A stretch of DNA of 64,000 nt from Phallusia mammillata (Eukaryota). Shown here one piece after another: positions 1 to 64,000 of this stretch (positions are counted from its first letter, which is position 1; each line of letters begins with the position of its first letter). The notes under the pieces were generated by a model that did no database searches, was not told where the DNA came from, and worked only from the letters and a program-made list of their open reading frames with translations. The DNA lies in the NCBI GenBank assembly GCA_965637545.1, contig OZ281499.1:5642001-5706000 (forward strand), written 5' to 3'. Made by a program: the position numbers and the translations under genes.

Positions 1-823
1 CACCCACTAAAATCCATTTCCTTTTTAACTTTATTCCCTAATTGAATAGAATATTTCACATACTATTTATCTATATTGAGGTTTTTACGATTACGGATTC
101 TTGTTTATTCTATTCGACCTGTTTAAAGTCGAAATGAGTACCGAATTCCAACATGAGATTGCCATTTACATTTTTTATAGGGCCACATGTCCTACACGGT
201 TACTTGAAGGGGGCCACGAGGTCCAAAAGTTACTTTTAGGGGGCCACGGTCCACAAAAGGTTGAGAACCACTGTTCTACGCCTTGCCGCATGAAAATGCT
301 GAGAAAACAAGCCTGATGTGGTATAACGGCTCTTGAAGGGGTGGTGATGGAAGTTCAAACTGTTGTTTATTTCGTACGCAGGGACAAACGCAACATCGCA
401 AATCGGGAGACAAAAAGACAAATTACAACACGGAAGCATTAGTTCGAACAAATGATTAGGTGAAAACTGAATTTTGTTACACACAAAACATTGAACAAAG
501 TCACATACACAACTGCATAAATACCATTTTAGAGATGGAAAACCAACAGACAAGTAAAACAACAAATTAGTAATCGTGGGCCGGTTGCACAAACCAAAAA
601 GGTTATAAAACCAGCTTTGAACATTGTGGCAATTATGTTTAATCTGAAAAACGTGTTTAACCATCATTGAAATCAACTTCGAAATACGTGTATTTTGTTG
701 CATGGCAAAACGCATGTCACAGTACAAAATAGAATCACGCACAAAAGACCTTCTAGATAACTTTGTTCCTAAACCTTGCAGGGATTTGCATAGTGATGAC
801 GTCACTGTGACGTGGCAGCACCA

Positions 824-3800
824 TCAATTTCTCTTTTTTCTCCCGGAACGCGGTTCTTGGGCAATTTCACGTTTACCCAATAATATTTGCACAAATATTT
901 GAAGATATTGCAACACCTGCAGGGAAAACAAAATATTGATCGCTTCAAGGATTTGACTTGAGGTAAGTCAACCAGAAAAAAAAATCAATTTACTCACAAA
1001 ACTAGAACTTATACGTTCAATCGACGAATTTCGAGACGTGCTTACCTGCGAATAGTTGTAGGCGAGAAAGATAACAAGCAAAGTGAATGGAAGTGTAAAA
1101 ACAGACACATTTGGGATTTCCGCATCGATTTTCTTTTCCTATAGCACAATTCAATAATAAATCAATTTATAACATGTTTTTAGAAAGTCACTCAATTTAA
1201 CTAGAAAGTAATTTTCGAAAATCACTCTCAAACTCAATACCGGTTTGCCTTAACTCACATCAAAACTGCGCTCGACTCGCTACTGATTTAATTTTAAATT
1301 TATCGCTCAACGAAAACTAAAAGTTAAGTTTGCTTTGACTAACTCACAAAAACATTCCACTCAACTTGCGATTGACCTGTTCCTGGAAATCACTCAAACT
1401 CAACTCTTAACATTTCCTCAAAACCAGTGGTGGGATTCAGCCGGTTCGCACCGGTTCTTTGGAACCGTCTCACGAAATTTTATGAGATCAGCGAACCGGT
1501 TAGCATTACTGGTTACTGGTAATGGACTTTTGTAACAGAACCAGCTGAAAAATATGACTTTTGTGATAGAACCGGCTGAAAAATATGACTTTTGTAACAG
1601 AACCGGCTGAAAAATATGACTTTTGTGATAGAACCGGCTGAAAAATATGACTTTTGTAACAGAACCGGCTGAAAAATATGACTTTTGTAACAGAACCGGC
1701 TGAAAAATATGACTTTTGTGATAGAACCGGCTGACAAAAAAAATGAATCCCAACACTGCTCAAAAACCGCTCACGTTAAAATTGTCTCAATCCCGAAAAT
1801 AACTTAACCCAACTACTGTTTATGCAAGTCATACCTGTGGTTCAAATTTAAACGTAATATGCTTATGAGGTCCAACTGCGAAAAATCCAGCGGCAGGAGC
1901 AGTGAATTCGTACACCGATGTCGCTAGAGAGCTTTCCAATTTCAACACGTATTCGCTCTCATCACGTGGAAGGGTTGGGAGGTTGAAGAAGGGGGTGGCA
2001 CGTGTCAGCGACACCGTGTGGACGGGATGTGATGAAGTAGAATCGTTGGCCCGGTACAGCACCATCTAGTGGTGAAAGTGGTCGAGTAAAAATAAATGAC
2101 TTAAAAAAACGAAATTTTGATTGGTTCAAATAAATGTAGTATGTTTACAAAAACATCAATAACCTTAAAAATTTATAGTTACCACAGCATTTTGCGACCT
2201 GTTCGTTCTGCAAATTTGTTTTCGCGTTGTTGTAGGGAATAATACATACAAGGTGAGACTTACCTACGGGTACATTATAATTTGCTACAACTAAAAAATG
2301 CCTACGTATAACTTGCACGTTAAAGATATTTCACACAAAATTAGAAATAGGCCAAAACTGCAAGTACTCTGTTTGGTCAAGCACCGACTAGCTTGGTCGT
2401 ATTTAAACTCTGAAAGTCTAGTTTGCATGACATGCGAGGCAAGTCAACGCTAGTGAAACACTCGTAAAAATTTCAGTCACACGTGTTGTGTACGGGTGGG
2501 ATGGTTCAAAGCATGCTTTCCTTTCAAAAACTTATTTCAAGGTCGTCATTATTCTTTTATCTAATGCTCTGCACCGAGCTTTAAAAAGTGCGATGCTTTG
2601 TACGGAGTACTCGGGTATTGGCTCGGTTCCGGCCATTCCCAAAAAACGGCAAAAATACTTACTTTAATGAAAGGCAGAAACTCTACTGGAGTGATGACAT
2701 TTCCAGAAAGCTCGAAACCCGACAATTGCCGAAACGCAATAAATCGTAACCCTTCATGGTCATGCTCCTCAGCCTCCAACGTCACAACCTCAGGGGTCAC
2801 GTGACTAAACCTTCGCGTGACGTCATGCACTGTGACGTCATACACGCAGCCAGGTCGAAGCCCACGGACTCTATAACGTCCGTCGTTTCCACTTATTCCT
2901 TCCTCGATTAAACCGACACAGGTTTTTTCCGATGACTTTGACGACGCCCGCACCGGTATGTCCTGCTCCGGTTCCCCGTTTAATGACGTCACTGTGCCCA
3001 TTACGCTGTGACGAATACAGGTTGCATTGGTTTGATTCATGACAAAAACAAGCCACTGGTTCTTGTACTGTGTAAAGTTACATCGCATTTTTCTGGTTTC
3101 AAAGCACGTTTAGCTTTGTTATGTTTTGAAAATACAGCTTGGGCCAAACTTGAAAGTCGGACAGAGCCAGATTTTATTTTTAATGTACACGCCCAGTGTT
3201 TTTTTTTAGGTGTTTTGGGGGACCCAAATTTCTCCAGTTTCCCAAAATTTGGTTTAAGCAAATATGGCTATTTTTTAGTATTTAAATGAAACACTTGCGG
3301 TCTCTTAAAGCTACTTAGCGGTCACCCAAACCAAACCTTAAAAAAAACCTGTACACGCCTATTGAGTAAATATTTTTTTTGCCAAGTTCTGTTGTTATTT
3401 TTTTTTTCACAGGACCTTTACTATGCAACATTTATACAACATGGTTATACCCTTGTAATCATAAAACAAAGAACTATTTTGAAACAAAAAAACAACAGTT
3501 TTGGTTGAATTTTTATCTGTAAAACGAGGCAACTTTTGAAAACACTAGTATTTCTGAAAATCACCAGTCGCCACCCAGATTTTGGTCGGAATTCATGCTT
3601 AGGAAACACTGCTATTGTTGTTGTGTATTACCTGAATGCGACGCGTTTCCCTCTGATGCTAATCTGAGTCTCAGCACCCTCAGCAATGTCAATTACCTGA
3701 ATAAAAAGATCCATTAAATGGTGCACACGTAATGAGCGGAGTCGTTTAGCGACATAACCAATAGCGGAAACGTGTATGTACAGTGTACAGCAGTAGTTCT

Positions 3801-6800
3801 CAAACTGTGCGTCGCGACGCCCTGGTGCATCGTTTCAATTTTCCTAGGGCGTCGTAGAATAGTTTGGTTTCGTGGCTTTTTGTTGTTGTATCAATAAACA
3901 CAACCTTAATAATAAGTTTCCTCGTTAACTTTTATTTGCTGGTGCGTCACAAGTCCAGAAAACTTGTCCAGGGGCGTCGCAATAAAAAAGTTTGAGAACC
4001 ACTGGTATATACAGGGTTGCCATACCGTCCTTATTTCTAAGATTCGTCCTTATTTTGAAGGGCATTGTCTTAGAAAAATGTATTGTCCTTATTTCTAAGA
4101 AATGCCCTTCTTTTTGACTTACGTCCTTATTTTGTCTTATTTTTCAACAATTGCAAGTCAAATTCCTGCTACAAGTAAAAGTAAACCTAGACCTGAGCTG
4201 TCGTGAGATACACGAAGTATTTTTAACAAACAAGGAGTTTCTGGAACAAATTGTTTCTGGCAAAAATTTTCTTAATGGTTCGTATAAATATAAATCCAAA
4301 GATTTGTTCAAAAACGTTAGTTTCGTTTGGTAAAAAAATTTAATTTTTCAGTTGTCCTTATTTTGGGATTCACGTCGATGGCAACCCTGGGTATATACAA
4401 TGACTTTATCCGTTGGTACAATATTTGAAATTACAAAGTGCCAAAAATATTTTAATTTTGCAATGAACAATAACGATTGTTCTAGATTTAAAATTAACAA
4501 AACCATTGTCGTAATGTACTAAAACTGCACAATAACACTTTATGCGGAAGTGTTTTTTTTGATATTTTTGCATTGCCCAGTTTACTTTGGAGAGAAAAGC
4601 GGGCTTCATACACTTCGTATCAACTTACTTGTGCGGATGGGTTGAACTTATATTCTTTCATCATTGCTTTGAAATAATATTGTCCAGGTTCCTGCACAGG
4701 AAAAAATAAAATTCGCGAAAAATAAAAACAAAGGTGCTTTATTTCCAAACATTTCAATATCCATAAAAAATACACTTAAACCAGAACTTGTACATTAGCC
4801 AAAAAACTTAAGAAAAATATCGATAGTTGGCGCAAATGGCGCTGGGGTCTATTTATGACGATATTCCTCATGTGAGTTATGGTGTTAGATTTATGCAAAA
4901 CAGCCGAAAACCTATACCAGTTTAGTGAGTGTTAGAGTCCCATCATCACCAGTTAAGTTGTTACTTCTGTAATTATCCCCGCCACTGATTGATAACAGAA
5001 CTCCGGGCAGTGCTACATCAGACTTCTCCATCTCGATCTAAAAAAGTGACGCAACAAAATCAACTGTTGTTACATCATACTTAATAATAAAAAAGGAATT
5101 TTAAAACTACACAACGCATGAATGGCATTTACTGAACACATTTGGGCTATTTTTGTATGACTTCACTTTGTACGTGTTTCATGGGGGAAATTCGCTGCAT
5201 ATGCTACATATACGGCCATAGGCTAATCTAAACCGGATCAGATGTGATACTGAGTTGATTTTTTTTTTCAGCATTTACAGAAAGTTTTGTCTTTTGAGTT
5301 ATTGACTATAAAAAGATGGCGGGTAGGTTTTTTCAACAAAAAGGTCAATACCGATTATCGGTAGTTAAGTAGGCCGACAACCGATATTTAGTTTTCTATA
5401 AAAGCCTAAATTTGTATCGTGTTAACGGCAAAAACTCCAATGTTGTTTAAAATGTGAACCATGGGTGATTGTTCCAGAAAGTAACAAAACTGTAGTTTAA
5501 ACTAAGGTCATGCTTTCCTATTTCTATATAGTTATAAACCAACGGAAGTCTAATGTTTTCAAAATATTAAAAAAAATATTTACATGTAATATAGCCTATA
5601 GCTTTCCATATCCACAGTTTGACAAATACATAAACAAACCTTGAAAACGAGTTTGCTCAGTTTCTTGGCAACAAAATCTCCTTGAGATCCCTCAACTTTG
5701 GTCATCACATAATCTTCCATGGTGGCAGATATCGTGTATGTGTTATCAGGATGGAGGGGGCCTTCCCTACAAAACAACGAAACCTTTGATATATTTTTAA
5801 TAGCAGATGGGATTCGAACCAGCGACATTGCCTTTCCGCGCTACACAGGCTCAGTGGTAGGCCTAGTGAAAGTCGAATCACAAGCACCGTTGCCTGCCTC
5901 GTATACTGCACATGTCAATTCGTTTCGTTACAACGACTTCATTAGGGTTGACCAAGTATGGCGATGTTCTGATTAGTTGACGTTTAAGGTGGATTTTACG
6001 GACTACTTTGGCTTTCTTGTTTCTTGTAGGAAATATGCCAGCAGTTGCCAGTTTAGCGGGGACATTGTTCCTAATATTTTTGCTTGAACTGGTTGGATCT
6101 TCAATGGCAAATGTTAAGATCCCACTAGACGTTTAAAACGACTCAAGTGGTTATAAAGGCGGTGACTGATGTGGCTCCTCATATCACTAATGATGGCATG
6201 CATGAGCATTGGTCAAACGTTTGAATAAAGTGTCTCTTTTTCGTCGATTTGGGCCTGATATTCTTGATTAAACTTATGAACAGTTCCATGTATACTGTAC
6301 AGTGCTTATTTTAAGGGGTAAAAAACGGCCTCTACAGAAATCTGTTCATTTATGTCACAACTTTAAGCATTTTTGTCAGGTTTATTTTCCAAATGTTTTT
6401 TTTATTATCTTTTACAAATTCACTTGTCACTCACTTGTATTTTCCCTTTTTATCGGTCTTCAGATGAATAACTTTGTCTGTGCCTCCAATTGCTATAGCG
6501 ATGTCCACATTGGCAAGAGCTGGGGTCACCTGACCTGACACAAAAGTACCCACAATGCCTTGGAATCGAACCAACTCTGTAGAGCATTGACCTGTATTCA
6601 AAAATATAATGCTGTTCAGCTGATTGTAGTAGCACATAAAGAAGTCACAAACACCTTAAATATGAAATACTTGGTTCTTGGTTAACTAGCAGGCAATTGA
6701 CAGTGTACAAAGAAGACATTGCTTCTAACGTTTTTTAAAGTCAAGTTTCGCAGAGCACAGTACGCCAGGTCCAATTAAGACGTCATAACGAATCAGCCGG

Positions 6801-9800
6801 TAACCAAGCATTTACCACCATATGGCAAGGCGTAGGCTAAAAAAATCTAGCCTGCAGTGGGATTCGAACCTACGATAGGAGTCTTTTCGGGAATCGCACT
6901 CTACCAACTGAGCTACACAGGCTCAGTGGTGAGCACGCCGTAAGTCGAATCACAAGCACCGTTGCCTGCCTCAAATGCAAGTTTTTGCAGTTCAGTTAAC
7001 TATAAATCTATGCTTTTAGTGTGTCAACCAATACTACTTATGCAGTTAAAAACTGTTTAGGACGTGTTTTTTGACTGGGTTGAATAAAACGCCTATAATC
7101 GAAAGTGGATATATTTGTTTTAAATTTAAGGGTTTTAAATTAGTAATAGAATGTTTAGTTCCATTGCAAATGATGCCTAACGGTCCGTAGAATGAAAGAT
7201 TACCAAGGTCTTCAGGTTAAATGTTAAAACTTACTTGACTTCATTGTAACTTTGCTAGTTGGTGGTTCAAACAATAGCAGAGAAGATGACGGGGTAATTT
7301 CAAGTTTTTCCCCATCACCACCCCAGTAGGATAATTTGTAGATGACAGATCCGCCCTGATAGATGAAATGTAATGTTTGAAAAATATTTTAGTAGTATTA
7401 ATAAATTAAACATTTACCGTTTCAGTGTTATCTTCTGACAGAGTCATGTGTTCTTTGGTGGCTGAAAATAATTATACATAATTTAAATACCGTATAAAAA
7501 ATTGTCAATAAATTGTGGAAAATTTTGTAAGATTTAACATTTTGCAATTAAAAGTTGCCAGTTTTTGTTACTAATTAGACAAAAAACATTAAACCCAATG
7601 ACAATGCCATTTCGTTTGTGAAACAAGGATAGACAGATGTTGTGAAACCATTTGGAGGCAGTTTTACGATTATTTATTTGATTAAAACCCTGATACCACG
7701 TTTCTGTTTGATGCAATCCCTATGTTTCACAGTTCAGCATTTCAGTGTCGCTTTAAATTTTATATCAAGCCCAAAGTTACCTTTTCCTTTGGAAGATTTT
7801 ATAGTCACAGTTGCCTTGGAAACGTCGTCAAGCTTTTGTTTGGTTTCCATGGCAATTACCGCTTCATGGGCGACAGCTTGCAAGGTGATGGCTTTGGGTC
7901 GAGCTGTGTTGTATTTCAGGGGTGTATGAATATCAAAACGATGGCAAGAGACAGGTTCAAGCAGGTATTCTCCCGTACGAGAAAGACACAAGCGGTTATG
8001 GCCCTTCTTCAATGGAAAGGATTCCACTTTTACATCCGTGTAGTGGATTTTCTGTGGAAAAAATAGCACACTTTTAAAGATATCACAGTACGCCAGCTCC
8101 ATTGAAGGATTCAGTCGGTCACCAAGCATTCCCACATGACAAGGCGTAGGCTGTAAAAATATAGCCTGCGGTGGGATTCGAACCCACGACAAGAGTCTTT
8201 CCAGGACTTTTGAAGATAATTTTGGTGAAAATTTTATGGGAATGAAAATTACCGGAATTGTATACAGTTTAATAGTTGGTGATTGGAGCGTTTCATACCA
8301 GAAAGGAAAACGCATAAATGCAAAAAATCTACTTACACCCTACCTCACCTCAGCCTCACATTTAGCTCAATTTCGATAGGTGGCGCAAAGAGCACAAACA
8401 CTTATTTAAACTATATATCTCCATAAAATGCTGACGATTATGACTATTAGGGTTGTTATTAGGTATTATCATTAAAAATTCAATAAAAATGTAACTTTAA
8501 AACCTGATTCCTTACGTAAAAAAGTTCCAACCCTGCCCCCATTTAGCTCTTTTCGCCACTTATCGAAATTAGATAAATGTGGCGTTGATGTGAGTTATAG
8601 TGGTAGAATCACAATCACAAAATACCGAAAAAAATCTTTAATGGCTTACAGGAAGTGTTTAATTATTATAGATATAGGTAGTAGAGTCCAAAAAAAACCA
8701 TTTTTGACCAGAGAATTTTTATGTTACAACCAACAATTACTTTGCATGGCAGCTGTAGGGTCCCAAAGTACTTATAACTCATCTTACCAGTTCAATATCA
8801 TGAGATATGGAGCATACAAGTTGATAGCCAGACTGTTGGAAGCTGGCGGTTGTTGGTTTATCTTCTGCTTGACGTGGAACTTCAATCGATGAACTGTCGC
8901 TTGCCCAACACCAGTTATCATGGCTAACAGACACTGCATATTTCCCAGGGAGAATGCCACTACAATTTCAACAAAAAGCTAAATTATGGTAAAAATAGAT
9001 ATCAACATGCCCCAATTTTGTTGTAAAATGTAAAGTAAAAAGGTAAAGTGCCAAAATAATGACAAAAAGGGCACACTATTGAGTTGTGACTTATGAGTTC
9101 TTATACGTGCAGCTGGTGACAAGACATTGACTATGTCTATGCAGGCTATCGTTAGGGTGTAGCACTAGAGCTTGTTGGGACTTACAGTGAGGCTTGGCAT
9201 CATAGCCTGTAAGTTACCAGTCTGTGCACTTTATGAAGCAATCTCTTTAATTGATTGTAAATTTAATGCCAAGAAGAGCAAAAACGCCCACAGAATTTAA
9301 AAGAATAAAAGTAAAAAAAGAATTAGTCAAAAAGCATAGGTCAGGAGTTATTTAAAGCGGTTCTCTCCTTCTTTAAAGAAACTTTTATTGATTAATAAAA
9401 GTTTATTGGAACGTAGTTGCATTCATAGGGAAACTTTCAGTTGATTGAATTAAATAAAAGGTGTTGATGTGAATTAAGTTCGAAAAAATTCACCACAAAA
9501 AGGCTTTAACCACAAGCACAAATTCCAAATGCCATCAAACTTATTTTCACTGTTATTGTACGCTAAGAAATGTTCAGTTATGAAATTACTATGTTCTATT
9601 CTACAATGGCAATGTTGTTCTTAGATAAACTACACTTTTAAAAACAATCAACGTCATTGCAATCTTTTATATTCACAAAATATTCATTTTGCCTATTTAA
9701 AGTCAGTTTGTGTCTGAATATGAAACTTGAAAACACATTTATTTTTTTCACCTGAATTTGACTGCTGCATTCTTTTCATTGCTAGCAACAATCTGCTTAA

Positions 9801-12800
9801 TTTTCTTGCTTGTGTGTTTGGAAATCAATTCCACTTTCACATCCTTGCAGGTTTCAATACACGACACATCAACTTGAACATTCCCACGAAATTGACCGAA
9901 TGCAACCGATTTTACAGGTTCATCTTTCACTGTGAGCTGCACAAATTTCAAACATTTTAACCAACAATTGCAAGCAATATGCTGTAAATTGTATATCTAT
10001 GTACAGTTTGCAGTTAATGATGGTTACAATAAAGGTCTTCGTTTTAGAAGAAGTTGGAGTCAGGACTGAGTTAGAATTCAGATTTTTTCCTGCAGTTAAA
10101 AACTCCTGTATTGAAATACCCTTTGTTTGTGACAAACCTATAAACGCAACCCAAGTCATGTATCTATGTAAATTACAAATAATACCTATTGAGTGTGTTT
10201 TTCAACTGGGGTATATTAAAATATTTTCACCCGATAAAGTGAAATAACACCCTTTAGAAATTGGATTCTGTAGTCCCTAAACTTGGAAAAAAATCCTTTA
10301 TCTTTTGAAGGTTATTTCGAACAACAAACTACAATCATCTAAAAGTTAACTAGGAAGTATTTTCAAACCTGTTGAGAAGTTGGAGTAACAACGAGACCAC
10401 CATCTTCCATAGCTTTTGTCAAAACTGGTTTTAGAGTATATTGACCTAAAAACAAGGTCACACTTCAGTTTGATCACTAAATGTTATTTAGTTGGATTTG
10501 AGGCACAAAAAATGATTCTTTCAATATCTGTTTAATTGTATACTAAATTCCATTAGTAAAGAAACCAATATAATTAACTGCATATTTCAGTTATTTGCAA
10601 GAAAAAAATTGGCAAATTGGAGTTGGTAGTAACCAGAATCAACCTCTTATATTGCTAAACAAGGAATCAATAAAACAGTTTAATAGAATTGATGGTTTTG
10701 TAAAGCTAACATAATTTTGCTGTTAAATTAGTTGGTGTTGCACACATTAGCACTTACTCATGTTGCGCTATTTATTGAACTTTAAGAAGATACCTGGTCT
10801 CAGCATGGCACAGAATTCTCCTTTTTTGTCAAGACTTGTTGCCTTCGGTTTTGACTTTTCAGTAGAGTCGGAAACTGACATTTGTATTTTACTGAAGGAA
10901 AATTGTCCACTAGGTGGTTCATCAACAGTGAGTTTGCCACAAACCAAAAATGAATCTGCGATTATGTTCGGCAACAGAGGGGTATCTGGACCAACTCGCA
11001 TCTGTAAAATATAAATTCGCAAATGAGAATAAGGTTTGATACAAACTGCAATGGTCCTACCTAGCCAAGCTGGTATAACTTTACACTTACATGTTACCTC
11101 AAATGCATTTTTCAGTACACATTTTATCCTAATGAACTGAATTTTATCAAAGGAATTGGCTACTTGACGAGATTGGAACAATACATTATGTATGATGAAC
11201 ACACTACAGGTCTCATTGACTGTGGCCACTCCTAGGTAGCTCTTTATTGTGAATAAACAACCAAATGTCATTATGACTGATGATGAGCATTTAGTTAGAG
11301 TTGTAAGTCAGGCCAGGCTTATTGGATACAAGTTTAAACATACAAACTTGATTAGGTCCTGACGTCACTTACTAACATCTGTGTCTTAATTTCAACTGGT
11401 AAATAAAACATTCAGCGATATTATTTTAACAATGCTAAAAGTTTTGCCCTTTCATTTTGGGCCCTACTCTGAGTTAGCAGTGACATGCCCAAAACCTTTG
11501 TTCATTTTATTAACGGCATGTCTACAAAATAACATTTGCTGTAAATTGGTCTGTCACTTAAAAAATTGCTAGTCCCTATAGGAAATGGCAAAAAAATGGA
11601 AGTAGAAACTAGAAGGGTGGCTTAGCACATATTGCCCTTGCACATACACTATAGCATATTTTGAAACATTAATATATTTCCTACACTTATTTATATTGGG
11701 CCCTATATTAGCCATCGTCTTTTATAACCTTGGTTGTTTCTGCAAGCAAAAACTCATGGGTCCCCACACATGCAAAGTTGTAGAGAATGCATTTCAAGAG
11801 ATAACAATGAGTAAGTAGGATAACTATATAATTGAGGTTCAACACACACAAACTTAAACGAAGGAAACCACAATGACTCAATCAATAGTACTGCAAAATT
11901 TCAGTCCAATCTGCCAACGTTTAAAATTTCAACCACTAGAGGTGTTTTGAGCAACAAATGTTAATGTTTCTGACGTCAAAGGGCTGTTAACAACCCCCAA
12001 ACTGCAATGACGCAATAACGATAATTGGCATACTTTACAAGCTATCAAAATTTTAGCCAATTCTGACATTGTTTATAAACTCACCCCTTTTAGGGGGCTA
12101 GTGAGGTAAATATTAGGGTTATCCGGACAAACAAAGTGGGATGCACATCTACATAACTATATCTACCATCTGTATAAGTTTCAGCCACATCCATCAAGCA
12201 TTTGATGGCAAAACGAGTCAGACAAACTTCGGGGAAAAAACCATTTTAGGGGGCTAGCGGGGTAAATACTGGGGTTATCAACAAAAACAAAGTGGGATGC
12301 ACATCTACCATCTGTGTAAATTTCAGCCGAATCCATCAAACATTTGATAGAAAAATGAGTCGGACAAACTTCGGGGGAAAATACCCATTTTAAGGGGCTA
12401 GCGGGGTGAATACTGGGGTTATCAACAAAAACAAAGTGGGATGCACATCTACATAACTACATCTACCATCTGTATAAGTTTCAGCCACATCCATCAAGCA
12501 TTTGATGGCAAAACGAGTCAGACAAACTTCGGGGAAAAAAAACATTTTAGGGGGCTAGCGGGGTAAATACTGGGGTTATCAACAAAAACAAAGTGGGATG
12601 CACATCTACATAGCTACATCTACCATCTGTGTAAATTTCAGCCAAATCCATCAAACATTTGATGGAAAAACGAGTCGGACAAACTTCGGGGAAAAATACC
12701 TATTTTAGGGGGCTAGCGGGGTAAATACCAGGGTTATGAACAAAAACAAAGTGGGATGCACATCTACATAACTACATCTACCATCTGTGTAAATTTCATC

Positions 12801-15800
12801 CAAATCCATCAAGGATTTGATGGAAAAATGAGTCGGACAAACTTTGGGGAGAAGAAAAAAGAAAGAAAAAAAAACAAAAAAATTTTGAGTAAAATCAATA
12901 TGTGTCCCCTTCAGGGAAGGGGACTCATAATTACCTTGGTGGTTGGGAAATTGATATCAGTCATAACAACAGAAACATCAACCATTCCACTATGCATGTG
13001 TTTTAGAGTGTAATATCCTTCAGCATTTGTCACATCTTGTTCCTTGTCTCCAATCATCACCTTGGCACCTAAAAAATATATTTTTTCATTTGGACCAGTA
13101 TGTTAGGGTTACCAGAATTTTGACACAACATTTGTGTAAATTTTCAAAAACAGTTTTAATGTCAGGAATTTTAGCATCTTGTAGTCTAACCTTAGGTAAT
13201 TCTTAACAATTATTTTCCTGGGGACATATAGGTTATGCTTTAACTGTTGTCTGTGCAGTTTTGGTGTAAAAAGCTAAGTACGTACATGTGAAACAAGGCG
13301 ATTTTTCGTTTTTCGTCTTGAAAGCTAACAATATGCGATCAAAGTTTGGTCTTGCTAAAGATATTTATTGATATTGTCAGAAATTTTAATCATGCAGGTA
13401 TGTTAACCTTATATTATGTAGATACTAAATTTTTTAAAACATACCCGAAACAGGTTTTCCTTTGGCAGAATTCAAAACTCGACCTTGGACAGAGAACCCA
13501 GTGACTTTGAATCCATCGCTGTGGTCAACTCGAGAGTTTTGAACAGAAAATTTCAGTTCTTGAGGCTCAACATCAAACCTATAAAATGCTATTTTGTCAG
13601 TAAACTGGCTTAGTTTAAATTACACATCATATGTATAAATTGAATGAAGACAATTAATAATCATATCAAATGTGATCAAATAAATAAAAGTTCTGTATTT
13701 CAAACTCGGGTCAATAGTGCTTCTAGAGGTCAATAAACTACAAAAAGACACATGCAAACTCCCACTGGTTAAACTAACCATTTCTCTAATTTTCGAGTGG
13801 TGAAAATAACAGCTTTCTAGTATAAAATAGGCCACTGTTATTTTTGCTGTAGCCTATTTTTACTTTGTAATGTACATAAATAGGAGTATACTGCAAATAT
13901 CTTTTTTTTGGTTCGTCAAAAATGGATGTGCATTTAGGTTAAATAAAATATTATCCGTGCTTTGCTTGATTTTAAAACTACAATGTATACACAGATATTT
14001 TTGTATGCTGTAATTTATTGTGTAAATGTACTTACTGCATATGGTCTTCCCTGTGGTAGGGTAAAATAGAGTATAGAGCTGGTGGCAAGCTTGGAAACAC
14101 ATATGACCCATCAGCACCAGAAGTGGTTGCACAAACAAAAATGGGATGACTGTCACATCGGACCTGTTCAGAGCCACTAGGGCGAGCTACAGAGCAACCA
14201 CCAACCTGCAAAAAAAATTCATTTCATTATCCTGCTAAAATGTTCCCAAAGTTTGTTTTATAATAAACTTAGGTACATTATTCTCGGTTTTAAATAATCT
14301 GAGCAAAGTAATATTGAAGCAGGAATAAAAAGGTAGAAAGGTGCAATATTTAACAACAGTTACAAACCTTTTCTTTTAATTTTGTATTGGTGAAGAGAAG
14401 CAAGTGAACGCCAGAAACTGGTTGCCCTTGTGCTGAGACATGCCCGTGAACATCGAAACCCGAAACAATGATGTCATTCTGACTTCTTATGTTATTGTTT
14501 GCCACTGTCACTTTTGTTTGGCTCTAGAGATTAAACAGTAAAAAATGAGCTCTTGGAGTATCACAACACAGGAAAAAGTCATTGGCATTAAACTGCTAAT
14601 GTAAAGACTGCATCAGGCTTTACAAAACCTAAAAAACAAATTAAATTACTGTTGTCCAATCCAGCAGAACATTGCCCAGAAAGTGGTCTAAAAAAGGTAC
14701 ATGTCCCAAATTTTAGGTGTAATCAATTCATGTAAAGGACTCTTTAAAGTCATATTTGGTTTAGTTGTAAGGGATTTGGTTATTTGAGCAATTCTTTTAC
14801 ATTGTTTAGCCATACCTTTTTAAAAGTGTATGAAGGATGTGATGCCACTATTTCATATTTTCCTGGTAGAACTCCATTAAATGCATAACTCCCATCTTCT
14901 GTAGTGGTGGTTTTAAGTAAAGTAGTTTGATCTTTAACAAGGGCTACTACTAAATCTTTGGGACCAGTTGATGAAGAACCAACAGTCAAAATCTGAACCA
15001 AAAACACATTTTTTTAGAATCAGACACAGATTTAGGACCTCAAATTTGAAAACAGTCACATGACAAAAGCTGTAAAGCAAGTTTACATGCAAAGAAAATT
15101 TCATTGAATCACTTCTAAATTTTTTTGGCATTTCTAAGCAGAAATTTGTAACAAAGTTTACTGTAGCTCAATGTGAAAAAGAATGCAAATCCAACAGTAC
15201 CAACATTTTACGAATTAACTATTTTGAATTAAGATTGTTTTTTACCTGTCCAGTGACCATAAACCCCTTAAAGAGAAAATTGATATCTTGTCCCTTCGTG
15301 CAGGGGTCAGTTATCCCATCCACATGAAGATCTACTGTCATTGGGTCTGTAGACAAATAAGTCTTGTTCGTATTTTGATTTGTATTAGAAGGAAAACGTT
15401 TTAGTGCATAAATTTACATTTTCATTTGTTGGCAAGTGTTTAAATTTATGTTGTAATAGAAGATATTTTAAATTGTATACCAATAGATACTATCAAAAAG
15501 ATCGAAATTTAAAAAGTATTTATTGACTACATAAGTTACCGAAAGAAGTTATGGTGTATTTAAATATTTACTCATTTAAATAAAAAATGTTAACAAATGC
15601 TCCTAAATAAAAAAAATAAAAAATAAGACTTTGAAATGATTACAAACCGATATCAACATGTTTGTAATAAGCAGTCATACATTAAAAGCATAAAATCTCC
15701 AAAATCAAAAGTTTTTACAGATCGAACTTACCAAATATCCATCCTTTTGGTGGTTGAATTTTCAACACAAAGTCACCCTAAAAAATGCAAATCATACAAA

Positions 15801-16122
15801 TTCAGCAAACTGCTTATCACACAAGAAGCACAAATGTATGACTTACCTTATCAACAAAGGGGACCATAAAATATCCATTATTTGGTGCACATTCTGTTTG
15901 ATATTTTAGTATTCCCTCCGCAGTTAGAAGCTGAATCTAAAAAAGCACAATTTGTTTCATATTTTTTGATCACTTTTATTCAAAATTTTCTTCTTCATGA
16001 TTTACCTCAATTTGTGAGAAGTCAATGGATACATCAGATTTTACAAAACCCCCACATCCGAGAATTTCTTGGCTGGCAACAACTTTCGTGAAACACAACA
16101 AAACCACAACGCACAAATTCAT
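824..16122 (-). CDS. NOMO: Nodal modulator (NOMO1-like), multi-exon type I ER membrane protein
   Basis: Exon 1 16006-16122 reads MNLCVVVLLCFTKVVASQEILGCGGFVKSDVSIDFSQIE (signal peptide + GCGGFVKSD). Next exons give IQLLTAEGILKYQTECAPNNGYFMVPFVDK / GDFVLKIQPPKGWIF. Internal exons match ORF-track pieces at 14780, 10768, 9748, 7734, 5580, 2561 and 1829. TM exon ~1044-1140 (VSVFTLPFTLLVIFLAYNYSQ); last exon ends ...RSGRKKRN* (TGA 826-824). GT-AG boundaries at the exons checked; not all internal exons delimited. Confidence 0.92.
1526..1734. repeat. 31-bp minisatellite, ~6.5 copies, in a NOMO intron
   Basis: Unit aaaaatatgacttttgt(aac/gat)agaaccggctg repeated head to tail with two interleaved variants; explains the periodic ORFs at 1418-1763. 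Confidence 0.95.
3791..4004. mobile_element. hAT-type MITE (cagtggttctcaaact family)
   Basis: TIRs cagtagttctcaaact ... agtttgagaaccactg. Related ends at ~274, 20456, 28289, 34524, 58063 and ~59550. Confidence 0.75.
4012..4389 (+). mobile_element. hAT MITE with CAGGGTTGCCA TIRs
   Basis: TIR cagggttgccat / atggcaaccctg; perfect 8-bp TSD ggtatata (4004-4011, 4390-4397); internal gtccttattt repeats; homologous copy at 30180-30668. Confidence 0.9.
5800..5900 (-). mobile_element. tRNA-derived SINE-like copy with internal deletion
   Basis: B-box (ggttcgaatccc on - strand) and the same flank as the 6849 copy (gtcgaatcacaagcaccgttgcctgcctc); D/anticodon part missing. Confidence 0.7.
6775..6972 (-). 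mobile_element. tRNA-derived SINE-like element (tRNA-like core 6849-6923)
   Basis: - strand GCCTGTG-TA-GCTCAGTTGGTAGAGT...GTAGGTTCGAATCCCAC-TGCAGGC: A box, B box, 7-bp acceptor stem, unpaired anticodon arm, followed by a T run. Flanks shared with the 5800 and 8105 copies. Confidence 0.75.
8105..8206 (-). mobile_element. 5'-truncated copy of the same tRNA-derived SINE
   Basis: - strand gaaagactcttgtcgtgggttcgaatcccaccgcaggctatatttttacagcctacgccttgtcatgtgggaatgcttggtgaccgactgaatc matches the 3' half and tail of the 6775-6972 element. Another B-box fragment at ~63380-63410. Confidence 0.7.
12085..12930 (+). mobile_element. Non-autonomous Helentron/DINE-1-like element containing a ~155-bp tandem array
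   Basis: About 5 units starting ggggcta at ~12093, 12249, 12394, 12549 and 12709. Terminal GC-rich hairpin gtccccttc-agg-gaaggggac (12904-12924) followed by cataa. Left boundary uncertain (may extend to ~11700). Confidence 0.6.
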
Positions 16123-16608
16123 TCCTTATCTTACAATACTATGCCACGGTGGCACAAACTGATAGTTACAGAATAAATTAGTTAAAAAGTAAAACTTTAA
16201 TGACAAAGATAAACGTCTACGGAGTTTTTTCCACAGATGCAAAGCTAAATTAATGGTAGTATTTTTGTTTCGCTTTTCTTGCAAGCCAAAAACCAAAACC
16301 ACCGGTCCATGTGAAAATACATTTAGTATAATAACGTACCCACCAGAAGGCAGAAATCAAAAATGTTTTCATCGTTAATAAAAAAACGCAAAGCTATATT
16401 ATACAGAACTTTCCACTAAAAAGTAGTATATTTAAACATAAATTATTTTGTGCTCCTAACAAAACAACAGTTGTTGGAGTTTCACTCCATGTTTGTATTT
16501 GTTTGTAGTTTGCACTTAAAATAACCACTCACGTAGAACGGAACTGCTCAGGCGTAGATGAGATGCCGGCAATATTTTTTTGTTTCCAAAAACTCCTAGA
16601 ATTATGGG

Positions 16609-16814
16609 TAGAGCTACTAACACTGGAATTTGGCTAGCACCCGGTCTGGGATTTTCTGATAAGTGGCGCAACGGAGCATAGGCGTTTATGGTGCTGACTC
16701 AGCAATGTGGGTTTATGGTAAGAATAATTGCCGAGTCAGCACCATTCCCGCCTATGCTCTGTCGCGCCACCTACCAAACCGGGCGTTAGCTGAGTTCCAG
16801 TGTCAGTAGTTCTA
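16609..16814. mobile_element. Foldback MITE, TA-flanked (Tc1/mariner-like), upstream of NOMO
   Basis: Arms tagagctactaacactggaa...gtggcgcaacggagcataggcg..atggtgctgactcagcaat and attgccgagtcagcaccat..cgcctatgctctgtcgcgccac...ttccagtgtcagtagttcta are near-perfect reverse complements over ~90 bp. Confidence 0.8.
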
Positions 16815-17519
16815 CCAGAATTATGATGCCGAAAGAACGATTCGCAAAATTGTAACCATTTGTTGTTGATTTTTTAATAAAATCCAAAAGATAGTCCCAA
16901 AGACCCTGAAAAGGAACATTCATTTTCGTCTGTTGAGGAACATAGCCTACATACCGACAATAACGGGCAAAAAAACGGTTTGCTTTATTTTCAGACTTTG
17001 CACAAAGTGAACTCTGAAGAAAGTTTTGTCCCGTCGTTTTCTCCAACCGTTGCGATTTACTGTTTTTTGGCGAACTTGGGATGTACATGTAACGTCATAA
17101 TTGGTAAAATATTTTGAATTCGGTAACGTAAATTGCTTTTGTGCTTTAATCAGTTTTTAGATTGCTTTTGTCGTATTGGCTTGCATTGGTCTTAAGTTGT
17201 AAAGGGTATTTTAAGCAGTTGTACTGTTATGTATGGAGGTTCGATTTTGCAATAACTGCAACTTATTGATGGAATAATTGGCCATTGTTATAATGTTAAA
17301 ACCCTAAAATTAATTTAGGGCCTAAATCCTCTATCATTATGATTGAAACATAACTAATTTTGGTTTAACATCTTGTTTCAGGTACTGTTGGCTTCGTTGT
17401 ACATAATCTGTTCTACTTCGCTGTGCATCAACATTTTTTAGCAAACGTGTAATCACATAGGTAAACTTTGTATTAAAACATTTGGCAACTTGACAACACG
17501 CTTCAGTCGGATGGGACAA

Positions 17520-17575
17520 TGTTTTTTTCAGTTTCTGACATTCTGCATTTCTGTCAGAAACGTCATAAGTTGTTC
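17520..17575 (-). promoter_or_regulatory. SECIS element (type I) of deiodinase A
   Basis: - strand ATGAC-GTTTCTGACA-GAAATGCAGAA-TGTCAGAAAC-TGAA: AUGA/GA core, perfect 10-bp helix II, apical loop with AAA; ~130 nt after the stop. Confidence 0.88.
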
Positions 17576-17700
17576 CGTAACCAATTAAGCAAATCGCCAA
17601 ACATGAACAATGAAACATAAAAAATAAAAAGGTAATTTAAGGCAGTTAAGAAGAAAATATTTGCATTAAACAAATTGCGTGAAATAAAAGTGTTTAAAAG

Positions 17701-18744
17701 TTAGAACTTAGGTTTGTTTTGTTGCCTTTTCAACCACTTTTCCACTTTAGATATTTTATAATGAAAAGGCCCAGTTCCGCCGACGAATTTAATTTTTTTG
17801 TCCACAATCCCATACAACCGGTCGGGCATAGCACCGTAGGACAAATTCGCTTCGTTCGCTACGTTGTCAACCAAGATCGTGACGTCATCGATTTTGACGT
17901 TTTCCCTGAACAACTGCGCAGCGGCTAAACGCCCTTCTGCGCTCATAAGATTCGGGATGTCGGATAAATTAGGATCGTCGTTCGGATGAGCTTCTTGTAT
18001 ATATACGACAACGAAGTCTGCGACGGTCTTGTAAGTTTCAATAAGTTTCTTGAACTTAATGATCTGCAAATGTTATTTAAAGACGGTTTTTATTTGGAAA
18101 TTAAATTTTTTGACAAATTTTTGGCATTGATGCGATTTTTAGGGGCTATGCTAAAACAGCTTAATAAATAATTTTTGACATAAAAATTTAAATCAATTTT
18201 TAAATCAGCAAAACTTTAATTTCAATCAATTTACGCGAATAGTAAGTGACATTTACCAAAGTAATAAAATTATCTGTAGTGAAAACTCAGGGGTTTTCGC
18301 ATCCTTTATCGACAAACTCCTCCCTTAACAATTCAAAACATTTTTACCCCACTCTAATATGCCACATAGTAGATGCAAAACTATACAAACACATTTGAAA
18401 TTGGGTCTTTCACCAACTTCGCAGGCCATAACCTAACTTCAAAGTTTACGTGTCTATTTAGAAACCACATGCAAAAATTTTATTTTTTTGCAGTCTTATG
18501 CAGTAAGCAATTTCATTTTAAACAATAAATAAAAAAATTTCACCTTTTTCATGAAAAAATGTCAGGAACCGGACCCAAAATTGACCACTAGAGGTCGTCC
18601 GGGACGTGAGAACTCGAGAAGATTGCTCTCTTTGCCAGCGTTGAGATCAACAAGTTTCACATCGGGGGCATCACCATTTTGTTTTGCAATTTTATTAAAC
18701 TGTATTTTATGAGCATATATTATCTCGCGTAGTTTGGTCGCCAT
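17701..18744 (-). CDS. DIO: Iodothyronine deiodinase-like selenoprotein A (divergent; 5' exon not located)
   Basis: Exon 18544-18744 MATKLREII...RPLVVNFGSGS-U-HFFMKK (TGA 18564-18562); exon 17701-18063 IIKFKKL...VYIQEAH...YGAMPDRLY...GGTGPFHY. Same phase-0 intron position as paralogs B-D; SECIS downstream. Confidence 0.88.
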
Positions 18745-20455
18745 CTGCAAAACAAACTTATAGCATTAATTTTTTATTTTTTGCTTTTTAAAAAAAATAA
18801 TGCTTTTTGTTGTTGTTATTTTCATTGGGTTTCTAGTCCAAATTCTACCGCATAGTTTTAACAAGAAAAAAAACAACAGATCTCATTGTCCTCATATAGT
18901 TTAAACTATAGGTGAGCAGCACAACGAAGTACCATTTTTTCAATTGAAAAATTTTTTTTTCAATAAAATGCTTCGCATATGCTGTTGTGCTTACGGTTGA
19001 CCGTCGCTGTCTATCAGAAACAAAGCCAACTTTCACACAAAATAAATCATTTAAAACTTAGATCTGACATGCAAGTTGCAAACAGTTTTTATACGTCATG
19101 TAAACTTTGCCGAGCTAAAACGTTTTAATGAACTTATGTTCAAGCACAAGTCAACCATACAACCATACAAGCCGCTGCTCTTATCGGAATGAAACGTTTC
19201 AATTTTAACAAAACCACGCACCGCACTTGTTAACCGCTTGTGAAAGAGTGGCTGAAGTAGGTCAAAACAGTTAAAAAAGAAAAAAAGTTCGCAGAATGCA
19301 CAACCCACGTCGTAAAACGAAATACAACGCTTCTAAAATTTGTTTCGGTCTATGCAAGCTCGCTTGAGTTTCGTACGTTGCGTTTTTCTAATTTTACACA
19401 ACGTTGTGGGTACTTTAGTACAAACCCGGTTAAAATAACATTTTGTCACTTGTTGACACACTTTCGACCACACTTCTCAATGGAACAAAGTAAACAGGTA
19501 CTGTTTTTGCAGCAGGACGACGGTGCTACGAGAAGCAACGGGAATTTTTCTGCATTTATAGCGGAATAATTCTGCACTGTCATTGTGACTAGCTGAACTT
19601 AAAACGATTTAATTACTGTGGTCCTGAAAACGTCACGAAGCTGATGAGCCTAAAAGCATATCGCAGCGAAACGGTTTTTGAAGAATATGTTTCCTTACAC
19701 AACACTGACGACAGTGCTACGTCATACAACGTCATGTCATTTTGCTTACGTGTAAGGAATTAGTATTGCAACTTGTAACTTATTATTTGAAAATACAAAC
19801 ATATGAACACATAGTTGTAAGTAGGCCTAAAAATGGAGTTCTAACCAGAAAGTATACAAGCAGAAACCAAACCTTTAATAAAAAAAGCCAGAAAAAGTAT
19901 CTATTAAACCCTAACCTAGCAAAATTGCAAAAAACGGCCAGAATCAAGTATTTAAATAAAACTTAGCCCAATATCCGGGTTGACCTTTGACCTTACCTTT
20001 ATGGATAGGCATAAATACAATAAAAAAAAATTGCAAGATTTGTATAACTGAAACAATGACTTCTTTTTGTTTCTAAAATTTTTACTGGCAATTGGTTTGT
20101 AAAAAGCGACGTGTCTTATTCATCAAACGTTTCGTTAATAACTCATGCCATCATTGGAAATACCCTTACTGCCGAAACTTTCGATAAAAACATGCGTGTC
20201 GCTTTTAATAACCCATGTTTGCCAGCATATATTAGTTGTACATCTATGTGTCAGCACATGTTAGTTGTAAAATATACAAGTCATGAAAATAAAGACGCCC
20301 CGTTTTAAAACTTCGATTTTGGATTTAGATTAGACTTTAAGTTTGTTTTGCGCAAATTTTGATATGTCGTTATTGCCATGTAAACAACAGAAAGTATAAA
20401 AAATGCAGTAACAATAAAATCTATAGCAAACTTAAAACCTATTGGTAGTCTAGAC

Positions 20456-20745
20456 CAGGGGCTACTCAAACTTTCTTGCTCTGCGACCCCATTTTTTAAA
20501 CAGAAATTTCTACGCGATCCCTTGATGGTTTGCACACAATAGGCATAAAAAAGTCTGACGGATATGGCTACTAGGCTGGCAATACTCTTAAGTTCTACAA
20601 AATGTGTTTAGAGCAGTTTGAATACACGGGAATGATGTTTAAACAATAAATGTACGCACGTATACCATTTCTTGTGACTGACATAAGATTCCATAATGTT
20701 TCGCGACCCCAATTGGGGTCGCGGCCCACATTTTGAGAAGCCCTG
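20456..20745. mobile_element. hAT (Buster/Charlie-like) MITE
   Basis: TIR cagggctactcaaa / tttgagaagccctg; perfect palindromic 8-bp TSD gtctagac (20448-20455, 20746-20753). Confidence 0.9.
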
Positions 20746-21144
20746 GTCTAGACAACGTGATGGGTGCTACATAAAGTAATAATACGTTTTTTTGAGTAAA
20801 GTACAAAAAAAAACTGCTATATATTAACCGCATAATAGCAGACAAGTGAAATTAAAAGTATGAAATTAAAATTCAATCTCAAAAAGATATACAGTGCAGG
20901 GTGTATTTTGTTATGTGGGGAAATACAATTTTAATAGTATGAAAAAAAGGAACAAAACGTATTCCAATGCCATTAATAGTCATAATCTTTCATATTACCG
21001 CAATGACCAGCAGTTTTGTCGTCACGCATGAGTGCTCCGTGTTTCTCGCCCGAATGCAAATTTGCTTTGTACCGGAAAATCAACATCGTCGCTATACACT
21101 AAAAATCTCATATTGTACTTCTGTCATAAAGGAGCAAGTGCAAT

Positions 21145-23050
21145 ATGTTAAGTTTGGCATGGATGTACTTAAAGATTACTGTAGCATCCATAGCTAGTTT
21201 GCTGACCATTTTGCTGGTAGATGTACTTCATCGAATTGGAATTTTCAAACTGACTGGCTACAAGAATGCTGCTATGCCAGAAGGCTTGTTTAAGGTTTGT
21301 ATTTTTAAAACATAGAAATTTATATAGTGTGTAAGATGTTTTACAGTTAGTTTGCTGTCGTTCGGCTTGGATGTATATTGTAGCACCACTGTTTATCTAA
21401 AAGCAACTTCCAGACTTGACAACATATTTGTCAATGCAACTTAATGTGTTAGGTCAGGGTGGCCCAAGACAAGAGAATAAAGGGCCACCGTAGGGTTTGC
21501 CTAATACTTTGCGGGCCGCAAAGTAAAAACTGTTTTGTATCAAATGACTGAATTTAAATTTGCTGTTGCTCACTGACACACTGTTTCAATGTTCCTGTAA
21601 GCACTAACGTTTGTAAAAAGAAGAAAACAAATCCAGTCGTTCAAATGTCGCTACAACGAGTGCAAGCGCTATTATTGCCGTACAAAAGATACATATTGAC
21701 TTGCTATGTGATGATAGGCGTATTAGGGCTTTGGCTATTGCGACCAATTTGATGATTATATGCAATTTTTGCGGTGTGCACAAATGTAAAGCTTGTGTGG
21801 GACAATAATTTAACAACGTAATTCAAGTGTAATGAAAAAAAACCTTTACAGATGACAACACCAAAAGCCATCTTTGCGGAAAATTGGACTCAATTCCATA
21901 TGACAGCGAAAAAGGGGGCGAACGCACCTAACGTCAAACTGCACGTATTGGGTTCCAATCGAATACAGAAATTGTTAGATTTTGCTGCTCCTGGTCGCCC
22001 ACTAGTGATAAACTTTGGCTCCTGCTCTTGACCTCCGTTTATGGAAAAGGTAAATACCCGATACGAGTCAGAGATAAAATACACACATTTATATATGCTT
22101 TTTTTGGTGTATAAGTTCTAGGCATATATTTATGTGATTTCAGCAAAGCAAATATAGTAGATATGATACCTAATACAAGAAGCGTTTGTTAGTGGGCGTC
22201 TCGTAAGGCAGTGGTCTGCAACCACCTGTGCCGGTCCGTGAAGGGTTTGTTACCGGGCCGCGTAAAACTTAGGTTTACATTGAATAAAAGTTGAAATAAC
22301 TGTTATTAGTTTTCAATGCTGAACATTTGTGGTTTTTATAGGCCGGTCCGTGAATAAAAGTTCAGTTTCAAACCGGTCCGCAGTACAAATAAAGCAAAAT
22401 CGTACCACAGCTAAAGCTTACACTACGCTTAAACCAGTCTGTTTTTATTTTTATTTTTTTTAATATATATAAGGAGCCACTGCTCTGTTGTTGTTTTTTC
22501 CTTTCATTTTTTTGTTAGAACACGTCTTAAAATCTTTCTCGTAATGGACTGACAGTGTTATTTTTTCGCTATTACATTGATTACAAAGATGAACAGAGAC
22601 TGATCAAAATGTGTTTAAATCTTTGGTTGTAACCCGCCTAATTCTGCAGTAGCCTAAATGTCTCTCAAACTGTGTTTCTACATGCAGATTGGACAGTTTA
22701 AAAAACTGATCCAAACTTACAAGGACGATGTCGACTTCGTTGTCGTATATATAAGCGAAGCTCATCCTACAGACGGCTGGAATATAACCGGAAATAAATA
22801 CCAAATTTCAAACCACCGTAGCATTGAAGAGCGAATGGACGCAGCGCAATTGTTCAGTGATGAAGTCAACATCGATAACGCTACAATCCTGGTTGATAAC
22901 ATGGACAATGAAGCAAACAATGCTTATGGTGCAACTCCAGAACGTTTGTTTATTGTCTTGGACGGGAAAATTGCTTACATGGGGGGTAAAGGTCCATTGT
23001 TTTACAATCTTAAAGAAATGACTCAAAAATTATTAGAAATGCTGCAATAA
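21145..23050 (+). CDS. DIO: Iodothyronine deiodinase selenoprotein B
   Basis: Exon 21145-21294 (MLSLAWMYLKITVASIASLLTILLVDVLHRIG..., TM anchor); exon 21852-22049 (...RPLVINFGSCS-U-PPFMEK, TGA 22029-22031); exon 22688-23050 (YISEAHPTDGW...SNHRSIEER...YGATPERL). All phase-0 GT-AG. Confidence 0.93.
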
Positions 23051-23087
23051 GCAATTTTATTTAAAAAGGCAAGAATGTTTACTTAAC

Positions 23088-23154
23088 TTTTGCAAATTGT
23101 GACGAAGCGAGTTAAAATCCACGAGGTAACCTCGTTTCTGATTTTACTGCAAAA
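23088..23154 (+). promoter_or_regulatory. SECIS element (type II, GUGA variant) of deiodinase B
   Basis: ttttgca-aatt-GTGAC-gaagcgagtt-AAA-atccacgaggt-aacctcgtttc-TGAT-tttac-tgcaaaa: helix I, G.A core, helix II, AA bulge, mini-stem. Confidence 0.85.
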
Positions 23155-24032
23155 TTTTGTCATATTTTTGCTCTTTTGTTTTTGCTACTGCTTTTTGTTA
23201 ATGTTGTAAACTTCAATTTTTTTGTATTTTAACAACGTTTTGTGGTTACAAGTATAAAACAAGCTTTTGTTGCAAATTAAATGTATTTTTAAATGCAAAA
23301 ATGTCACATGTGTTACCCAAATATGATATTACTACACTGTATAAAATCCCGTTATAACTGTATAACTGTGAAGCTACATTCAAATTGGTTGTGCAGCAAA
23401 AAAGAGGGCGGGTATGGTTGCCTTAAGGACAGCTGCCTCAAGTTTAGGTGACAGGGTGAAAATTATCGATGGTAGTCGTACCACAATAAAGAAATCTAGT
23501 TGACAACAAACCTTTAGTGATCGAGGTATACAAAACATTTGTAAACGCAAAAAGTGAAAGAATAAAGATTAATAGTAATTATAGACCAATTTAACAAACA
23601 AATTCAATACCCTCGTCCTAAGTAAGCTACAAACGTAACAGATAATTCGTTTCATAAATTTTACTTTTAAAATTCAATCTCAGAAAGATTTACAGAGCAG
23701 GGTGTATTTTGTTACAATAGGGAAACACAATTATATTAGTATGAAAAAAACTGATCAAAACGTATTCCAATGCCAGTAATAGTAACAGTTTTTAGTATCA
23801 CGGCAATGACCAGCAGTTTTGCCGTCACGCATGAGTGCTTCGTGTTTCTGAAATGCAAATATGCTTTGCGTCGGAAAACAAACATTGTCGCTACACTGAA
23901 AATGTCATTTTGTACTTTTACACGATATAGTTTGTTTATTCACCTGTCCTGTGCAGGTTTAGAACGCAATCTGCAGTTTAGAATCATTGCATTGTCACAT
24001 GTATTCGGTCGTCATAAAGGAGCAAGTGCAAT

Positions 24033-26117
24033 ATGTTAAGTTTGGCATGGATGTACTTAAAGATTACTGTAGCATCCATAGCTAGTTTGCTGATCATTTT
24101 GTTGGTCGATGTACTTCATCGAATTGGAATTTTCAAACTGACTGGCTACAAGAATGCTGCTATGCCAGAAGGCGTGTTTAAGGTTTATATTTTTAAAACA
24201 TAGAAATTTATGTAGTATGTAAGATGTTTTACAGTTAGCTTGCTGGTCGTTCGGCTTGGAAGTATATTGTAGCACCACTGTTTGTCTAAAAGTAAGACAA
24301 CATATTTGCCAATGTGACTAAATGTGTTAGGTTAGGGTGGTCCAAGACTAGAGAATAACACATTTTGTTTGTTAAAGTAAAAACTCTTTTGTATTAAATG
24401 ACTGAATTTAAATTGGCTGTTCTAATCGCTTGATGTTTCGAGACCTATAATTAATACAACAAAGTGCACCTGCTGGCACTTATTAACAAGTGCTGATGTT
24501 TGTTACAAAAAGAAAACAAATCGAGGTGTTTAGGTCGTCCCAATAAGCGTGTACTGACCCAGTGGGTAGACAATTAAACACACTCCGTTTATCTGACTCT
24601 AATAATTAAACTATCGCTGCCTAAACAAACAACAAGACGCAAAGCTAAATTAACGTTCCCACATTATATTTTAATAAGGCATACCACGAAAGCGCCTCTT
24701 GCGGCTAAACACGCAACACAAAAGTCACCGCGCCACGAATAATGCGTACTCTGGTCACTCTTGTTACTCTAGTTACTCTAGTTACTGATCGTAAGTCAAA
24801 ATTGATGCAGATTATATAGTTTTCAGGTCACCTAGTTGTTATGCCAGCTAGTCGTAAAAACGTACGCCCGAAAAGATTAACTGTGTTCTAAACCGTAATT
24901 ATTCTTTAAATCGCTTTACAGAAGTGTCACATATAACATGGCTGGAGGCCGAGTAATACGTAGGTTACTGTTAACACGTTAAAAGCGATGCAATAATAGC
25001 CTTAAGCCAGTATATGACCGGTCCAGTAATAAGAAAAACAGGTTTAAATAGCCGGTCAAGCTTTTGTGTAGAAAAAGGTGAGGTTTGACCGAATTTGACC
25101 GGGACGATATGACACGACAATTATACGAATTAAAATGTTTTGAATTAAAAAGTCCAAAGTCCGATATGTTTTAAATGAAAAGTCCAAGGTCCGATACAAG
25201 CGCAAACGCTATTAATGCAACACAATAGATACATATTAACATGTTATTTGGTGATAGACGTATTATTTACCGCGGAGGCTATTGCAACGAATTCGATGAT
25301 TGTATTTTGTATGCAGGTAGTTTACCAAATCGCATAATTTTTACACAATTATAAAATCGTATAATTTAGCGATCACTGCGTTTAGCAAAATGTAAAGCAT
25401 GTGTGGAACTATTTGTAACGTGATTAAAGAATGTTGAAAAAATCTTCACAGATGACTACACCAAAAGCCCTCTTTTCAAAATACTGGATTCTGTTTCACA
25501 TGACAGCAAAAAAGGGGGCGAACGCACCAAACGTTAAACTACACGTCCTGGGTTCCAAACGAATGCAGAAACTTCTGGAATTCGTGACTCCCGGCCGCCC
25601 ACTAGTGATAAACTTTGGCTCCTGCTCTTGACCACCGTTTATGAAAAAGGTGAATATCTGATAACAAGCAGAAATAATAAACACACATTACAGTATTCCG
25701 CCTAATTCTGAAGTAGTCTGCTGAATATCTCCCAAACTGTGTTTCTGCATGCAGATTGGACAGTTCAAAAAACTCGTCCAAACTTACAAGAATGACGCCG
25801 ACTTTGTTGTCGTATATATAAGCGAAGCTCATCCTACAGACGGCTGGAATATAACCGGAAATAAATACCAAATTTCAAACCACCGTAGCATTGAAGAGCG
25901 AATGGACGCAGCGCAATTGTTCAGTGATGAAGTCAACATCGATAACGCAACAATCCTGGTTGATAACATGGACAATGAAGCAAACAATGCTTATGGTGCA
26001 TTTCCAGAACGTTTGTTTATTGTCTTGGATGGTAAAATTGCTTACAAGGGTGGTAGTGGTCCATTGTTTTACAACCTCAACGAAATGACTCAAAACTTAT
26101 TAGAAATGCTGCAATAA
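24033..26117 (+). CDS. DIO: Iodothyronine deiodinase selenoprotein C (tandem duplicate of B)
   Basis: Exons 24033-24182, 25452-25649 (FGSCS-U-PPFMKK, TGA 25629-25631) and 25755-26117; exons 1 and 3 nearly identical to B. Confidence 0.93.
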
Positions 26118-26156
26118 GCATTTTTATTTTAAAGGGCATAAATGTGTGTACCAAAA

Positions 26157-26223
26157 TTTTGCAAATTGTGACGAAGCGAGTTGAAATCCACGAGGTAACC
26201 TCGTTTTTGATTTTACTGCAAAA
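26157..26223 (+). promoter_or_regulatory. SECIS element (type II, GUGA variant) of deiodinase C
   Basis: Same fold as the B SECIS: GTGAC-gaagcgagtt-GAA-atccacgaggt-aacctcgtttt-TGAT. Confidence 0.83.
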
Positions 26224-27009
26224 TTGTGTCACATTTTTGCTCTTTTGTTTTGTGTCACTGCTTTTGTTGATGTTGTAAAGTTCAAATGTTTGTGTATTTT
26301 TAACAATGTTTTGTGGTTACAAGTATAAAACAAGCTTTTATTGCAAAATAAAGTGTAATTTTAAATGCAAAAATGTGTACCCCAAATGTGACATTACTAC
26401 ACTGTATAAAATCCTTATGTATAATATAAAGGCTGTACAGCAAAAAGAGAGCGGACATGGTTGCCTTGATAACAGCTGCCTTCAGTTTGGTTGACAAGGT
26501 GAAAACTATTGATGGTGGTCGGACCACAACGAAAAAATCTTGTTTAAACAAACCTTTAGTGATTGGAGGCATATAAAACAAATTGTAATGCAAAAAGTGA
26601 AAGAATAAAGATCAATAGTAATTATAGACTCATTTGAAAAAAATAATTTAATATGTTGGACACCAGGATAAAAAGGTTTTGAAACACGTTTAATAACTCG
26701 TTTACGTTTATAGCTTTTCCCAAGCTTTTTACACTACTAGTACAAGCTGAAGTCGCTGTAGCACTCAAACCGTCCCATTTGTATCACTTAGTTATCTAAA
26801 CTGCTACACATGAATCAGGGTAGTCGCATAGCCAACTTTCAATTTACCAATCCTCTCAAATATTGTTTTAAAAGACATAGACACGGATATTAAAAGTAGT
26901 TTGATCAAAACCATGACTGCCAGAGCTTGTATACAATAAATACATTTGTTGCGAAAGTTTTAACAATAGCTATCGTAATAATCAATACAAAGTTGTATAT
27001 TTTTATTTT

Positions 27010-27085
27010 TCAAACACATTTTTTGCATCGAATTTACAGCCGCATTAAGCTTGAACCGAAAATCGTCATTTGTTGTTTTTGAAAT
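27010..27085 (-). promoter_or_regulatory. SECIS element (type II) of deiodinase D
   Basis: - strand ATGAC-gattttcggtt-CAA-gcttaatgc-ggctgtaaatt-CGAT: AUGA/GA core, wobble-rich helix II, AA bulge, GC/GC mini-stem. Confidence 0.75.
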
Positions 27086-27108
27086 AAAAAAATAGACTCT
27101 GTATTTCA

Positions 27109-28143
27109 CTATTTAAGCAATTTTCTTAAACTGGCTTCGACCTCCTTTACGTTGTAAAACCAAGGTCCAATTCCACCTTTATAAACAATTTTTCCATCCA
27201 GCACAATATAAAAACGTTCGGGGCCTGCTCCATAAGTTACATTGGCTTCGTCCGCCATGTTGTCAACCAAGATCGTGATGTCATCAAGTCTGACGACATC
27301 GCTGAAAAACTGGGCGGCGTCCAACCGTTCTTCCATGTTTCTGTGACTGGCGATTTGATATTTGTTGCCTGATAAGCTCCAACCGTCTGTCGGATGACCC
27401 TCGGTTATATATACGACAACGAAGTCTGCAACGGCCCGGTATCTTTCAACCAAGTCTCTAAACTCGGCCACCTATATTAATGTTATAAGCAATTCTAAAA
27501 TATTCACATTAGTGAACTGGTTATAAACCAATAGAAAAATACCTTGGCCATGAACGGGGGTCAGGAACAAGACCCAAAGTTCACCACCAGGGGGCGACCG
27601 AGATTTGCAATACTGAGCAACGATTTTTGTGTTTTCGTTGCGAGGTCGATTAGTTTCACATCGGGTGGTTTCTTTCCAAGTTCAGCAGATGCTCGTTCCT
27701 GCGTCAATCGTTGTTGGAAAACAGCTGCAAACGTTTTCGCCTAAAAAAAGAAACTCACTTGGTTTTATTAAAACCTACTTAAAACCTTCTCGAACGCCGG
27801 GCGATTTATGCAAAACGCAGTTAATTTCGGAGCAGCTTTGAAATGTCTTTAAAATGTGACGTAAGAGTAAAAAACAGGATTATGCGTTAACAAAACAAAA
27901 AGGAACAATATCAAATTATTCTTAAGAAATTTCGTAAAAAAAAAATTTCTTAAGAAATCTGTAAAAAATTGAGTGTAATGGTTTTCGCACCTGAATGATC
28001 CGATGTTTCGGAGGTGGGCCGTTCATCCAATGAGCGGGAATGTAATCAGCAAATATACACTTTAAGTCTCTTTTGCTGAGCTGAAACAAATCGGAGACTG
28101 TTCCCATCAATGCCCTCACCAACACCAAAAGGAAACCAAACAT
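27109..28143 (-). CDS. DIO: Iodothyronine deiodinase selenoprotein D
   Basis: Exon 27991-28143 (MFGFLLVLVRALMGTV...); exon 27543-27740 (...RPLVVNFGSCS-U-PPFMAK, TGA 27563-27561); exon 27109-27471 (YITEGHPTDGW...ASHRNMEER...YGAGPERF). Confidence 0.92.
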
Positions 28144-30179
28144 TTTGGAAAACTCTTTTAAGAGTTTCAAAGTCTTGAAATTTCGCCAACAAGCGACTGT
28201 GTTTAAAACAGAAACACATTTTACCCTTGAGGGCTTCGTTAAATATTATATTGACAAAAATCAATTAATAGCTAAATAAACCGTAGACCAGTGTTCTCAA
28301 ACTTATATGGATTGCGTACCACCTGACAACTTTTTCTATCGCTGCGTACCACCTAAAGTTCTAAACGTTGTTTGAATGGAGAGACCAAGAAATAGGCCTA
28401 TTTTCTCAAGTTGGCTAGCATATTTTGCAATTTCAAAGAATATCCAAAACGAGTTTCGCCCAAAACAGGGCTGATCGGTTGGGTCAGTTGAGTTGTAATT
28501 TTAGATCGGACTTAAATTAGGAGGTATAGCAGAAAGCTACTCACGTACTACCTAACCATGTAGTTCCGGCGTACCACTGTGGTACTGATGTAGACAGATT
28601 AATTCCGAAACACTACTATTAAACGAGGTTATTTCTACACAGTTTTGCCAACGCAGATGTGACTTGTCTTTGTCTGCTGGAGAATATTTTGCTTCCTGCT
28701 GGTTACGAAGGAATATATTAACCTGAAAATTTACTTTCTAATGTGTGTTTTTAAGCACAAATAGTCTGCAACTAAACCTATTTGAAGTAAAGCTGTATGT
28801 CCGCACACTAAACAGTTGAAAACTAAACGTTGTAGTTGCCCCCAAGCAAAGTAAATGCCCCAAGCTAATTGTCTGTTCACCCAAATTTATGCATGTGAAA
28901 TCAAAGCGCTTTCGCAACTGTGAAACTGAACTCAAAGCTGTGCAACTAATACTGGTACAAAGTGCAGTTTGCTACGTTTATAATTGGATGTCTAGACTGT
29001 TTAGTAAATCATTAACATAATTGTTAGGTCAATTTTACGTCAAAAGTTCAACCGATATTTCTTATTGGACAAAACATTCTTAATGCGTTATAGTTTGCAA
29101 AACTGGCCTTTATAATCTTATATGGTTTATAAATTCGACTCTTTACAAAAATTGTGTGTGATAAGTTTTGGATGTGGGCTTGTGTGTGTTGAATCAATGG
29201 TAGCAACTACGTTACCATATAGCGCAGTACCTGTTAATTCATGTGTTAATGTTTAAGTGCAAATACAACTGACCGCAGCTTCCGAGAATAGACTGCTAAT
29301 ATATGTGCAACCACGTGTGTAGAATGCCCTAAAGCGTTCTTGCATAAACTGCGATAACTACACATTCTTGCCCAACCTTGCAGTACAACTGGGTCTAAGC
29401 CACACTTTTTTTGAAGCATTGGCATAGACTGGAACAGAGCTCTAAGCTTGTACGAAGTTTGTGCCCAAATCGTATGCTGCAAATCTGACACCTGGTCTAA
29501 ACCGAAATGATTCAAAATAATGCCCGAAAGTCAAGCTTGAACTTTTAGGCCCGAACCTGACCCACAATTTCGGACTGTAAAATGGCATAATAGCTTCTGT
29601 AGCTTTGAGTTTGGTTATTACAAATGTCCTATGTTAGATATCAAACTGACACTGTATAAACGGACCTAAACAATTTCTACTGCAGCCTATATTTTAAGAA
29701 TATTTGTTCAGTTATAAAGCTTCGGTGCAACCGTACGGACTTTCTTGCAAAGACACTTAGCACACAAGAAAGAAACGTTCTGCTCTGTCAGTTCGCTCAC
29801 ATTACGCATTGTTTCATAGCCTTGAAATATTTGAACGAACTCTTCGTGGCCCATCACGATGCAATTAATTAAATGATTCATGACATCAGCAAAAACACAT
29901 ACCGAATGCGAACTTATGATGCATGGTGGTTGAACATTTTTTAAAAACCACTGTGCACAAATATTTTGGGGTAAGAATTGGCGAGTATAACTTTCCCAAA
30001 CCAGTGCACAATGCCGCTTTCGCCCTAGCCTAGGTTATTCTAAATAAAGTGGTCTCTGTTCGGTCACAGATACCATATACATGTATGTAGTATCTATGGT
30101 TCGGTAGACAGAAAAACGATGACTTAAAGAGACACAAAAAATGACAAGATTTTAAACTTTTGGACTTTTAACGTATATA

Positions 30180-30668
30180 CAGGTTTGTCATCGACATGGA
30201 CCTCAAAATAAGGACAACCGAAAAAAAATTTCATACGAAAGGAAACAAAGGTTTTCGAAAGCAATTCACTTTCATAAAAATACTTCTCACGACAGCTCAG
30301 GTCTAGGTTTACTTTTCCCTGCAGCAGGGCTTTGACTGTCATTTCACTATTATCCCGTTTCCATGGCCGTTGGTCCGTTCGGACTTTTCCGCTATTTCAG
30401 TCCGATCGGACGCAATAAGGAATGACTCAGCATTTTTTTCAGCGTTTTCGCGGATCTCCTCGCGAGGAGGTCCGATCGGACTTTAAGACCAACGGCCATG
30501 GAAACGGGATATATGTTTGTTCCTTGTAATTGTTGAAAATAAGACAAAATAAGGACTTAGGTCAAAAAACAAGGACATTTCTTAGAAATAAGGACAATAA
30601 ATTTTACTAAGACATTGTTCTTCGAAATAGGGACAAATCTTGGAAATAGGGACGGCATGACAGCCCTG
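30180..30668 (-). mobile_element. hAT MITE, inverted copy of the 4012-4389 family, with a nested MITE
   Basis: Shares ctagacctgagctgtcgtgaga and the gtccttattt/aaataaggac repeats; perfect 8-bp TSD cgtatata (30172-30179, 30669-30676). Confidence 0.85.
30351..30511. mobile_element. MITE with 25-bp perfect TIRs (PIF/Harbinger-like or Tc1-like; superfamily uncertain)
   Basis: tatcccgtttccatggccgttggtc ... gaccaacggccatggaaacgggata, flanked by tat on both sides. Confidence 0.8.
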
Positions 30669-30932
30669 CGTATATAGCTATGGAAAAATATCATGGGTAT
30701 TGTAAAAAAATACAAAAAAAACTTATCACAAGGAACGAAAATATTTTGAGAAACACTGATTCGATCAAGCCCTTTACCATGATAGTCGGAGGCTGAGTCT
30801 CGGTGTTTGCATAGCGTGGTCGGGTCTTGGAACGTTGGGAGGTTTGGTAGTGGATAGTGAAAGGAAAAACTTGGACTTGGAGGTATTGGCTGTATGTGGA
30901 CAACTTTTCGAAACATTGATTTACGTTTTGAG

Positions 30933-30953
30933 ATGGGTTTTGATGTTAGCTGA
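30933..30953 (+). promoter_or_regulatory. MAGDIS-type regulatory uORF, MGFDVS*
   Basis: ATG GGT TTT GAT GTT AGC TGA, 147 nt upstream of the AMD1 ATG; hexapeptide with D4-V5-S6-stop. Confidence 0.8.
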
Positions 30954-31089
30954 TAGTGGGTGCTATTTTTCAAAACTTCGAACATTTTATTCTTTTGCAC
31001 TTTTTATCAACAAAAACACAACGTACAACGAAAAAAACCGTTACACATTGGTTGGATTCGTTAAATTCCACACCCCAAAATGGAGTTGA
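30943..31089 (+). promoter_or_regulatory. Second uORF (48 codons) overlapping the hexapeptide uORF and the AMD1 start codon
   Basis: ATG at 30943 lies inside uORF1; frame open to TGA 31087-31089, past the main ATG (31080) in another frame: MLADSGCYFSKLRTF...FHTPKWS*. Confidence 0.55.
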
Positions 31090-34000
31090 ATGGAAACTTC
31101 TTTGAAGGTGTCGAAAAGTTGCTTGAAATTTGGTTTTCGCAGTCCGAAGGAAGTTCTGGCTCAGGAGATGCCAGAAATGTTTCAAGGTATTTTTTAGAAC
31201 TTTTTTTAGAAACTGTGTCTCCAATTTCTATAATAATCTGAAACATTTATATTTTTAGATTAATTTGTAATACTATTTGCCTGAAATAAGGTTAACTTAC
31301 TCACTGTTGAACGTTGTATCGCAAAATACACTATGGTATGTCATTTATTTGCAGTTGCTTGCCCAGTGTACTTTATTTGCATGCAATAATGTATAGCCTT
31401 TGCAACTGCAAATATATATGATGATGTGTCATTGCCGATTTTTCACAAATGATTGATAAAGGCGAAAAATAATTGCACAACATTCTGTATATTTGAAGAG
31501 AGGTGTTATTTTGATGTTATGCATTTTACATTAAGTTTTTACAATCTGGAAAATTCGATAACCTAATCATTATTTCTTTCGTCAAAATTTAGATACACAT
31601 GGGAGACCATCCTTGACATAGTCCAGTGCAAAATACTTGATGAAATTCACGATGAAAGTCAAACTGCATATTTATTGAGGTGCCTGCTCTCAAGACTTTG
31701 CCAACTTACTATGGTTGTTTGTAATGCTATTTGTTTTCTATTAGTGAATCGAGTATGTTCGTGTCAAAGCGAAGAGTGATATTAAAAACTTGTGGCACAA
31801 CGTTATGCCTGCAGGCCCTGCCACATATCATAAAAGTTTTAAAGGATGAATGTGGCCTGGACACTGTAGCTGTAAGTAATTCAAACTTTTTTGTAAATGT
31901 GTTGTTTGTAGTTATTGCCTAATTTCCAGAATTACATAATGAACCTAAAAACATAAAAATATGACATTTTTTTAATTCCAACCTTGTTTCTGTGATAGAC
32001 AGATTTTAGTCACTTTCTGTTCACATAGATCATTTAATTGCATAGGAAAAGTAAATCTTAATCATATCATGTTGGAAAAATAGTTTTCATAATCGCATAG
32101 TCATCAGGTCAATTGCATAAAAAAGCTGGGCCATGGTTATGCAATTATCCAGTTTCTTTAAATATTATGTAAACATTTGTTATTTTTATCTAGGATTGTT
32201 TTTATTCACGAAAGAATTTTATGAAGCCTGACCACCAGCCACATCCCCACAAAACCTTTCAAGATGAAATTATTTACCTGAATCAGGTTTTGTCAGGTTA
32301 GAAATTGTTAAATCTATTAATAGCCTAAAATGATTTAAAAGTTAACTTTGCACTGCTTGTAAAATGCATTCAGCATGCAACCTAATATCACCTGATTCTA
32401 AACTGCAGATGTTTTAGTTAACTGCATATCCAACCTACCAATCTTTTCATGCAAATCACTAGAATAATGTTCCATAGGTATTGACCACAGGTTTGGAATT
32501 CATGTTCAATATCTAATTAACTGACGTTGTCTGTAAATGAAAAACATCACATAATCATTGGCCAATGTTTCTTTTGCATTTAGACCTTAGTTTTGTTTTG
32601 CTTATTTTTGTGAAAGAAATACATCAAGCAATTACTGCATTTTATTCTTGCTATTTTGCTATGCATTTTTTGTCACTTTTGCTTGCATAACTGATTGGTT
32701 TGGTTTTGTTTGTTCTTGTAGACAAACAACATGTGAATGAAAATCAAGTAAATGGGTTTTCCAATAACAAGCATCCAGGTATAAACAAAACAACAATTAT
32801 TTCCATTTTGTGTAGTTTTAAATGTTGTTTATGTGTTTTTTTTTCATGTCACAATGATCGGTAGCCTATTTTGATATTGTTTGCTAGTTAACATTTAGTT
32901 AAAATAAAATCATTCATTGGTGTTAATGCAGTGCATGCATAAAAAATCATCATCACCATGTTATGTGATGTAACTTGCATGAAATCAATGGTGATGTGCA
33001 TTTGGTAGGACTGGTTACAGCTAATAATAATACAAGCAATTTTTTATTCTGGCAAGATGTAATAAATGTATATATTGCTCTCAACAACATAATACTTTCA
33101 AGCATTTATTATTTCACTTTTTAGTAGTTGGCTGTTACTAGATTACATAAAAACTATTTTAATTGAGAAAACACTAATTGGGAACAAAATAGCCTTTAAA
33201 TTTATGTAAAAGTGCGCATTTTCTTCAAACATTTTAAGCAGCTTTATTGGCTATTTGTACTTTGTTATGGTATTGTTAGCTAAATACAGTAAACCTAGGT
33301 TAATCCTGATCTTCACCTAATTCAGAGAAAACTTAAAGTACAAATGATTTGTAAAACAGTAAAGCTTAAACTAATCGACATCAGTTTATCTGGATCTTCG
33401 CCTAATCCAGACAATTGTTTAATTGTTTTGGTCCAAATAAGCCCAAATTACTGGAGGTTTACCACATAGCTGTAATCAAATGAAAAATTAATATATAATG
33501 CCAACCTGCCTATGAGCTACCAGGCTTTTCATTAACATGTTTATCGTTAGCATATTTTCATGTAATATCAACAGGAAGCGCTTCATACTGTTTGGGGAGG
33601 ATTGATGGAGATTGTTGGTTTCTCTACACTTTAAATCATGTCGGCAACACAAATCTAATAGGAGTTGATGAACCTGACCAAACACTTGAGATACTTATGA
33701 CCGACTTGGATCGCACAGTGATGGACAAATTTGTGTTGTGCGATGAGAATGGAGATAAACATGATGATGATAAAATAACTGAGGTGAGACAAAATATATG
33801 TCACCGAAGAATTCTTCTACAACTGAGTTTAAAACATTTTTTACTAAACTTAAAAAAAACAATAATGAGGAAAATAACGACCTAAAAAGTGACATGCTTT
33901 ATTACTTAAATGACTTGCTCATGTCATCATCAGGTATATGAGGGGCCACATCAGTAACACCCGTTTATGACCGCCGACCTCACATAAAAGAATGATAAAA

Positions 34001-36384
34001 ATGGATCATTATTTACTCATTAAACTTATGAACATATCTGTGTAAAAAACTGAAATGTGAAAAACACTGTTTTTGATTAAATGTTGTGCATGCAAATAAG
34101 CATTTTTTATGTGATTTACACAAACTGTGACTGCACAAATACTTGAGTTAGTTTTAGGATGTGTGTGCACTGCAAGGCACTTTTCCACATACCTTCTGTC
34201 ACTTACTTATAAGCTTAAGGACCATTGTGATAGTTTTTCCTTTCATTATTTACTTTGTCAAGAAACTTGTCATTGGGCCTAACCATACCTAAAAATGAAC
34301 ACATAAATATTGTTTTAACAGATGACAGGAATCAAAGATATAATCCCTGATTCGAAGATCAGCGCCAAGCTGTTCGATCCGTGTGGTTACTCCATGAATG
34401 GATTACTGCCTGAGGTAACTAGATGTATTGGTGCAAGAAAACTATAATCAGTTTTGACTTGTTGTTTATCGTGGTGATGGTATTTAAGCAAAAATTACTT
34501 GGACATGTGGTTTGATACTAGTGCATCGGTTCTCAAACTGGGGTCTGCTGTCCTTTAGGGGTCCGTGAGGCAATTTTTTTTTTTGGGGGGGTGGGGGCGT
34601 GAAAAGGTTAAAGTAATTCTGTAATCTTATTTGGCGTAAGTTTGTGCCACTTAATAAGTTTTATTCAAAATAGAATTGAGAATTGACAGTCTCCATTGCT
34701 AAACAATAGCCTTTACTGCATGACAACTAACAAAAATGCAATTGTTCGCGCACAATTGTAATGTTTTTTTTGTCTTGTCTGTGATATCAGATGCTGTCTT
34801 TGGATCATAGTTATGCGCAATTTTACATAACTAGCTAAAATCAGTCAACTTTCATTGTCCTGAAATACAAATTTAGGCTTTAGGAAAAAGTTTGAGAACC
34901 ACTACTAGAGGATACCGAAGAGAATTTTGTTAGTACCATTGCTGTGCATATTGTGAAACGGGAATTGCAAATCCTCTACAGGAAATCAGTGACTTCAGGC
35001 TTCCTGTACAAACACATATGACTTTAACACAGTGTGCTTTGCATGCATCTCGTAGTTAGTTCAGTACATCCTAATGTTTTGTATGACAGGGCCAATATTG
35101 GACAATTCATATTACACCCGAGGAAGAGTTTTCATATGTCAGTTTCGAAACCAATTGGAAAACTGGAAGCTATGCTGGGATAATTGAAAAAGTAGTGAAA
35201 CTATTTAAACCTGGGAGATTTACAATGACCCTCTTTGCAAACAAGGTACACAAAAGTTTTATATTATGTTTTATTTGCACATCAAAATTGTACCATTCCA
35301 GTTTCAAACAATTTTTCACACAAAAAAATTATGTTGATTTTCCTGCTAACATTTAGCTTTAGAAAGAAATGAGTCCTTGATAAAAGGATAAAGACTCAAT
35401 TTTTTAATAAATTCAAATTTGTTTCTAAAAAACCCATGAAGTTTCATTAAAGAGGTATTGAAATGGGGTATTCCAAATTTATGGTTTGATCATAAATATA
35501 TCTTTGCTAAGAAAAGCAGTTCAACTACAAAACATAATGCCAATAGCCTGAAGCTATTGTGTGCAGCCTGAAGCTATTAGTTGCAAACAACAGTACTCAG
35601 GGATTGAATTACATTAACAGTGTAGCTCACATCACAAGCCAAAACAACATTACCAGCTGTCAGCAAATGTGTTTCTGATAACAGCTGTTTAGCCAACAAG
35701 CCCTATATTGCTTCAAGTGATAGGCAACAAAAGCCTTTCATGGTTTATACTAAACATTTTCAGGTTTTGTAACTATAATATTAGCAATTTTGAAGAGAAA
35801 TCCATTAGCATTGTAAAATCCTAAGTTATGTTGTTTTAGAATTTAGCACCTAAATATAAGGCACAACACATTTCACAACAATTAATAGTATAGTCCAACA
35901 ATCAGTTACATCTTGTTTGAGGATTTTATTACACATAATCATTTCCATATACATTTATGTTTGCAGCTACAATAAATAAAACCAATGTACAATTTTTTTT
36001 TTCAAAAACCAAACTGCAAATACCCAAAATGCTATGCATTGTTACTAAATCACCATGCATGATGTCATACCTCGGTGATTTCATATATACAGGAAGCCTG
36101 CTGTTTTGGTTTCATTCCATTGACCTAAATAGCTTTCACTAAGTTGGTATGGTCAAGCCAGAAAAAACAAAAACTTTCAAGCACAACATGTTTTCATGCT
36201 ACAGTTTAATTTTGAAGTAATATTTATGTTACAGAGTTCATCTCTTGATATATCTGACTGGTGTAAGCCTGGTGGTCCATATGTAGAAGGTTTTTGCCAT
36301 CAAGACATCCAGACAGCGCGTTTACAGGATTATGGATTGTTTTACACAAATTATGCCAAGAAACAAAATATGATTAAGCAATAG
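31080..36384 (+). CDS. AMD1: S-adenosylmethionine decarboxylase proenzyme
   Basis: [20 protein letters not shown]; [23 protein letters not shown] (pyruvoyl self-cleavage site ~31746-31751); [10 protein letters not shown]; [13 protein letters not shown]; [10 protein letters not shown]; [20 protein letters not shown]. Exons start at 31080, 31593, 31745, 32194, (32722), 33575, 34322, 35091 and 36235. Confidence 0.96.
34524..34904. mobile_element. Degenerate hAT MITE in an AMD1 intron
   Basis: catcggttctcaaactg ... aagtttgagaaccacta TIRs; no clean TSD. Confidence 0.55.
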
Positions 36385-38416
36385 TGTGGAATGTGTTAAA
36401 GCAATAAAGCTACTACCAAATTGTATAAAGTCATACAATTGTAACTGTACACCAAACATCCTACACAAATACTGCACCTCGAATATCTTTCAAATAATAA
36501 CTGCAAGTCACCTGTTTTTACCATTTAGAGAAGGCTGCTGAAATTAAAATGATGTTTTTGCACAACTTTTTGTATGGGTATTGTAAATTTCTAATTGTCC
36601 ATAGTGTACAGCTCTTTTGATCTCTTAAAAAAGTAAGTTTCACACACAAAAAAACTTGTTTCTGATGTAGGATGTGTAATATATGTTTGCATTGTGTATT
36701 GTACATATGTATTAATGTGTATTGTTTTATAATGTACAGTTTATGTACATTAAACCCTTGCAGAATTACTCAAGAAGCCAACTCAGACCAGTTAGTCCAT
36801 TAGTTCCAAGTACTTTATGGCTCTGGTCCAACTTGTACAGAGCTATTCGTTTTTTCGTGTTGTTTTACCTTTATTTAATAGCTAGCTTCTGTTAAGTGTT
36901 TTTCGAAACCGGTCATCAAAATTTATTTATTCAAATTTGTGTATAAATATGGAAGAAGATTTGAGTGTAAATAAACAGTGTTTGTTGTAATCAAACTTGT
37001 TCATTTCTGATGGAGAAATGGGATGGGATATTTTCAGTAAGAGTTTATTAATTTCAGAATTTGGTATTCTTGTACAGCAAAGGTCGGCAACCTAAGCGAC
37101 TGGTGCCAATTTGCATGTTATTTCCATGTGGTAATGACTACGCGTGCCAACATTGTTCTGAGTTATAGTGGTTTGTGTCAGCTGATATCAATTTTAAGGA
37201 GAGAGCAGAGCGTTTAGTGCACGTAGACTGGATTTTAAGAGAATGGCATGATAAGAAACTAAAAACAAGCCGTGTAACATGTTAAATTTGTAGTTTACTA
37301 TGAACAGACAAATCGTTTGGCGGGTCAACAAAAATCACCTCCTTTTTTACTGAGAGAAATAAACTTGACTTAATAACACACAAAGTTAGCAACGTTAAAA
37401 CTATACACTGAGTCGAAGCACGATCAATTTGAGCGCACATCTTTCTAAATTCTGTCGGTCGAGAGAAGGGTCGGATCAAGTAGTTTATCTCCCTTAAAGC
37501 GGGTAAGAGTATGCTGACCTACACGTTACAATGGCGGTTTGTGACGTAAAAGTGAATGCCTGGCGAACGAAGCGTGGAATTATTGTTGCAAGATTAGATT
37601 TACACTTGAAAAAGACAACACAGTGAAAAAACGACTTTTACATTATTATACCACTACAAATTTGGCCGTGAAAAGTGTCTATGGTGGCTCCCTGCTTTTC
37701 TTAATTAGCACATGGTTAGTACTTTGGCTTATGGTTAATTCATTCCCAATCGCGAAAGCTATTGAAAATACCAACTATACGCTCTTCAAATATGGTTGTA
37801 AGATGTTTTTGAGCGCTCTGGCCAAAAGGCCGCTAGGTCGCGGCAACGGTGAATATATCCCTTATTTTCAATGACTGTAATGTATTTGGCAAAAATTAAC
37901 AAGTTAAACTATAAGGTAAAACGTCTTTAAAAGTTTTAGTTGGACCATTAGTTGCACAGTGACACACTTCTCTGATGCGGCTGTCCAAGTGCTGACTCTG
38001 TTACGTCACAAGTGTTAGTGAGTCAAGATAAGGATGATGCTGTACAGATGAAGACATCGTAAACATTGCAAAGGCCTTGCAGTAGGATTTTAGACTTCTG
38101 TGTTATGGCTTGCAACTTACAGGTTGACAATTTAGTCTTGGATAATGGTTTCAGATCACAATCAAGAAAGTCGGAGTAATAAGGCAGTATATTGTAAAAA
38201 GCCTAGTTATTTAGAATTGCATTGTTTAGATCTAATTGCAGTGAAGAAAAATAGCTTTATAATGCTGCAGTTTCAATAAATATTCCGCAAAGAAGCTAGA
38301 CATTTTGGCATCATTTACTTTTTTCAATTGAATGAAAAAGCGATTATTTCTTACAGAATGCAATCTTCTTTTTAATCTTGAAAAAATTGGCGACCCAGAA
38401 ATTGCCAACAGTGAAT

Positions 38417-38527
38417 ATGACGTCACCAACATCCCAAAACATTCGTATCAAGGACCTGGCGATCAACTTTGGTGTCATCGTTCTAATTCTACTTCTTCTC
38501 TACGTGGCAATCAGCGTCCTTCAGTGA
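38417..38527 (+). CDS. 36-aa single-pass micropeptide, phospholamban/sarcolipin/sarcolamban (regulin)-like
   Basis: MTSPTSQNIRIKDLAINFGVIVLILLLLYVAISVLQ*; polar N-terminus plus C-terminal ~20-aa TM helix with LxxNFxxIxxxL register; preceded by a splice acceptor (ttcttacag, 38356). Recognised by eye only. Confidence 0.7.
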   Translation: MTSPTSQNIRIKDLAINFGVIVLILLLLYVAISVLQ

Positions 38528-41500
38528 TGTCACTAAGGCTGTGTTTGAAAATCAACTTTAAAGAACTACAATAATTGAACACATCACGCTTTGTTTCACT
38601 GTACAAATGTGCTTTTGTCTGTTTTTCTTGTGTTTTGTGTTAACAGCGATTGTAATTGATGAGTAACGAACGATCTTTGTTGGGGAAGTTTAATTTAGGA
38701 CCCCCAGTTCAAACATAACGTAATTTAGTTTAACCTTTTAAACATTATTAACACCTTTTATGTTATCAAGCACAGAATTAAACTTGCACAAAGCCTGTTA
38801 TTGTTCTGTACTGCAAAGTGTAAATTGTTGATGTCAGTTTTCAGGATGTAATTAATTAAATTGTGTTGGTTGTGTCTTGCAACGAAAACAAATGGTGTTG
38901 TTGATGTCAGCGTTGTCAAATTATGTTGTATACTGTCCACAAACTGCCCGTCCCACAATAAAAAATGGTTAATTCTAGTTAGCCTACAGCAGGGTAGCAT
39001 GTATACGTGTAGTCTTCATGAGGTCATGGAGCTAGTTGGATTGTTATAAACCGGAAACAATGGTGGCATCGTTCATAAATCATTGTAAGTATACCTCTGT
39101 TATTTTGTTGTCTAAAATAGTTCGCAATACCAGACAAAAGCTTAACAAATGTTATTGCACCAACCAAGCAACGGCATAATAGATATCACATGCTATCGCA
39201 GCTTTATATTTAGACACAGTTAATTTATTGTTAGCAAAGATAAAATGAAGTTTTTTGTTTGACTGTTTTAGCAGAGCAACACAGAATTTCTGGAACTTTT
39301 TTGGTTTTGGATGTTGCTTAAAGTTGTCAAGTTATGTTATTCTGACTGTAATGCACAGTTAGTCAACAATGTAACGTTCAAAGTCAACTTTATTACCATG
39401 TAGTTACCAGCAAGCAGCCAATAAAATAGTAATTATTTTGCCAGCAGCAACGCTGTTTTGTTTGAGCATGCACATCATTGCACGATGGCACATCCATTTT
39501 AACAACTTCCTTAATTCATTACCAACAGCCAAAAACCCTGAAAGCAGATTGAGATAACGAACCGAATTGGCTTGAAGGAAATAGGAAATAGTTTGTTGTG
39601 CTGAAACTGTAGTGAACTAGTAATTCGAAGAACGGTAAAATGGCCCAATATCGTGGATTCTCTGTTCCATTGAGAGTATAAATACGCTTTAGACACGTAA
39701 AATAAAATAGTGTTTTTAGTGTTGGCGTGACAGGTAAAAATTCTGTTTGCAGCAGTCCAAGGGTGCATGACATGTAGGCCTATTGGTGGACTCATTGCCG
39801 ACCATTAGTGAAACATGAAGCTGCAATGAGACCGCACTAATAGCTCAAGCTTGTGTGCCTTTCTGATACGCGAACGAAAAAATGTAACCAACGAGTAGGG
39901 TAAAAAAGCCACACAAACCTGATTAAGCGTAGTGCAATGTGATATAACACAAAACAACCAGTCGTTTTTGTTTTACTTTCAATTTTAATAAAGTCGTGTT
40001 CGAAAGTGGTTTATAATTGTCAGGGCTGCGTATCACCAATATACTGTTCAACTGTGACAGCTTATTTGCTGTAAGACAAATAATTGTGGTTATAACCGCC
40101 TTGTTACAATCACAAGTATATACTACATGTACTTGACTACAGAGCCAACGGCAATTTGTGGCATTTGCGTGGTTTCGAAAATAATTGAGTTCCCGCCTTT
40201 TTTGCGCGGAATTCGGAAAGAATGTCGAAGCATTTTTATGTTTAAAGTTAGATGAGAAAATAACGTTAAATTTCCAATAAAGGATTATTTACCAACACTT
40301 ACTTTTACCCCAAATTTAACATATTTATCGAGGAAGAGAAATTTAAAAAAAATGTAGCACGGAATTAGTGAGCAATATTTATTGTAGTTTGATGTCATTT
40401 TAACCGGATTGGCTATAGTAACTATTGTGCAAAGATTTATATGCCTATCAAAGTGTTTGTTAAGAGTGTTTTCAAATCGCCCGAATAGGCAAACTTTTAC
40501 AAACAGGGCATGGATGAAAAGCCCACCTTCTCACAAACTTACAGCATGACAGGATACATGCGTTGTATGTTGCTGCTCTATCTGCTTGCTGTTCGCGCCA
40601 AAATGCCGAAGTCACCCCTCAGGGCATGATGCCGCACTGATAACAGACTTTCACCGGTGTTTTGTCGAGCTTTGCGCTGTTTTATTGTGTTTGAATAGTT
40701 GTTTTTGGACAAGGGTTTTACTGTACGTTGGGGGACTGTTGGTTTAGCAACAAAACCGTTGCGTTTGCGACATTCAATTGCGTTTTCTTCACAGTAACTT
40801 TCTGCAGTGTCGGCTAAGCAGGAAGTAGAAGGCTTGACTTTTATTTAATAGTTTCTTTAGTAAGAATGTCAACACTTCACGTCATTACATTATAACGTGA
40901 CATATTGAAGCTGTTTAATGTGTAAACTTGTACATGAAATAAATATTGATATGATGTAGACACTTTGCATCTTCATCTTGCATTGTAACAAGACATAGTA
41001 TTTTCAAGTCTTCTACGTGAAAGCATGCATGACTTCGATGCTTTCGAGGTTATTTGCGTTGGTGTAGGCTGGAAGGAAATGCCTGCAAGCTGTTTCATGA
41101 CGGGGCTATTGTCAGCTAATCAGGCTAGCAGTAACATTAACTGCATTCTATTGTTCAGTTGCACCTATTGAGGATTGAAAAAAACGCAACAAAGAGCATT
41201 GTGAAGACATAAGAGATAAAGAGTACAACAGTAGTAGGTAGTTGACAATTTAGTTTTGTGGTGACAATAACACCGTTTGCATTAAAGCAGGCGTTTGTTT
41301 TTGCCACTTTTGTTATTAACAATGCGTTGTATTTCTTGTATATGATAGTTGAAAGGTCGGCAAAGCACAAAGGCGCTAAATTGGCCCGTATAAAAGGTCG
41401 TACATTACTGCTATGCCCATAGGGAATAGTTTATAAAGAGCACTGTGTCCAGTGTGGCGCATTCCGGACATTTCTGGTGCTTGACGTGGTATCTGGCAAT

Positions 41501-44500
41501 GATGTTTGTGTGTGTGAGTAAGACACGGGCCCAGGCGATTCAGATTTTTTTTGTAGGTTACACTGGCATGGAGTAAAAGTGCAAATGGTAAAAAATGCTT
41601 AAGCTTAGAATTGGTGTTTATGTAGCAACACAGCAAACTAGATACTATTCAAAACACGAGATGAGTTGAGTTATATTTACGTCGCTTGGTGAAAGAAAAC
41701 ACAGCGACTAGAACAATTTACCGAGATAACTTACTAAAACAGCAGAAAAAGTGTTTCACAAAACAAAGTTTATGGTTAAATAACAATATGATTTTTTCAA
41801 TTAAAATGAACGAGATTTCGTACAGAATTGTTTTGTGTCGGCTAAAGCAAACATTGTCAGGCGTAGTATGGGTTTTCAAGAAGTTGCTTTAAAATTCTGC
41901 AATAAAGTACACCCACCTACCCCATGTTTAAGTCGGGCTTAGGGCCGGAGTTACGCAAGAATTCCTTTTGAGATTTAACTTCGGAATTTGAACAACGCAC
42001 CTTCCTTTCTATTATTATCAGTAGGGCGTATCGCGAAAAAAAATAACGTCCCAAAGGGGCGACCACGTTACGTTATACGGGATTTACTTGACTGGCTTGG
42101 CGTGTTAGCTGGAAATGAAGTAAATGAAAAACTTATTGGAGCAAGTCGGCGTGCGTGGGTAGAGACTAGAGAGAAGGACTTTCTCCGACAACTGTGGTTT
42201 GCTTCCTTTCACTTAAAACTCTAGGGGTGGACATTTTATGCCAGGTGTCGCATGAGTTTAGATTGAAAACTATTAAGTTAGTTACCTTGGGTGAAGTGTT
42301 TTGTGCCAGAATATTTTTTTAAAGTTCTAAAACCGTTGGAAGTGGACAATCTTTGTACCTTCTGGCAAGCAGTATTTTATGAAACGTTAGGCGAATAACA
42401 TTAGACAAGTTAATACTAAGAGTCTTTTTATCGAAACTATGAAAATGTAGTACAATCACCTTTTCAATTAAAACATTGCATTAGAGTAAAAAAATGCGGA
42501 ACAGATTTAGGCAATAAAAAAGTGGAACAGATTTAGGCAATAACTTTGGAAAAGGTTTTTGTTACAGTTTTAAACTTCAAGTAGCTTTTTCGTGGTATGT
42601 TTGATGATGACAGCATGTGAAAATGTAGTAAAAATGTTTCACACAACAGTATTATCTTCTATTTCATCATTAAGATAAAGACCAATGCAAGTCTTCTGTA
42701 GGTTTTTTCCACCAAGGAAGCGCGTTTTTCCGAGTAGCGTGGCTTTACGGAAACGCACATGCCACTCATCCGGTGTAAGCGTTACTTGGCCCACACAAAA
42801 AATATTGCAATGTTCTTTTGCAAAACAAACTTTTACTTATTGCACATCAATGAGCTGTAATTATGATGTCAGTTACGTGGCGAATCAGTAATCCCTGATA
42901 TTGTATTGATTCACATGAAAATTACTATTTACCTAATTATACGTATGACGTATGGATGATTGTAATTACGAGCTACAATTAAAACATTAAAATCACATTT
43001 TTACTTTCGTTTGTATCAGTGAATAATTGCCACCAGTTTTCATTTTGCCTATCAAAGTGGGGCAGCCAAATTTCGAACTATACTAATGCAGTTACCAAGT
43101 TAAATACCAGAACTGATCAATTATGGCCCAATGAAACACGCATAAAATGAAATCATTTCAGACCTTTCTAATATTGTGCTTGTATTGGATTTTTAAGGTG
43201 ACTTGTGCGTGCTTTCAATAACGATTGAAAAGAGCTATAAAGGTTTTGTGATGTTTGACAGAACACACCACAAACGCAGGAAAAACACGCTTCTGACAAG
43301 AACGTCAGCATAAAATAGCGTTTTTTTGTAGTAGTTATGTTAGAAATGGGTTAGCACTTTTTAACTATCTTTGTAAAGTGCATAGAATGTGCCTGCAAAC
43401 ATAAAATTCTCTACAGGTCTTCTTAACCAAAAATTCTTCCATCTGGAATCAGTTTCTATGGCAGTACTGTGGTTTGTGCAAATTTACACTCGCGCTGTTT
43501 TATTGTCACGTCACAATAGGCTTAGAATAGTTTTAAAGGACCGGGTTTAACAGGAAGGTGGGCAGGACCGCTTCGGTAAACACTATCGAGTGAGATTCCT
43601 TCAAATATTTGTTTCGGGTTGATCAAAATTGCGATGGCATCCAACAAAAGCAACTTCTAAACTGGGCTGTGTACTCATCTGGGTGCGACCGTTGTCATAG
43701 TAACACGAAGAAAATTGCGACATCAGACGTGTTTATGTAAGCTTTGTCAGCTGAAGGCCAACAAACATGTTCACTTGGTCACATTAGTTAATTGGCCAAT
43801 GGAGGTATTTTGAAGGAAGCACATTAAGCTTGTACTGATACAAAGGTCGAATGTTTTTTGTCGTTTTGCCGCAGCGTATTAGTGATGGGTATTAGTGAAT
43901 TCTGGCTAAGCAGATTTGCCCAAAATGCAAGTTTTAAAAGATTTTTGAACAATTTTTTTGCAACTGAACGGAAAACTGTCGAAAATTGATTCTTTGGGAT
44001 GATATGTATATAGATGCATTCAGTCAAATAGGTTTACTGCCTGTGAGGAAATAATGTATACATCACAGCACTGTTGATAAAATAGCGATTTTTAAATGTG
44101 GCTAGACGGTTTTATATTTTATTGGTTGCTGCAATTGAATTGACTTTATACTTCATACAACGCCTGAGCTTGGTCTTATACCTTTATACAAGGTAATAGT
44201 TATGTTTTTTAGAATAAGCGTCTTTTCAATGGATGACGTTGATGCGTTTAATAGTGGTGTTACTGCTGGAGTTATCTCTTTATCAGCCAGACAGGCACAG
44301 GCTGTGCTTAGAGCGCTATACGAGCGCTTTTCGTTCTTTCATTGTGACACATGTTATCGAGCGATCGGAACGCTTCACAGGAAACTGCTACAACTCATTT
44401 CCTAGCCTGCCCGGACTCAGCAAACCGAAATTTGAACCTTTTTGTTCGAATGAGTTGTTCGTATGCCACATCACAAAACTGTTGAGGTCGTTTTACTAAA

Positions 44501-45697
44501 GAGAGATACGTACTCCAGTCTATGCTTTGAGTTAATTTAAGTTTACGAAAGTAAATAATAGCAAAACAAGTGCAACGAAACAGTCACCAAGCTGGTAATT
44601 GCTGCACTACCTTAGACTGTTGTTGAGCATAATAAAGTGGAGGACCTATTTGGTTTATCGAAGAGAAATATGATGCAGCTATACTGTATTGTTCATCAGG
44701 GCAAGTTATATCAGTCTTTTAAGCATAGTTTAACTTTTACAGAGCTACTTTTCATAGAAAGTATCGCCTCAACAGTCTGTAATACCCGTAGCACCGGCGC
44801 CGAACAAAAAGAAAATAGGTTGACATTTTCGGCTTGATGTGTTGCGAAAGGAGCATGACATCCGTCGTCCCACGTTCAGGGTTGAATTCCAGCCGACACC
44901 CAGATATTCGATGCGTGAAACGCTTTATGACGTCAGAGATTTCACAATCGCCGGTTTGGAACCCTTCTATTGTGCGTCAATGTATTTTCGAAGTCACTTC
45001 TGAAACGTGCGTTAGTTCATCAGACTGGGAAACTTTGTATAGAACTGCACCGGTAATTAAGAAAGAGTTATTGGGTTAGTTAAGTGGTTGAAATCTAAAG
45101 AACAGCAAATATGTATAAAATACGAGTGAAATGTTTTTTAAAAATTGCTGGTATTGGACAATTTCGGGATTTAAGACCAGAAAATTAGAATGAAATTTAT
45201 AGCAAAAGACTGTTTGTGAAATGCAATACCAGCACAATGTGGTCAGAAAACTAGTCGTGGTTTCATGTAAGTTCTTATGTTGCGGTACCTAACAATTAAT
45301 TGTGGTTAACCGAACAATTGTCTCTCTCACCATAGGATGTGGTTCTTTCTTTTGTTACCGTTTATTGGTCCCCTTAACTGATTTTAATCCCATGAGATTT
45401 AGTTCGTACTGATAGAGGAAGGCAATGGAATCCAGTTACACAGTAAATTCGTTACCATTGTTCACCAAAGTGGTACAATTTACTAGTGGAGTAAGTTTGC
45501 TCGGCAAAGTTACTTTTGCAGGTCAAATCCGGCTGCTCAACGAGGCCTTTGACGTTTTTAGTAAACATATCGCATTCTAATGTATCGCAAACGTAACAAT
45601 TGTATTTACGTTAAATGTGTTTTTTATTTGTCCCAGCATTGATAAAACTAGACCTGTTGCTTAACTTTCTGGTTCCTACCCACACAATTCAAGTACA

Positions 45698-46558
45698 ATG
45701 GCATGGAAACAAGGACTTTTCGGATGCTTTGGAAACTCGGGTCTATGTATTCTGGCCTGCTGTGCCTTCCCTCTGGCGGTCGGCAAGAATGCGGAAGCTG
45801 TTGGCGAGCCCAATTCAGTGCTTTGGGTCATAGCTGTTGAAGTTGCCCCTTGCATAGCTGGAGCTTTGCTCAGAGGTCTTATCAGAAAGAAAAAGGTTAG
45901 AAAACTACTGTCAAAAAGTCGTGTACAGTGCAACGGAATGTTCGTGAAAACATTGATATATTTTAACCTTTAAACTTTTTTGTTTTTCCACTTTGATTTC
46001 AATAAATACGAGCTACATTTCCTCTAGCGAATGTTTTTCTTCTCCATGCAATGCTAACGTAATATGGTGACGTAACAGTAGTGGTTTATGAGATTAATCG
46101 AACATAACTATTGTCTTTCTTTATGACAAGGGTAAAAAACCTAAACTGGTCCATTACGACTGTAAATATTGTGCAACTAAATGTATTTTTATTATTGCAT
46201 GTTGTTTGAACAGACTAGTTAATGCTACTGATTAACCTATTTGCATGCAGGCAATTTAAAGTGGTTGTGCTTTTAAAATACAATGCCCTGTATGAAAATA
46301 CGATCCACATTAACAGGCCTTGTCGACATAATTGTATTGGGTTGCATTGAATTAACTATTAGTCATAGTGTTGTTTTCCGGTTGTAACGGTATCTCTATT
46401 TGCAGGGCATTGAGGGATCGTTTTGGATGGACGTGGCTGTATGGTGGTGTGTGCCATGCTGTGCTGTTTGTCAGGAGACAGTAGAAACTGGAAGTATGGA
46501 CTACCTCCAGCAACCAGAAATGCAAGCTATCCAACGGGAGGTTACCAACACTTCTTAA
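45698..46558 (+). CDS. PLAC8/cornifelin-family Cys-rich membrane protein (116 aa, 2 exons)
   Basis: Exon 45698-45895 MAWKQGLFGCFGNSGLCILACCAFPLAVGKNAEAVGE...LLRGLIRKKK; exon 46406-46558 GIEGSFWMDVAVWWCVPCCAVCQE...*. Typical W-x-x-GLFGCF, LR..IR and GI.GS..D....C..C...QE motifs. Confidence 0.88.
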
Positions 46559-47498
46559 GTCCCTTTGAACTTTTAATAACTCTCACTTACTGATGTGTTG
46601 TGTTGTTGCAACCCTATTCTCAAAAAACAAAAACAAATTTATTATGACCCATTTGTGCAAACACATTCACATTAAACAAAACCAGTGGGAAATGCTTTTT
46701 TGACTCTAGTGCTAATGTTTTAGTCTCACCACGTTGCCTTATATTTAGTATCAGTTCATTTTGACCTTGTGCGTGCAGGGGCGCGGGTTTTTTGTTTGGA
46801 TTTGCTATGATTCCTGTATTCAGGTCACATTTTTTGCGCTCGTTTTTCAGTGTATTCACAATGTACCGAACAAACTTACACATAACGCTTGTATAACCTT
46901 TTTCGCATGCTATTGTCAAGTCTGGGATGTTCTTAGTTCAAGTCAGTTGCTGCAATTTTGACACAATCCTTTGTTTCCAGAGGGCTTAGAAATAATATTG
47001 CAATTATAGTGACACTTTGCGTCACCTTGTGGTAGAGTTTTTTGATAAAAATAAACATCAGATTATTTCAATGCGTATAATGTTACTGCAATGATTAACG
47101 TACCATGTACATGTATATGACATCAGTTTTTTTGCATTGACCGTACTAAGCAATGTTACTACACCGTCCTAAAATCATTATCTCTTACCCAAACGGCACT
47201 ATTGCACTACTAACAATTGCGCTGATGTAGAGATTAAACAACTCCAAATATATCACATTTTGATTCTGTTCTTTGTCTTGTTAAATCTTCACATGCGAAT
47301 GTTTAATCAATTAAGCCGTACGGAAATATTAATAAACGAAAAACCTAAATTTGTTTGTTTTTTGGGTGTCTGCTAAAGTAAAAATCCTGTCTGTTGAAGA
47401 AATATTCATTTAGACATTGATTTGATTTTTACAAGAAATCAATAAATTAGGACCTATTTATTTCGCTTGAAACTAATTTAAAACTGTATAGGATAGCG

Positions 47499-48358
47499 CA
47501 GTGGCGTATCCAAGGGGGGGGTGTTTGGGGGTCCGGACCCCCCCCCCCCCCCCCTTTTCAAAAAGTTGTGCGTAAATTAAATAGGCCAAAATCGTTCCGT
47601 TTACCACTGCGTGATAACAGGGAGTCGTTATCTCAAAGACGTGAGCCTTCAATCTCTTGTATTCGCTTGTTATCTAATCGCCAATTGTGACGTAACAAGG
47701 GTTTAATAAGGAGGTTTATGCGCTAACAATCGGAAAGTTACGTTCCGGCTAGGACGCTGATAGCAGTTTCTTGCTAAATGGTAACTGCACTAAGTGCAAC
47801 ATATCAAACTGTTTTTGCATTTGAACAATGTAAAAGTGTTAAAAACGTGTAATGTTGTGTTGCTTTGATCCGCCAAACACGTTATAGTTTGTCAAAAACA
47901 TTAGATCGATGTAAATCGAGTTATGTTATTAGGGTAATTTGTTACTTGCCAGGCACAATTTATGCCTTCTGCAGTTACCACCTTTAGTGCATTCGTGACT
48001 TTGCGCAACTTAACAGTAGGATTACCGCTTCAGCAAGAGATTTAGTTCTTTAGAAATTGGACCCTGTTTTTTTAAGCAACTATTTTGATTACCTGACAGT
48101 CACGCTTATTTTGCAGTTGCAGTTTGGCTGAGTAAGCTAGATAGCAGCGGCGAAATCAGAAAACTACAAAGCTTTCGCTAAAATTACCTGTTCTTCCTGT
48201 CAATTAGATGGGTAGAGAAACCGCCAATTTTGGAAAAAGTGCTTTGCCGCATAACGCGTCGTTTTGAACGACGTGTGACGTCATAATGACGTCATTGGGG
48301 ATTTCCCCCCAAAAAATTGTTGGACCCCCCCCTTTAAAAATTTCTGGATACGCCCCTG
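47499..48358. mobile_element. 860-bp non-autonomous hAT element
   Basis: TIR cagtggcgtatcca / tggatacgcccctg; perfect 8-bp TSD ggatagcg (47491-47498, 48359-48366); subterminal G and C tracts. Confidence 0.9.
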
Positions 48359-48862
48359 GGATAGCGTTGTTGCTTAAAACTTTTCACTATTTGGGGAGCG
48401 TAAAGTTTCGGGTTTGATACGTCACAATGCATAGTTTGGTTCTTAGATATGGGTAAGCATTTTTTTCTTGGTGTTCGAACCCAAGAGGTTCCAGGGGACG
48501 AATCCCGGTCACGTTTTTCAGGTCTTTTTATGGGTCAGGCGCGCTGGACTGTTCCCTGGATAAGCATTTACTACTCGACGACAGCTTGGGTGTAATATTT
48601 ATTGTTAAAGTGTCAATTGTTTTTTGTCCTTGTGTTTCGTGGCCATGTGCCTAGGTGTTTGTTATACTTAATCGGGTACAGCATGTTTCATCTTTCAAAG
48701 ACTTAAGTTGTTAAAGACCACCGTGTAAAGCGACTGATTTTTAGCAAACCCATATTTCCCAAAACCAAATAATATCAACTCTTCATTTTTTATTAGCGTT
48801 ACAACCTCAAAGCTTTATAAACCATAAAAACAAAATAAATAAAATCTGTTAGGTGTTAGTCG

Positions 48863-51660
48863 TCATCCGCAGCAATTTTTCTTCGGCTCCTCCACATTCA
48901 TTCCGATATTGGTGATGTCGGGGTCTGCCTCTAGTGGCGAGTATGTTTTGTCGTTGATGAGAATTTGATTGACAAGAAACTTTGCCGCGTCCTCGATGTT
49001 AATGTTCACCTGTGACGTAACAAAATGAATTACTGAAATCATTCTTTATGAAATCGTAAATTTATTGCAACAAATAGTTATTGACATGTTTGACAGCAAA
49101 GGTTTATGGCAGAAAACTAGAAAACTGAATTTGGCGTTAAAAAAAGTTTTCACTACTTCAAACGTAAAAAGTAGGGTTATTCTACGTTGATTGTAAAAAG
49201 AATCTGTCTTATATTTATTGATTAAACACTTTTTGTCCTTTTTTATTCAATTGCATGGCACATTTTTGTGGTAATTTCAGAAAACCATCTTAAACGTATT
49301 AATTTTTCACCACAGAAAAAACTAACACAGAGAAACAAGTGTGTTATAGTTTTTTTTTTTTAAATACTGCTCTCGTTTTTTAAGTACTGCTCTATCTTCA
49401 TGCGGCTTTAAAGGTAATTCCGTCTTCTCAAAGGTTTCGCCTTACCTTTGCTGAAGTTTCATACCACGCAGCGAAGCCTTTCTCTTTACAGTATTTATCC
49501 ATCTGCTCCTTGTTTTTCATCAATCCTTCCTTCATCTCATCGCACTTGTTGCCTAACAACACGGCTGGAATACTCTTTCCACCAGGAAGCATCACCTGCG
49601 ACAAGATGCCGAGGGTTTTATTTCAAATTTGTTCAACCCAGCTCAAAATAATTATATCCATGTTTTCATGTTGGGATCAGTCCTGATCGCTGGTCTAGAT
49701 TCTAGATAAACGCCTTTGATCATGTTATAAAATTATGTTCATAACTTATGGTCCAACTGACGATCCTCTATTTAAAAGCTGGCATGTGTATAGCATACCA
49801 GACAGACAAGGTGCTTCTAATTCGACCATTGGCTGGCTCACAACTGTCAGGGTTCTAACCCCTATTTCTGGCCTATTTCTGACTTGGAAATCGTTACGAG
49901 GCCTGTTCGATTCTTCAATATGGGCCTAGCGTACTGTGACTTTAAAGAGAAACTTTGCATTTACATTTTAACGTATTTGAAATCCTTAGCTTGGACTTGA
50001 TTTAAGTGCTGTCTTTGCCATGTTTTTCTTATCTTCGCAAAAGACCGAGAATTCTTTGAGCTAGTTGACTTTATGTATTGTTAGCAAAACATTTAATTTG
50101 TTTTCAGTTACTTTCACTTGTTGGCTGAGTCGTGTTTTCTAAACACTCGACAAGTCTCGAACAACCACCAAGAGTTGGACTTGAGGTGCCACTCAGCAAA
50201 AAACTTGACTCAACTCAAGTCACATACCACCAACAACTCAAATTTTAAATCAGACTTGCTAGGTAAACGATTTAACTTTACTTAATAGTAACTCGAGAAT
50301 CTTAACAATACAACATAAACAATCATCTACTTTACACTAAGCCTACTTTGCTATCGAGGTCGTTCTTCCATTTTGCCACCGCTTCAAACGTCGATGCCCT
50401 CGTGACGTCAAAAACGACAAACGCCCCGACAGCTTCTCTGTAGTAAACCCGGGTCATGTTGCCGAATCGCTCCTGGCCTAGGGTTCAAAATGGTTTACGT
50501 TAGTGATTTGTACCACAACGATATTTTTAATATAAGACTATCTAGTAGCATGCAAAAATCACTGCGAAACGTAGTATTAGACCTAGAGTTGTAAGCTGGG
50601 CCGCGTTCGGACTTGTGTTTCAACAAAACGTGCTTGATTCGGGCCTGACTTTACATTCGGCACCATTTTCAATAAGTTTAGGGCCTGATTTTAGCTTTGT
50701 TTTTGAAATAAATCGGTATTGTTTTCGAGGCCCAATTTCAGGCCCGCTTACCACTCTGATTTGACCTCTCCACGTTACAACTTATTGTTTACTCTTTAGG
50801 CACATATGCTTTTGTTTATGTGTGTTTACTAACACTTGGAGTTTGTAAATGTGGACGAACACAAAATGCGCCTGTTTATTCTTAATATCAAACGTTTATT
50901 CTTTTTATTAGAAATCAAAAAGTTGGTGTGAAAAGATATTTGTCAGCAAACAGTGGTTTCCAGTGTAACCATTTTTGTCCTTCTAATCACTTTAAAAAAA
51001 TGTTAATGTCTCCATTATTTGCAAATAAAAAAGTGAACTTTTGTTTTAGCTAAAAAAGCCAAGAGCTTAGTTTGAGTTTGACAAGCTTTCAAACAAAAAC
51101 AAAATTAGTTCTGAGAAAAAATCAGTCAGTCACCCCTGATATACATCAAGCAAGTCCTTTTGGGGCCTTAGGTTCAGAGCCACTGATCCGATTGTATTTG
51201 GGCAAATTTTATCAGGGTTTTTGAAAAATGAAGTCCGGTCTTGTACACAACCACCTGCAATGTCCCAGAGCTGCAGTCGAACTAGTGTGTCGTCGTTCCA
51301 ATGAATAACCTTCAAGGCAAAGTCAACTCCAATAGTTGCCCTGTAGTGCTGTGAGAAGATTTGGTGGACGTATCGTTTGATCACGCTGGTTTTTCCAACC
51401 CCCAAGTCTCCAATTACCAAAACCTGCCAGAAATACATGTTTTATACCAAGTGAAAGATTAATCCGGTTCGAACCGGTTCTGAAATAGTCATAAAAGTGG
51501 TAATTATTGTAAATGCATATAAGTACGATGCCAGGGTTATTAGTTCGAACGTCAGAATAAAAACCAACTTAGATAGAAATTACTAAAATCATTACATATA
51601 TGATTATTGCAATTTTCGCAGATAACAAACCTTGAATAAGTATTCTTTCTTTTCCTCCAT
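48863..51660 (-). CDS. RAB32: Rab32/Rab38-family small GTPase
   Basis: Five exons (51631-51660, 51255-51423, 50347-50477, 49447-49596, 48863-49009): MEEKKEYLFK-VLVIGDLGVGKTSVIKRYVHQIFSQHYRATIGVDFALK...WDIAGQERFGNMTRVYY...NKCD...ETSAK...KKNCCG*. WDIAG is characteristic of Rab32/38/29. Confidence 0.95.
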
Positions 51661-52791
51661 TATGAAATTTAAAAATAAAAACAATTTCTAAACTGCAAGT
51701 TTTATTCTAAAAGTAAAAACAGTATCACAATCCTGAATGACTCGCTGGTTTTTACATGTGTGGCAAACGACTGAAACTGCGTCATCACTTAAACTTTAAA
51801 CCGACGAAAAGTTCTGTTTGTTCTGTTTCTTGCTATACTTGTTTACAGCAGTGAAATGCAGTCGTTGCAAAAAGGTCTTTACTTCTTATTTTAACCGAGC
51901 GAGTCGTATTTTACATACTACTGCCGTTGTACCTATACTAACACCACATCTTTCCTACAAGCCCTTTCCTAGCTGAAGATACAACAACAACATACAATTG
52001 CTTTGTTTCCTTGCCTTATATTGAACTGGTATTTCCGCTGTTTGTACGCTGCAAAATAATGCAACCGACGTTAAAGTTAAAGATTAGCCCGACTCGTGAC
52101 CGACAGAGTTCACTGTGACGTCACAATGCTACTGTCTGATCGCATTTTCGAATTGATGCATTGTTAAAGGCGATTGTTGCGACCGCTTCAAAGGTTCAAA
52201 CGGATATTGGAAATTATGTCTCGAAGTTCAACAACAAATGTAACAAAATGAAACCATAAATGTCTTCTCTAGTTCTGCAAACACGCAAAGCCAAGTGCCC
52301 ATTCTTGCCCTACGTGCCGGCGCCCCTGTCAAATGTATGTAACTTAAACGAAGTCGTAAGAAACCTTGGGCGTAAGAAAGTAAAACCTTGACACATTGTA
52401 ATAAAGCAAATCTTCTATCAAACATAGGCCTATTAAAAACATACCAGTGTTGTTGGGTTAACTGGGGGGCGTTGCCCTACATTAGTGATGCTGAAACTGC
52501 GTGCCGCATTTTTTTTTAATTTTCCAAATTTTCTTCTGTTTCAAGTTCTCTTATGCTTAGTGCTTGATAACGAAAAGTAGATGTGGCAATGCTAGAAACT
52601 TGCTTGACCTTATTTCTGCTAAAATTAGTCTCAAATTTCACCACAAAACTGCAAATTGTTTTGTTTGTCGTATTTTTTTGTTTTTGGCCTGCTTTGTTTG
52701 TCCTAAGTGTATACTACAAAAGAACTCGTTTTTACATTGCGAGAAATAAAAACAAACACAAAAATATGTCACGCAAATTTATTAATATCAT

Positions 52792-53844
52792 TTAAAATTC
52801 CATCCAGGTTCCACTCATTGTCCTGACAAGTTTCCACGAAAAATCTTTCCCAGGTTTTTGTGGTCCCCCAATTTTTGCGTTGAATGCAACACCAATCAAT
52901 ATCCATAAGGCAGTTCCAAGATGCAACAGTGCAATGGTCACATAAGCAGTGTCCCGAATCAAAATTTCTGCGTTAAGGATGTTTTTCAGGAGGTAAACTC
53001 CACAGAAACATCTTACAATAACGAAAGCAAGTGTGTGTATGACTGCCAATTTGTGCTCTAGTCTAGTTTTGTGAAGATTTTCCGGTTTATAACCTTTTTC
53101 ACGCCTCCATGCTGCTGCCCCAATAGCTGCTGCAGAGTCAGTTTGCACTAAATTATTACCTTTTTGACCTGAAGTCTTCTTATAGTTGGAAAGTTGTAAT
53201 ACTTGCAGTAGATTGCTGAAAACGAAAGGAATTTCGTGAGAAACAAAAGTGGCCGTCAGTAGCCAAGCTATGTCTGAATTCTTGCCCAGAAGGTGATGCG
53301 CAAGAGCTTTTCGGTGGGACTTGGTGGGCTTGTTCCATGACGAAGTAGGGTGCAGGTCCATTAACATAGGAACAACGGCATTTCGCCAAACTGATATTTC
53401 ATTTGACAGAGCTCTAACACTTAGTCCTATCAAGCACGTTGCAAGAATGCTGTGAAACAAATTCCTGGTGCTCGTGTTTGGTTTAGTATCACAAATGTTG
53501 TCATATCTTCCACGAACTTTATCTTGAAACTTCCAGTAGGTTTCATAGATCTGGTAACCTAGTGAACACAGGTAAAGATTTGCATGTGCTTCAACATCGT
53601 ACTGTGATGATAGATGTAAAATTGCTGCCCAAACTGTCACCAGCAAAGAGTGAGCGACAGACAAAATGATGCGAATCAAATGATTAATTCGAGAACTGCT
53701 GCTGCTAGTCAAGAGGTTGATTGTAAACGCCAAGAATTGATGAAGCAGTGCCCATCCAAGAACAGTCAGTACTGATTGAATTAAACATTGATGCACAAGA
53801 CAAATTAGCAAAATCATTTTTTTCACATTTATGCATTTGTGCAA
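52792..53844 (-). CDS. Intronless multi-pass membrane protein, probable TLC (TRAM/LAG1/CLN8) domain
   Basis: 350-codon ORF with several hydrophobic helices and TLC-like motifs LAHHLLG, SHEIPFVFSNL and FVIVR; true start may be a downstream Met. Confidence 0.6.
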   Translation of the reverse strand: MHKCINVKKMILLICLVHQCLIQSVLTVLGWALLHQFLAFTINLLTSSSSSRINHLIRIILSVAHSLLVTVWAAILHLSSQYDVEAHANLYLCSLGYQIYETYWKFQDKVRGRYDNICDTKPNTSTRNLFHSILATCLIGLSVRALSNEISVWRNAVVPMLMDLHPTSSWNKPTKSHRKALAHHLLGKNSDIAWLLTATFVSHEIPFVFSNLLQVLQLSNYKKTSGQKGNNLVQTDSAAAIGAAAWRREKGYKPENLHKTRLEHKLAVIHTLAFVIVRCFCGVYLLKNILNAEILIRDTAYVTIALLHLGTALWILIGVAFNAKIGGPQKPGKDFSWKLVRTMSGTWMEF

Positions 53845-54479
53845 GGAAAAAAAGGTAATTAAATTACAGCAATATTATAACTTGTTTACAAACAATGGGT
53901 TTTGGTTTGTAACAGTTGCCCATTGTTTGCGTAGTAAACACTGTAGTAAGTGGTAAAATAAATGTTTTTTTCATGCTATACTTCAGTTGCTTGTCCCTTA
54001 ACTTTGCATTTCCGTTGCAGGCTGTTTTTTCTTCGTAGCCTAAACCTTCCGGCAGTGAGGGATGTCACATAATGATGCATAAAAACGTTTTGTGATTCAA
54101 CACCAATATTGATATGATTGAACAAATGTTTTAATATTTTTCTTACGTTTAACCCTGTGTCACTTCCAACGAATTTAGACCAAAGTTATTTTAACGAACT
54201 TATACCACAAACAATTAGCTATTTATATTTATTTGTCATATTTGTCTTTTTCGGGATAATTTACCCGTGGTTAAAAAATACTGCAAGAGGTTTCAAAGGA
54301 GTGTGACAGGAAAACAGCACGAACAACACAACAACAGACGCCCAGCATACACGTGGTTGCCGCCTTGTATTTGCTCTTTCCCATTGTAATTTGAAAAAAG
54401 AATTCGCTCTTAAAGTAAGATAGACAGCAGGAGTGAGCAAAGCGCCTTAGGTCTCTTCTGTCTGTTGACACGAATTCCT

Positions 54480-55260
54480 AATGACGTAAATACACGGACA
54501 TTGCCAAGGATATGAAAACACGGTTGCGTTAAGTTTGTTCTACTTCACATTAAACCCAATTCCATTTATGTCTATAGTGCACATTTCATACTGCTTATGT
54601 ATGAAACGCACAACAAATGTAGGCTATGTGTTGAAATTAAAAGCGTATTACCAAAAGAAGAAAAGTTTACAGAATATAATTAGAACTTGTTCCTTTTCAC
54701 CGGTTCAAACCGTGCTTGTACATATTCTAACAGCGCAGGTACAATGCGGCCAGTTAATGATGAAATGCTTGCAAAGTTTAGAGCTGATCACGCAGAGCGC
54801 GCGTGATACAAGTTTATTAGCGGTCAACGCGCGAACACGCCCCCTTTTCCATCGCGAAAAACATGCATTTTTTCCTTTTTTAACGCGCGCTGCAGTACAA
54901 ACGCCGAAAATGGTGGATGCAATTGAAAAAAATGTCTGCGCAGAATAAGAGAAATGCTAAAGTCGTGCTCTGTTGGCTGCGCAAAGAGCCGAAAACCACA
55001 GAAAATAAACATTCCAGAAAAAAAGAGAACCTCGGCGAAGTGGGAGACGCGCCCATGTGTGTGATTGGTCGATGCAAAAAGAGTGGGAGAAAAGAAAGAG
55101 ACAAGTCGGTTTTGGCGAACGGATGGAGCTTGAGCTCGAAGCACGTAAACAACTTTGTCGAGCGGCATGGCCTGCGAACATAATAAGATAGCGTGGGTAA
55201 CAATTTTTAGGGCTTAATCGCAAGCACATGGCCTCAATTAAGCCGGGATTTGGAAGTAGC
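54480..55260. promoter_or_regulatory. Probable bidirectional promoter between the TLC gene/Rab32 (-) and HECA (+)
   Basis: Locally GC/CpG-rich (cgcgcg runs, gattgg CCAAT box, tgacgt) between divergently oriented genes; a candidate - strand 5' exon ends at a donor near 54262. Confidence 0.45.
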
Positions 55261-55595
55261 ACTGTAAATCATTTAATTGAACTTGTTAAGTAAAGTAGTT
55301 GCAGGCTGTGCAACATAAAATGCAGTAAATCATGGTAGCAAACTAGTAATGGATTAGGTAAGCTGCACTTGCTGTTGAGGTAGTATCTCAACGTTTAGTA
55401 TTTTTGTGCAACTTGCTGACTTCAAATGCTGTTTTTAGATATTGTATGCTGACACAATAAATCAGAGTACTAAGCAGCCTGTTGTGAATTAAGAAGCCAG
55501 AAAATCGTCTCGACTTGCTTGAAATTAAACCGTGTTGAACTGTAAGCAATTGCACCAAAGTTCATTTAAGTGCGTTCAGATGAACGAAAAGAAAA

Positions 55596-58500
55596 ATGCC
55601 GGGCAAAAGAAACCGAAAAGATAGCGAAAGGTCCACTAGCAGTTCTGGAGCAGCCAGTCTATCATCTGCACCAGATTTATCATCAAGTAGTGGTGAGTGT
55701 GTATGAATATTTGGCTTAGCCTAAATGCGATTGACCTAATAGCATGTCTAGCCAATAATAGTCTACTGCTTAGTTTTTGCAACCTGTTTCAAGATTAGAT
55801 TATGTTTATTTGCTAGTCATATTAAACTTTAATCAACTAAAACAACATTAAATTTGCTGCAAAAACTTGAATACAGTGTTTTATTTTATCTCTTTTGCAT
55901 GTTTTAAAAAAGATCTCATGCAGATTTCAGTATTGTGTATTAGTAAAGGACTATTTCAAAAAGTATTTTAGAAGTATTTGGCACTTTTGCTCTAAAAATT
56001 CCTGTTGTACATTGAAAAAATTTGATAAATGTAGGTGCTGCAAGTTCTAGTTCTGATTCAATTGATGGGGAAAGTGAAGAAATGTCTTTAAAAACTTGCT
56101 GCTTCCCATCTGGATGCCCACAAGGTGAAGATGCATTGACCGAGGAAGCATTGGTACGTAAAAGAGTTCTTAAATTTGATTTGATGCAGTAAAAATAACC
56201 ATGTAGTTTATGTAATATGATTTAATTTGGTTGTAATGGTTCTCTTGATTTGAGGGCACTAATAAATTATGTATACCTGCGTTCGTGCATATTTCATGTG
56301 TTTCTATTGATTTCATTTTCTAATTTTGCTAAGAAAACAAATATAGGTAAACATGCTGTTTTAAAATAAATGGGTAGCAGACTTTTTTAGCTATTGCTCA
56401 AACCATCAAACTATGTTTTAACATTTTGCATTCAGTTTAACTTTACTACATGAATCAGGAAACTGAATTGTATTGTCATTTTAATGCAGGAAATAAGACT
56501 TGAGTATTCATTGGCTGCAGGGATACAGAGGGATTGAATGATTGTTAAAACCTTGCTTTAGTACATTTAATACATACAGACCTTGAAATTTTATTTTGGC
56601 GTGACTTTAACGTTTGGTATGACTGTACAATTTTTTTAGATGGTGAAATTGATTTGCAATTATGATGGATGTACTTCAAGCCAATTTATGCATGTTGAAT
56701 GCTTTACACATTGGGAGGAAGGAATACTCAGTTATCTTAGATCTCATGGTATGTTTATTGACAACAACAAAACTTTTACCAGACTAAACATTTATTGGCA
56801 AATAGAAAGAATAAGAACCTAGAAAATGTTCTGTCACGTTGTGCTATGAATCTGCAAGTAAAAGCAGATACATAATTCTGTCAATAACAACAAACAAATC
56901 GTATATTATACCAAAAAAGAAATAAACACGTTTCTGACGAATTGTAAAGTTGCTATCATGGACGGAATAGTTTGTTTTTGTGCGCATTTCTAACCCTACA
57001 TGGACTCATTTTGAGCTCTGCATTGAACCGCAGTCGACCACGTGGTTTGTGACGTCACACAGCCGCCGCTTTCGCGTGAAAAACGTGATGCGCTGCACGA
57101 GTCCATCGAGATTGTTTTCTACCCGAGCTTACGTGTCAGGTTGCTCGTGGACATTCGATGAGGTCATTAATTCAGTGACGTCACCTTGATGGGTGTTGAT
57201 TTCGAAACTAAGTGGTTAGAAACTTTTGTTTTTTGGCGTTGGCTGATAATTTTGAGTAATCAGCCGTTTGTGCAAATACACGTAGGGCGTAGTTTTATTG
57301 GTACTTGGCTCTTAAACAGGTTGTTTGCGACGAAAACAAACACAATTCAAGTTTGGGAACTCATTTTGCGATTGTCTGTGTGTTAAACTATAGGCTATAT
57401 TCGGTGCTTGGTAATAATGGTTATGTTTTTTTTCACATTTTCTCTTTTAAATTAAGAAGTTTCAAATTATGTTGAATAGATATTTGGTGCGACCAATTTA
57501 GTATTAAATGCAAGATTCCTGCCTTTTACTGGGTATTAAATTTTAAAAAATGTGGAAAACACGTTCTGATTTTTTGGATTAGCTGATAAAAGTGTGCGCA
57601 GCATTTTTCTTAAAGCCACATATTTCAAAAACTTCAATATCGTTAACCGATGCTAGTTTACACAAAAATGAGCTAAAACCTGATATCATCACGGATGTGG
57701 CTGTCGAACACAAAGTCCTGAGGTCAAAGGTTGTTCTTTTTGCCTGAAACAGCCGCAGTTCAACCCATTGCAGCAGCAGTATCGTTTCGTGTAATTTGCA
57801 ACCGCATTGCATGTCAGTGCAAGCTGCGCACGTGTTTACGCCGGCCGGCATTGCGCCCTCAATTTACCCCAGGCCGAGTCGACCTCAATTGACTCTTATG
57901 ACGTCATCTATTGCCCGGCGAAAATTGGACCACCGGCGTTTCGTGATGAACTCATTTGATCTTTGCTTCGATCGATATCAGATGGTCAGTGTTGTTTTGC
58001 GCAGTACGAGCAATTGGGCTTGTTTTCTATATACATGCACATTGTGTATTGTGTGTGCTAACTCAGCGGTTCTCAAACTGGGGTCCGCGGTCCTTAAGGG
58101 GTCCAGTGACATTGTCCTTTAACAATTGCTGCATTTGTTTTAAATACAGTAAACCTTGGTTCATCCGGACCCGTTTGGACTAAAATATTGTCCGGGTCAG
58201 GCAAAGATCCGGAATAACCGATGTCGATTAGTTCAAGTTCTACCACATTATAAATCATTTGTCGAGTTTTGTCCGAATTTGACGAAGATCGGGATTACAT
58301 GAATCCGTTTGACCGAGGTTTGCTGTATTTGAAAAATATATTGCAAACGCTCATTTTCAGAGATATGCAAAACTATGTCTGCAACCACACAGTCAACGCA
58401 GGTCGTTACAGTTCTGTGGTTTATGTAGCGCAGCACTTAGGTTAAATGGTTTCAGCAGGAGGGTGAACGCTTGTCACCTTATGAACGTACATAAGCTCAC

Positions 58501-61500
58501 ACGTGTTCACTTGCTTACATACATCCAGTTTATAAGGGGTCGTATTATATTGACACGTTAGCAATGTTTGATGAAGTCTGGTGATGTCAAAATGCTGTTT
58601 GTTTTGCGTCTTGTGACAAAACCTCGCCCAGTCAGGTATTGAACGACACTTTTGAACGTCTTTTATCACATTGGTTTGTTGTAAAAACAGGTCTTGATAA
58701 AAAAGGGCGGTTACCACATTTTGCGCATATAATGTTATGTATTCAATATTGTATTGTGTAACTTTAGGTTTCAATTCCCTCTGGTGTACGCATAGTCTAC
58801 TCCAGTGTACACTGTTGCTTTGCAAGCAATATGTTGATTCGAATAGCATTCTATACAGCACCTGTCCTAAATCACTGGTTTAACACAATCGGCGTAAATT
58901 GCATTTGCATCTTCAATCAATTTTGTTTGGTATTTCGCAAGATAATTTTAAAGCAAACTATGTCATGTGGCTCACAAAAGGATAAAAAAACACTGGTCTA
59001 CTCATAGCCATGTAATAATCGCTTTAACGCATTGCATATTTAGCGTCTTATTGTGACGTCACAATGTATATTATTTTGCAGGTCGAGCGCGCAGTTGGTC
59101 TGAGAAGCAACGTCGCCAAAACTTATGGACAAAACGTGGGTACGACCTTGCCTATAGAGCGTGCATGTGCAAATGCAAGCATGGACATCTACGCAAAGAT
59201 CTTGACTGGATTCCACAACCAAGCACAAGTACGCTTTCATAAAGCCTATTGTGCTAGTTACTTAAGTTGTATCGAAAAAAATAATAGGAATAAACAGTAC
59301 ATTAGTAAAGAAAAGTGGGGAGAAGGATTTGGATATTTTCCCGCAGCCAAGCGGTCCTTGTAAGACTGTAGTACTCAACCAGGGTTTATGGGGCACCCCG
59401 AAGGATATCTGGGGTGTTTTTAAGGGGTCAATGAAGGCAAAAATGTTACAAGTTTCCAAAGTAGGCTTTAGGTATACTTTAGGTAGTGGTCCTTAACCAT
59501 AATAAATTTACACAAGGGGTCTGGTGCTACCAAAACAGTTTGGAACCACTGCAGTAAGAGAATGGAATTACAACAAAGTTGGTTACATGGCAAAACTAGA
59601 ACTTTAAATGCAGGCTAAAACATTATATTATAGTTGTCCACAAATTCCTTAAAACAGCTTTACGTGTTTTGGGCTTGTTAAGTGTTGCACGATTATTACG
59701 CAGTTTTGTTGTTATGCCGTAAGCTTGAAAAGTCACAGAACAACTGGTTTAGAGCATGACCCGTATTTTGGCATTAAAAGTGTACAGAATAACACGCCTT
59801 GGGCAAAACAACACTTGTTGACCATTCAGTACTCAAAAAAAGAAAATCATTTCTCTTTGAATACAAACAATACCTAGTAAGCAACTAGCTCAGTCGTGGG
59901 AAGATTTATTCCCAACTAGGTTAAATTTCGCAGCTAGCAAGTATCGAATGTTGATAACAATGTAAACGTAAACTGTGCCTTACGTCACAACGCATCATTG
60001 TCTCTAGTTTGTGTATTCGCAAAACTCTGCCCTGATCGCGTTTCTGAAATCCGTTGTTACTTAACAATACCACCTTGATTGTCTTTGAAGCTTGGTTTTA
60101 CCTTAAGCCAAGCGTCCAATTTTGCAAAAAGTCTCAGTTTTAAGTTCTAACACAGCTAGGCAAACGCTTGTACGCCTTAAAATGATTAAAACTATACATA
60201 ATTTTGTTGACTGGCCTGTAACAAATACGCAAAGTTTTCAGTGAATGCAATTTAATAACCTTTCCAAGAGTTTCAGTCTGTTACTCCCAGCAAACTGGAG
60301 TGCCGTAAGATGGATGGTTTCATTAGGTAATACGGCCAATCTCTTGTCACCAGCTAGACTGCTTAGACCTTATAGGTCGAAACAGTGTGCACTGTCTGCT
60401 GTATGGCAACATATGGTGCTCCCAAGTAGGGGTGATAGCAGCTAATGACGCCATCATTTCGATTTTTATGTCCATCCTATTCCTATATGATTTCTGTGGT
60501 GTAACATGTCCTGATGGACCAGTTCGCCCAGCCCTGCTTAAACTTAGATTTATCAACTTCAGACCCAAACAGTGATGCAGAATCCTTGCTGAACGCCAAG
60601 AAGAAAAATCGCAAGAAGCACAAAGATCTACCAGCTTTGGGAGCAGCCAAGTTTGCAAACATGACGAACAGGACAAAATCAAAACCAATCCCGGACAAGT
60701 AAGAAACCCCTAACTTCTATCCAAAAGTAAAAACTAACACATAGCACTTATTGTGGAAAGCCAACAGTTTTTGGCTTCTCCTTGTAAATGCTTTTTCAAT
60801 TTATTTTATGTGCAATGAGCAAAAAAACAAAATAATAGGTTTAACTTTTTTCCCTTTTTACAGCAAAGACGCCCGAATGCGCCACAACTCTACCAGCTCA
60901 GCAGTTTCAGTGGACCAGGGTTACAGCAGCGCTTCACCCAGCACAACAGAAATCAGCCCATACTTATTTTCTCCCCCTGCCGCACACCACTCTCGCTCAA
61001 TGTTCAGTTTCCACGCGTCACAAATGCCCCTTAATCGAGCCCCTAACGGTTTTCACGCCCCCTCAACTTCACCACTACCCGAAATCCCAGATGAAATGGT
61101 GCTCCCTTCACCCACATCGCCTGAAACTTCCCCACCGGGGGCTTTTTCGCCCCCTTTGTCCCCCGATATGCCTTCGTGTAGCTACCGCGACATTGATATG
61201 AACGAAATTCAACGAGTGTTTCCGAAAGCTGCCGAAAACAGCCGACCCTGCACCGAGAGCGACATCCAAGCTATGACGCAGCTTATAGATAACCTGTGGC
61301 GATGTGGAAAGCAACCGACCAATCAGAGAGCAGATGCAAATGCCACGCCCACTCCGGCTATACCTATAACACAGAATCGCGATTATTTCCAACGTTACGC
61401 CTCCAACCAACAAATGAGCGACCCCCACTTCCGTTACAGACAAGATGACGTAGGCACAGCCCCTCCCCCTCACCCCAGTGACCCCCGATCTTACCCCCCA

Positions 61501-63275
61501 ACTCACCCAATAGCTCCCCAGCCCTTTCAACAGTTTAACATTGGTTCCTTGCCTGCGCAAACGATTATGCCAAACAGCCCCATAGAACAAGAGGCTTGGC
61601 GCAACCTTATGATGTCATGTCGCCGTGATGTCACCAGCGCTCAAGAGCAGGCGTACGGTGTGTTACGTCATAGAGAACAGAAGGAGGCCGAAAAACGCGA
61701 GATGAATAAATACATCTTGAGTGTGATGAACCCAGAGGATAATAAGACACAGGTAGAACGGCTGTTTTATATTTTCACCATTTTTTTTAAAGAAAAGGGT
61801 CAAAATATTTGAACAGTCAACGTTTTTGCAAACACATACATAAGAATAACACATTAAACATTGACCAATATATGGACGTTTGATTTTTCAAGCAATTCTG
61901 TGTGGTTAACTATTTGTGTAAGATTAAGGACAATCTTTATTTCTTTAATTTGCGACATTTATATTGACGAACTCGGTTAATCGCATAATCTGTTTAGTTG
62001 CATCGAAAGGCCAAGCCACTTATTAAGAAAATCGCCAGCTTAAACGGATAATTCGTTTAATTGCATACGGTAGAAAGCTTGGTAAAATTGTTTCGTCATT
62101 AACGTACTTCGTCTGTTTTTAGATTAGCCTGATATGTTTTTGCGGTATCGTTTAATTTTGCGTAACAACACTGTTTTTTGTTGCAGGTCATTACGATTCC
62201 GAATGACAAATATTCTGGCACACAAAGTCACACTGAGATTCGTCTTGTTCCTATGAGATCCACAACATTCACCAAAAGATACGACTTCTCTGCTTTCAAG
62301 GTACGTCCGCTTCAGCGATTCTCAAACTGTTTGGCGCGAAATATTCGTTTTTGCAGAGCGCAAATCTCATTTCATGTTATAAGGCAGTGGTTCGTAACTT
62401 TGGGTAATTACCCCCAACGAGGGAGATGACGTCAGTGTTATGTGACGCCATTTTCGATTTTTGACAAGGGGTAAATAAAAATAATCAGGTTATACAAAAA
62501 ATTAAAGAAATACTTTTTTGGCTTAATAACCAAAAATCTTACCAGTACTTTTAAAAAAATTATTTTGTCAACAAATTGTAAAAAAACATTAGTTCACGTA
62601 TTTGAGCGTGGATGTTTTAGCCGAGGTGTAGCGCGATATACACTTGTTCTAAAACATGTAAATTCCAATGTAATGATGACACGTTGCGTCTTGATAGTGC
62701 TATGCCCTATATACACAGGAATGCTGTCATGCGCTTATATGGTTAGGTTGTGTTGTTTTGTTAAATTGCACCAGAGTTGAAAGTCAGACCAGGCTTTTTG
62801 AGCCTGGGTTGACCCTACTTAAACCATACCGCACTAGGTTCAGACCTGGCCCCACAATTGGCCACATTTTACTCATAAATTCGCCTGAAAAAATCTAAAT
62901 TTCGGACTTAATTTCAACAAATTTCAGGCTTAGGCAGTTTTTTGAACCCAATTTTCCTAGGCAGTTCTTGAACCCAATTTTCATTTGGCCACATTTTACT
63001 CATAAATTCGCCTTAAAAAATCTAAATTTCGGACTTAATTTCAACTAATTCTCAGTTTAGGCAGTTTTTTGAACCCAATTTTAGGCCGCTTTTTACAGTT
63101 GTAATTTATACCAAGTAGTAGTCTAGTGCTTGACAAATTGATTGTTTTGTCACAGAGCGTACTACCACGTCAACACATCAACCCATACAGGATTAAAATG
63201 GAGGGAGAGGGTTACGGGAGCGACGATCTTCGCAATTTGATCCTGGCCAGTCTAAGTGTTGTCAAATGCTCACAG
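55596..63275 (+). CDS. HECA: Headcase protein homolog (3'-partial, continues beyond the window)
   Basis: MPGKRNRK...; MVKLICNYDGCTSSQFMHVECFTHWEEGIL; GRARSWSEKQRRQNLWTKRGYDLAYRACMCKCKHGHLRKDLDW (59082-59228); Pro/Ser-rich exon 60864-61751; INPYRIKMEGEGYGSDDLRNLIL (63156-63275). Confidence 0.93.
62858..63085. repeat. ~127-bp direct duplication inside an intronic repeat
   Basis: ggccacattttactcataaattcgcct(g/t)aaaaaatctaaatttcggacttaatttcaac...ggcagttttttgaacccaatttt occurs at ~62860 and ~62987. Confidence 0.85.
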
Positions 63276-63482
63276 GTGTGTATGGTAGTGATGTAGCGAA
63301 AAAAAATCTGACTTTAGACAAGGTCTGCAATGAGTGTTAAAGAGAATAATAAGCGTACTGATGCTACAATCCGGTAATGGTGGGATTCGAACCCACGACG
63401 GGAGCCTTATATGAACCTAATTTCAAGGCCGTTCGTAAATATAGCCCTAAATGTCCAACGCAGGCTAGATAGATTTTTATGG

Positions 63483-63860
63483 GTCCCCTTCCCTGAAGGG
63501 GACGCATCTTGATTTCACTATGTTTGTTTTTTTTTCTTTTTTTTTTCTTTTTTTTTCTTTTTTCCGCCGTGAAGTTTGTCCATGCACTTTTGGCAACAAA
63601 TCTTTGTTGGATTTGGATGAAACTTTCACAGATTGAAGATATGGTTATGTAGATGTGCCTTTTGGTTTGTTTGACTTAATCACCCCAGTATTTACCCCAC
63701 CAGCCCCTTAAAATGGGTAAAATTTTAAACAATGTCCGAATTGGATGAAATTTGGACAGTTTGTTCTTTGTGCCATAATTAGGTGTCGTTTGTTGTGTTT
63801 CACCCTGCAGCCCCAATATTTACCCCACCAGCCCCCTAAAATGGGTAAAAGTTTAAACAA
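63483..63860 (-). mobile_element. Second copy of the Helentron-like element (opposite orientation to 12085-12930)
   Basis: Hairpin gtccccttccctgaaggggac (63483-63503) is the exact reverse complement of 12904-12924; followed by T runs and ccccagtatttacccc..gcccct units. Confidence 0.65.
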
Positions 63861-64000
63861 TGTCCGTGTCACGTACCTGTTTTCACGGGTACGCAAAAGA
63901 TGGGACTGACTATCGGAAGTTCTTTGACAACTAACGCTCGTGTACTCTGATCGGCAGCAAACCTCTTCTTTTACATTTATTCACATCCAACCACAACCAA

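What the first reader, a model, noticed from the sequence alone, without database searches (positions are those of the whole stretch)
17520..18744. Deiodinase A keeps Sec and a perfect SECIS but has a rewritten active site: a possible new selenoenzyme activity
Seen: the motif is FGSGS-U-HFF, whereas B, C and D have FGSCS-U-PPF. After EAH, PTDGWNITGNKYQISNHRS becomes PNDDPNLS----DIPNLMS (GW lost, 4-aa deletion, His to Leu). Known: family consensus is S[CA]T-U-P[PS]F. In the mouse Dio3 structure His219 contributes to substrate binding/proton relay alongside Y197/E200/H202, and the loop after EAH is the deiodinase-specific insertion. Y, E and the first H are retained. An intact ORF plus a perfect 10-bp SECIS helix argue against a pseudogene. 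Inference: a neofunctionalised Sec thioredoxin-fold enzyme acting on another substrate (other iodo/bromo-aromatics, TH derivatives, or redox chemistry), or a non-catalytic partner.
Basis: partly seen in the sequence, partly recalled or inferred. Interest (0 to 1): 0.8.

Follow-up and report, generated by a model that had tools for sequence, protein, structure and literature searches.

The report
Divergent sea-squirt deiodinase selenoprotein gene
One of four neighbouring thyroid-hormone-deiodinase-like genes in the sea squirt Phallusia mammillata is a real, transcribed selenoprotein gene whose substrate pocket has been remodelled, so it may act on a different substrate, but no function was tested.

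Summary
The window is Phallusia mammillata and carries four deiodinase (DIO) family genes. Copy A (minus strand, 18744-17704, two exons) reads FGSGS-U-HFF where B, C and D read FGSCS-U-PPF. Its loop after EAH is 4 residues shorter and lacks the conserved Gly-Trp and the second His.

A is not a dead copy. Transcript contigs from four studies show the 480-nt intron removed. They also show the tunicate spliced leader joined directly before the ATG. The product is therefore 187 residues, has no membrane anchor and contains no cysteine. A form-1 SECIS-like hairpin lies in the transcribed 3' UTR, although Rfam's SECIS model does not score it. A keeps every family column that is at least 90% conserved. 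Neutral drift would rarely leave this frame open (0.07-0.26% of simulations).

"New activity" remains an inference. Each loop change occurs elsewhere in the family, and Gly at -2 occurs in lamprey DIO3. Only His at +1 and Phe at +2 were absent from 55 surveyed relatives. No ortholog could be examined, and one transcript contig carries a frameshift.

UniProt A0A6F9DAE7 is this gene truncated at the UGA. A 2021 paper used that entry as the species' only DIO.

The scan's own note on the four-gene cluster (s1-358958) covers this same DNA.

The parts
18745..18746 (-). AG trans-splice acceptor; the tunicate spliced leader is joined here, directly before the start codon
   Evidence: Loose ends of contigs in runs X6 and X8 read, on the RNA strand, ATTCTATTTGAATA followed by the genomic AG. 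Together these give the 16-nt Ciona spliced leader (sequence in PMC1488885). X8 also carries a cDNA-adapter tail before it.
18544..18744 (-). Coding exon 1 of gene A (codons 1-67, MATKL...FGSGS-U-HFFMKK); no hydrophobic N-terminal segment
   Evidence: Translation. Pfam PF00837 at 38.1 bits. Residue 12 onward aligns to residue 8 onward of the crystallised Dio3 catalytic domain.
18553..18579 (-). Active-site motif F-G-S-G-S-Sec-H-F-F (residues 56-64)
   Evidence: In a survey of 55 relatives, none has G at -2, H at +1 or F at +2.
18562..18564 (-). In-frame TGA, codon 61, at the family's Sec position
   Evidence: Aligned with the TGA of B, C and D and with the Sec/Cys/'W' column of relatives.
18064..18543 (-). 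Intron, 480 nt, GT..AG, at the same position as in B, C and D
   Evidence: The joint 18063^18544 is seen in one contig from each of 4 runs from 4 studies. The junction MKK|IIKF matches UniProt A0A6F9DAE7. Boundaries in B-D were read.
17704..18063 (-). Coding exon 2 (codons 68-187), followed by TAA at 17703-17701
   Evidence: Pfam PF00837 at 92.8 bits. E=1.9e-17 to Dio2 (9H48) and 4.4e-17 to Dio3 (4TR3). The 120 codons match residues 4-123 of P0001 at 100%.
17929..17994 (-). EAH plus the shortened omega-loop (residues 91-112: EAHPNDDPNLSDIPNLMSAEGR)
   Evidence: The distance from E200 to R225 is 21 residues against 24-26 in most relatives.
17514..17576 (-). SECIS-like element, form 1. Helix I is GGAACAA/TTGTCC. 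The core is ATGA (17566-17563) and TGA (17530-17528). Helix II is 10 bp and the apical loop is GAAATGCAGAA.
   Evidence: Fold. A pattern scan gave 4 hits in the window against 0.6 in shuffles, and this hit has the best pairing. It lies inside the transcribed 3' UTR. Rfam SECIS_1 does not score it.
17458..17703 (-). Stop codon and 3' UTR up to the end of the transcript contigs
   Evidence: Contigs end at 17458, 17461 and 17483.
17793..17799 (-). A7 run in codons 156-158, where one transcript contig has an extra base (frameshift, stop soon after)
   Evidence: table 4: an extra T after 17792 in X6 only. It is absent in X1, X4 and X8.

Best explanation
Gene A is a working selenoprotein gene of Phallusia mammillata. 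It is a tandem duplicate of the neighbouring canonical deiodinase genes.

Shown: its mRNA is the 16-nt spliced leader, the ATG, two exons and a roughly 245-nt 3' UTR.

Inferred: the UGA at codon 61 is read as selenocysteine with the help of a form-1 SECIS hairpin in the 3' UTR. The product would be a 187-residue soluble thioredoxin-fold protein that corresponds to the bare DIO catalytic domain. It has no membrane anchor and no cysteine.

Shown: it keeps the Ser/Thr(Ser)/Tyr/Glu/His network that anchors and activates Sec. It has replaced the residues flanking Sec (Cys-2 to Gly, Pro+1 to His, Pro+2 to Phe). It has also shortened the omega-loop and lost the loop's Trp and second His.

Inferred: it still performs Sec-based reductive chemistry, most likely dehalogenation. 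Its substrate pocket is altered and it depends on an external thiol for regeneration, because it has no internal resolving cysteine. I rate 'real Sec protein under constraint' at about 0.8 and 'changed substrate or cofactor use' at about 0.5.
For: - **Homology:** Pfam PF00837 matches both exons. The closest solved structures are Dio2 and Dio3.
- **Transcription:** the spliced, leader-bearing transcript is present in contigs of 4 runs from 4 studies. A further 14 RNA-like runs hold 36-58% of the sampled words, which fits an intron-less form. The mRNA-derived UniProt entry matches exactly.
- **SECIS:** the hairpin is the minimum-free-energy fold. The pattern scan expects about 0.6 chance hits in 128 kb, so roughly 0.001 in this 3' UTR.
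- **Constraint:** A keeps 47 of 63 family-conserved columns and every column that is at least 90% conserved. The frame, ATG and TGA survive in only 0.07-0.26% of neutral simulations at the divergence of A's own branch.
- **Origin:** the nearest rows in both trees are C, B and D. Monophyly of A-D is not rejected, p-AU 0.27. Intron positions are identical in all four genes.
- **Where the changes fall:** 6 of the 12 A-specific changes at conserved columns are at -2, +1 and +2 of Sec and at G206, W207 and H219. The literature places most of these on the T4 pocket and the loop hinge (PMC7506546; PMC11592359).
Against: - Rfam's SECIS_1 covariance model gives no match for A at E<=10, even on 86 nt. 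B and C score 22-24 bits.
- No ortholog of A was found or could be searched. The libraries lack even the window's own B, C and D, so conservation across species is untested.
- dS is saturated, so no lineage-specific dN/dS could be obtained.
- The test of whether A's changes avoid conserved columns is not significant (42/54 against 25/39, p=0.17).
- A evolves 2-3 times faster than D or B/C.
- One transcript contig (X6) has a frameshifting extra base in an A7 run.
- No protein-level or activity data exist.
Confidence: 0.6

Rival explanations
1. A is an ordinary iodothyronine deiodinase. The unusual residues are tolerated variation of a plastic family, and A is simply a soluble isoform that acts on T4/T3-like hormones. 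At most it differs in ring preference or inhibitor sensitivity.
For: The -2 position is Ala in DIO2 and Gly in lamprey DIO3. Position +1 is not Pro in 6 of 55 relatives and +2 varies among P, V, I, S, M and A. 27% of relatives lack Trp207 and 21% lack His219. In Dio1, replacing the His219 equivalent with Gln or Asn raised Km without changing Vmax (PMC7506546). The catalytic network S167, T169(S), Y197, E200 and H202 is intact. T4 deiodination in vivo has been reported in this species (PMC8143656).
Against: The combination is rare. No surveyed relative has His at +1 or Phe at +2, and only 5 of 181 have a loop this short. Three canonical paralogs sit next door and could cover hormone deiodination. 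A's conserved-column losses fall largely on the pocket.
Confidence: 0.25
2. A is a decaying or dispensable duplicate. It is still transcribed but no longer makes a useful selenoprotein.
For: A has the fastest-evolving branch of the four genes. It has lost 16 of 63 family-conserved residues against 6-8 in B-D. One contig carries a frameshift variant. Rfam SECIS is negative. One run of a study that otherwise holds the transcript has almost none of it.
Against: The 187-codon frame is open, with the ATG, the TGA and both splice sites kept. Neutral simulation gives 0.07-0.26% at K=0.3 and about 2% at K=0.15. The only indels are in frame. All columns that are at least 90% conserved are kept. The helix-II pairing is perfect. 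Transcripts are present in 4 of the 4 studies laid.
Confidence: 0.1
3. The UGA is a plain stop. The gene would then yield a 60-residue peptide, or by re-initiation at Met65 the 123-residue C-terminal fragment that databases annotate.
For: UniProt and NCBI annotate only the 123-residue product. An AUG lies 9 nt after the UGA. Rfam SECIS is negative.
Against: The TGA sits exactly at the family's Sec column, and both flanks are conserved as one Pfam domain. A SECIS-like hairpin lies in the 3' UTR. The Met belongs to the conserved [PS]FM motif of all DIOs. Neither fragment would form a complete thioredoxin fold.
Confidence: 0.05

Closest known systems
Vertebrate iodothyronine deiodinases DIO1-3 (structures 4TR3/4TR4 mouse Dio3, 9H48 mouse Dio2)
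   Same: Same Pfam family. Sec is at the same position after FGS. The Ser167, Thr169(Ser), Tyr197, Glu200, His202 and Arg225 equivalents are kept, as are the thioredoxin-fold core motifs (RPLV, DFxxxYIxEAH, VD, PxRLY, GGxGP). Like DIO2, it has no proximal Cys..
   Different: No transmembrane, hinge or linker region. U-HFF in place of U-P[PS]F. DGW replaced by DDP. Omega-loop 4 residues shorter. His219 replaced by Leu. No cysteine anywhere. Activity unknown.
Neighbouring paralogs B, C and D in the same window, and the Halocynthia roretzi deiodinase (Q6U6H1, Shepherdley 2004, as cited in PMC8143656)
   Same: Same two coding exons and the same intron position. 47-50% amino-acid identity. Shared ascidian signatures (FKKLI.TYK, ADFVVVYI, AAQLF, TILVDN, NEAN). 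Each has its own TGA and a 3' hairpin..
   Different: B, C and D keep FGSCS-U-PPF, DGW and the second His. D has an upstream exon with a hydrophobic N-terminus, as does the H. roretzi enzyme. The SECIS elements of B and C look like form 2 and have a GUGA core.
Amphioxus non-seleno deiodinase specific for TRIAC (Klootwijk 2011, as cited in PMC8143656)
   Same: A precedent for an invertebrate-chordate DIO paralog with an altered catalytic site that acts on a substrate other than T4/T3.
   Different: That enzyme has Cys in place of Sec, and its activity was measured. A keeps Sec and is untested.
One-cysteine peroxiredoxin-type thioredoxin-fold enzymes
   Same: A single redox-active residue in a T/S-x-x-C/U context, with regeneration by an external reductant. 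The DIO mechanism is described as Prx-like (PMC11592359).
   Different: No sequence match to Prx families was found. Pfam reports only PF00837. Peroxidase activity is speculation.

Membership tests
Iodothyronine deiodinase protein family (Pfam PF00837) | Significant match to the family profile over the catalytic domain | tested here: met
   Exon 1 scores 38.1 bits and exon 2 scores 92.8 bits against a cut-off of 27. Together they cover profile positions 57-236 of 237.
Iodothyronine deiodinase protein family (Pfam PF00837) | Sec (UGA) or Cys at the catalytic position after F-G-S-x-[ST] | tested here: met
   TGA at codon 61 in FGSGS-U, aligned with the Sec/Cys column of 55 relatives.
Iodothyronine deiodinase protein family (Pfam PF00837) | Pro at +1 and [PS] at +2 after Sec (U-P-[PS]-F) | tested here: not met
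   A has H-F-F. In the survey, +1 is Pro in 49 of 55 relatives and never His, +2 is never Phe, and +3 is Phe as in A.
Iodothyronine deiodinase protein family (Pfam PF00837) | Hydrogen-bond and proton-relay residues Ser167, Thr169, Tyr197, Glu200, His202 (mouse Dio3 numbering) | tested here: met
   S58, S60 (Ser also in B-D), Y88, E91 and H93 are present. Their roles are described in PMC7506546 and PMC11592359.
Iodothyronine deiodinase protein family (Pfam PF00837) | Second conserved His (Dio3 His219) at the C-terminal end of the omega-loop | tested here: not met
   Leu106 in A. His is present in 143 of 181 relatives.
Iodothyronine deiodinase protein family (Pfam PF00837) | AHxxDGW motif (Trp207) | tested here: not met
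   A has AHPNDDP. Trp is present in 154 of 212 relatives.
Vertebrate-type membrane-anchored deiodinase architecture | N-terminal transmembrane segment, hinge and linker | tested here: not met
   The spliced leader is joined directly before the ATG, and the protein starts 11 residues before the point where the crystallised Dio3 core aligns. No joint to an upstream exon appears in the 4 runs.
Eukaryotic selenoprotein gene | [quoted passage not shown] | tested here: met
   All motif features are present at 17576-17514, inside the transcribed UTR. A caveat is that the curated Rfam SECIS_1 model gives no match. SECISearch3 was not available.
Iodothyronine deiodinase (enzyme activity) | Reductive deiodination of T4, T3 or rT3 | not testable with these tools
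   Needs a recombinant enzyme assay.

The most novel reading that the evidence does not exclude
A is a soluble, cysteine-free selenoenzyme that has left thyroid-hormone metabolism. In this reading the Sec-His pair and the collapsed omega-loop create a pocket for a different halogenated aromatic (iodo- or bromotyrosines, tunic or blood-cell metabolites) or for a peroxide-type substrate. That would make it a new catalytic subtype of the deiodinase fold.
Probability: 0.25. Interest if true: 0.7.

Novelty: new variant of a known kind. Interest (0 to 1): 0.45.

Why it matters
Deiodinase-family expansions in invertebrates are known, but almost none of the paralogs has a measured function. The amphioxus TRIAC enzyme shows that such paralogs can hold surprises. 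This copy keeps selenocysteine while changing the residues either side of it and the loop thought to set substrate choice. That makes it a natural experiment on what those residues do.

There is also a practical point. The only P. mammillata 'DIO' in UniProt (A0A6F9DAE7) is this atypical paralog, cut off at the UGA. A published comparison of chordate thyroid toolkits (PMC8699336) used it as the species' single DIO. That paper read the missing N-terminal half as a property of tunicate enzymes. The genome in fact has four genes, three of them canonical, and the 'missing half' is at least here an annotation artefact.

Tried and rejected
- **Rfam SECIS_1:** three queries of decreasing size (15 kb, 261 nt, 86 nt) gave no match for A, and a query on D's 3' region gave none for D. 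B and C gave weak matches. I therefore relied on my own motif scan with shuffles, and on folding.
- **Word-index protein search with the 60-residue N-terminal piece:** no candidates.
- **Exact look-up of P0001 on assembled contigs:** not on record.
- **Search for an A-type ortholog:** the best non-self hits are at most 51% identical. This absence is uninformative, because the window's own B, C and D are not in those libraries either.
- **P0057, a metagenome relative that also lacks Gly-Trp:** its contig shows a canonical FGSCT-U-PPF site, so it is not A-like.
- **An old, separate DIO clade as A's origin:** rejected. A's nearest rows are its neighbours, it shares their intron position, and the AU test allows A-D to be one clade.
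- **Pairwise dN/dS:** dS is saturated or undefined for A against B and C. The A-D value of 0.42-0.48 is unreliable.
- **Operon membership:** no transcript contigs lie between 18747 and 20458, and there are no convincing ORFs between A and B.
- **Structure prediction of full-length A:** not run.

Full report
**What is there**

The finding lies on the minus strand. Translating 18750-18480 gives ...MATKLREIIYAHK...VVNFGSGS-TGA-HFFMKK followed by a GT. The ORF at 18069-17701 continues with IIKFKKLIETYK...EAHPNDDPNLSDIPNLMS...KPKF.

tblastn with these pieces finds three more copies in the window. B is at 21849-23032 (+), C is at 25449-26099 (+) and D is at 27665-27121 (-). All three read FGSCS-TGA-PPFM. 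All pieces match Pfam T4_deiodinase (PF00837) above the curated cut-off.

The organism is Phallusia mammillata. Exon 2 matches UniProt A0A6F9DAE7 / CAB3238003.1 at 100% over all 120 codons. That entry is a 123-residue 'iodothyronine deiodinase' beginning MKKIIKF. It starts at the Met four codons after the TGA, which also confirms the exon junction MKK|IIKF.

**The gene model, from transcripts**

I laid contigs of four RNA-like runs from four studies on 17100-23050.
- Each run has one contig covering about 17458/17483-18063 joined to 18544-18746. The 480 skipped bases have CT..AC ends, which is GT..AG on the minus strand.
- Two contigs carry loose 5' ends. On the RNA strand these read ATTCTATTTGAATA, followed by the genomic AG.
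- Together that is the 16-nt tunicate spliced leader ATTCTATTTGAATAAG (PMC1488885). One of the two is also preceded by a cDNA-adapter tail.

The mRNA is therefore spliced leader, ATG (18744), 201 nt, 360 nt, TAA (17703-17701), and a 3' UTR of about 245 nt. The CDS is 187 codons with TGA at codon 61.

No upstream exon is joined, so the protein has no membrane anchor. Its residue 12 aligns with residue 8 of the crystallised soluble Dio3 core. The protein contains no cysteine. B and C have the same AG|ATG arrangement and the same intron position. D has an upstream exon with a hydrophobic start.

**SECIS**

On the minus strand, 137 nt after the stop, lies ATGA-C-GTTTCTGACA-GAAATGCAGAA-TGTCAGAAAC-TGA. 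It is flanked by GGAACAA...TTGTCC. The minimum-free-energy fold is exactly this: helix I, an internal loop, a 10-bp perfect helix II and an 11-nt loop with AAA.

A motif scan I wrote required R-TGA-N, a 9-13 nt arm with at most one mismatch, AA, the return arm and N-GA. It gives four hits in the whole window on both strands. These are A, B and two unexplained hits, against a mean of 0.6 in shuffles. That puts the chance expectation inside this UTR at roughly 0.001. The scan missed C's element and found none for D, so it is not exhaustive.

Against this, Rfam's SECIS_1 model scores B and C at only 22-24 bits. It does not report A or D at all, even on an 86-nt query. That model expects the extra mini-stem of form-2 elements, which A lacks. 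I read A's element as a form-1 SECIS, but a dedicated SECIS tool should confirm it.

**How unusual is the active site?**

Mapping onto mouse Dio3 gives this picture.
- Kept: S167, T169 (Ser, as in B-D), U170, F173, Y197, E200, H202, P203, D205, I216/P217 and R225.
- Changed: C168G, P171H, P172F, G206D, W207P, H219L and R220M, plus a 4-residue deletion within the loop.

In 55 relatives whose Sec/Cys site is readable:
- Position -2 is C in 43, and otherwise Y, V, S, W, I, L or A.
- Position +1 is P in 49, and otherwise T, A, D, Q or S.
- Position +2 is P in 38, and otherwise V, I, S, M or A.
- Position +3 is F in 54.

None of these relatives has G, H or F at -2, +1 or +2 respectively. However, lamprey DIO3 in the supplement of PMC8699336 reads FGSGS-U-PPF.

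Among the relatives in hand, Trp207 is present in 154 of 212 and His219 in 143 of 181. The Glu200-to-Arg225 distance is 24-26 in most. It is 21 in A, and only 5 of 181 are that short.

Each change therefore has precedents, except His at +1 and Phe at +2. It is the combination that is rare.

The literature places these residues on the hormone pocket.
- Pro171 and Pro172 kink helix alpha-1 at the Sec end of the pocket.
- Trp207 stacks on His202 and drives the loop conformation.
- His219 ties the loop end to Arg225 and Tyr197, and in Dio1 it affects Km rather than Vmax (PMC7506546).
- The second Pro flanks the invagination leading to Sec. Its replacement by Ser in DIO1 is thought to widen the site (PMC11592359).
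- The proximal Cys is part of the proposed Prx-like re-reduction cascade and is naturally absent in DIO2.

**Is it under constraint?**

A keeps the family's majority residue at 47 of 63 conserved columns, against 55-57 for B, C and D. It keeps every column that is at least 90% conserved: R50, P51, V53, F56, G57, S58, F84, Y88, E91, A92, H93, R112, A116, D133, R149, G162, G165, P166 and L178.

Of its 12 private changes at conserved columns, six are the active-site and loop residues above. Several of the others are conservative, such as M to V, E to D and Y to F.

A direct test of whether A's changes avoid conserved columns is not significant (p=0.17).

Pairwise dN is 0.43-0.48 for A against B-D and 0.32 for B against D. 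This puts about 0.3 on A's own branch. dS is saturated, so no reliable omega can be given.

I simulated neutral substitution at K=0.3 on B, C or D. The frame, the ATG and the TGA stayed intact in 0.07-0.26% of runs, and in about 2% at K=0.15. The only indels relative to the paralogs are in frame. Long neutral decay is therefore unlikely, but recent relaxation cannot be excluded.

One transcript contig (run X6) has an extra base in the A7 run at 17793-17799. That change would truncate the last 30 residues. The other three runs do not have it.

**Origin**

In a 146-row tree, A groups with B, C, D, Oikopleura and three metagenome sequences (SH-aLRT 92). A's end branch is 0.57, against 0.27 for D and about 0.2 for B/C.

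In a careful 46-row tree, its nearest rows are again C, B and D. These sit on the tunicate-type side of a 93/97 split from vertebrate, amphioxus and protostome sequences. Holding A-D together is not rejected (p-AU 0.27).

With the shared intron position and shared ascidian motifs, A is a local duplicate that diverged quickly. It is not an ancient separate lineage.

**Orthologs**

None could be examined. Searches of the large protein libraries return only A's own UniProt fragment above 51% identity, and nothing for the N-terminal piece. Those libraries lack even B, C and D of this window, so the blank says nothing. The P. fumigata sequence in PMC8699336 is of the B/C type.

**Comparison with what is published**

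Tunicates are said to have 'at least 2' DIO homologs, and the H. roretzi enzyme is a Sec-containing outer-ring deiodinase (PMC8143656). T4 deiodination in vivo was first shown in this very species (same paper).

PMC8699336 used A0A6F9DAE7 as the single P. mammillata DIO. [quoted passage not shown] For this gene the missing half is the part upstream of the UGA.

**Verdict**

The gene is real, expressed and very probably a selenoprotein. It is a new, atypical variant within the deiodinase family: soluble, cysteine-free, with U-HFF and a short loop. That it has a new activity is a reasonable but untested hypothesis. An ordinary deiodinase with tolerated changes and a dispensable fast-evolving copy both remain live alternatives.

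Noticed in passing
window 23089-23153 (+) and 26158-26222 (+): The SECIS elements of B and C have GUGA rather than AUGA in the core, and an AAAA bulge plus mini-stem (form 2). They score only 22-24 bits against Rfam SECIS_1, below the gathering score of 35.
   Followed up: partly
window 27069-27010 (-), 3' of gene D: D's candidate SECIS (ATGACGATTTTCGGTT...GGCTGTAAATTCGAT) pairs only with several G-U wobbles and one mismatch, and Rfam does not detect it. D also reads EGH instead of the near-invariant EAH.
   Followed up: partly
window about 27900-28143 (-): D alone has an upstream coding exon beginning MFGFLLVLVRALMG..., a hydrophobic, anchor-like N-terminus. A, B and C instead have an AG acceptor directly before their ATG.
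   Followed up: partly
window 16670-16764 (-): A near-perfect long hairpin matches the plant family MIR171_2 at E=4e-5 (36 bits, below gathering). It lies about 0.7 kb beyond A's 3' end. It could be an inverted repeat or an unannotated small-RNA precursor.
   Followed up: no
window 1083 (+) and 8242 (+): Two further matches to my SECIS-like pattern with no known selenoprotein gene beside them. About 0.6 such matches are expected by chance in the window.
   Followed up: no
window 20459-20745: Short pieces of many transcript contigs (33-46 nt) align here, with unrelated sequence on both sides, in all four runs. This looks like a repeated exon or a repeat element between A and B. No convincing ORF was found.
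   Followed up: partly
window 17793-17799: The contig of run X6 has A8 instead of A7 in gene A's coding sequence, which gives a frameshift and an early stop. It may be an allele, transcriptional slippage or an assembly error.
   Followed up: no
UniProt A0A6F9DAE7 / CAB3238003.1 (window 18552-17704, spliced): The database entry for this gene starts at Met65 after the UGA, so it lacks the Sec and the N-terminal third. PMC8699336 used it as the only P. mammillata DIO.
   Followed up: yes

What the first reader, a model, noticed from the sequence alone, without database searches (positions are those of the whole stretch)
30933..30953. MGFDVS*: invertebrate counterpart of the polyamine-sensing MAGDIS arrest peptide
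Seen: a 6-codon uORF ending D-V-S-stop in the AMD1 leader. Known: mammalian AMD1 is repressed by the MAGDIS uORF through polyamine-dependent stalling at termination. Asp4 is essential, position 5 needs Ile or a close homolog such as Val, the stop must follow residue 6, and positions 2-3 are tolerant. This peptide fits each rule. Inference: the feedback mechanism predates vertebrates. It may already appear in uORF surveys, which I cannot check.
Basis: partly seen in the sequence, partly recalled or inferred. Interest (0 to 1): 0.72.

Follow-up and report, generated by a model that had tools for sequence, protein, structure and literature searches.

The report
Sea squirt AMD1 MAGDIS-like uORF
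A six-codon mini-reading-frame (MGFDVS) sits in the transcribed leader of the polyamine-synthesis gene AMD1 of the sea squirt Phallusia mammillata and is kept in two other sea squirts, so it is very probably the tunicate version of the vertebrate MAGDIS polyamine sensor, a link that a 2010 review already hinted at.

Summary
ATG GGT TTT GAT GTT AGC TGA (MGFDVS-stop) lies at 30933-30953, 126 nt upstream of the AMD1 start at 31080. The window is from the ascidian Phallusia mammillata: its spliced AMD1 product matches that species' deposited protein at 360 of 362 residues. Spliced RNA contigs from four studies run unbroken through the uORF into the coding exons. One contig carries a template-switch oligo at 30795, so the uORF lies in the mature mRNA about 138 nt from the cap.

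The same hexapeptide uORF is present in Ciona intestinalis (MGFDVS) and Clavelina lepadiformis (MCFDVS). In both it is the only conserved island in an otherwise unalignable leader, and two of its three variable sites are synonymous. About 5e-5 such uORFs are expected by chance per leader. A skate transcript shows the vertebrate MAGDIS form.

The uORF is absent from Styela clava and three related transcripts, and from 8 kb of genomic DNA upstream of the amphioxus gene. It is therefore a feature of some tunicates, not of invertebrates in general.

Polyamine-dependent stalling is inferred, not shown. Ivanov, Atkins and Michael (2010) already grouped a sea-squirt AdoMetDC uORF with the vertebrate one. 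I rate this a new member of a known kind, of modest interest.

The parts
30795..31186 (+). AMD1 exon 1: 285-nt 5' leader plus the first 107 coding nt. The 5' end is taken from the template-switch-oligo junction; other contigs start at 30775, 30823 and 30609.
   Evidence: contig pieces, loose end AAGAGACAGGTATCAACGCAGAGTACGGG before 30795, GT..AG joint 31186/31593
30933..30953 (+). Hexapeptide uORF MGFDVS-stop; AUG in strong context (G at -3, G at +4); UGA stop.
   Evidence: conserved in Ciona (L014 5891-5911) and Clavelina (L002 5921-5941)
30894..30953 (+). Alternative 19-codon form of the same uORF from an in-frame upstream AUG in weak context (U at -3, U at +4); same C-terminus and stop. It has no counterpart in Ciona or Clavelina.
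30943..31089 (+). 48-codon out-of-frame uORF that starts inside the hexapeptide uORF (the AUG is made by the Asp-Val codons GAT GTN) and overlaps the main AUG. Weak context; its length is not conserved (AUG-stop in Ciona, 13 codons in Clavelina), so it is probably a by-product.
30954..31079 (+). 126-nt AUG-free spacer between the uORF stop and the AMD1 AUG, with room for reinitiation. The spacers in Ciona (89 nt) and Clavelina (59 nt) are also AUG-free.
   Evidence: joint chance of three AUG-free spacers about 0.03
31080..36384 (+). AMD1 coding region in 9 exons: 31080-31186, 31593-31679, 31745-31871, 32194-32296, 32722-32778, 33575-33783, 34322-34414, 35090-35245, 36235-36384.
   Evidence: the five joints within 29900-33900 confirmed as GT..AG; the three downstream splice sites are read from the sequence; 360/362 identity to P0128

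Best explanation
The 21-nt uORF is a conserved, peptide-specific translational brake on AMD1 in enterogonan ascidians (Phallusia, Ciona, Clavelina), and is the tunicate counterpart of the vertebrate MAGDIS uORF. Proposed mechanism, inferred by analogy: most scanning 43S complexes start at the strong-context uORF AUG, about 138 nt from the cap. At low polyamine levels the six-codon uORF terminates quickly, and 40S subunits resume scanning through an AUG-free spacer of 126 nt and reinitiate at the AMD1 AUG. At high spermidine or spermine levels the nascent ...Asp-Val-Ser peptidyl-tRNA with UGA in the A site delays termination, and the stalled ribosome blocks following scanning subunits and prevents reinitiation, which lowers AMD1 synthesis. 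Shown here: the sequence, its presence in the mature mRNA, peptide-level conservation in three ascidian lineages, and a match to the residues that mammalian mutagenesis found essential. Inferred: that the uORF is translated, that it stalls, that it responds to polyamines, and that it shares descent with MAGDIS.
For: The sequence and contexts are. RNA contigs from four studies span cap-side sequence, the uORF and the spliced CDS. Ciona has MGFDVS-stop 89 nt before its AMD1 AUG, and Clavelina has MCFDVS-stop 59 nt before its AUG. In the three-species leader alignment the uORF window has 18/21 invariant columns against a median of 4/21. Two of its three variable sites are synonymous third positions, and the Val codon is GTT, GTG or GTC. 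Chance expectation is about 5e-5 per leader. Skate transcripts carry MAGDIS-stop as the only uAUG. Literature: D4R relieves suppression by 87% and removing Ser6 abolishes it (PMC2761275). I5L abolishes stalling, long N-terminal extensions are tolerated, and stalling works even on plant ribosomes (PMC7038982). No Rfam match approached a gathering score (best E-values 0.23 and 0.88), and the leader folds no better than shuffles (z = -0.06), which argues against an RNA-structure explanation.
Against: There is no functional, Ribo-seq or toeprint evidence for any tunicate. The uORF is far from the cap, unlike in mammals, so the cap-occlusion part of the mammalian model cannot apply. It was not found in Styela clava or in three transcripts that group with Styela, so it is dispensable in some tunicates. 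Val at position 5 is accepted only on my recollection of Mize et al. 1998; the closest change I could read about, I5L, kills activity. Contigs cannot exclude a minor trans-spliced or alternatively started mRNA that lacks the uORF. The shared motif is only three residues plus a stop, so convergence with vertebrates cannot be excluded.
Confidence: 0.68

Rival explanations
1. The uORF is a conserved but generic brake. It lowers AMD1 translation simply by capturing scanning ribosomes, or its peptide matters for some reason other than polyamine sensing, with no polyamine-dependent termination stall.
For: Strong AUG context and short length are enough for constitutive attenuation. The cap-proximal arrangement of mammals is missing. 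The Styela-clade sequences manage without it.
Against: A generic uORF would not keep an identical x-F-D-V-S peptide with synonymous codon drift while everything around it diverges. The conserved residues are exactly those required for the mammalian stall.
Confidence: 0.2
2. The element works as in the best explanation but arose independently. The ascidian D-V-S-stop and vertebrate D-I-S-stop hexapeptides would then be separate solutions to the same problem, not a shared inheritance from the common ancestor of tunicates and vertebrates.
For: The shared motif is only three residues plus a stop. It is absent from the Styela clade. Two putative pelagic tunicate lineages have different short uORFs, MALTVI-stop and M-[D/E]-V-I-stop. 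Positions 2-3, the stop codon (TGA versus TAG) and the distance to the cap all differ. PMC2811004 says AdoMetDC uORFs emerged at least three separate times.
Against: The two share the host gene, a length of exactly six codons, the residues at positions 4-6 and the AGC serine codon, and the lineages are sister groups. A single origin with loss in some tunicates needs fewer events.
Confidence: 0.1
3. Chance ORF with no function.
For: Short ORFs are common in AT-rich leaders. The degenerate 21-mer occurs 59 times, in 58 stretches, in the metagenome collection, never next to AMD1.
Against: About 5e-5 are expected per leader, yet it is found within 130 nt upstream of the AMD1 AUG in three separately diverged ascidian genomes as the sole conserved island.
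Confidence: 0.02

Closest known systems
Vertebrate AMD1/AdoMetDC uORF encoding MAGDIS (polyamine-dependent termination stall; Hill & Morris 1993, Ruan 1996, Mize 1998, Law 2001, Raney 2002, as cited in PMC2811004 and PMC2075485)
   Same: Same host gene. Exactly six codons. Asp4, a beta-branched aliphatic residue at position 5, Ser6 encoded by AGC, and a stop directly after residue 6. AUG with G at +4. AUG-free leader downstream of the uORF (skate L016 and the ascidians).
   Different: Gly-Phe or Cys-Phe at positions 2-3 instead of Ala-Gly. Val instead of Ile at position 5. UGA instead of UAG. About 138 nt from the cap instead of 14 nt. Spacer to the main AUG of 59-126 nt instead of about 270-300 nt. 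Phallusia also has a possible 19-codon N-terminally extended form. No functional data.
Sea-squirt AdoMetDC uORF mentioned by Ivanov, Atkins & Michael 2010 (PMC2811004)
   Same: Almost certainly the same element. [quoted passage not shown] The Ciona intestinalis uORF I found is MGFDVS, identical to the Phallusia peptide.
   Different: The review's supplementary figure is not held, so I could not confirm which species or peptide it lists. Phallusia and Clavelina, and the RNA evidence, are added here.
Other metazoan, fungal, plant and algal AdoMetDC uORFs (e.g. the plant 48-55-codon 'small uORF' with its 'tiny uORF')
   Same: uORFs in the AdoMetDC leader; the plant small uORF is experimentally shown to be sequence-dependent and polyamine-responsive (PMC2811004).
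   Different: Those uORFs have a penultimate proline (per PMC2811004), and the plant small uORF is far longer (48-55 codons). The plant one depends on the exit-tunnel constriction (uL4), whereas MAGDIS does not (PMC7038982). No sequence similarity to MGFDVS.

Membership tests
MAGDIS-type AMD1 arrest-peptide uORF | Lies in the 5' leader of the mature AMD1/AdoMetDC mRNA, upstream of and separate from the main ORF | tested here: met
   Spliced RNA contigs from four studies cover 30795 or earlier through 31184 and continue into the CDS exons. The uORF ends 126 nt before the AUG.
MAGDIS-type AMD1 arrest-peptide uORF | Six codons with the stop directly after residue 6 | tested here: met
   30933-30953. 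The same holds in Ciona and Clavelina. Caveat: Phallusia alone also has an in-frame weak-context AUG that gives a 19-codon form. N-terminal extension is tolerated by MAGDIS (PMC7038982).
MAGDIS-type AMD1 arrest-peptide uORF | Asp at position 4 | tested here: met
   GAT at 30942-30944, invariant in the three ascidians. D4R relieves suppression by 87% in mammals (PMC2761275).
MAGDIS-type AMD1 arrest-peptide uORF | Ile, or functionally equivalent Val, at position 5 | tested here: inconclusive
   Val in all three ascidians, with GTT/GTG/GTC synonymous drift. I5L abolishes stalling (PMC7038982). That Val is tolerated rests on my recollection of Mize et al. 1998, which is not held.
MAGDIS-type AMD1 arrest-peptide uORF | Ser at position 6 | tested here: met
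   AGC in all three ascidians and in skate. MAGDI without Ser6 does not suppress (PMC2761275).
MAGDIS-type AMD1 arrest-peptide uORF | Peptide-level conservation among related species | tested here: met
   18/21 invariant columns against a median of 4/21 in the leader alignment; two of three variable sites are synonymous. Not met in the Styela clade.
MAGDIS-type AMD1 arrest-peptide uORF | Cap-proximal uORF AUG (14 nt in mammals), which underlies cell-type-specific recognition and occlusion of 43S loading | tested here: not met
   The template-switch-oligo junction at 30795 puts the AUG about 138 nt from the 5' end, and other contigs start at or upstream of 30823. In the skate contig the uORF AUG is at nt 3.
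MAGDIS-type AMD1 arrest-peptide uORF | Polyamine-dependent ribosome stalling at the termination codon that represses the main ORF | not testable with these tools
   Needs reporter, toeprint or Ribo-seq experiments.

The most novel reading that the evidence does not exclude
The D-[I/V]-S-stop hexapeptide is an arrest module inherited from the common ancestor of tunicates and vertebrates. The ascidian version, with Phe3 and Val5 and about 140 nt from the cap, would show that cap proximity is not needed, so the module works by blocking scanning and reinitiation rather than 43S loading. The lineages without it (Styela clade) or with variants ending T-V-I or D/E-V-I (putative pelagic tunicates) would then record loss or drift of the sensor and extend the known sequence rules.
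Probability: 0.45. Interest if true: 0.5.

Novelty: new member of a known kind. Interest (0 to 1): 0.33.

Why it matters
MAGDIS is the shortest known eukaryotic arrest peptide, and none of the papers I could read reports a structure of the MAGDIS-stalled ribosome. A natural variant kept across several ascidian lineages (x-F-D-V-S-stop), placed far from the cap, gives an evolutionary mutagenesis data point. It supports D-[I/V]-S-stop as the core motif, suggests that position 3 can be constrained, and separates the stalling function from cap proximity. It would also date polyamine feedback on AMD1 translation to before the tunicate-vertebrate split. The value is limited because the sea-squirt case was already flagged in 2010 and nothing here shows function.

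Tried and rejected
1. A dinucleotide-shuffle test with 200,000 shuffles per leader timed out. I replaced it with a first-order Markov simulation.
2. The search for the degenerate 21-mer ATGNNNTTTGATGTNAGCTGA in metagenome contigs gave 59 matches in 58 stretches. None is followed by an AMD1 motif within 600 nt, and many are simply the ends of longer open frames. This is background and yielded no new tunicate leaders.
3. Rfam gave nothing near a gathering score, and the leader folds no better than shuffles (z = -0.06), so I rejected an RNA-element explanation.
4. Mize et al. 1998 (JBC 273:32500) is not held, and the supplement of PMC2811004 is not held. I therefore could not check the Val5 rule or the exact sea-squirt peptide listed in 2010.
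5. The Ciona savignyi protein P0131 has no gene on record.
6. Two literature searches were too loose and returned irrelevant papers.
7. In Styela clava, 6 kb upstream on the coding strand has no D-[I/V]-S-stop at all. The transcript leaders L004, L005 and L009/L010 also lack it.
8. The amphioxus 8 kb upstream region has one D-I-S-stop with no in-frame AUG. Without transcripts I could not define the amphioxus leader or check for the penultimate-proline uORF reported for other metazoa.
9. My first gene model missed a 57-nt exon, which the read joints corrected.

Full report
**Observation.** The window reads ATG GGT TTT GAT GTT AGC TGA at 30933-30953 on the + strand, which is M-G-F-D-V-S-stop. 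The AUG context is gagAUGG, with purine at -3 and G at +4, so it is strong. The next long ORF starts at 31080 (aaaAUGG) and begins [19 protein letters not shown]. Further on it contains the [10 protein letters not shown] proenzyme cleavage region typical of S-adenosylmethionine decarboxylase.

**Gene and organism.** I assembled the coding exons from splice signals and then corrected the model with read joints, which added a 57-nt exon at 32722-32778. The nine-exon product has 362 residues. It matches P0128, the deposited Phallusia mammillata S-adenosylmethionine decarboxylase proenzyme (CAB3221391.1, Pfam PF01536), at 360 of 362 positions. The protein identity confirms that independently.

**Is the uORF in the mature mRNA?**
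- Logan contigs of four runs from four studies carry GT..AG joints at the five exon borders inside the laid stretch (29900-33900), so they derive from RNA.
- All four run without a break through exon 1: X1 30609-31184, X2 30775-31184, X4 30795-31184 and X20 30823-31145.
- The X4 contig has, directly before 30795, the loose end AAGAGACAGGTATCAACGCAGAGTACGGG. I read this as a Nextera end plus a SMART template-switch oligo, a reading from my own knowledge of library chemistry. It marks a cDNA 5' end, which is the cap site, at about 30795.
- No joint and no loose end was reported between 30953 and 31080, so I see no intron and no trans-splice acceptor that would remove the uORF.
- Contigs cannot exclude minor isoforms.
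- With a cap site near 30795, the leader is 285 nt long and the uORF AUG is about 138 nt from the cap.

**Other upstream AUGs in the leader.**
- 30894 is in frame with the uORF but in poor context (U at -3, U at +4). It would give MWTTFRNIDLRFEMGFDVS-stop.
- 30933 is the hexapeptide start.
- 30943 is out of frame and in poor context. It opens a 48-codon ORF that overlaps the main AUG.
- The 30943 AUG is an automatic by-product of the Asp-Val codons GAT GTN. Its ORF length is not conserved: it is AUG-stop in Ciona and 13 codons in Clavelina.
- The 30894 AUG has no counterpart in Ciona or Clavelina.
- The 126-nt spacer between the uORF stop and the AMD1 AUG has no AUG.

**Chance.** A first-order Markov simulation with each leader's composition gives about 2-3e-7 strict matches per nucleotide. 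A strict match is AUG, two sense codons, Asp, Ile or Val, Ser, then stop. That is about 5e-5 per 285-nt leader and about 0.03 for the whole window on both strands. A degenerate version of the 21-mer occurs 59 times, in 58 stretches, in the metagenome collection. None of these is followed by an AMD1 motif, which is the expected random background.

**Conservation.**
- I found tunicate AMD1 proteins with an exon-5 query and then a full-length relative. I then fetched their loci.
- Ciona intestinalis has ATG GGC TTT GAT GTG AGC TGA (MGFDVS-stop), 89 nt before its AMD1 AUG (L014 5891-5911).
- Clavelina lepadiformis has ATG TGT TTT GAT GTC AGC TGA (MCFDVS-stop), 59 nt before its AUG, in two assemblies (L002 and L003).
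- In a three-species alignment of the leaders, the uORF window has 18 of 21 invariant columns. The median for 21-column windows is 4.
- The three variable sites are the third position of codon 2 (synonymous between Phallusia and Ciona), the first position of codon 2 (Gly to Cys in Clavelina), and the third position of the Val codon, which is T, G or C and always synonymous.
- That pattern points to selection on the peptide rather than on an RNA motif. In agreement, Rfam finds nothing near a gathering score and the leader folds no better than shuffled sequence (z = -0.06).
- All three spacers are AUG-free, with a joint chance of about 0.03. This suits reinitiation after a very short uORF.

**Limits of the conservation.**
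- An AMD1 protein tree puts all eleven tunicate sequences in one clade with 100/99 support.
- Styela clava groups with three unnamed transcript contigs (L005, L009/L010 and L004). I take this to be the stolidobranch group; only Styela is named.
- Styela has no D-[I/V]-S-stop anywhere in 6 kb upstream on the coding strand. The transcript leaders in that clade lack it too.
- A marine metagenome lineage (L007 and L008) has MTLIRMEVI-stop or MTLIKMDVI-stop.
- A marine JGI-sample lineage that is sister to the other tunicates (L011-L013) has a six-codon MALTVI-stop in strong context.
- I do not know which species these two lineages are, and under the mammalian rules a Thr4 peptide would be inactive.
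- Amphioxus has no such uORF in 8 kb of genomic upstream sequence, but I could not define its leader.
- The element is therefore shown for Phallusia, Ciona and Clavelina. By my knowledge of ascidian classification these are phlebobranch and aplousobranch (enterogonan) ascidians. It is not shown for invertebrates in general.

**The vertebrate state, checked with tools.** Transcript contigs that encode the Leucoraja erinacea (skate) AMD1 protein carry ATG GCC GGC GAC ATT AGC TAG (MAGDIS-stop) at nt 3-23 of the contig. It is the only upstream AUG in a 292-nt leader.

**Comparison with the known rules.**
- From papers I could read: D4R relieves MAGDIS suppression by 87%, and MAGDI without Ser6 does not suppress (PMC2761275).
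- I5L abolishes spermidine-dependent stalling (PMC7038982).
- MAGDIS still stalls when it carries an N-terminal tag and linker of more than 75 residues, and it stalls even in an Arabidopsis extract. It does not depend on the uL4 tunnel constriction (PMC7038982).
- The stall is at the termination codon and responds to polyamines (PMC2811004; PMC13025110).
- The ascidian peptide keeps Asp4, Ser6 and the immediate stop.
- Its Val5 is the one position I could not check against a held paper. Acceptance of Val rests on my recollection of Mize et al. 1998, which is not held.
- Tolerance of N-terminal extension means that the 19-codon Phallusia form should behave like the hexapeptide.
- Because MAGDIS works on ribosomes as distant as a plant's, an ascidian ribosome should respond as well.

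**Mechanism proposed (inferred).** Most scanning subunits initiate at the strong uORF AUG. At low polyamine levels termination is fast, and 40S subunits reinitiate at the AMD1 AUG after the AUG-free spacer. At high polyamine levels the ...Asp-Val-Ser-tRNA complex with UGA in the A site terminates slowly. The stalled ribosome then blocks following subunits and prevents reinitiation, so AMD1 synthesis falls. The uORF is about 138 nt from the cap, so the occlusion of 43S loading proposed for the mammalian uORF 14 nt from the cap (PMC2811004) cannot be the mode here. This is the main anatomical difference from the mammalian case.

**Novelty.** Ivanov, Atkins and Michael (2010) state that AdoMetDC uORFs occur in diverse metazoa. 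[quoted passage not shown] The supplementary figure is not held, but Ciona's uORF is MGFDVS, so this is almost certainly the element they saw. In the held library I found no other paper that links AMD1 uORFs with tunicates, and no functional test. The Phallusia uORF is therefore a new member of a known kind.

**Verdict.**
The element is real, conserved and MAGDIS-like. Function is untested, it is restricted to part of the tunicates, and it was already anticipated in the literature.
- Confidence that it is a peptide-dependent, polyamine-responsive brake on AMD1 is about 0.68.
- Interest is modest, at 0.33.

Noticed in passing
window 32722-32778: A 57-nt (19-codon) exon, [19 protein letters not shown], is spliced into AMD1 in all four RNA runs. 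The other tunicate AMD1 proteins I compared (340-351 aa) appear to lack this insert, which lies just before the conserved YC[LM]GR segment.
   Followed up: partly
window 30285-30650: Just upstream of the AMD1 leader, many RNA contigs match at only 90-95% identity, with varied joints and loose ends. This looks like a dispersed, transcribed repeat. It may explain why the X1 contig extends to 30609.
   Followed up: no
window 36382-36399: An in-frame stop lies four codons after the AMD1 stop codon (*CGMC*), so Phallusia has no counterpart of the vertebrate 384-nt read-through C-tail arrest ORF. In the skate contig L016, a 115-codon ORF (1322-1669) follows the AMD1 stop closely and is probably that C-tail.
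   Followed up: partly
L011-L013 (uORF at -93) and L007/L008 (uORF at -140/-125): Unidentified tunicate-clade AMD1 contigs from marine JGI samples and marine metagenomes carry other short uORFs: six-codon MALTVI-stop in strong context, and MTLIKMDVI-stop or MTLIRMEVI-stop. They share a Val at the penultimate position, followed by Ile instead of Ser.
   Followed up: partly
L001 1-1796 (Styela clava, upstream of AMD1): The called gene next to Styela AMD1 has a Pfam hit to PF00606, herpesvirus Glycoprotein B. This is possibly an endogenous herpes-like element.
   Followed up: no
window 31784 and 33757: A>G differences in run X2 lie in the codons of residues 98 and 269, the two positions where the window's product differs from the deposited P. 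mammillata protein (K98E, I269V). They are probably allelic polymorphisms.
   Followed up: partly

What the first reader, a model, noticed from the sequence alone, without database searches (positions are those of the whole stretch)
38357..38527. Hidden 36-aa SERCA-regulator-like micropeptide (phospholamban/sarcolipin/sarcolamban family) in an apparent gene desert
Seen: ATG 38417 opens MTSPTSQNIRIKDLAINFGVIVLILLLLYVAISVLQ*, too short for the ORF track, 60 nt after a clean acceptor (ttcttacag). Known: the SERCA-facing residues of phospholamban are L31, N34, F35, I38, L42, I48/V49 and L52. Here L14, N17, F18, I21, L25, I32 and L35 fall in the same register without gaps. FG and the late LY also recall Drosophila sarcolamban (RNLFTTFGILAILLFFLYLIYAVL). 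The Ser/Thr-rich N-terminus (TSPTS) could be a phospho-switch, like PLN S16/T17 or SLN T5. Inference: an unannotated invertebrate-chordate regulin bridging arthropod sarcolamban and vertebrate PLN/SLN, possibly controlling Ca2+ uptake in muscle or heart. The frame is also open back to the acceptor (NAIFFLILKKLATQKLPTVN), so a longer spliced isoform is possible. A 5-codon out-of-frame uORF sits at 38358-38375. I cannot verify whether it is already described.
Basis: partly seen in the sequence, partly recalled or inferred. Interest (0 to 1): 0.92.

Follow-up and report, generated by a model that had tools for sequence, protein, structure and literature searches.

The report
Phospholamban-like micropeptide gene beside AMD1
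A short, unannotated but transcribed exon between the AMD1 and PLAC8-like genes carries a 36-residue membrane-anchored peptide whose membrane helix matches the calcium-pump-binding face of vertebrate phospholamban far better than chance; it is probably a sea-squirt calcium-pump regulator, but no counterpart was found in the one related species I could check.

Summary
ATG 38417 to TGA 38527 encodes the quoted 36-aa peptide, 60 nt after ttcttacAG, with a 5-codon uORF at 38358-38375.

New evidence supports a real small gene.
- Three RNA runs from three studies cover only about 38355-38990. They leave both flanks empty, and they show AMD1 correctly spliced.
- Two contigs start exactly at the acceptor AG. 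An AATAAA lies 28 nt before the far contig end.
- The peptide is one predicted helix with a tail-anchor layout. It scores 19.8 bits on Pfam Phospholamban (E 5.7e-4, below the 25-bit cut-off) and hhalign E 4.4e-6, ungapped with PLN 26-49.
- The next best of 548 window ORFs scores 4.8 bits. None of 170,908 simulated ORFs and 7 of 100,000 composition-matched shuffles reach its score.

Evidence against or missing:
- No protein database holds it or a relative.
- A related species that keeps AMD1 and PLAC8 adjacent has no such ORF between them.
- The transcript strand is inferred, not read.
- A similarity to yeast OST4 exists, with database-wide E 0.06.
- Tissue, translation and SERCA binding are untested.

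Verdict: probably (about 0.47) a new tunicate member of the regulin family. It is SLN/sarcolamban-sized with a PLN-like helix, and is not a full PLN orthologue.

The parts
38341..38356 (+). Splice acceptor: pyrimidine-rich tract plus CAG (cgattatttcttacAG)
   Evidence: Sequence. RNA contigs of X1 and X3 both start at 38355, the A of this AG.
38357..38990 (+). Transcribed exon of about 634 nt, the whole assembled body of the small mRNA
   Evidence: X1 covers 38355-38862, X3 covers 38355-38794 and X8 covers 38423-38990. Depth is zero over 37000-38354 and 39000-40999 in the same runs. Strand is inferred, not read. The exon is unique in the window and has no Rfam match.
38358..38375 (+). 5-codon upstream ORF (MQSSF*), out of frame, 1 nt after the splice site
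38417..38527 (+). 36-codon ORF plus stop. It is the second ATG and the longest ATG ORF of the exon, with A at -3 and A at +4.
   Evidence: Pfam PF04272 E 5.7e-4.
38456..38521 (+). Codons for L14-L35, the phospholamban-like transmembrane helix (LAINFGVIVLILLLLYVAISVL)
   Evidence: hhalign aligns 9-32 with PLN 26-49. AlphaFold2 predicts a helix over 4-35 with pLDDT 92. The 19-residue hydropathy of 2.87 is the highest of the three tail-anchor-like ORFs in the window.
38957..38962 (+). AATAAA polyadenylation signal
   Evidence: Sequence. The X8 contig ends at 38990, 28 nt downstream.
38560..38561 (+). Allelic 5-nt insertion (TCAAC) in the 3' UTR
   Evidence: table 4: seen in X3 and X7, and as a loose end in X8.

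Best explanation
Positions 38357-38990 (+) are the body of a small, previously unannotated mRNA. Its 5' end is made by splicing at the AG at 38355-38356. The most likely partner is the 16-nt ascidian spliced leader, added by trans-splicing. The mRNA ends after the AATAAA at 38957. After a 5-codon uORF, the mRNA encodes a 36-residue tail-anchored peptide. The peptide has a 13-residue cytosolic N-terminus (R10, K12), one helix (L14-L35) and a single residue after it. The helix carries phospholamban's SERCA-inhibitory face in ungapped register: L14, N17, F18, I21, L25, I32 and L35 match PLN L31, N34, F35, I38, L42, V49 and L52. I infer that it is a tunicate member of the regulin family, sized like SLN or sarcolamban with a PLN-like helix. 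I infer that it sits in SERCA's M2/M6/M9 groove and lowers the pump's apparent Ca2+ affinity. Shown here: the ORF, the transcription, the sharp exon boundary and the statistical likeness. Inferred: the strand, the trans-splicing, the translation, the homology and the function.
For: The transcript is discrete. Three runs from three studies cover only 38355-38990, and in the same runs AMD1 shows its GT..AG junction, so they are RNA. ORF words are present in about 10 RNA-type runs and absent from 7 others of the same organism, so expression is not ubiquitous. X1 and X3 contigs both begin exactly at the acceptor AG with no continuation. This fits a de Bruijn branch between unspliced ..CAG and a short partner ending ..AAG, and the Ciona spliced leader ATTCTATTTGAATAAG ends in AAG. 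The right-hand ends are ragged (38794, 38862, 38990), like the AMD1 3' ends in the same runs (36882, 36908, 36976). This argues that the right side is the 3' end, and AATAAA lies 28 nt before 38990. Likeness to PLN: Pfam PF04272 is the only family found for the 36-aa peptide, at E 5.7e-4. hhalign against 25 vertebrate PLNs gives probability 86.7% and E 4.4e-6. My own PLN HMM gives 19.6 bits against 4.8 for the next ORF. None of 170,908 null ORFs and 7 of 100,000 segment-preserving shuffles reach that score. Fish PLN has Tyr46, which aligns with Y29. K12 falls at the PLN Gln29 / sarcolamban Lys position, and Y29 at the SLN Trp23 position described. The peptide is one confident helix. It is the most hydrophobic of only three tail-anchor-like ORFs in 64 kb. 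Its ESM recognition score is 2488, above the 2300 mark. The exon shows 0 base differences in about 1,511 laid bases, against 14 in about 2,537 for the AMD1 last exons and UTR in the same runs.
Against: The Pfam score is below the gathering cut-off (19.8 against 25 bits). No relative turned up in a 5.8-billion-protein word search or an exhaustive phmmer of 1.84 billion representatives. A related species (AMD1 exons 44-86% identical, PLAC8-like 55%) keeps AMD1 and PLAC8 adjacent, about 10.3 kb apart. Its interval has no PLN-like ORF (best in the interval 7.5 bits), no tail-anchor-like ORF and no match to the exon. Contigs have no direction, so the strand is inferred. Read on the minus strand, 38355 is followed by GTAAGA (a donor) and preceded by ATTAAA. 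The peptide also resembles yeast OST4 (PDB-wide E 0.06; pairwise shuffle z 7.9 against 4.9 for PLN). At genome scale (about 1,800 windows) my null predicts roughly 0.25 chance ORFs at this score. There is no evidence of translation, tissue or SERCA binding.
Confidence: 0.47

Rival explanations
1. The peptide is real and translated, but it is not a regulin. It is a lineage-restricted tail-anchored membrane micropeptide with another role, and its likeness to PLN reflects the limited vocabulary of Leu/Ile/Val-rich helices. This rival includes the specific variant that it is an OST4-like subunit of oligosaccharyltransferase.
For: There is no counterpart in the syntenic interval of the related species and no homologue in any database. 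The Pfam score is below the cut-off. Yeast OST4 matches LAIxFG...Y.A with PDB-wide E 0.06, and 0 of 20,000 shuffles reach that pairwise score. The ESM Atlas finds only generic small membrane peptides.
Against: Corrected for database size, PLN (E 5.7e-4 over all Pfam families) beats OST4 (E 0.06 over the PDB) about 100-fold. OST4 was picked after the fact as the best of 177,635 sequences. No metazoan OST4 chain, and no chain other than the yeast OST4 sequences, was among the hits at E<=10, and Pfam's Ost4 family did not appear. From my own knowledge, human OST4 structures are in the PDB, so a chordate OST4 should have matched them. The peptide has no polar tail after the helix, and its basic residues are on the N-side, the opposite topology to OST4 (my own knowledge of OST4). 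The RNA is missing from 7 RNA runs, unlike a housekeeping gene.
Confidence: 0.2
2. The exon belongs to a non-coding or untranslated RNA on the plus strand, and the ORF is a chance look-alike.
For: Expression is low: contig depth is about 9, against about 136 for AMD1. There is an upstream ATG 1 nt after the splice site. There is no conservation evidence. I estimate about 0.25 chance ORFs of this score per genome from the null tail.
Against: The look-alike would also have to fall, in sense, as the longest and first substantial ORF of a 634-nt mRNA. Per window the chance expectation is about 1e-4. The -3 A context is good, and the short uORF allows leaky scanning or re-initiation (general knowledge of eukaryotic translation).
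Confidence: 0.16
3. The transcript is on the minus strand, so the ORF is antisense and not expressed. In this reading 38355 is either a splice donor (CT|GTAAGA) or a poly(A) site after ATTAAA (38376-38371). The 80-aa minus-strand ORF at 38761-39000 is a weak ankyrin-like relic.
For: Contigs carry no direction. The reverse complement of ttcttac is GTAAGAA. Pfam Ank_2 hits the minus-strand ORF at E 0.0025, and ankyrin-labelled clusters are its nearest ESM hits.
Against: The exon side of the putative donor (TCT) is poor, while the plus-strand acceptor has a good pyrimidine tract and CAG. By my rough position-weight estimate from general splice-site frequencies, this favours the acceptor by about 5 bits. 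There is no covered exon to the left before AMD1's own UTR, and the contigs do not run on. AMD1's true poly(A) ends in the same runs are ragged, not sharp. AATAAA sits at the other end. The ankyrin-like ORF starts at 39000, beyond all RNA coverage. Its ESM recognition is 1730, in the range of shuffled sequences, and it finds no ankyrin protein in the PDB. There are no further ankyrin-like segments upstream.
Confidence: 0.1
4. The exon is an alternative last exon of AMD1. The penultimate AMD1 exon ends ..AAG at 35245 in phase 0, so joining it to 38357 reads straight through NAIFF...VNMTSP...SVLQ*. That would give an AMD1 isoform lacking its last 50 residues and carrying a membrane anchor.
For: Phase and open frame fit. 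The AMD1 exon ends in AG, as the contig start requires. Both genes are on the same strand, with 1.4 kb between the AMD1 poly(A) signal and the acceptor.
Against: No 35245>38357 joint was reported. AMD1 contigs in X1, X3 and X8 run through 35245>36235 without a break. Phase match and an open 20-codon leader have roughly a 10% chance of occurring together. The isoform would lose part of the enzyme's core. The related species has the same AMD1 exons but no such exon.
Confidence: 0.05

Closest known systems
Phospholamban (PLN; Pfam PF04272), vertebrate cardiac SERCA inhibitor
   Same: C-terminal transmembrane helix ending at, or one residue before, the C-terminus. The alignment to PLN 26-52 is ungapped. 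L31, N34, F35, I38, L42, L43, L44 and L52 are identical, and Tyr46 is shared with fish PLN. The ORF lies in a single exon of a small transcript.
   Different: 36 rather than 52 residues. It has no domain Ia helix and no R-R-x-S-T kinase site. F32 becomes A, C36/C41 become G/I, I48 becomes A, and the Leu/Ile zipper is only conservatively kept (V20, L23, L27, V30, V34). The Pfam score is below the cut-off.
Sarcolipin (SLN) and arthropod sarcolambans (SCL/SLB)
   Same: Similar size (28-45 aa). Short N-terminus with Ser/Thr. A basic residue at the start of the helix (K12, like Lys9 of bumble-bee SLB and Arg6 of SLN). An Asn-Phe pair as in SLN (my own knowledge). An aromatic residue at the SLN Trp23 / SLB Trp26 position.
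   Different: No RSYQY luminal tail and no WLL motif (it has LLLLY). Pfam Sarcolipin PF05366 gave no hit at E<=10. I had no tool-supplied SLN or sarcolamban sequences, so this comparison rests on a paper's description and on memory.
OST4, the 36-37-aa subunit of oligosaccharyltransferase
   Same: The same length. LAIxFG and Y.A align with yeast Ost4p residues 10-15 and 25-27.
   Different: No polar cytosolic tail after the helix. The charges predict the opposite topology. No metazoan OST4 chain and no Pfam Ost4 family was hit. Expression is not ubiquitous.

Membership tests
Regulins (PLN/SLN/sarcolamban/MLN/ELN/ALN/DWORF) | Peptide under about 60 aa with one C-terminal transmembrane helix and at most a few luminal residues (tail-anchored) | tested here: met
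   36 aa. AlphaFold2 predicts a helix over 4-35 with pLDDT 92. The hydrophobic stretch is L14-L35, with one residue after it.
Regulins (PLN/SLN/sarcolamban/MLN/ELN/ALN/DWORF) | SERCA-facing residues of the inhibitory helix (PLN L31, N34, F35, I38, L42, I48, V49, L52) in register | tested here: met
6 of 8 identical, 1 conservative (V49 to I) and 1 changed (I48 to A), ungapped.
Regulins (PLN/SLN/sarcolamban/MLN/ELN/ALN/DWORF) | Binds SERCA and changes its apparent Ca2+ affinity | not testable with these tools
   No complex prediction or assay was available.
Regulins (PLN/SLN/sarcolamban/MLN/ELN/ALN/DWORF) | Expressed from a small mRNA, typically restricted to muscle, heart or other specific tissues | tested here: inconclusive
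   A small discrete mRNA is present in some RNA runs and absent from 7 others. Run identities are coded, so the tissue is unknown.
Regulins (PLN/SLN/sarcolamban/MLN/ELN/ALN/DWORF) | ORF conserved in related species | tested here: not met
   There is no counterpart in the AMD1-PLAC8 interval of the one related species reachable and none in the protein libraries. The rest of that genome, and closer relatives, could not be searched.
Phospholamban proper (Pfam PF04272) | Score at or above Pfam's gathering cut-off (25 bits) | tested here: not met
   19.8 bits for the 36-aa peptide and 21.8 bits for the frame extended to the acceptor.
Phospholamban proper (Pfam PF04272) | Cytoplasmic domain Ia with the invariant R13-R14-x-S16 kinase site | tested here: not met
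   R13, R14 and S16 are invariant in 25 PLNs. The peptide has only 13 residues before the helix and no such motif.
OST4 (Pfam PF10215) | Match to the family profile and to metazoan OST4; polar cytosolic C-terminal tail | tested here: not met
   No Ost4 family hit at E<=10. Only yeast OST4 chains were hit, at E 0.06 or weaker. The peptide ends ..SVLQ.

The most novel reading that the evidence does not exclude
The gene is young or lineage-restricted. It is absent from the conserved AMD1-PLAC8 interval of a related ascidian-like species. Yet it reproduces phospholamban's SERCA-inhibitory face, which would be a case of a micropeptide arising de novo, or diverging rapidly, and converging on the regulin solution. 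The alternative novel reading is that it is the long-missing non-vertebrate chordate regulin. From memory, human AMD1 (6q21) and PLN (6q22.31) lie on the same chromosome arm, so its position beside AMD1 could anchor orthology with PLN.
Probability: 0.1. Interest if true: 0.8.

Novelty: new member of a known kind. Interest (0 to 1): 0.55.

Why it matters
Regulins are known from vertebrates (PLN, SLN, MLN, ELN, ALN, DWORF) and arthropods (sarcolambans). In the held literature I found no description of one in tunicates or other invertebrate deuterostomes. A tunicate member with a PLN-type helix but an SLN-sized body would show what the ancestral chordate regulator looked like before PLN gained its phosphorylatable cytoplasmic domain. 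It would also provide a genetically tractable model, with a simple heart and larval tail muscle, for studying SERCA regulation. Finally, it shows that functional micropeptide genes are still missing from well-studied genome annotations.

Tried and rejected
- Exact-product look-ups of the 36-aa, 56-aa and 72-aa readings in public assemblies: none on record.
- Word-based homologue search with the 49-aa TTG reading: no candidates.
- Exhaustive phmmer against 1.84 billion representatives: 0 hits.
- ESM Atlas: only generic small membrane peptides.
- Foldseek against the PDB with the helix model: 0 matches, as expected for a single helix.
- The search for related loci in metagenomes: query too short.
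- Rfam over 36900-39600: only a chance GcvB match at E 0.12, outside the exon.
- Repeat and transposon check: the exon is unique in the window.
- Bacterial-type promoter and terminator scan: not meaningful for this genome.
- Spliced-leader sequence in the window: absent, as expected for a trans-acting RNA.
- The Magny et al. 2013 sarcolamban paper is not held, so I had no checked sarcolamban sequence.
- The minus-strand ankyrin-like ORF was considered and judged a weak or chance hit.
- OST4 orthology was considered and rejected on topology, tail, expression and the lack of metazoan or Pfam hits.
- The AMD1 fusion isoform was considered and kept as a minor rival.
Full report
**1. Observation**

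The sequence is as described.
- ATG 38417 to TGA 38525-38527 encodes MTSPTSQNIRIKDLAINFGVIVLILLLLYVAISVLQ.
- The frame is open back to 38357.
- The tract cgattatttcttacAG ends at 38356.
- A 5-codon out-of-frame uORF lies at 38358-38375.
- On the plus strand of the transcribed stretch, this ORF is the second ATG and the longest ATG ORF.

**2. Surroundings**

AMD1 lies upstream on the same strand.
- Its penultimate exon ends ..CAAG at 35245, and its last exon runs from 36235 to the stop at 36384.
- AATAAA signals follow at about 36403 and at 36970-36975.
- AMD1 identity rests on SAM_decarbox Pfam hits on homologous exon products.

A PLAC8-like ORF starts at 45698. The interval between the two genes is 9.3 kb, which is not a desert.

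**3. Transcription**

I laid four runs on 35000-40999.
- X7 is even DNA coverage.
- X1, X3 and X8 come from three studies. All three show the AMD1 GT..AG junction (reported as 35243>36233; the true exon ends are 35245|36235), so they are RNA.
- Outside AMD1, these runs cover only 38355-38862 (X1), 38355-38794 (X3) and 38423-38990 (X8).
- Depth is zero over 37000-38354 and 39000-40999.
- Contig depth is about 9, against about 136 for AMD1 in X1.
- The word shares fit the same left boundary in X2 and X4.
- The ORF region is fully held by X1, X2, X3 and X5, and is absent from seven other RNA-type runs of the same organism. Expression is therefore not ubiquitous.

**4. Strand and ends (inference)**

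Contigs have no direction, so the strand has to be inferred. Four arguments favour the plus strand.
- *Sharp left end.* Two contigs from different studies begin exactly at the A of the acceptor AG and do not continue. In a k-mer graph this is what a branch produces: unspliced ..CAG on one side and a spliced partner ending ..AAG on the other, with both side branches short. The ascidian spliced leader ATTCTATTTGAATAAG is 16 nt long and ends in AAG. Other first-stage notes report this leader in the same genome (I did not check this, and the leader is absent from this window).
- *Ragged right end.* The right ends are 38794, 38862 and 38990. AMD1's true 3' ends in the same runs are similarly ragged (36976, 36882, 36908) and fall short of the poly(A) site.
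- *Poly(A) signal.* AATAAA at 38957-38962 lies 28 nt before the farthest contig end.
- *Weak minus-strand donor.* On the minus strand the boundary reads TCT|GTAAGA. Its exon side is poor, and no covered exon lies to the left before AMD1's own UTR.

The minus-strand 80-aa ORF (38761-39000) has a weak Ank_2 hit at E 0.0025. However:
- it starts beyond all RNA coverage;
- its ESM recognition is 1730, in the range of shuffled sequences;
- it finds no ankyrin protein in the PDB;
- it has no companion repeats upstream.

I put the plus strand at about 0.85-0.9.

Whether the 5' partner is the spliced leader, an unseen exon or AMD1's exon is open. The AMD1 exon would fit: it is in phase 0 and would read through in frame. 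No such joint was reported.

**5. The peptide**

AlphaFold2 predicts one helix over residues 4-35 with mean pLDDT 92. The basic residues R10 and K12 precede the hydrophobic stretch L14-L35, and only Q36 follows it. This is a tail-anchor layout with the N-terminus in the cytosol, the layout of PLN, SLN and the sarcolambans. Only three ATG ORFs of 22-90 aa in the whole window have this layout, and this one is the most hydrophobic.

**6. Likeness to phospholamban**

| Test | Result |
|---|---|
| Pfam, 36-aa peptide | Only PF04272 Phospholamban: E 5.7e-4, 19.8 bits (cut-off 25) |
| Pfam, frame extended to the acceptor | 21.8 bits |
| hhalign against 25 database PLNs | Residues 9-32 on PLN 26-49, ungapped; probability 86.7%, E 4.4e-6 |
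| HMM built from the 25 PLNs | 19.6 bits; next best of 548 window ORFs scores 4.8 |
| 100,000 whole-peptide shuffles | None reach 19.6 bits (maximum 16.0) |
| 100,000 shuffles keeping N-terminus and helix composition | 7 reach 19.6 bits |
| 170,908 ORFs from 300 simulated windows | None reach 19.6 bits (maximum 15.7) |

Identical positions include PLN's invariant L31, N34, F35, I38, L42, L43 and L44, plus L52 and fish Tyr46.

Extrapolating the null tail gives about 1e-4 chance ORFs of this score per window and about 0.25 per genome. The likeness alone is therefore suggestive rather than conclusive at genome scale. It becomes persuasive only together with the independent fact that the ORF is the main ORF of a discrete small mRNA.

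**7. What it is not**

It is not a full PLN.
- R13, R14 and S16 are invariant in PLN and have no counterpart here.
- The peptide is the size of SLN or a sarcolamban.

A paper on sarcolambans describes a Lys at the start of the helix, equivalent to PLN Gln29, and an aromatic residue at SLN Trp23. K12 and Y29 fall at exactly those positions.

**8. The OST4 rival**

phmmer against the PDB finds yeast OST4 (36 aa) at E 0.06. In a pairwise shuffle test the match to the displayed OST4 fragment is stronger (z 7.9) than the match to single PLN sequences (z about 4.9).

I reject OST4 orthology for five reasons.
- OST4 was selected after the fact as the best of 177,635 sequences, and its database-wide E is about 100-fold weaker than PLN's.
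- No metazoan OST4 chain and no Pfam Ost4 family appears among the hits. From my own knowledge, human OST4 structures are in the PDB, so a chordate OST4 should have matched them.
- There is no polar tail after the helix.
- The charges predict the opposite topology.
- The RNA is not ubiquitous.

**9. Conservation**

No database holds the peptide or a relative.

Using an AMD1 exon as bait, I found a 586-kb ENA contig of a related species and walked along it.
- All AMD1 exons are collinear, at 44-86% identity.
- A PLAC8-like gene follows on the same strand, at 55% identity.
- About 10.3 kb separates the two genes.

That interval contains none of the following:
- a PLN-like ORF (the best HMM score on any frame segment within the interval is 7.5 bits; 9.0 anywhere in the stitched 32 kb);
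- a tail-anchor-like ORF;
- a blastn, tblastn or tblastx match to the exon.

The species are too diverged for non-coding conservation, and the gene could lie elsewhere in that genome. Positional conservation is nonetheless not supported.

Within the species, the exon showed no base differences in about 1,511 laid bases. The AMD1 last exons and UTR showed 14 differences in about 2,537 bases in the same runs. This is a weak hint of constraint, because the alleles are not independent.

**10. Literature**

Full-text searches found no tunicate, amphioxus or other invertebrate-deuterostome regulin. Reviews list PLN, SLN, sarcolambans, MLN, ELN, ALN and DWORF only.

**11. Verdict**

| Reading | Probability |
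|---|---|
| Unannotated regulin-type micropeptide gene, probably SL-trans-spliced, acting on SERCA | about 0.47 |
| Real micropeptide of another kind | 0.20 |
| Untranslated look-alike on the plus strand | 0.16 |
| Minus-strand transcript | 0.10 |
| AMD1 alternative last exon | 0.05 |

If the best reading is true, this is a new member of a known kind. It is interesting for regulin evolution but not unexpected, given the claimed insect-to-human conservation.

Noticed in passing
window 35245 / 38357: The penultimate AMD1 exon ends in phase 0 with ..AAG. Joined to the acceptor at 38357, it would read in frame through the 20-codon leader into the micropeptide ORF. That would be a possible membrane-anchored AMD1 isoform. 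No such joint was seen.
   Followed up: partly
window 38761-39015 (-): An 80/85-aa minus-strand ORF in the same transcribed exon gives a weak ankyrin-repeat hit (Ank_2 E 0.0025), and its nearest ESM clusters are ankyrin-labelled. Its recognition score is low and it has no companion repeats. It is probably chance or a relic.
   Followed up: yes
window 38418-38425; 37542-37549; 38001-38008: A perfect palindromic CRE (TGACGTCA) overlaps the start codon. Two TGACGTAA/TTACGTCA CRE-like sites lie in the 1.4 kb upstream of the acceptor, where a promoter would be expected.
   Followed up: no
window 38560/38561: A 5-nt TCAAC insertion allele in the 3' UTR is present in RNA run X3 and DNA run X7, and appears as a loose end in X8. 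Otherwise the exon showed no base differences, while the AMD1 3' UTR showed several.
   Followed up: partly
L001:1571-11628 and L009:9977-12564 (ENA ERZ25067576 ctg10654): A related species keeps AMD1 (same exon order) and a PLAC8-like gene adjacent on the same strand, about 10.3 kb apart. This is conserved micro-synteny, although no nucleotide similarity is detectable in the interval.
   Followed up: yes
run X24: A run labelled as a different organism ('organism B') holds about a fifth of the 31-mers of the ORF region. This is the share expected at roughly 5% divergence, so it may be a sibling species carrying the gene.
   Followed up: no
window 38378: An in-frame TTG 13 codons upstream would give a 49-aa product starting (M)KKLATQKLPTVN. 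KKLAT loosely recalls PLN's RRAST. The extension adds only 2 bits to the Pfam score, and there is no evidence that it is used.
   Followed up: partly
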